A stretch of 8,278 nt of DNA, taken from positions 1-8,278 of the IMG/VR virus record IMGVR_UViG_2778261641_000012; one strand, 5' to 3'. This DNA is from a virus. Taxonomy: Duplodnaviria > Heunggongvirae > Uroviricota > Caudoviricetes. Below, in pieces: positions 1 to 8,278 of the stretch (positions are counted from its first letter, which is position 1; every line of letters begins with the position of its first letter). The notes beneath the pieces are model-generated. The model was not told where the DNA came from, ran no database searches, and saw only the letters and a list, made by a program, of their open reading frames with translations. Position numbers and translations under genes: made by a program.

Positions 1-258
1 ATGCAAACCGTTATTTTTGGTCGTCCGGGTTGCCCTTACTGTGTGCGTGCAAAAGATCTGGCTGAGAAATTGAGCAATGAACGCGATGATTTTCAGTATC
101 AGTATGTAGATATTCGTGCGGAAGGGATCACTAAAGAAGATCTACAACAAAAGGCAGGTAAACCCGTAGAAACCGTGCCGCAGATTTTTGTCGATCAGCA
201 ACATATCGGCGGCTATACCGATTTTGCTGCATGGGTGAAAGAAAATCTGGACGCCTGA
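1..258 (+). CDS. grxA: Glutaredoxin 1 (85 aa), complete
   Basis: The 85-aa ORF contains the CPYC active-site motif (GRPGCPYCVRAKDL) and matches E. coli Grx1 almost residue for residue as I recall it. It is followed by a hairpin plus T-run, and has the expected neighbour ybjM convergent downstream. Confidence 0.95.
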   Translation: MQTVIFGRPGCPYCVRAKDLAEKLSNERDDFQYQYVDIRAEGITKEDLQQKAGKPVETVPQIFVDQQHIGGYTDFAAWVKENLDA

Positions 259-267
259 TCGTCTGAC

Positions 268-300
268 AAGCCCTCGCGTTGAGGGCTTTACTGATTTTTT
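268..300 (+). terminator. Probable rho-independent terminator of grxA
   Basis: An 8-bp stem AAGCCCTC (268-275) pairs with GAGGGCTT (281-288) around a 5-nt loop, followed by TTTTTT at 295-300. The stem overlaps the last codons of convergent ybjM; the T-run is only on the plus strand, so it is unidirectional for grxA. Confidence 0.5.
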
Positions 301-665
301 CTGTGCTGTGGTTTAAACAAACTACTGATAAATAAGAAACACAGTGCCCCCAGCGCACACCAGAACACCGCGCTTAGTAACCATGCCAGCTCTTGCCAGA
401 ATGAGCGCGTCGGTGAAAAAAACAGCCGCATAATGAGCATCGAACAGGGTGCCGCCAGCATTGCGCCAAACAGAGGTTTCAGGACTTCTCTACGCTGTGA
501 AAAGAAGCTGGCGACTGCTCCAGGAAGAATGAAAAATAGCAAGCCGATTTCAGGATGCCCGGCAGCCCGAAAAGCGCCTTTCATGTGCGTCGCCAGAAAA
601 AGGCACACCACAATGAAGAGGACAAAACAGCAGATTGCCCCCGCCCAACGTTGTTTATGTTTCAC
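288..665 (-). CDS. ybjM: Small inner-membrane protein YbjM (125 aa)
   Basis: The 125-aa ORF is very hydrophobic, with about four predicted transmembrane segments. Its length and its position between grxA and ybjL match the E. coli ybjM locus. Function is unknown. Confidence 0.85.
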   Translation of the reverse strand: MKHKQRWAGAICCFVLFIVVCLFLATHMKGAFRAAGHPEIGLLFFILPGAVASFFSQRREVLKPLFGAMLAAPCSMLIMRLFFSPTRSFWQELAWLLSAVFWCALGALCFLFISSLFKPQHRKNQ

Positions 666-934
666 TCGTTCCTCCTGACACTGCGTCTATCGAACACATT
701 TTTCGCCAGTGTGGCGTTCAGTAAGATAAAGCCGCTTCGCATTCCATGCTAATATAGGCCAACGCAATTCATATAGCCGTTGATACCTAATGTGATTACA
801 CTAGTAAAATATATTGTTACTTTACTATCGTTTAGGTGCGCTGAATGAATCTGCGCCCTGAATTCTGGTAAAAAACATTATCGTAAATTACCATTTCTTT
901 CAACAGCTTACTAGTAAACAAGAAGTTAGCCTCC

Positions 935-2620
935 GTGAATATAAACGTCGCCGAATTGTTAAATGGGAATTACATTCTGTTATTATTTGTGGTCCTCGCG
1001 CTTGGGCTATGTCTCGGAAAGTTACGACTTGGTTCGATCCAACTGGGTAATTCCATTGGCGTTTTAGTCGTATCGCTGTTATTAGGCCAACAACATTTCA
1101 GCATTAACACCGATGCGCTTAATCTTGGCTTTATGCTGTTTATTTTCTGCGTCGGGGTCGAAGCCGGACCGAACTTTTTTTCCATTTTTTTTCGCGATGG
1201 GAAAAATTACCTAATGTTAGCACTGGTGATGGTTGGCAGTGCGCTGGTGATCGCCTTAGGGTTAGGTAAGCTGTTTGGCTGGGATATTGGCCTGACGGCC
1301 GGTATGTTAGCAGGCTCTATGACGTCGACACCGGTTCTGGTCGGTGCTGGCGATACACTGCGTCATTCCGGCATGGAAAGCAGGCAGCTCTCACTGGCAC
1401 TGGATAATCTGAGCCTCGGGTATGCCTTAACCTATTTAATCGGTCTGGTGAGTTTGATTGTTGGTGCGCGTTACTTGCCGAAATTGCAGCATCAGGACTT
1501 ACAGACCAGCGCCCAGCAAATCGCCCGCGAACGTGGCCTGGACACTGATGCCAACCGTAAGGTTTATTTACCGGTGATCCGCGCCTATCGCGTCGGCCCG
1601 GAGCTGGTGGCCTGGACCGACGGCAAAAATCTGCGTGAACTGGGTATTTATCGACAAACCGGCTGCTACATTGAACGTATTCGACGTAACGGGATTCTGG
1701 CAAATCCAGACGGTGATGCCGTGCTACAAATGGGCGATGAAATAGCGTTGGTAGGCTATCCCGACGCCCATGCCCGACTCGATCCCAGCTTCCGTAACGG
1801 TAAAGAAGTTTTCGATCGTGACCTTCTCGACATGCGTATCGTCACTGAAGAAGTGGTCGTTAAAAACCATAACGCTGTAGGTAAACGTCTCGCACAACTG
1901 AAGTTGACCGATCACGGTTGCTTCCTTAACCGCGTCATTCGTAGCCAGATTGAGATGCCGATAGATGACAACGTCGTGCTTAACAAAGGTGACGTTTTAC
2001 AAGTCAGCGGTGATGCCCGTCGCGTAAAAACCATCGCCGATCGCATCGGCTTTATCTCGATTCACAGCCAGGTCACTGACCTGCTGGCATTTTGCGCCTT
2101 CTTTGTTATTGGGCTGATGATCGGGATGATCACCTTCCAGTTCAGCACATTCAGTTTCGGCATGGGGAACGCTGCCGGGTTGTTATTCGCCGGAATTATG
2201 CTGGGCTTTATGCGTGCTAACCACCCGACCTTCGGTTACATTCCGCAAGGTGCATTAAGCATGGTGAAAGAGTTCGGCTTGATGGTGTTTATGGCAGGCG
2301 TTGGTCTGAGCGCCGGTAGCGGTATTAATAACGGCCTGGGCGCGATTGGCGGTCAGATGTTGATTGCCGGATTAATTGTCAGTCTTGTGCCCGTGGTTAT
2401 CTGTTTCTTGTTCGGTGCTTATGTATTGCGAATGAACCGCGCACTGTTGTTCGGCGCAATGATGGGCGCACGCACCTGCGCGCCGGCAATGGAGATCATC
2501 AGTGATACAGCTCGCAGTAACATCCCTGCGCTGGGCTACGCGGGCACCTACGCAATCGCCAACGTCCTGCTGACGCTGGCAGGGACAATCATCGTCATGG
2601 TATGGCCAGGATTAGGATAA
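935..2620 (+). CDS. ybjL: Putative transport protein YbjL (AAE-family transporter with two central TrkA-C/RCK_C-like domains), 561 aa
   Basis: The 561-aa ORF starts at GTG 935 with N-terminus [29 protein letters not shown], which matches E. coli YbjL as I recall it. It has duplicated membrane domains flanking a soluble central region, typical of the YbjL/YidE/AspT family. Confidence 0.93.
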
Positions 2621-2732
2621 AACTGAAGTTGCCCTGAAAATGAAATTTTTTTGCACAACCGCAGAACTTTTCCGCAGGGCATCAGTCTTAATTAGTGCCA
2701 CTGCTTTTCTTTGATGTCCCCATTTTGTGGAG

Positions 2733-2778
2733 CCCATCAACCCCGCCATTTCGGTTCAAGGTTGATGGGTTTTTTGTT
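2733..2778 (+). terminator. Candidate terminator downstream of ybjL (or structured element at the prophage/host junction)
   Basis: A perfect 10-bp inverted repeat CCCATCAACC (2733-2742) / GGTTGATGGG (2760-2769) around a 17-nt loop is followed by TTTTTTGTT (2770-2778). The U-tract is on the plus strand only. Confidence 0.45.
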
Positions 2779-2855
2779 GCCTGAAATTTATGCTTTTTAA
2801 AATCATGATGTTAGACGCACTGTTTTTTAATGATGGCGACAAATTGGCGGCAGAG

Positions 2856-3074
2856 TCAAAGAGAGAGCGCCCCCTGTCCTGATTTCATTGGATGCGGCTG
2901 AACCGGATTTGACTCTTTTGGCGTTGCAATCGAACGAACAAAAGTTTCATGGGTTACAAAAGTATGGCTGCAGTTAATATTCTGGCACTGGTTGTAACGC
3001 TCTTTGGTCAATGAAGATACCTGAAAACTGCTGCGAGTATGGGCGGCACTTCCACACAGTGGGCAAATCATCAT
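2856..3074 (-). CDS. ogr: Ogr/Delta-family zinc-finger late-gene transcription activator (about 72 aa from the ATG at 3074; the ORF track extends to 3107)
   Basis: It has the Cys4 pattern CPLC...N17...CQNINC and aligns with P2 Ogr as I recall it (MFHCPLCQHAAHARTS...KERYHQCQNVNCSATF). The ATG doublet at 3074/3071 is preceded by GGGGAG 9-11 nt upstream. The track start at 3107 has no SD and would lie upstream of the predicted promoter -10. Confidence 0.85.
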   Translation of the reverse strand: MMICPLCGSAAHTRSSFQVSSLTKERYNQCQNINCSHTFVTHETFVRSIATPKESNPVQPHPMKSGQGALSL

Positions 3075-3111
3075 TTTTCGAGTTCTCCCCATTTTTGCTA
3101 AATTCACAATA

Positions 3112-3139
3112 ATGATACCGCATTATTCCATTTTGCAAA
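3112..3139 (-). promoter_or_regulatory. Candidate sigma70 promoter for ogr
   Basis: On the minus strand, -35 TTTGCA (3139-3134), a 16-nt spacer, and -10 TATCAT (3117-3112). This puts the transcription start about 30 nt upstream of the 3074 ATG. Sequence-only prediction. Confidence 0.35.
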
Positions 3140-3164
3140 CTTAAAAGTTCTCCATTGCGAAGAA

Positions 3165-4265
3165 TCATTCCATTTCGAAATCATCAATCCTCACTTCAAG
3201 CTCCAGACTGGTCGTAAAACCATTATCCGGGCTGACGGTATGTGTCAGAGTCGTAATGGTCCATTCCGCATCATCTATCGGCTGTTTAAAACCACTGACC
3301 TTCACAGGCATTTCCGTGTAGAGATCTGCCCGCCCTTCTGCCAGTTGTAGAGAAAATGACGCAACGCCGCGTTGCAGGCGTTCCCACTGCATTTTCGCCG
3401 CTCGTTCGGCGTTGCTCCGGTTGGCATAAGTGCGATTAAGTACCAGCACGTTTTCATCCGTACCCACCAGGTAATCGCCCTGCTTCGCTTCTGGCTCTTT
3501 CTTCTGCTTCTTAGTTCTGCGCTTACGCTTCACCGTGGTGCTTTCTTTCTTCGCAGGTTCGCGGGTATGCAACCAGCTGGCAATTACGCCCGTGTAGGCT
3601 CCGCGATCTGCCAGGGTAAAGCGGTGACTGTCGCCGTCCTTACGTGTGATAGTGATCACCGGCAGTGGTTTACCGCTAGCACTTTTACCCTGTCCCTGCC
3701 GGATGAATAACAGATTGCCATTTTTCACCGACGCAATAGCACCGTACTGGCGCGCCAGCCGCATCAGAAAACTGCCGTCACTCTCATTAGTCTGGTCTAT
3801 ATGCTCCACAGGCTTATCCGACAGGTCTTTACCCAGTGCCATCTTCAGCTTGTGACGTACGGCTATTTCCTTCACTACTTCCCCGACGGTGGTCTTGTGC
3901 CACGACTTTTCACGGCGGGTATTCAGCGTTTCACGAAAATCAGCACTTCGCGCCCGAATAGTCAGGCGGTCCGGTGCGCCAGTGTGTTCAATCTCGTCCA
4001 CCGTGAATGCCCCTTTCGGGAAAAGCGGCTGCCCCTTCCAGCCCAGCGCCAGCGTAATGACCGCACCACGGCGCGGCAGCACGATTTTTCCGTCGGCGTC
4101 GTCCAGCTCCAGATCAAGCTGGTCCGCTTCAAAGCCCCGATTGTCCGTCAGCGTCAGACTCATCAGACGGTTATCCAGCACAGTGGTGATATCCCTGCCC
4201 TCAATACTGATACTGAATGCCGGAGTTTTGTTGCCTTTGTTAAGCAGTTCAGAGCTGAAATTCAT
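3165..4265 (-). CDS. D: Phage late control gene D family tail protein (P2 gpD-like), 366 aa
   Basis: Its length and position (immediately upstream of ogr and downstream of U) match P2 D. The protein has the lysine-rich internal stretch typical of gpD proteins. Its start overlaps the U stop in an ATGA junction at 4262-4265. Confidence 0.88.
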   Translation of the reverse strand: MNFSSELLNKGNKTPAFSISIEGRDITTVLDNRLMSLTLTDNRGFEADQLDLELDDADGKIVLPRRGAVITLALGWKGQPLFPKGAFTVDEIEHTGAPDRLTIRARSADFRETLNTRREKSWHKTTVGEVVKEIAVRHKLKMALGKDLSDKPVEHIDQTNESDGSFLMRLARQYGAIASVKNGNLLFIRQGQGKSASGKPLPVITITRKDGDSHRFTLADRGAYTGVIASWLHTREPAKKESTTVKRKRRTKKQKKEPEAKQGDYLVGTDENVLVLNRTYANRSNAERAAKMQWERLQRGVASFSLQLAEGRADLYTEMPVKVSGFKQPIDDAEWTITTLTHTVSPDNGFTTSLELEVRIDDFEME

Positions 4266-4747
4266 GACAGCAGCCCTCCCACCGTTTTACTGATATCGCT
4301 TAAGGCAGATGTTGCCATGTCCTGCAGATTATTCAGCTGCGCACTGAGATCACCAAACATATCGGACAGGGATTCATCCACCCGTTTGAGCGACAGGGTG
4401 AACTCAATCCGGCGCGGCATACCGTCGCGGAAAAACTCCGTTTTGGTCTGATTCAGTCCCTCAATCACATACATGCCGTAAATCGTGCCGCTGCCTTCAA
4501 TCAGGGGCCATGCTTTCCCCTGCTCTGCCATCTGCTCCAGTGCCAGCAATGACAGCCTGCCGCCTGTTATCTCCGGCATAAGAACACCAGAAAGCGTCAG
4601 CATGTCGTTGTCCGGTCCCAGAAACTGCGTGGATGGACGACGATTTACCCGACTGTTAGCCGCATGTCGCCAGCTGCGCTGATACTGCAGTTCCTGATAC
4701 GGCACGGTGCGCAGCATAAACACGTACAATCCCAGCACCATCATCAT
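4262..4747 (-). CDS. U: Phage tail protein U (P2 gpU-like), 161 aa
   Basis: Size (P2 gpU is about 160 aa as I recall) and position between T and D fit. It is translationally coupled at both ends by ATGA overlaps (4744-4747 and 4262-4265). Confidence 0.85.
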   Translation of the reverse strand: MMMVLGLYVFMLRTVPYQELQYQRSWRHAANSRVNRRPSTQFLGPDNDMLTLSGVLMPEITGGRLSLLALEQMAEQGKAWPLIEGSGTIYGMYVIEGLNQTKTEFFRDGMPRRIEFTLSLKRVDESLSDMFGDLSAQLNNLQDMATSALSDISKTVGGLLS

Positions 4748-5868
4748 GCGTCGTATCCCCCCTGATCGCTGTAGTTACTCCTGGCTTTTGCCTTCAGCCT
4801 GCGTTCACGTTCATCAAGCTGGCGGGCCACCTCCCGCGCAATATCCTGCGCACTTTGTCCTGGCTGCGTCTGAATGATGATCTGCGTCGGTGCCTCAATC
4901 CGTTGAACGGGCGGCACAGTGGCTGCACGACTCACCATCGCTTCGCCGCCTTTCGCGGGAAGTGCCAAAGGATGTAACGGTGGAAGCTCTGTAGGCGCGG
5001 CAGCAACGCCCATCATTTCGGCAACAACCGCAGCCAGTGCAGCGGTATTTCTCCGGCTGGTCACGTTTGCCGGGCCGTTGACAATTTCCGGCCCGTTTTC
5101 ACCGACGATGCCAAACTGCCCGCGCGGGATATAGCCGCCGCTGTCATACATCCCCGCAAAGCCATATCCCCATGACGGAAAACCACCCGATGGCATCATC
5201 ACTTTACCGTCTGCATTCACCGTCGCAGGTTGCTGACGCGTCACGCTTTCCGGCAGTTTCGCCTTTGCGGCCTCTTTACTGACAATGCCGAGCTTCTCCA
5301 GCAACCAGGAAACGCCGGATTTCAGTGAGTCCAGCGGATGCATGACCATATTCAGCCCTTCCGCCAGTGCCTCCCCGAATCGCCGCCCCATTGCCGCTGC
5401 ACTCTGCAGTTCGGCAGAGGTCGACTTAACGGGCGTCAGCAGATCAGTAAACCAGCCCCACAGCGCCTGCACTTTGTCGCCAATCCACTGAAACACAGGC
5501 TTAAGTGGTTCGAATGCAGCACTGATGGGACCTGCCGCCGCTTTGAATCCTTCCACCACGCCACCGAGAAATGCGGTGATGGGTTGCCAGTATTTCCAGA
5601 CAACCAGCGCCACGCCCGCCAGTGCAGTAACCACAAGACCTATCGGACTGAGCAGAGCACCTACCAGCGTTGAATCTTCAGTCAGATCGGTAAGCAGCCA
5701 GATTTCTGGTGCGGTTAATAAATGAGGTTGAGCTGGGTTCAGCTTGTTCCGCAGAATCTGCACATTCATGCCTGCACGTTCTGCCAGTTGCACCAGGTTG
5801 TGGCGCAGTGCGAATGCACGACAGGCTTCATCAAAATGTGGATGTTTGGAAACTTGGTAATCAAACAT
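4744..5868 (-). CDS. Chimeric ORF (374 aa from ATG 5868): N-terminal ~70 aa like the HTH domain of a CII-type early regulator (186 CII / Phage_CP76 type), fused in frame to a C-terminal tail tape-measure (gpT-like) fragment. Probable deletion-fusion product.
   Basis: The N-terminus [49 protein letters not shown]...LTEDSTLV matches the CII-like regulator N-terminus as I recall it. The rest is Ala/Gly-rich with a hydrophobic segment, typical of tape-measure proteins, and ends in an ATGA overlap with U exactly as T does in P2. At 374 aa it is far shorter than a full tape measure (about 800 aa in P2 as I recall). The ATG at 5868 has GGAG 9 nt upstream; the track start at 5877 is a TTG inside the SD spacer. 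Confidence 0.65.
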
Positions 5869-5932
5869 GGTTTTCAACTCCGAACTTATCGCAAAATCGA
5901 ACTCAGCGTCTTATTGTGAAAATAGACGTCTA

Positions 5933-6136
5933 TTAAGCAGACAAAGCATCAACAGTCAGAGCAGCCAGGTTAATCATTACCTTTTCACGTTTTTTGTCTT
6001 TACGAAGACGATGACGAGGTAGTCGGCCATCAGCCAACATGTCGTTAATCGTATCAATAGAAAGGCCAGTCAGTTCGCTATAACGTTCGATTGTGACATG
6101 TGGTGTATTCAGAGTAATTGAAATGTTAGGTGTCAT
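5933..6136 (-). CDS. Small HTH DNA-binding protein in the Apl/Cox position (67 aa); putative excisionase and lytic-operon regulator
   Basis: It is divergent from cI and is the first gene of the rightward early operon, directly upstream of the cII-like sequence, as apl is in 186. The motif [24 protein letters not shown] resembles an excisionase/AlpA-type HTH. AGGA lies 10 nt upstream of ATG 6136. The family assignment is positional and motif-based only. Confidence 0.5.
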
Positions 6137-6225
6137 AAGGCAACATTCCTTCTAGATATGGCTTGTGGCGAGCCGTTGTTTGTCGTGATTAGTAGTGAAG
6201 GCTCCAAAAGAACACTTCTGGTTCA

Positions 6226-6254
6226 ACTTTAAGATCGCTTTTGGAATCTGTCAA
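6226..6254 (-). promoter_or_regulatory. Candidate early lytic promoter (pR-like) for the apl-like / cII' operon
   Basis: On the minus strand, a consensus -35 TTGACA (6254-6249), a 17-nt spacer, and -10 TAAAGT (6231-6226). It lies between the cI start and the apl-like start and is embedded in TTTTGGA repeat motifs. Confidence 0.4.
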
Positions 6255-6281
6255 CGAATTTTGGATTTCTTTGGAGGACTT

Positions 6282-6851
6282 GTGGATTTCAATAGCGGCG
6301 GTAAGAAAGCCATAGAACGTTTAGTTGAAGCATATGGGTTCGGTACCCGTCAGGCTCTCTGTGATCATTTAGGTGTTTCTAAGAGCACCATGGCAACGCG
6401 CTATATGCGTGATATTTTTCCAGCAGATTGGGTAATCCAGTGCGCCCTTGAAACGGGCACCTCGCTTAATTGGCTAACAACAGGGCATGGTTCAAAGCAA
6501 GCATCAGCAAATACAAATACTATAGAAGTAGAAAAATATTTATTGTCTGATGGAGCATTGCAGAAAGACGGTTTTTATATTTTTGATAAGGGATTTCTAC
6601 CCTCTACGTTTAAAAAACCTTTTGTCATCACAGATAACAATTCTGAATTTATTTGTGATAAAGAATTTGATGATATACGTGATGGTAAATGGGTAATAAG
6701 TATTGATGGCGAAATAACGATCCGTGACATTACTCGTTTACCCGGTGGAAGAATCTTCGTCGAGGGTGGAAACAGAGCCTTCGAATGCAAGATAGAAGAC
6801 ATTGAAATAATTGGTAAAATTATAAGTTTAACAGTCAAGTATGTTAAATAG
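6282..6851 (+). CDS. cI: 186-type CI immunity repressor (about 190 aa from GTG 6282; the ORF track extends to 6195)
   Basis: It aligns along its whole length with coliphage 186 CI as I recall it: LVEAYGF vs ICEAYGF, CALETGTSLNWLTTGHG vs CALETGANLQWLLTGEG, FDKGFLP vs FDTSFLP, and WVISIDGEITIRDITRLPGGRIFVEGGNRAFECKIEDIEIIGKII vs WLVDIEGAISIRELTKLPGRKLHVAGGKVPFECGIDDIKTLGRVV. GTG 6282 is preceded by GGAGGA (6273-6278), though the spacing is short. The longer ORF from 6195 would overlap the pR-like promoter. Confidence 0.8.
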   Translation: MDFNSGGKKAIERLVEAYGFGTRQALCDHLGVSKSTMATRYMRDIFPADWVIQCALETGTSLNWLTTGHGSKQASANTNTIEVEKYLLSDGALQKDGFYIFDKGFLPSTFKKPFVITDNNSEFICDKEFDDIRDGKWVISIDGEITIRDITRLPGGRIFVEGGNRAFECKIEDIEIIGKIISLTVKYVK

Positions 6852-6866
6852 TACCGGGAGGAAACT

Positions 6867-7058
6867 ATGCTTGGTAAGGTATTTTTTGTGGTTTTGTCAT
6901 GTTCTTTGTTATTAAACCCACTAACTACCTATGCTAGAAATTATCCCTGCTCAGGGAAAAAGGGAGGTGTTTCTCACTGTACCTCAGATGGCAAATTCGT
7001 TTGCAATGATGGAACTATTAGTAAATCCAAAAAAATCTGTACTAAAAACTCACGATAA
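6867..7058 (+). CDS. Hypothetical small exported cysteine-rich basic peptide (63-aa precursor; predicted mature peptide about 40 aa with 4 Cys)
   Basis: A strong RBS GGGAGGA lies 4-5 nt before ATG 6867, which is 16 nt after the cI stop. The N-terminus [23 protein letters not shown] looks like a signal peptide with a possible signal peptidase I site after TYA. The mature part [40 protein letters not shown] has 4 Cys and net charge about +7. The region is AT-rich. I do not recognise a family. Confidence 0.5.
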
Positions 7059-7193
7059 CTTTTGCTTTTATATCTGCGTCTAAAATAAAAATGAGCCGCA
7101 TGTTAACCGCAAAAGTTACATGCTCACATAGCAAAAAGAATAGCCAACTTCATTATGGCTTCAGTGAGATGTATGGTCGTAGGATTTCATACA

Positions 7194-7222
7194 TTGACAC
7201 TGGTTATACATACAGTAAAAAT
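7194..7222 (+). promoter_or_regulatory. Candidate promoter upstream of int
   Basis: Consensus -35 TTGACA (7194-7199), a 16-nt spacer, and an A/T-rich -10 TAAAAA (7216-7221). GGAGGG (7233-7238) lies 8 nt before the int ATG at 7247. Sequence-only prediction. Confidence 0.35.
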
Positions 7223-7246
7223 GCTCTCTACTGGAGGGCATTTTTT

Positions 7247-8278
7247 ATGGCAGTACGAAAACTCACCACAGGGAAATGGCTTTGCGAATGTTACCCCGCC
7301 GGAAGAAGTGGGCGTCGTGTGCGTAAACAATTCGCCACCAAAGGCGAAGCTCTGGCTTTTGAGCGTCACACGATGGAAGAAACCGAATCAAAGCCCTGGC
7401 TGGGCGAATCAGTGGATCGTCGAACCCTGAAAGACGTGGTTGAGCTATGGTTCAAATTACATGGTAAATCTCTGACTGCTGGGCAGCATGTCTATGACAA
7501 ATTGCTGCTGATGGTTGACGCTCTAGGCAATCCTCTTGCAACCAATCTCACCTCTAAAATGTTTGCCCACTATCGAGATAAACGCCTGACAGGTGAGATC
7601 TACTTCAGCGAGAAATGGAAGAAAGGAGCCAGCCCGGTCACCATTAACCTGGAGCAAAGCTATCTAAGTAGTGTTTTTAGCGAACTATCCCGCCTGGGCG
7701 AATGGTCGTATCCAAACCCACTGGAGAACATGCGAAAATTCACCATCGCAGAAAAAGAGATGGCATGGCTTACCCATGAGCAGATTGTTGAATTGCTGGC
7801 TGATTGCAAACGTCAGGACCCAATTCTGGCACTGGTAGTTAAGATATGCTTAAGCACAGGCGCACGTTGGCGTGAAGCCGTAAATCTTACCCGCTCACAG
7901 GTGACCAAATACCGAATTACCTTTGTAAGAACGAAGGGGAAGAAAAACAGAAGCATCCCTATCAGTAAAGAGCTTTACGAAGAGATCATGGCGCTTGATG
8001 GGTTCAATTTCTTTACAGACTGCTATTTTCAATTTTTATCCGTGATGGAAAAAACGTCTATCGTGCTCCCTCGCGGTCAACTGACACACGTTCTGCGCCA
8101 TACGTTTGCGGCGCACTTCATGATGTCGGGTGGAAATATCCTGGCCTTACAAAAAATTCTCGGGCATCACGATATAAAAATGACTATGCGTTACGCACAT
8201 CTGGCACCGGATCACCTGGAAACTGCATTACGGTTTAATCCGCTGGCAACACTACCAACATCAATAGCAAGTTTTTGA
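7247..8278 (+). CDS. int: Tyrosine site-specific integrase, P2 Int family (343 aa from ATG 7247; the track ORF from 7091 is an unsupported N-terminal extension)
   Basis: It has the conserved blocks LSTGARWREA, HVLRHTFAAHFMMSGGNILALQKILGH and MRYAHLAP (catalytic Tyr), which align with P2 Int (GARWGEA, LRHSFATHFM, LQRILGH, MVYAHFAP) as I recall it. A good SD precedes 7247. The stop codon is at 8276-8278, so the gene is complete in the window. Confidence 0.9.
   Translation: MAVRKLTTGKWLCECYPAGRSGRRVRKQFATKGEALAFERHTMEETESKPWLGESVDRRTLKDVVELWFKLHGKSLTAGQHVYDKLLLMVDALGNPLATNLTSKMFAHYRDKRLTGEIYFSEKWKKGASPVTINLEQSYLSSVFSELSRLGEWSYPNPLENMRKFTIAEKEMAWLTHEQIVELLADCKRQDPILALVVKICLSTGARWREAVNLTRSQVTKYRITFVRTKGKKNRSIPISKELYEEIMALDGFNFFTDCYFQFLSVMEKTSIVLPRGQLTHVLRHTFAAHFMMSGGNILALQKILGHHDIKMTMRYAHLAPDHLETALRFNPLATLPTSIASF

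Follow-up and report, generated by a model that had tools for sequence, protein, structure and literature searches.

The question raised by this locus is how a single open reading frame comes to begin as an early phage regulator and to end as a tail protein, and whether the product does anything. The window (the whole stretch of DNA that was analysed, 8,278 bp) carries on its minus strand a frame at 4744-5868 that an earlier note, made from the letters alone, had read as a CII-like N-terminus fused to a tape-measure C-terminus and as the scar of a single large internal deletion in a prophage. In it the first 69 codons of a 186-type cII gene run in frame into codons 721-1025 of a T gene of the P2 type. 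In the reading preferred here, which is very probably correct, what the window retains of a P2/186-type prophage is its two ends, about 28 kb between them having been removed by a deletion at a microhomology; the frame was not kept open by need, and the fused frame is silent under CI and non-functional. The features on which the argument draws are as follows.

2856-3074, minus strand: ogr late-gene activator, 72 aa, beside ybjL on the attR side (PF04606; gene call in the 63-kb contig L005)
3165-4265, minus strand: gpD late-control/tail hub gene (PF05954)
4262-4747, minus strand: gpU tail gene, in ATGA overlap with the stop of the fusion (PF06995, E = 1.4e-44)
4744-5868, minus strand: chimeric frame cII'-'T, 374 aa (list of open reading frames, Pfam, translation against native CII and T)
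4744-5660, minus strand: T-derived part, tape-measure codons 721-1025 and the stop
5661-5663, minus strand: deletion junction, coding-strand TAG (plus-strand CTA), common to both parents (BLAST overlap and direct reading)
5664-5868, minus strand: cII-derived part, codons 1-68 and the first base of V69, the helix-turn-helix half of 186-type CII
5878-5881, minus strand: GGAG ribosome-binding site, 9 nt before the ATG, at the native cII translation start
5933-6136, minus strand: apl/cox-like excisionase-repressor gene, 67 aa (phrog_575 'Cox-like excisionase and repressor', E = 1e-29)
6226-6254, minus strand: pR-like early promoter, TTGACA-17 nt-TAAAGT (consensus scan, 10/12; a consensus match only)
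6282-6851, plus strand: CI immunity repressor, 189 aa, intact (PF07022, PF16452; gene call in L005)
6867-7058, plus strand: small YdcA-family frame, 63 aa, between CI and int (PF27300 in L005; phrog_6000, E = 1.9e-34)
7247-8278, plus strand: tyrosine integrase, 343 aa, at whose stop codon the window ends (Pfam Int_N, Phage_integrase; gene call in L005)

The window is part of an Escherichia coli chromosome, in which grxA, ybjM and ybjL are followed by the prophage remnant. Its entire 8,278 bp are 100% identical to part of the assembled contig L005, where the order is ybjL, ogr-D-U-'T::cII'-apl-CI-ydcA-int, and then, after a small ORF, rcdA, with normal host flanks. Both arms of the prophage are present at a known site between contiguous host genes, and the replication, head and lysis modules are missing; what lies between ybjL and rcdA is therefore a defective P2/186-type (Peduoviridae) prophage, reduced to its two ends. 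The apl/cox-like gene, intact as are int and CI, occupies the same position as in intact relatives, and the CI gene is identical in every nucleotide to that of E. coli WCHEC050613, whose own prophage carries an IS1-associated deletion. Many other remnants, differing from this one, lie at the ybjL-rcdA site, which indicates that decay by internal deletion is routine there.

The fused frame starts with an ATG at 5868 and stops at 4744-4746; an alternative TTG start upstream, at 5877, would lengthen the product from 374 to 377 aa. The N-terminal part, which the earlier note had ascribed over about 70 residues to a CII-type regulator, belongs there by every comparison made. PF06892 (Phage_CP76, regulatory protein CII) matches fusion residues 10-83 with E = 8.5e-25, residues 1-77 match the 'Regulatory protein CII' chains of the solved structures 6VLI and 6VMH (also 6VPE) with E = 7e-35, the first 70 residues fall in 'CII-like regulator' families of PHROGs (phrog_35458, E = 1.9e-44), and residues 1-69 are the same, 69 of 69, as in the native CII (169 aa) of intact relatives. 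PF06892 is the sole Pfam family on the frame and is confined to its N-terminus, where model positions 1-77 of 146 are matched and positions 78-146 are unaligned; no Pfam match was obtained in the 304 C-terminal residues. The origin of this remainder, assigned in the same note to the C-terminus of a tape-measure protein, is equally clear from other comparisons, because fusion residues 70-374 correspond to residues 721-1025 of the 1025-aa protein T of phage Cartapus and of E. coli prophages. PHROGs places it at positions 576-907 of the 907 in phrog_5690 (E = 4e-128) and also in phrog_28, 'tail length tape measure', and residues 74-176 give weak PDB matches to the tape-measure chains 8KEA_G and 9J1K_J. 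At the nucleotide level the T part is 93.8% identical to Cartapus. It opens with a hydrophobic segment (fusion residues 72-90, Kyte-Doolittle mean 2.42 over 19 aa) and ends as the native gene does, its stop overlapping the gpU start as ATGA (GCATGATGATG), an overlap that had been noticed before and can be read directly in the sequence. Because half of the CII domain is gone, the fusion is not a CII family member in the functional sense; because 70% of T is gone, it is not a tape-measure protein either.

The crossover can be placed to within three nucleotides. On the coding strand cII reads ...AACGCTGGTAGATGG..., T reads ...GGTCTGTTAGGTGCT... and the window reads ...AACGCTGGTAGGTGCT..., so that the exchange lies within a shared TAG at window 5661-5663, inside the interval 5640-5680 that had been proposed. 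In cII the context of this TAG is ctggTAGatgg and in T it is ctgtTAGgtgc; the triplet sits within an imperfect match of 8/10, and the BLAST alignments of the two parents overlap at window 5658-5667 and 5661-5667. The left arm (window 179-5667), with host sequence, ogr, D, U and the T part, is 99.85% identical through T to the corresponding stretch of E. coli YZLc4-1, where the prophage is intact. An origin of the window in Shigella was rejected, the host part showing 99.85% identity to an E. coli chromosome. The right arm (window 5661-8278, 2,618 bp), which includes the cII part of the fusion, matches the immunity arm of WCHEC050613, and at least eight other genomes, at 100% identity.

The search for a collinear parent, suggested in the earlier note, leads to YZLc4-1, whose intact 35-kb prophage at the identical ybjL-rcdA site is collinear with both flanks. 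Relative to it the window lacks 28,025 bp, in keeping with the loss of more than 25 kb that had been predicted, and on the Cartapus map the loss comes to about 26.3 kb. No known genome has left and right arms that are both identical to those of the window, and the size of the deletion is therefore an estimate from relatives. The missing block comprises, on the regulatory and replication side, the remainder of cII, fil and the replication genes and, on the structural side, the packaging, head, lysis, baseplate, fibre, sheath and tube genes together with 70% of T. The claim that the 5' half of T had been lost was thus right as to the loss but too small in extent, since only the C-terminal 30% is left. 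The join carries neither an IS element nor an invertase site nor anything att-like; with collinear flanks and a short shared sequence, this is the configuration of a microhomology-mediated deletion. An internal deletion of about 28 kb, probably independent of RecA and using the exact TAG inside the 8/10 match, would have joined cII codon 69 to T codon 721, either in one step or in two nested ones.

In 5,426 complete E. coli genomes the exact junction does not occur, the three full-coverage matches there being each split into two pieces, and the exact 374-aa protein occurs in three public contigs (L005 and two others) and in none of those genomes. The cII breakpoint at V69 was seen in no other remnant among those examined. 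All copies of the protein come from short-read (Logan) assemblies, as would be expected if a chimeric contig had falsely joined cII to T. Such an artefact is nevertheless exceedingly improbable: three contigs carry the protein, one of them 63 kb long with normal host sequence on both sides, the 3 bp shared at the join are far fewer than any assembler k-mer, and analogous junctions are present in the closed genomes of LR-27, HH107, ETEC1706 and EC06.

That the frame remained open over 374 codons, as had been pointed out, is explained by codon phase. The TA of the junction occupies codon positions 2-3 at both breakpoints, in GTA of cII V69 and in TTA of T L720, and the same phase is found in cII V111, in T L670, V716 and I727, and in the ATA codon used in U. 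Joins among these sites are therefore automatically in frame, as in the cII-U fusion of ETEC1706, which has the same codon phase, and joins to sites of another phase are out of frame, as in the cII-D joins of EC06 and ET896. For the same reason the open frame does not suggest selection.

Whether one deletion produced the join is another matter. The internal deletion postulated in the earlier note stands, but the word 'single' is not provable, because a one-step and a two-step route would yield identical sequences. In the two-step route a 416-aa fusion of cII V111 to T L720 would have formed first, the cII side of the join lying at gcggTAtctgg, and a 132-bp deletion between GGTAG repeats, one at cII V69 and the other at the first junction, would then have produced the present frame. 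The 416-aa form does exist, in L020 at ybjL and in L021 and L022 at ssrA, and its junction reads GCGGTAGGTGCT; a 5-bp repeat is a better substrate for slippage than one of 3 bp, and several other remnants (L016, L018, ET896 and BE2-5) have clearly undergone two or more deletions. However, no 416-aa form with flanks identical to those of the window was found, and the available 416-aa loci are too distant to be ancestors, L020 being 98.6% identical to the window over cII and 96.8% over T. As the product would be the same by either route, its sequence does not decide between them; on balance a two-step origin seems rather unlikely.

The breakpoint in T is not peculiar to this remnant. When the fusion was used to search protein collections, nearly all of the best 120 of 329 matches were chimeras, a sample that comprises open frames only. 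Their N-terminal pieces derive from CII, sheath, invertase, L, M, V, W, J, H, A, Dam, lysozyme and T itself, and antisense frames also serve as N-terminal pieces fused to the C-terminus of T. Mapped onto an intact prophage, 21 of 48 distinct junctions have a TA common to both parents at the crossover, often as the only shared bases. From composition a share of about 3-8% would be expected, which gives a binomial tail of 1e-20 to 4e-11, to be read with the reservation that reused sites are non-independent observations. Joins of the TA type were confirmed on DNA at 11 junctions. Those seen in individual prophages are listed here.

cII V111 to T L670: HH107, a different prophage at ssrA
cII V111 to T V716: LR-27
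cII V111 to T L720: L020, L021
cII V111 to U: ETEC1706
cII V111 to D: EC06, ET896
P' to T V716: BE2-5
A to T V716: L017
sheath codon 116 to T V716: L018
sheath codon 165 to T L720: L016
antisense P to T L720: L015

The TA of codon L720, used in the window, has served as an endpoint for at least six further deletions of independent origin. Counted by partner, cII V111 is joined to at least seven different sequences, T V716 to at least six and T L720 to at least seven, and the reuse of these three sites spans prophages at two chromosomal sites with differing immunity regions. T contains 75 TAs, evenly spread, 20 of them in residues 560-730, yet only six or seven are used, V716 and L720 predominating. 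cII V111 also takes part in two joins with no shared TA. In L016 its partner lies upstream of the invertase (one shared T), and in BE2-5 it is an inverted O' fragment (shared AT); the two joins of BE2-5 together leave O'-P' sequence in inverted orientation between cII V111 and T V716. Other junctions are likewise not of the TA type, namely D to D (GAA), the apl-cII spacer to T (TG) and O to the invertase (A). A protein search with native CII for further breakpoints in cII returned only full-length CII among the 120 matches listed. The regional excess of breakpoints in the 3' part of T may simply reflect erosion of remnants: in the 5,426 complete genomes, segments of T at residues 300-368, 530-598, 729-790 and 900-970 were found at 1,023, 1,009, 1,048 and 1,102 places, respectively. 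A probe of residues 674-714 found 440 places against about 1,000, a count that reflects a repeat region too divergent for megablast.

These observations bear on the question whether P2/186-like prophages of E. coli decay largely by a process that joins preferred TA sites, and inverts as well as deletes, and not by random deletions. The proposed hot spots are cII V111 (GGTATCTGG), T V716 (CGTATCTGG), T L720 (TGTTAGGTG) and sheath codon 116 (GTTATCTG), and the join of cII V69 to T L720 in the window would then be one product of the process. The excess of TA at the crossovers, the recurrence of three sites in prophages at different chromosomal positions and the inverted fragment of BE2-5 between two hot sites all favour such a process; moreover, the breakpoint on the T side of the window coincides with a recurrent site to the nucleotide, which is unlike a random scar and hints at site preference or at selection. 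On the other hand, about half of the junctions show ordinary microhomologies other than TA, the repeated use of the same T sites reduces the number of independent observations, the chimeras come from the best 120 of 329 matches with open frames only, and none of the candidate enzymes (invertase, integrase acting at att, gyrase or topoisomerase IV, Rpn) fits. A general process of this kind can accordingly be put forward only tentatively, and that it, in place of random slippage at a microhomology, made the junction in the window is likewise conceivable but doubtful.

Several candidates were examined. Sites of the cix type (TTCTCGCATACC TT GGTTTGGGAGAA), at which a phage DNA invertase might act on pseudo-sites, have a central TT, unlike the hot sites, and the repeats that flank att are unrelated to them, which gives no support to the integrase at secondary att sites. 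The published determinants of gyrase and topoisomerase IV (-4G, -2A, -1T, a 4-nt stagger, +5A, +6T and +8C), considered for subunit exchange, agree with the TATCTGG sites in the left half alone, and elsewhere the fit breaks down. At cII V111, T V716-I727 and sheath codon 116 the folding z-scores, -0.7 to +0.9, give no sign of a hairpin or cruciform, and the Rpn/YhgA nucleases are reported to have no sequence specificity. Mechanisms that can be named are an enzyme that cuts with a 2-nt stagger and, as a possibility, template switching with a preference for the fraying of TpA steps in GC-rich DNA. A literature search found no relevant report of TA-biased deletions or of junctions in P2 remnants.

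The remaining question is whether the fused gene is put to use. It keeps the native ATG, ribosome-binding site and position of cII, following apl in the early rightward operon opposite CI, and the pR-like promoter (by consensus), the apl/cox-like gene and the ribosome-binding site that had been described upstream are all in place. In the switch of phage 186, CI represses pR. Since CI is intact in the window and the promoter is pR-like, the frame should normally be silent. If it were expressed, the product would combine the helix-turn-helix half of CII with a transmembrane-like helix and the last third of T, and would lack the C-terminal part of CII. In phage 186 that part serves in oligomerisation (tetramer formation) and in activation of pE. 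The fused product would most likely be inert or mildly toxic. A selected gene might be imagined instead, for example a piece of T anchored in the membrane that would keep related phages from injecting their DNA, or a CII with dominant-negative action. Many independent fusions do retain T from just before the hydrophobic helix onward, no in-frame chimera among the best 120 matches has its breakpoint in T residues 1-560, and U, D and ogr are intact downstream of the fusion. Nevertheless, such selection is very improbable. The codon phase of the TA sites is by itself enough to put the joins in frame, and identical sites have out-of-frame or antisense partners (P' to T in BE2-5, antisense P to T, and cII to D). 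The exact protein is rare, its promoter should be repressed by CI, and the T segments counted in complete genomes become steadily more numerous toward the 3' end, which is what erosion alone would give. The fused frame is thus most likely a silent, non-functional scar.

Taken alone, the fusion is simply another scar of a defective prophage and matters chiefly for annotation, since such a frame would be labelled 'phage regulatory CII family protein' even though 80% of it is tape-measure sequence. If the reuse of TA sites holds, P2-like remnants constitute a natural collection of junctions from which the choice of endpoints in RecA-independent deletion can be studied, and in-frame chimeric frames in prophage remnants should not be taken as evidence of selection. 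If the joining of TA sites is real, it would point to an unrecognised deletion mechanism, enzymatic or linked to replication, or else to selection that preserves the part of T beginning with its last hydrophobic helix.

A defective P2/186-like prophage with a chimeric frame made by deletion is a known kind of object, and sister fusions have already been deposited. Other P2-like remnants of E. coli carry cII-T fusions of 409, 416, 420 and 466 aa, among them WP_425323141.1 of strain LR-27 (420 aa), annotated as 'phage regulatory CII family protein', and the 466-aa form of HH107. They agree with the fusion described here in the two parent genes, in orientation, in in-frame architecture and in the genes that survive around them (int, CI, apl, U, D and ogr), and several lie at the same ybjL-rcdA site. 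They differ in that cII is broken at V111, not V69, and T at L670, V716, L720 or I727, only the 416-aa form sharing the T breakpoint of the window. Compared with CII of phage 186 (PDB 6VLI, 6VMH, 6VPE; PF06892), residues 1-77 of the fusion align and the position after apl is kept, but only 69 of the 169 residues are CII and the C-terminal 100 are replaced. Compared with tape-measure proteins of the P2 gpT type (Cartapus YP_010664000.1, 1025 aa), the last 305 residues are 94-99% identical, but the N-terminal 720 are missing, as are the upstream E/E+E' chaperone, sheath and tube genes, so that the fusion cannot measure or build a tail. A further parallel is the cryptic P2-type remnant of E. coli K-12 (ogrK and a gpD fragment), which is a P2-like prophage reduced to its attR-proximal end; it presumably has no immunity and integrase arm, whereas the remnant in the window keeps both arms and, between them, the fused frame.

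Deletion junctions of P2-like remnants cluster at TA dinucleotides that are common to both parental sequences, as at positions 5661-5663 of the window and in related loci from other strains and contigs (L002-L004, L007, L013-L018 and L020-L022). Particular codons are reused in these events: codon V111 of the 186-type regulator gene cII (gcggTAtctgg) serves repeatedly as a deletion hot spot among the related loci, codons L670, V716, L720 and I727 of the tape-measure gene T are recurrent breakpoints, and sheath codon 116 is another reused junction hot spot. Prophages at the ybjL site of the chromosome and others at the ssrA site, which differ in their immunity regions, share the same junction between cII(V111) and T(L720).

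Residues ~617-722 of T, immediately before the last hydrophobic helix, contain quasi-repeats of ~21 residues (xPLxxLRxGLxxxG...), and this stretch is far more divergent between strains than the T sequence flanking it. A megablast probe corresponding to T residues 674-714 (positions 5502-5624 of the related locus L009) matched 440 places in 5,426 complete E. coli genomes, neighbouring probes matching ~1,000.

The nearest relatives of the window differ between its two arms (positions 1-5667 vs 5661-8278). The left arm, including the host genes, is 99.85% identical to E. coli YZLc4-1, whereas the immunity region of that strain shows only ~85-94% identity; WCHEC050613 matches the right arm with 100% identity, its own left arm showing 97.7%. 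Because the closest relatives of the arms are different, the remnant, or the prophage from which it was derived, is a recombinant mosaic.

At least 10 structurally distinct P2-like remnants occupy the ybjL-rcdA site across E. coli strains (L002, L003, L004, L008, L010, L012-L014, L016, L018 and L020). The deletion in the WCHEC050613 remnant at this site is associated with IS1, and the TUM10008 remnant there ends at T residue ~325. In E. coli BE2-5 (L004, positions 4570-5070), ~490 bp lie in inverted orientation between cII V111 and T V716, comprising the divergent P/O late-promoter region and the 5′ ends of O and P, with AT and TAT as the bases shared at the two joints; this segment is the product of deletion plus inversion. 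In FDAARGOS_1248 (L011), the integrase gene of one P2-like prophage copy directly adjoins ogr of another copy, an arrangement that looks like a tandem array of such prophages.

One small gene lies between CI and int in the window:

6867-7058, + strand, YdcA-family ORF of 63 aa

The N-terminus of its product is hydrophobic and signal-like, several cysteines are present, and the position of the gene is kept in many relatives; it could be an accessory (moron-type) gene expressed in the lysogen. On contig L005, which matches the window with 100% identity, the integrase gene is called from the ATG at 7247. The frame stays open for 52 codons upstream (7091-7246, + strand), but the ATG at 7091 is unlikely to serve as the start. 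The integrase stop codon forms the exact end of the window.

Accessory genes vary among related remnants (L016, positions 1480-3946; L020, 1358-3034; L018, 1-1779), encoding a KAP NTPase, a SNIPE/T5orf172 protein and a reverse transcriptase. They adjoin CI/int or the portal gene and have been retained in the remnants at these positions, which presumably correspond to the known defence-gene hot spots of P2.

Follow-up and report, generated by a model that had tools for sequence, protein, structure and literature searches.

Does an undamaged repressor switch inside a prophage that has lost nearly everything else show that the host has kept it for protection, or can it be explained by the history of the deletion itself? 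This question is raised by a window of 8,278 nt (the whole stretch of DNA that was analyzed), in which positions 5933-6851 run exactly from the stop codon of an apl-like gene to the stop codon of a cI gene facing the other way. A sequence-only reading had described this segment as a 186-type immunity switch within a mosaic remnant of P2-type architecture, possibly retained because it protects the host against superinfecting 186-like phages. Our analysis leads us to a plainer view, to which we assign a probability of roughly 0.8, namely, that a temperate phage of the 186 type has left its whole lysogeny module at this locus, within a nonviable remnant that arose through one or a few recent internal deletions.

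Results

Repressor, partner gene, and integrase

The GTG codon at 6282 is the likely start of cI, as it is preceded by GGAGG (6273-6277) and yields the 189 aa annotated in relatives. The protein carries both an N-terminal helix-turn-helix domain (PF07022, E=3.3e-31, profile positions 2-64 of 65) and a C-terminal oligomerization domain (PF16452, E=4.7e-29, profile positions 2-100 of 101). It aligns colinearly with 186 CI at 33% identity over residues 11-183, reaching 186 CI residues 14-187, and it matches PDB entry 2FJR over residues 10-183 (E=1.5e-31) as well as the 14-mer structure of the C-terminal domain, 2FKD. The P2 C repressor, in contrast, is a 99-aa single-domain protein of other origin, and the earlier identification of a full-length 186-type CI rather than P2 C is borne out. 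A RecA-type autocleavage of CI was considered and rejected, the Peptidase_S24 match being below threshold (E=0.009, 16 bits versus a 23.3-bit cutoff). Seven dimers of 186 CI assemble into a wheel, which wraps the operator DNA (PMC3675496); judged from domain homology, and at only 33% identity, the CI of the remnant would probably form a similar oligomeric wheel.

Along its whole length, the apl-like product matches phrog_575, annotated as "Cox-like excisionase and repressor" (E=1e-29), and it is 91 to 96% identical to "Cox" proteins of related phages, while its direct match to 186 Apl is weak. With cII (PF06892) following it, the gene set of a 186-type switch, an Apl/Cox-type gene and then CII, is present. 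The integrase is 55% identical to 186 Int over its full length and 35% identical to P2 Int. The alignment with 186 Int reveals no frameshift, CI aligns with its 186 counterpart from end to end, and the switch is 100% identical to that of relatives; as the sequence-only reading had stated, cI, its apl-like partner, the intergenic region, and int are undamaged.

Gene order, integration site, and relatives

As read from the sequence, the element has the order attL-(orf89)-int-ydcA-like-cI, then pL/pR, then apl-cII'::'T-U-D-ogr-attR (coordinates in Table 1), which on comparison with the annotated 186 genome (NC_001317) is the 186 gene order minus ~29 kb. The proposal of P2-type architecture had been based on ogr being the neighbor of D on the att-proximal side. 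Since the orders of 186 (D-pB-B-tB-attP-orf69-int-cI-pR/pL-apl-cII) and P2 (D-ogr-attP-int-C-cox) have the D-ogr/B-att arrangement in common, the position of ogr does not discriminate between the two phages, and neither this general layout (T-U-D-ogr-att-int-repressor-cox) nor convergent promoters set P2 apart. The D, U, and Ogr proteins are equally far from both (about 48 to 57% identity; Ogr is 54% identical to 186 B and 51% identical to P2 Ogr). P2 differs from the element in having neither cII nor fil and in its arm sites (tgTGGaCa), whereas the arm repeats here, ctGCCGCCAATT/tGTCGCCA, fit both the 186-type Int arm consensus tgccGCCActt (PMC3448106) and the YAYCGCCAYTY of the annotated 186 genome. 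Repeats of the same family are also found on the attL side (7237-7256 of a contig carrying an identical remnant).

Judged by its sequence, the remnant is a 186-type prophage of the PhiECO1/2/3 family, and its insertion site, between ybjL and rcdA, is the 3' end of rybB. On the other contig, the identical remnant is flanked by a 27-nt direct repeat, 85% identical between its copies (7116-7142 and 13078-13104); the attL copy lies outside the window and adjoins rcdA. PhiECO1, PhiECO2, and PhiECO3 are prophages of E. coli HS, ATCC 8739, and CFT073 and belong to the Fels-2 group (Nilsson et al. 2011, PMC3448106), where the family, its integration site, and its 186-type regulatory region are described. 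Among the papers listed by literature searches on ybjL or rybB as the site of a P2-like prophage, none contains either gene name. PhiECO2 shares with the element the ybjL-rcdA site and the gene order (CI 88% and Apl 91% identical), and the same CII (WP_000460893.1) occurs in ATCC 8739 and in full-length relatives; the PhiECO prophages differ in that the element of the window is without ~29 kb. The cI-apl intergenic DNA cannot be aligned by BLAST with that of the PhiECO2 type (as in LR-27), so the element would probably represent a separate immunity class, an assignment made tentative by CI recognition helices that are alike except for one M/L exchange.

The likeness to 186 itself extends to the two-domain colinear CI, to the back-to-back placement of cI and apl with an Apl/Cox-type recombination directionality factor (RDF) as first and CII as second lytic gene, to predicted convergent promoters with the apl start codon within the pL spacer, to the common direction of cI and int, and to B/ogr-D beside att together with 186-type Int arm repeats. 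The differences are that 186 Apl has 87 aa (67 here) and is scarcely alignable, that 186 has its own CI sites in place of the candidate TTTGGA repeats, that its cI and int abut without an intervening gene where a ydcA-like gene is inserted here, that its att site is tRNA-Ile and not rybB, and that its Tum is a fused protein, whereas the full-length relatives of this family have a 62-aa open reading frame (ORF) and a separate DinI-like gene. The ydcA-like product matches NF007463 (E=5.3e-34) and phrog_6000 (E=1.9e-34), as well as PF27300 on the contig carrying the identical remnant, and its gene sits in a variable cargo slot of the cI-int operon.

TABLE 1 Features of the remnant prophage and its integration site in the 8,278-nt window
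Feature	Position	Strand	Description
rybB sRNA gene	2700-2778	+	Rfam RF00110, 105.3 bits, full-length model match; terminator holds the attachment core
attR copy of att repeat	2765-2791	-	ATAAATTTCAGGCAACAAAAAACCCAT; located in the window from the repeat on the contig with an identical remnant
Two tandem 186-type Int arm-type repeats	2834-2853	-	ctGCCGCCAATTtGTCGCCA; directly past the ogr stop codon
ogr/B late-gene activator	2856-3074	-	72 aa; PF04606, E=6.8e-22; same 219-bp CDS annotated in relatives
Tail gene D	3165-4265	-	366 aa; PF05954 on the identical gene of the contig with an identical remnant; 57% identity to 186 D
Tail gene U	4262-4747	-	161 aa; PF06995 on the contig with an identical remnant; 50% identity to 186 F
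cII'::'T fusion (deletion scar)	4744-5868	-	In frame: cII codons 1-69 plus last ~305 codons (last third) of tape-measure gene T
Deletion junction	5661-5667	n/a	7-bp overlap aligning to both cII and T (BLAST versus WCHEC050613 and the O25b:H4 prophage); exact common sequence CTA
apl/cox-like gene	5933-6136	-	67 aa; excisionase and lytic-side repressor; first gene of the pR operon
Predicted lysogenic promoter pL	6118-6146	+	TTGAAA, 17-nt spacer, CAACAT; apl start codon inside the spacer
Candidate CI operator cluster	6203-6286	n/a	TTTGGA/TCCAAA at 6203 (minus strand), 6240, 6260, 6270; degenerate copy at 6281
Dyad within candidate operator cluster	6204-6221	n/a	CCAAAAG-aaca-CTTCTGG
Predicted lytic promoter pR	6226-6254	-	TTGACA, 17-nt spacer, TAAAGT; promoter scan, 10/12 matches
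cI immunity repressor	6282-6851	+	189 aa, GTG start; mechanical ORF 6195-6851 (218 aa)
ydcA-like gene	6867-7058	+	63-aa YdcA-family small secreted Cys-rich protein; cargo of the lysogenic operon between cI and int
Tyrosine integrase (int)	7247-8278	+	343 aa; PF24624 and PF00589; window ends at the int stop codon

Extent and age of the deletion

Both halves of the cII'::'T fusion map onto the full-length prophage of an O25b:H4 strain, accession NZ_CP015085, and mapping of the window on that prophage by BLAST places the endpoints of the missing ~29 kb at cII nt ~208 and T nt ~2155. The lost segment comprises the replication genes, an SOS module, cos, the head and lysis genes, and most tail genes, which agrees with the earlier statement that the prophage is mostly deleted. 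CII is cut off at codon 69 by the deletion; the N terminus of the fusion is 75% identical to residues 1-79 of 186 CII, and its PF06892 match is confined to the N-terminal 77 profile positions.

From the junction to the end of the window (5661-8278), E. coli WCHEC050613 has the same sequence (100% identity), and the full-length O25b:H4 prophage shows 98.2% identity, with 99.8% over 5880-7250. None of 5,426 complete E. coli genomes contains the deletion junction, and the fusion protein, or the exact deletion, was found on only two or three contigs of a public collection by exact-protein look-up. Such look-ups replaced a 3-kb query at 80% coverage that was meant to count full-length versus remnant carriers of the immunity class, as this threshold failed to separate the immunity classes because the 3' half of cI is common to them. 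For the identical CI, the look-up gave 12,761 indexed blocks of the collection, and in all 10 distinct places among the matches listed, an undeleted early region is kept that reaches the morphogenesis genes or a cargo slot. Altogether, the deletion looks too recent for the switch to have decayed.

The late genes are 99.9% identical to those of a prophage bearing another immunity module. By these alignments, the actual mosaicism is the joining of late genes to differing immunity modules and not a combination of P2 and 186, and an exchange of immunity modules has already been described for this prophage group (PMC3448106).

Promoters and candidate operators

The predicted pL has the geometry of the annotated 186 pL (TTGCGA-17-CATGAT), in which the apl ATG occupies spacer positions 11-13, and the pL block is invariant among five immunity types, with a weak -10 element. 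At the predicted pR, the GTCAA core of the -35 element does not vary, and hetero-immune relatives keep the same geometry. The starts predicted for pR, at about 6219, and for pL, near 6153, face each other at a distance of ~66 bp; in 186, they are 62 bp apart.

Between the start of cI and pR +1, at the position equivalent to that of the three CI sites of 186, lies a cluster of TTTGGA repeats to which CI would probably bind, as judged from sequence. Nowhere else in the window does an 85-bp stretch hold four copies of any one hexamer, a concentration that none of 2,000 random sequences matched. Two of three hetero-immune relatives scanned have repeats of their own at the equivalent position, while PhiECO2 has no hexamer occurring three times there. 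The repeats are mostly direct, whereas those of 186 are inverted, and the ribosome-binding site of cI coincides with one copy. An inverted-repeat search of the pR region returned two weak dyads only, and the operator proposal therefore rests on the repeat cluster and not on 186-like palindromes. An Rfam scan found no RNA family within 5933-6851.

For the distal CI sites of 186, namely FL and FR, which lie ~300 bp to either side, and those at the B/ogr promoter pB, no convincing counterparts were found in the window. The heptamer TTATTGT, of which the window has just three copies, one each at a pB-, an FR-, and an FL-like position, was tried as a distal CI site but not accepted: its count is not significant (reached in 27 of 200 shuffles), the copy upstream of ogr is identical in hetero-immune relatives, and the O25b:H4 prophage of the same immunity is without the apl-cII copy. 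Two more copies of TTATTGT are present in attL.

SOS module

Neither a tum-like ORF nor an exact LexA box (CTGT-N8-ACAG) is present in the window, in line with the antirepressor absence reported before. In full-length relatives, a LexA box of this form, followed by the 62-aa ORF and the DinI-like gene, lies downstream of gene A in the segment that is deleted here, and the C-terminal half of 186 Tum shares 41% identity with the DinI-like gene. With this module deleted, the remnant would not be derepressible by an SOS pathway of its own, and a loss of SOS inducibility is plausible. The further suggestion that the switch may be locked in the repressed state is uncertain, since an antirepressor might come in trans from another prophage of the same genome or from an infecting phage.

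Discussion

Our observations lead us to propose that the switch would operate as it does in phage 186, for which a mechanistic model is available (PMC3675496, PMC7498355). By homology with 186, pL would transcribe cI, the ydcA-like gene, and int rightwards, and CI would repress the convergent pR, silencing apl and the cII'::'T-U-D transcript, while repression of pR would in turn lift transcriptional interference on pL. As CII is truncated, the establishment promoter is presumably dead, though it would not be needed for maintenance. The same CI would then repress the pR of an incoming phage with the same operators, and immunity to homo-immune phages is plausible on this analogy.

It might be argued that the switch is structurally intact and yet silent or irrelevant, CI being too weakly expressed to confer immunity now that CII and pE are lost, and that it awaits decay. 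The poor -10 element of the predicted pL (CAACAT) and the truncated cII would be in line with this. We consider such silence unlikely, as the maintenance of 186 lysogeny relies on pL alone, which CI activates by repressing pR (186 record annotation; PMC3675496), and as the pL block, invariant in five immunity types, is identical to that of full-length prophages. Less likely again is the view that the element is a mosaic of P2 and 186 and that selection has preserved its 186-type repressor as protection of the host against homo-immune 186-like phages. Such phages are extremely common in E. coli, judging from the abundance of the identical CI, so that immunity would have ecological value, and several other remnants of the family also keep int-cI-apl. 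The premise of a mosaic fails, however, as D-ogr/B-att is common to both phages and Int and its arm sites are of the 186 type, and an exact deletion with zero divergence from intact relatives that is confined to two or three contigs gives no signal of long-term maintenance. Zero divergence also means that there was no time for decay, and an intact cI therefore needs no selection. Moreover, deletions that lose cI but leave lytic genes would kill the cell, so that retention of cI is expected from survivorship alone. In our reading of a recently deleted 186-type prophage, the intact switch would thus reflect a young deletion and the survivability of only those deletions that keep cI while lytic genes remain, and it does not demonstrate selection for immunity.

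Two further explanations concern the recurrence and the possible usefulness of such remnants. The remnants of LR-27, BE2-5, and HH107 all break cII at the same nucleotide (GCGGTAT^CTGG), and the T-side breakpoints of LR-27, BE2-5, and the window lie within ~10 bp of each other; the HH107 remnant differs in its att site, its int, and its cI. These breakpoints are a hint that remnants might recur via a preferred cII-to-T deletion route, or that one old junction has spread by recombination between coresident P2-like prophages, with a minimal int-cI-apl-cII'-T'-U-D-ogr cassette maintained for immunity or another benefit, a scenario that we regard as improbable and less so only than a domestication of the cassette for a role other than immunity. 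Such a role, for which we see very little probability, might lie in the YdcA-family secreted protein, in trans-activation of P2/P4-type elements by Ogr, or in the CII'-T' fusion, and the place of the ydcA-like gene in a variable cargo slot inside the cI-int operon and the in-frame cII'::'T fusions of both the window and LR-27 could be cited in its favor. The same rarity and recency (two or three contigs, none of the 5,426 genomes) speak against it, as do the one-in-three chance of an in-frame fusion each time, the position of the fusion behind a CI-repressed pR, and the fact that we know of no function for YdcA-family proteins.

We therefore return to a recently deleted, 186-type prophage as our preferred interpretation. 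The element is an ordinary one of a type already on record, a relative of phage 186 that is very common as a prophage in E. coli, and the finding carries little weight beyond annotation: the strain carries a dead 186-type prophage remnant with its repressor module unchanged. It does correct a misconception, as P2 and 186 both have ogr/B next to D at their att ends, an arrangement that provides no evidence of a mosaic. Integration of the family into the rybB sRNA gene is among the most useful by-products of this analysis, as is a candidate operator set for an uncharacterized CI immunity class. Since a phage family that is very widespread in E. coli has exactly this repressor module, immunity of the strain to its phages is probable, and the locus would not release phage on SOS induction.

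A deletion remnant of a known prophage family

The left end of the window is E. coli chromosome, as the ORF map and family searches indicate, and the remainder is prophage. A mechanical ORF scan gives 218 aa for cI and 395 aa for int, which are over-long because no stop codon intervenes upstream; the forms annotated in relatives have 189 aa (GTG at 6282, with GGAGG 4 nt upstream) and 343 aa, respectively.

Genes of the window, with coordinates, strand, and origin
Gene	Coordinates	Strand	Origin
grxA	1-258		E. coli chromosome
ybjM	288-665	-	E. coli chromosome
ybjL	935-2620		E. coli chromosome
ogr/B	2856-3074	-	prophage remnant
D	3165-4265	-	prophage remnant
U	4262-4747	-	prophage remnant
cII'::'T fusion	4744-5868	-	prophage remnant
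Apl/Cox-like gene	5933-6136	-	prophage remnant
cI	6282-6851	+	prophage remnant
YdcA-family 63-aa ORF	6867-7058	+	prophage remnant
int	7247-8278	+	prophage remnant; int stop codon is the window end

The remnant is one of the PhiECO-type prophages, a published family whose members PhiECO1/2/3 (in E. coli HS, ATCC 8739, and CFT073) were assigned to the Fels-2 group and have a regulatory region of the 186 type (Nilsson et al. 2011, PMC3448106); the PhiECO-type prophage of ATCC 8739 was checked directly. In an O25b:H4 strain, the ybjL-rcdA locus (L004) holds an apparently complete prophage of ~35 kb with the same Apl protein and a 99% identical CI. It also has cII, fil, a Dam methylase, and replication gene A, and its head, lysis, and tail genes are P2-type. 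A LexA box (CTGT-N8-ACAG) in it precedes a 62-aa ORF and a DinI-like gene whose product is 41% identical to 186 Tum over the latter's C-terminal half. Mapped onto this locus, the window shows a single deletion of about 29 kb, which joins cII nucleotide ~208 to T nucleotide ~2155 at window positions 5661-5667, with an exact CTA common to both sides inside the 7-bp junction overlap and the fusion in frame. The remnant has lost everything that replication, packaging, lysis, and SOS induction require.

In E. coli BL21(DE3) the family is represented by another, different remnant (NZ_CP053602.1, 874997-876492, ~0.875 Mb), in which a replication-endonuclease fragment adjoins cI and cII. Several relatives with identical CI (L012-L021, about 400-4000) hold differing defence-like cargo between the DinI-like and portal genes, such as KAP NTPase, GAPS4, and SIR2 proteins or a reverse transcriptase with an AAA/SMC ATPase.

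A 186-type immunity switch

The sequence-only reading had proposed an intact switch with a full-length 186-type repressor, and this is borne out: 5933-6851 is bounded exactly by the stop codons of apl and cI, both Pfam CI domains are present (PF07022, E=3.3e-31; PF16452, E=4.7e-29), the protein matches 2FJR and 2FKD, which are crystal structures of 186 CI, and the alignment with 186 CI that had been suggested as a check gives 33% identity over residues 11-183. The divergent 67-aa protein aligns weakly with 186 Apl itself and is a full-length match to phrog_575, "Cox-like excisionase and repressor" (E=1e-29).

A promoter scan predicts pR on the minus strand (TTGACA-17-TAAAGT, 6254-6226), and pL is predicted on the plus strand (TTGAAA at 6118-6123, a 17-nt spacer, and CAACAT at 6141-6146). 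The latter reproduces the annotated 186 pL (TTGCGA-17-CATGAT), with the apl start codon at spacer positions 11-13 in both. Across five immunity types the pR and pL blocks keep their position and the DNA between and beyond them varies. About 66 bp separate the two predicted start sites, which point towards each other; the corresponding spacing in 186 is 62 bp.

In an unbiased repeated-hexamer scan, the sole 85-bp stretch of the window with any hexamer four times lies at 6191-6285, where TTTGGA/TCCAAA occurs at 6203 (minus strand), 6240, 6260, and 6270, a clustering reached in 0 of 2,000 random sequences; a dyad, CCAAAAG-aaca-CTTCTGG, lies at 6204-6221. The cluster begins just past the pR -10 and reaches the cI start codon, the place of the three CI operators of 186. 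On 186, the same scan recovered the Int arm sites and the pR region, and in two of three hetero-immune relatives it found different repeats at the same place (in PhiECO2 no hexamer reached three copies), one of them a perfect palindrome, GTACCCAATTGGGTAC, in phage vB_EcoM-813R9. We therefore propose these repeats as candidate CI operators of this immunity class. The 16-bp palindrome of 813R9 (CI 56% identical; L008, 1970-2000) lies directly downstream of the pR -10, with a further GTACCCAA copy near the cI start, and its core, CCAATTG, is similar to TCTCCCAATTGAGAGA, the pR operator of 186.

By homology with 186, CI expressed from pL would repress pR, which would silence the apl and cII'::'T-U-D transcript and relieve interference on pL, as in 186 (186 record annotation; PMC3675496). 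Counterparts of the distal 186 sites FL, FR, and pB were sought in the window and none was established. The window has just three copies of TTATTGT (3106-3112, 5911-5917, and 6540-6546), at the places where 186 has the CI sites pB, FR, and FL, and two more copies 19 bp apart lie in attL of an identical remnant (L010, 7162-7198); it was not accepted as a CI site, the count not being statistically significant and the ogr-upstream copy being conserved in hetero-immune relatives.

A terminator-like hairpin at 6158-6176 (ATGGCTTGTGGCGAGCCGT, then a T-rich run) lies where the predicted pR and pL transcripts overlap and may be part of an Apl-binding region. Its GGCTTGTGG(C/T)GAG core is kept in relatives with 96% identical Apl (813R9, KP12, and YZLc4-1, the last with an altered 3' arm) and missing in the LR-27 type, which is more divergent.

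Gene order, mosaicism, and the att site

Placement of ogr beside D at the att end had been taken as a P2 trait in a P2/186 mosaic, and neither claim holds. The order in the 186 record, G(T)-F(U)-D-pB-B-tB-attP-orf69-int-cI-pR/pL-apl-cII-fil, is that of the window, and the place of the ogr homologue is common to 186 and P2 (T-U-D-ogr-attP-int-C-cox). P2 lacks cII, which the window has; tandem repeats directly after ogr (ctGCCGCCAATTtGTCGCCA, 2834-2853) fit the 186-type arm consensus tgccGCCActt and not the P2-type tgTGGaCa; and Int is 55% identical over its full length to that of 186, versus 35% to that of P2. D, U, and Ogr are about equidistant from the two phages (48-57% identity). Mosaicism of another sort is present: 2600-5667 (ybjL end, ogr, D, U, and T') shares 99.9% identity with the YZLc4-1 prophage, whose immunity module is another one, encoding a CI of 292 aa, and 5661-8278 is 100% identical to E. 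coli WCHEC050613. Such exchange between regulatory and structural regions has been documented in this phage group (PMC3448106).

The sRNA gene rybB lies between ybjL and ogr at 2700-2778 (Rfam RF00110, 105 bits), and the att repeat (2765-2791) overlaps its terminator, indicating that PhiECO-type prophages integrate into the rybB 3' end, much as 186 integrates into a tRNA gene. None of the papers listed by our literature searches on the att site mentions rybB or ybjL. The YdcA-family ORF between cI and int, signal-peptide-like and Cys-rich, occupies a slot that is empty in 186 and that in relatives holds a 945-bp ORF (YZLc4-1) or a "chromosome segregation ATPase" (phages 813R9 and KP12); this position within the lysogenic operon seems to receive variable cargo.

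Loss of induction and retention of cI

The window contains neither a tum-like ORF nor an exact LexA box, as the sequence-only reading had noted for tum, and the LexA-controlled module of PhiECO-type relatives falls in the deleted segment. Loss of self-inducibility therefore follows soundly; that the switch is locked goes further, as an antirepressor could act in trans from another phage.

Selection for immunity had been suggested as the reason that cI was kept. The exact junction occurs in 0 of 5,426 complete E. coli genomes and the exact fusion protein in two to three contigs of the whole public collection. That collection indexes the identical CI in 12,761 blocks, and each of the 10 distinct places shown has an early region that is undeleted through gene A and continues to portal or terminase genes or into a variable cargo slot. 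The switch region shows zero divergence from relatives. With a deletion this rare and young, selection is not needed to account for the intact cI. Other remnants (LR-27, BE2-5, WCHEC050613, HH107, and BL21(DE3)) also retain int-cI-apl, as expected from survivorship, since deletions removing cI with lytic genes left would be lethal.

Deletion end-points recur. In LR-27, BE2-5, and HH107, the last located at ssrA with int and cI different from those of the window, cII is broken at one same nucleotide (GCGGTAT^CTGG). T-side breaks lie at L004 positions 35547 (LR-27 and BE2-5), 35409 (HH107), and 35555-35561 (window), those of LR-27, BE2-5, and the window being within about 10 bp of each other. 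End-points lie at 5661-5667 in the window, ~7068-7076 in L001, ~4770 in L005, and ~4636 and ~5007 in L006. The BE2-5 junction also holds a 374-bp inverted terminase-region fragment, and the fusions in both the window and LR-27 are in frame. Possible origins are a breakage hotspot or nested deletions that recombination has spread.

In the structural features that could be compared, the remnant locus agrees with the 186 switch apart from Tum, which is deleted; its pR operators are candidates, and counterparts of the distal CI sites were not established. By analogy we infer that it would work like that switch. Compared with PhiECO2, CI is 88% and Apl 91% identical; because the intergenic DNA cannot be aligned by BLAST with the PhiECO2-type remnant in LR-27, the locus probably represents a separate, uncharacterised immunity class, although the CI recognition helices of the two differ by one residue only, which leaves room for cross-immunity. 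The locus is one more member of an already published prophage family, and an incoming phage with the same operators would be repressed by the same CI.

What the first reader, a model, noticed from the sequence alone, without database searches (positions are those of the whole stretch)
6867..7058. Small cysteine-rich exported peptide gene inserted between cI and int (candidate moron in the lysogenic operon)
P2 has no gene between its repressor and int. Here a 63-codon ORF with a near-consensus RBS starts 16 nt after the cI stop and lies upstream of int, so it would be co-transcribed with the repressor and expressed in the lysogenic state, the usual situation for lysogenic-conversion genes. The product has a signal-peptide-like N-terminus and a roughly 40-residue mature part with 4 cysteines and about 7 lysines (net charge about +7). 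That resembles small disulfide-stabilised periplasmic or secreted peptides. I cannot place it in a known family from sequence alone. ORFs this small are often missed by automated annotation.
Basis: partly seen in the sequence, partly recalled or inferred. Interest (0 to 1): 0.6.

Follow-up and report, generated by a model that had tools for sequence, protein, structure and literature searches.

The report
Prophage YdcA-family periplasmic mini-protein gene
The small ORF between the prophage repressor and integrase genes is a real, strongly conserved gene for a 40-residue exported, disulfide-rich, basic mini-protein of the already catalogued but uncharacterised YdcA family; it sits where related phages carry anti-phage genes, so it is a known gene with an open, testable function.

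Summary
A 63-codon ORF (6867-7058) with a GGGAGG ribosome-binding site starts 16 nt after the cI stop and 188 nt before int.

It is a real gene. E. coli prophage alleles differ by 8-9 synonymous and 0 nonsynonymous changes over the 34-codon core.

It is not unplaced. It passes the curated cut-off of NCBIfam NF007463 (YdcA family), matches phrog_6000 and Pfam PF27300, and is already annotated in RefSeq.

It has a typical Sec signal peptide (not a lipobox). The mature peptide is 40 aa with four conserved cysteines and net charge +7.

P2, 186 and two 186-like phages have no gene between repressor and int. In about 631 of 5426 complete E. coli genomes, including BL21(DE3), this gene sits directly downstream of one cI type. 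Sibling prophages carry PD-Lambda-1, KAP NTPases or unknown genes in the same slot. Haemophilus phage HP2 has an unannotated homologue there, and Vibrio phage K139 encodes its periplasmic exclusion protein Glo there.

New leads: the domain resembles a lobe of Legionella T4SS protein Dis2, and it is fused to three unrelated families of secreted nucleases.

The function remains unknown. My best inference is a periplasmic polyanion or envelope binder acting in superinfection exclusion.

The parts
6282..6851 (+). 186-type immunity repressor gene cI. First gene of the lysogenic (pL-type) operon; GTG start as annotated in RefSeq.
   Evidence: Pfam Phage_CI_repr 3.3e-31 and Phage_CI_C 4.7e-29. RefSeq CDS WP_001346406.1 at the equivalent position.
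6856..6861 (+). Shine-Dalgarno sequence GGGAGG, 5 nt upstream of the ATG of the small ORF.
   Evidence: Read directly from the sequence.
6867..7058 (+). YdcA-family gene: 63 codons plus stop.
   Evidence: NCBIfam NF007463 at 115.8 bits against a cut-off of 93. phrog_6000 at 1.9e-34. RefSeq 'YdcA family protein' WP_000900883.1. 8-9 synonymous and 0 nonsynonymous changes between prophage alleles.
6867..6935 (+). Codes for the Sec signal peptide (residues 1-23: MLGK, hydrophobic core, TYA). Predicted signal peptidase I cleavage is after Ala23.
   Evidence: Mean Kyte-Doolittle hydropathy of residues 5-19 is 2.2. Position -1 is Ala in 43 of 45 family members and position -3 is S/A/T/V in 44 of 45. 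No lipobox. Identity is 25% in this part against 82% in the core (alignment).
6936..7055 (+). Codes for the mature 40-aa peptide. Four conserved Cys (C46 invariant; C28, C38, C58 in at least 90% of rows of alignment A1, all four invariant in A2) and a nearly invariant His37. Net charge +7.
   Evidence: Alignments A1, A2, A6. AlphaFold2 mean pLDDT 81, beta-hairpin. Composition.
6852..7246 (+). 395-nt segment between the cI stop and the int start. It is absent from 186, MLG42 and SEN8, where cI and int abut or overlap.
   Evidence: The 6852-7186 part matches 631 E. coli genomes, all at 90% identity or more.
7187..7187 (.). Approximate mosaic joint. From here rightwards the sequence is about 95% identical to the int modules of phages 4LV2017 and vB_EcoM-813R9, which carry different repressors and cargo.
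   Evidence: Matches start at query position 1088-1090 of the query 6100-8278.
7217..7245 (+). 13-bp hairpin (AAAAAUGCUCUCU / ACU / GGAGGGCAUUUUU). It covers the int Shine-Dalgarno (GGAGGG, 7233-7238) and ends in a U-run 1 nt before the int ATG. It could attenuate int expression relative to cI and the small gene.
   Evidence: RNA fold of 7050-7250: -56.9 kcal/mol, z = -4.81 against shuffles. Function not tested.
7247..8278 (+). P2-type tyrosine integrase gene int, the last phage gene before the rcdA-side attachment site.
   Evidence: Pfam Int_N 2.4e-32 and Phage_integrase 6.4e-22. phrog_1. RefSeq context.
5933..6136 (-). Cox/Apl-like excisionase-repressor gene, divergent from cI. It marks the lytic-lysogenic switch.
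   Evidence: phrog_575 at 1e-29.

Best explanation
The ORF is a genuine accessory gene of a 186-type P2-like prophage integrated next to rcdA.

Shown:
- It encodes a YdcA-family (NF007463 / PF27300 / phrog_6000) pre-protein under strong purifying selection.
- It sits 16 nt downstream of cI, on the same strand, with its own Shine-Dalgarno and no intervening terminator.
- It is almost always found with this cI type.

Inferred with high confidence (about 0.85):
- It is transcribed with cI from the lysogenic promoter, so it is made in lysogens.
- It is exported by Sec and cleaved after Ala23.
- Its four conserved cysteines are oxidised in the periplasm to two disulfides. The result is a 4.3-kDa, +7-charged beta-hairpin mini-protein with the fold of one lobe of Legionella Dis2.

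Inferred with moderate confidence (about 0.45): the conserved Lys/Ser-rich surface binds a polyanionic or outer-membrane-proximal partner, either DNA or an envelope component. The reasons are that the same domain is fused to three unrelated secreted nuclease families, and that in Dis2 it docks onto outer-membrane lipoproteins.

Most likely biological role (about 0.3): a soluble periplasmic superinfection-exclusion factor that protects the lysogen against incoming phage or other foreign DNA. This would be analogous to Glo of Vibrio phage K139, which is encoded in the same cI-int slot, and consistent with sibling prophages carrying anti-phage genes at that position.

The overall confidence of 0.45 refers to the chain up to and including 'periplasmic binder of a polyanionic or envelope partner'. 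Identity and export are near-certain; the exclusion role is the least certain step.
For: Family and coding status:
- NF007463 scores 115.8 bits against a cut-off of 93. phrog_6000 scores 1.9e-34. Homologues carry PF27300.
- Selection: 8-9 synonymous against 0 nonsynonymous changes, and dN/dS about 0.1-0.2.

Export:
- Positions -1 and -3 follow the signal peptidase rule, the leader is hypervariable and the core is 82% identical.

Operon:
- There is a 15-nt gap and no + strand terminator between cI and the ORF.
- In HP2 the homologue overlaps the cI stop codon.
- In 186 and K139 the annotated pL/PL lysogenic operon runs from cI on through int.

Linkage and frequency:
- The insert matches 631 genomes and the cI matches 638, out of 5426. 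The insert is better conserved than cI.
- The module is retained in two independently degraded prophages: this window and BL21(DE3).

Slot contents in siblings:
- PD-Lambda-1 at E 3e-120, KAP NTPases, unknown genes.
- The literature describes a cI-int defence hotspot in K139-like phages (PMC9122126) and an int-to-primase hotspot in P2-like phages (PMC13586616).

Precedent:
- K139 glo is annotated as 'periplasmic protein; involved in phage exclusion' and lies between cI and int (PMC3952083).

Fold:
- AlphaFold2 pLDDT 81.
- Dis2 (7muc_AN) is the top hit by profile (E 5e-4; 0.013 with mature columns only) and, independently, by Foldseek (probability 0.84, TM 0.62, 38% identity).
- A Dis2 homologue carries PF27300. 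Pairwise BLASTP gives 4e-5 and 2e-4 for the two lobes.

Fusions:
- SNase, Endonuclease_NS and PLD-like nucleases.

Mobility:
- The family also occurs in Moraxella, Acinetobacter and Pseudomonas phages and on plasmids.
Against: - There is no experimental evidence for any function.
- PADLOC has no model that matches.
- Glo is unrelated in sequence (hhalign probability 1.7%).
- Many family members are chromosomal and not on mobile elements. Examples are core E. coli ydcA next to cybB, and copies next to PepSY_TM, DUF2946 or Prc. This argues that the basic activity is a general envelope function, not a dedicated anti-phage one.
- The only phenotype reported for chromosomal ydcA is sensitivity to 3-hydroxypropionate, together with acid induction (PMC7642389).
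- In strain CI5 the gene stays next to cI while a KAP NTPase occupies the variable position. So the gene may belong to the immunity module and not to the swappable defence cargo.
- No promoter was mapped here and no signal-peptide predictor was available.
Confidence: 0.45

Rival explanations
1. Host-fitness lysogenic conversion. The peptide is a periplasmic envelope or stress-tolerance factor, for example for acid or organic-acid stress, doing the same job as chromosomal YdcA. The prophage simply supplies an extra, constitutively expressed copy that benefits the host rather than excluding competitors.
For: The prophage protein and core E. coli YdcA share the whole conserved core (53% identity overall; NF007462 at 4e-19). 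Deleting ydcA made E. coli W sensitive to 300 mM 3-hydroxypropionate, and ydcA is reported to be acid-induced under YdcI control (PMC7642389). Many family members sit in ordinary chromosomal contexts.
Against: The 3-HP phenotype is a single report with no mechanism. It does not explain why phages of four unrelated types and small mobilizable plasmids carry the gene. It also does not explain the nuclease fusions.
Confidence: 0.25
2. A nucleic-acid handling accessory rather than a defence factor. The domain binds extracellular or periplasmic DNA or RNA, or tethers nucleases to the envelope. The stand-alone prophage version would modulate DNA uptake, eDNA or biofilm, or nuclease activity.
For: The domain is fused directly after the signal peptide to SNase (P0128, L063), Endonuclease_NS (P0182, P0187, P0206) and a PLD-like nuclease (P0200). 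SNase, Exo_endo_phos and RNase_T genes occur among its neighbours. In HP2 the next gene in the slot is a secreted OB-fold (tRNA_anti-like) protein. Lysines K32 and K55 are invariant. Hosts include naturally competent Haemophilus, Moraxella, Acinetobacter and Neisseria.
Against: Only 6 of about 20 long family members examined are nuclease fusions. Most members are stand-alone. An N-terminal module on a secreted enzyme can equally be an anchor or a pro-domain. No nucleic-acid-binding fold was recognised.
Confidence: 0.12
3. A periplasmic metal-binding peptide. The four cysteines and the conserved histidine would coordinate Cu or Zn instead of forming disulfides, giving a metal-buffering or chaperone role.
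For: Four conserved Cys and a nearly invariant His37. Some chromosomal homologues lie next to PepSY_TM and DUF2946 genes (3 loci each); the idea that these neighbours are metal-related comes from my own recollection and was not tested.
Against: Cysteines of Sec-exported proteins are normally oxidised in the periplasm (general knowledge). The related Dis2 lobes show clear disulfide density in cryo-EM (PMC8486379). His37 is replaced by R, A, S, N or Y in several members. Phage and plasmid contexts show no metal genes.
Confidence: 0.06
4. A conjugation or type IV secretion accessory or entry-exclusion factor, as the UniRef name 'Conjugal transfer protein' and the Dis2 similarity suggest.
For: The UniRef name of the identical protein. 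The Dis2 (Dot/Icm outer-membrane cap) similarity. A homologue lies next to a small TraD gene on a 3.9-kb MOBQ plasmid.
Against: There are no T4SS genes near the window gene or in most loci. Plasmid hits are a mix of conjugative, mobilizable and non-mobilizable types. Dis2 is dispensable for T4SS structure and function (PMC12716638). The UniRef label has no traceable evidence behind it.
Confidence: 0.05
5. A secreted cationic antimicrobial peptide (bacteriocin-like) used by lysogens against competitors.
For: It is small, cationic (+7) and disulfide-stabilised, like defensin-type peptides.
Against: A Sec leader delivers only to the periplasm. There is no export, immunity or processing gene nearby. 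The family includes internal domains of larger periplasmic or secreted proteins and tandem repeats, which is not a bacteriocin architecture.
Confidence: 0.03
6. A lipoprotein anchored through Cys12 of the leader (LSC).
For: A cysteine lies within the hydrophobic leader of the window protein.
Against: There is no lipobox match. 32 of 45 family members have no Cys in the leader. The conserved A-x-A site follows it.
Confidence: 0.01

Closest known systems
E. coli K-12 YdcA (b1419) and the YdcA family (NCBIfam PRK10040 models NF007462/NF007463, Pfam PF27300, phrog_6000)
   Same: Same family. Signal peptide followed by the core PCSGxKGG[VI]xHC...[17 protein letters not shown] with four conserved cysteines, 55-65 aa in total. 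The window protein passes the curated cut-off of NF007463.
   Different: It is the prophage-borne subtype (NF007463), not the chromosomal ydcA-cybB orthologue. NF007462 scores 68.5 bits against a cut-off of 118. Identity to K-12 YdcA is about 53%. No member has a defined function. For the chromosomal gene there is only a 3-HP sensitivity phenotype and reported acid induction.
Unannotated ORF of Haemophilus phages HP2 and S2 (HP2 record 2487-2669, complement)
   Same: A 60-aa homologue (52% identity, same core) in the same position. It lies immediately after cI, overlapping its stop codon by one base, and upstream of int in the pL operon of a P2-related phage.
   Different: It is followed by a second secreted cargo gene (orf1, OB-fold tRNA_anti-like). 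It is not annotated in the GenBank records.
Glo of Vibrio cholerae phage K139
   Same: A soluble periplasmic protein encoded between cI and int in the PL lysogenic operon of a P2-related phage. It is annotated and cited as involved in phage exclusion. It is the best functional and positional analogue.
   Different: No sequence relationship (hhalign probability 1.7%). Glo is 137 aa and not cysteine-rich or basic in the same way. I could not read the primary paper (Nesper et al. 1999).
Dis2 (Lpg0823), outer-membrane-cap component of the Legionella Dot/Icm T4SS (PDB 7MUC/7MUD)
   Same: Each of its two disulfide-pinned lobes carries the motif CC-x3-GG[VI]-x6-G-x-[LV]VCN[DN]G-x-x-S. It is the top hit for both the profile search and Foldseek. 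A Dis2 homologue carries PF27300. Like YdcA, it is a small Sec-exported periplasmic protein.
   Different: Two lobes with five disulfides, not basic, and part of a T4SS where it contacts DotK, DotC and DotD. The window protein is one lobe with four cysteines and has no T4SS context. Statistical support is moderate only (hhalign 62%).
Other cargo in the cI-int slot of rcdA-site P2-like prophages (PD-Lambda-1, KAP NTPases)
   Same: Same slot, same strand and same int module at 88-99% identity. Known and candidate anti-phage genes expressed from prophages.
   Different: These are large cytoplasmic ATPase or nuclease-type proteins unrelated to YdcA. In strain CI5 a KAP NTPase is added downstream of the YdcA gene rather than replacing it.
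Classical P2 accessory genes old, tin and Z/fun
   Same: Non-essential P2-group prophage genes that exclude other phages (established knowledge; the P2 hotspots are discussed in PMC9122126 and PMC13586616).
   Different: They lie at other genome positions (between gpA and gpQ, and within the tail genes) and encode cytoplasmic proteins. There is no sequence relationship.

Membership tests
YdcA family (NCBIfam NF007463 / PRK10040.1-2) | Whole-protein score above the curated cut-off of the equivalog model | tested here: met
   115.8 bits against a cut-off of 93, E 5.3e-34, covering model positions 1-58 of 58.
YdcA family (Pfam PF27300 / phrog_6000) | Match to the family profile | tested here: met
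   phrog_6000 at 1.9e-34 over 56 of 56 positions. PF27300 is precomputed on P0001 (98% identical) and on 58 of the 64 hits. PF27300 is not in the local Pfam copy, so it was not scored directly.
YdcA family | Conserved core with four cysteines: PCSGxKGG[VI]xHC-x4-6-F[VI]C[NK]DG-x2-S-x-SK-x2-C | tested here: met
   All motif positions are present. C28, C38, C46 and C58 are invariant in alignment A2 (45 sequences); in A1 (31 sequences) C46 is invariant and the other three are conserved in at least 90% of rows.
YdcA family | N-terminal Sec signal peptide cleaved by signal peptidase I (periplasmic protein) | tested here: met
   n-region with Lys4, 15-residue hydrophobic core (mean Kyte-Doolittle 2.2), T-Y-A cleavage site. 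The -1/-3 rule holds in 43 and 44 of 45 members. No lipobox. This is a rule-based check; SignalP was not available and export was not tested experimentally.
Moron (Hendrix-type autonomous accessory gene in a phage genome) | Present or absent between otherwise syntenic phage genomes | tested here: met
   Absent from the cI-int junction of 186, MLG42 and SEN8, and from P2's C-int junction. Replaced by other cargo in 813R9, 4LV2017, CFT073, E2348/69, MIN9 and others.
Moron (Hendrix-type autonomous accessory gene in a phage genome) | Own promoter and terminator flanking the gene | tested here: not met
   Only 15 nt separate it from cI. No + strand promoter-like site between cI and the ORF, and no canonical + strand terminator after it. 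Expression must depend on the repressor transcript.
Moron (Hendrix-type autonomous accessory gene in a phage genome) | Base composition different from neighbouring phage genes | tested here: inconclusive
   The ORF and spacer have GC 0.32-0.41 against 0.45-0.54 in int. The C-terminal half of cI is equally low (0.30-0.37).
Moron / lysogenic-conversion gene | Expressed from the prophage in the lysogenic state | not testable with these tools
   Inferred from position in the pL-type operon. No transcript or proteome data were examined.
Dis2 (Lpg0823) family of Dot/Icm T4SS components | Two homologous lobes pinned by five disulfides | tested here: not met
   The window protein has a single lobe with four cysteines.
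Dis2 (Lpg0823) family of Dot/Icm T4SS components | Domain-level homology to a Dis2 lobe | tested here: inconclusive
   [not shown]
Dis2 (Lpg0823) family of Dot/Icm T4SS components | Part of, or encoded with, a type IVB secretion system | tested here: not met
   No T4SS genes in the window or in the intact prophage.
Known anti-phage defence or superinfection-exclusion proteins (PADLOC-DB; K139 Glo) | Sequence match to a known defence or exclusion family | tested here: not met
   No PADLOC hit at E <= 0.01. Glo comparison gives hhalign probability 1.7%.
Known anti-phage defence or superinfection-exclusion proteins | Reduces infection by other phages when expressed | not testable with these tools
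   Needs plating-efficiency assays.
Bacterial lipoproteins | Lipobox [LVI][ASTVI][GAS]C at the end of the signal peptide | tested here: not met
   No match. The leader Cys is absent in 32 of 45 homologues.

The most novel reading that the evidence does not exclude
The YdcA/PF27300 domain is a previously unrecognised, disulfide-stapled, cationic periplasmic module that binds DNA or an outer-membrane-proximal partner. It would be homologous to the lobes of the supposedly Legionella-specific T4SS protein Dis2. Its stand-alone form, carried by P2-like, HP2-like, Moraxella and Acinetobacter phages and by small plasmids, would be a new class of soluble periplasmic entry-exclusion factor that intercepts incoming phage, plasmid or transforming DNA. 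It would be present in about 12% of complete E. coli genomes, including BL21(DE3).
Probability: 0.2. Interest if true: 0.7.

Novelty: already known. Interest (0 to 1): 0.4.

Why it matters
The gene itself is catalogued, so finding it is not a discovery. What is open is its function, and that now looks directly testable. It is a 40-residue exported mini-protein, probably made constitutively in lysogens, and present in roughly one in nine complete E. coli genomes, including the workhorse BL21(DE3). It sits where related prophages carry anti-phage systems and where Vibrio phage K139 encodes a periplasmic exclusion protein.

First, the domain recurs at the N-terminus of three unrelated secreted nuclease families. 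Second, it appears to be the single-lobe relative of Dis2, a structurally solved T4SS component described as having no homologues. Either lead would give a function to a widespread orphan family and might explain what Dis2 does.

Tried and rejected
- The local Pfam-A copy gave no significant hit, because PF27300 is newer than that copy. The family was placed through NCBIfam, PHROGs and precomputed Pfam labels instead.
- PADLOC gave no hit.
It was redone.
- The lipoprotein reading was rejected: no lipobox, and the leader Cys is not conserved.
- Homology to K139 Glo was rejected.
- The weak NCBIfam hit to the lpg1681 family (E 0.11) and the Pfam GULLO2 hit (E 0.075) were treated as noise.
- Other PDB profile hits (hepsin, VLDL receptor, lysozyme, a proteinase inhibitor) were treated as cysteine-pattern noise.
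- Neighbourhood analysis of 79 species-level loci gave no single conserved partner outside phages. Contexts are heterogeneous.
- Most 'ydcA' literature hits concern unrelated genes of the same name in Bacillus, the gonococcal island and F-like plasmids.
- Nesper et al. 1999 (the Glo paper) is not held.
- The exact tape-measure::cII deletion junction of this window was not found in any complete E. coli genome.
- I could not inspect model coordinates, so the disulfide pairing was not determined.
Full report
**Observation**

The cI stop codon is at 6849-6851, so the ATG is 16 nt downstream. GGGAGG at 6856-6861 lies 5 nt before the ATG. int starts at 7247, which leaves 188 nt of non-coding DNA.

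The product has a leader, [23 protein letters not shown], and a 40-residue remainder with 4 Cys, 7 Lys, 2 Arg and 2 Asp. Net charge is +7, mass 4.3 kDa, pI 9.7.

**It is a real gene**

- The identical protein is in a cluster of 355 sequences seen on at least 1000 contigs.
- Over the 34-codon core, one group of E. coli prophage alleles differs from the window by 8-9 synonymous and 0 nonsynonymous substitutions (dS 0.52-0.62, dN 0).
- Across 84 distinct core sequences from Alpha-, Beta- and Gammaproteobacteria, median dN/dS is about 0.1-0.2.
- The overlapping 50-codon ORF in another frame (6931..7083) needs no separate explanation.

**Identity**

- It scores 115.8 bits on NCBIfam NF007463 (PRK10040.1-2) against a curated cut-off of 93.
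- It scores lower on NF007462, the model for chromosomal E. coli YdcA (68.5 bits against 118).
- It matches phrog_6000 end to end (1.9e-34).
- Its homologues carry the precomputed Pfam domain PF27300.
- RefSeq annotates it as 'YdcA family protein' (WP_000900883.1) or 'hypothetical protein'.
- An exhaustive profile search finds 449 representatives at 50% identity with E <= 1e-3, and 266 with E <= 1e-10.

K-12 YdcA is described as a 57-aa predicted periplasmic protein of unknown function. The only phenotype I found is 3-hydroxypropionate sensitivity of a deletion in E. coli W, together with reported acid induction under YdcI control (PMC7642389).

**Export signals**

- Across 45 family members the leader is hypervariable (25% mean identity) and the core is 82% identical.
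- The residue before the predicted cleavage site is Ala in 43 of 45 members. Position -3 is S, A, T or V in 44 of 45.
- There is no lipobox. The leader cysteine of the window protein is absent in 32 of 45 homologues.

This is the pattern of a Sec signal peptide cleaved by signal peptidase I. The check is rule-based; no dedicated predictor or experiment was available. The four mature cysteines are invariant in alignment A2 and conserved in at least 90% of rows in A1. His37, Lys32 and Lys55 are invariant or nearly so.

**Context**

The window holds host genes (grxA, ybjM, ybjL), then a P2-like prophage read leftwards: ogr, D, U and a tape-measure remnant fused to the N-terminus of cII. Then come cox/apl, and rightwards cI, the small gene and int. 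In the intact relative the prophage ends after int, next to rcdA.

The canonical arrangement has nothing between repressor and int:

| Phage | Repressor-int junction |
|---|---|
| P2 | 115 nt, no gene |
| 186 | 1-nt overlap |
| Yersinia phage MLG42 | 1 nt |
| Salmonella phage SEN8 | 3 nt |

The window instead has 395 nt there (6852-7246).

Phages with a 95%-identical int (Klebsiella 4LV2017, Escherichia vB_EcoM-813R9) match only from about 7187 rightwards. So cI, the small gene and about 130 nt downstream form one module, and int forms another.

In complete E. coli genomes the cI type occurs in 638 of 5426 and the insert in 631, with 641 places each. The insert is better conserved (every match at least 90% identical) than the repressor (481 genomes at 80-90%). 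The gene is therefore a nearly constant companion of this immunity type and not a sporadic insertion.

It is also kept in degraded prophages: this window and BL21(DE3), where cII and the replication gene are pseudogenes. Other carriers include E. coli B, HS, APEC O78 and ATCC 8739.

**Transcription**

Fifteen nucleotides separate cI from the ORF. No + strand promoter-like or terminator-like site lies between them or right after the ORF. In HP2 the homologue overlaps the cI stop codon by one base. In 186 and K139 the annotated pL/PL operon runs through cI and int. Co-transcription with the repressor, and hence expression in lysogens, is a strong inference, but it is not shown here.

The spacer RNA folds much better than shuffled controls (z = -4.8). 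It contains a 13-bp hairpin (7217-7245) that covers the int Shine-Dalgarno and ends in a U-run. This might lower int expression relative to the two upstream genes.

**The slot is a cargo position**

Prophages at the same rcdA site with 88-99% identical int carry the following between cI and int, always on the same strand:

| Genome or phage | Cargo between cI and int |
|---|---|
| IR53017, phage 813R9 | DUF4041 protein = PD-Lambda-1 (PADLOC E 3e-120) |
| E2348/69 | second CI-like gene plus a KAP NTPase |
| CI5 | YdcA-like gene plus a KAP NTPase |
| MIN9 | three genes, one with an ASCH domain |
| CFT073, KBN10P04869, 4LV2017 | single unknown genes of 314-349 aa |

In CI5 the YdcA gene stays next to cI and the NTPase is added downstream.

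Rousset et al. [quoted passage not shown] A 2026 survey lists an integrase-to-primase hotspot holding 8% of the defence systems of P2-like prophages (PMC13586616). So the hotspot idea is already published.

The most relevant precedent is glo of K139. It lies between cI and int in the PL operon, is annotated 'periplasmic protein; involved in phage exclusion', and is cited as a soluble periplasmic exclusion protein (PMC3952083). Glo is not related in sequence to YdcA.

**Distribution**

- The cI, YdcA, int order recurs in Escherichia, Yersinia (3 species) and Pasteurellaceae, including phages HP2 and S2, where the ORF is not annotated.
- Elsewhere the gene sits in the late region of Moraxella Mcat and Acinetobacter phages.
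- It also occurs on Acinetobacter and Rhizobium plasmids, including a 3.9-kb MOBQ plasmid where it follows a small TraD gene.
- It is found in ordinary chromosomal contexts, such as next to cybB in E. coli.

It is thus a widely shared envelope mini-protein that mobile elements of several kinds have picked up.

**Structure and the Dis2 link**

The family profile and, independently, Foldseek both rank the same solved chain first: 7muc_AN.
- hmmsearch gives E 5e-4, or 0.013 when only mature-domain columns are used.
- Foldseek gives probability 0.84, query-normalised TM-score 0.62 and 38% identity over 39 columns, but E = 0.42.

That chain is Dis2 (Lpg0823) of the Legionella Dot/Icm T4SS outer-membrane cap. 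[quoted passage not shown] It contacts DotK, DotC and DotD, is dispensable for assembly, and is regarded as Legionella-specific (PMC12716638).

Further evidence:
- A Dis2 homologue retrieved here carries PF27300.
- Both lobes align to the YdcA core by BLASTP (4e-5 and 2e-4 for a single comparison).
- hhalign gives only 62% probability.

I rate a shared domain as probable but not proven.

**Fusions**

Among the longer family members, the domain directly follows the signal peptide and precedes one of three unrelated nuclease families:
- SNase: P0128 and L063.
- Endonuclease_NS: P0182, P0187 and P0206.
- PLD-like nuclease: P0200.

Other members have two or three tandem copies (P0081, P0084, P0087). 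Betaproteobacterial long forms add a second Cys module that weakly resembles the PBCV basic adaptor domain.

Recurrent fusion to unrelated secreted nucleases, together with the invariant lysines, points to binding of a polyanion (DNA or an envelope polymer) or to anchoring at the envelope.

**Mechanism and rivals**

I consider identity, export, processing and lysogenic expression well supported. I rate binding of a polyanionic or outer-membrane-proximal partner at about 0.45, and a superinfection-exclusion role at about 0.3.

The main rival is a host-fitness envelope or stress function like that suggested for chromosomal ydcA (0.25). After that come a nucleic-acid handling accessory role (0.12), metal binding (0.06), a conjugation or T4SS role (0.05) and an antimicrobial peptide (0.03). 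The lipoprotein reading is refuted.

**Novelty**

The gene, its family and the cargo nature of the slot are all already on record, so I class the finding as already known. The function is not known. These make the function directly testable in BL21(DE3).

Noticed in passing
window 4744-5877 (- strand); junction near 5667/5668: One ORF fuses the N-terminal half of the phage CII regulator (Pfam Phage_CP76 positions 1-77 of 146) to the C-terminal part of the tape-measure gene. The prophage has therefore lost everything between cII and the tail genes. No complete E. coli genome has this exact junction; three have similar but different deletions.
   Followed up: partly
window 7217-7245 (+ strand), within spacer 7059-7246: A 13-bp hairpin with an A-run and a U-run covers the int Shine-Dalgarno and ends 1 nt before the int ATG. 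The whole spacer folds with z = -4.8. It could act as an attenuator or as an RBS-sequestering element for int. It lies in the int module shared with phages 4LV2017 and 813R9.
   Followed up: partly
L169 804-2480; L177 1822-3498; L173 1464-2795; L175 1010-3476; L178 1278-3482; L174 2502-3473; L176 2527-3471; L170 813-1862: The cI-int slot of rcdA-site P2-like prophages is a variable cargo position. It holds PD-Lambda-1, KAP NTPases, an ASCH-domain gene set or several unknown genes of 314-349 aa. The unknowns are candidates for new defence genes.
   Followed up: partly
[not shown]
   Followed up: yes
P0128, P0182, P0187, P0200, P0206; L063 3956-4708: The YdcA domain is fused after the signal peptide to three unrelated secreted nuclease families: SNase, Endonuclease_NS and PLD-like. 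Other members have 2-3 tandem copies (P0081, P0084, P0087). One is fused to a VasL-like T6SS domain (P0121).
   Followed up: partly
PDB 7MUC/7MUD chain AN; P0079, P0080: Legionella Dis2 (Lpg0823) is published as species-specific, without homologues or structural neighbours. It appears to consist of two YdcA-like lobes, and a Dis2 homologue already carries PF27300.
   Followed up: partly
L031, L033, L037, L046, L049-L051, L054, L060, L062, L067, L070, L078, L081 (long forms): Long forms, mostly from Betaproteobacteria with a few from Alpha- and Gammaproteobacteria, add a linker and a second module, CxCRSGxxCTGPRGGxYCxxDSGxKSYxRR. It weakly resembles the PBCV basic adaptor domain (E 0.006, below the cut-off). 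Providencia versions carry long Lys-rich repeats.
   Followed up: no
window 6819-6847 (- strand) and 6944-6957: A near-consensus promoter-like site (TTAACA, 17 nt, TATAAT; 11 of 12) points antisense into the 3' end of cI. A 14-nt inverted repeat (TCCCTGCTCAGGGA) lies inside the small ORF. Promoter-like sites are not enriched over shuffles (3 against 4.4 expected), but terminator-like sites are (6 against 0.9).
   Followed up: no
window 6195 versus 6282: The longest cI ORF starts at GTG 6195. RefSeq starts cI at GTG 6282, behind a GGAGGA site, giving 189 aa. The Pfam repressor domain begins after the RefSeq start.
   Followed up: no
L003 (JAEWTL010000113.1, 'Bacillota bacterium' MAG): A 3-kb contig binned as Bacillota carries a cI-YdcA-int stretch whose YdcA protein is identical to the E. 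coli one. This is probably contamination or mis-binning.
   Followed up: no
L167 728-904 (pApiMCR53a, 3.9 kb) and NZ_CP016902.1 (4.1 kb): Tiny mobilizable Acinetobacter plasmids carry a YdcA homologue as one of about five genes, next to a small TraD gene. UniRef names the identical E. coli prophage protein 'Conjugal transfer protein' with no visible basis.
   Followed up: partly
L001 10238-10507; L174 4650-4919; L178 4651-4920: In several intact relatives an 89-aa hypothetical gene (WP_001032044.1) lies between int and the prophage end. This is the same place as Orf69 in the lysogenic operon of phage 186. It lies beyond the end of this window.
   Followed up: no
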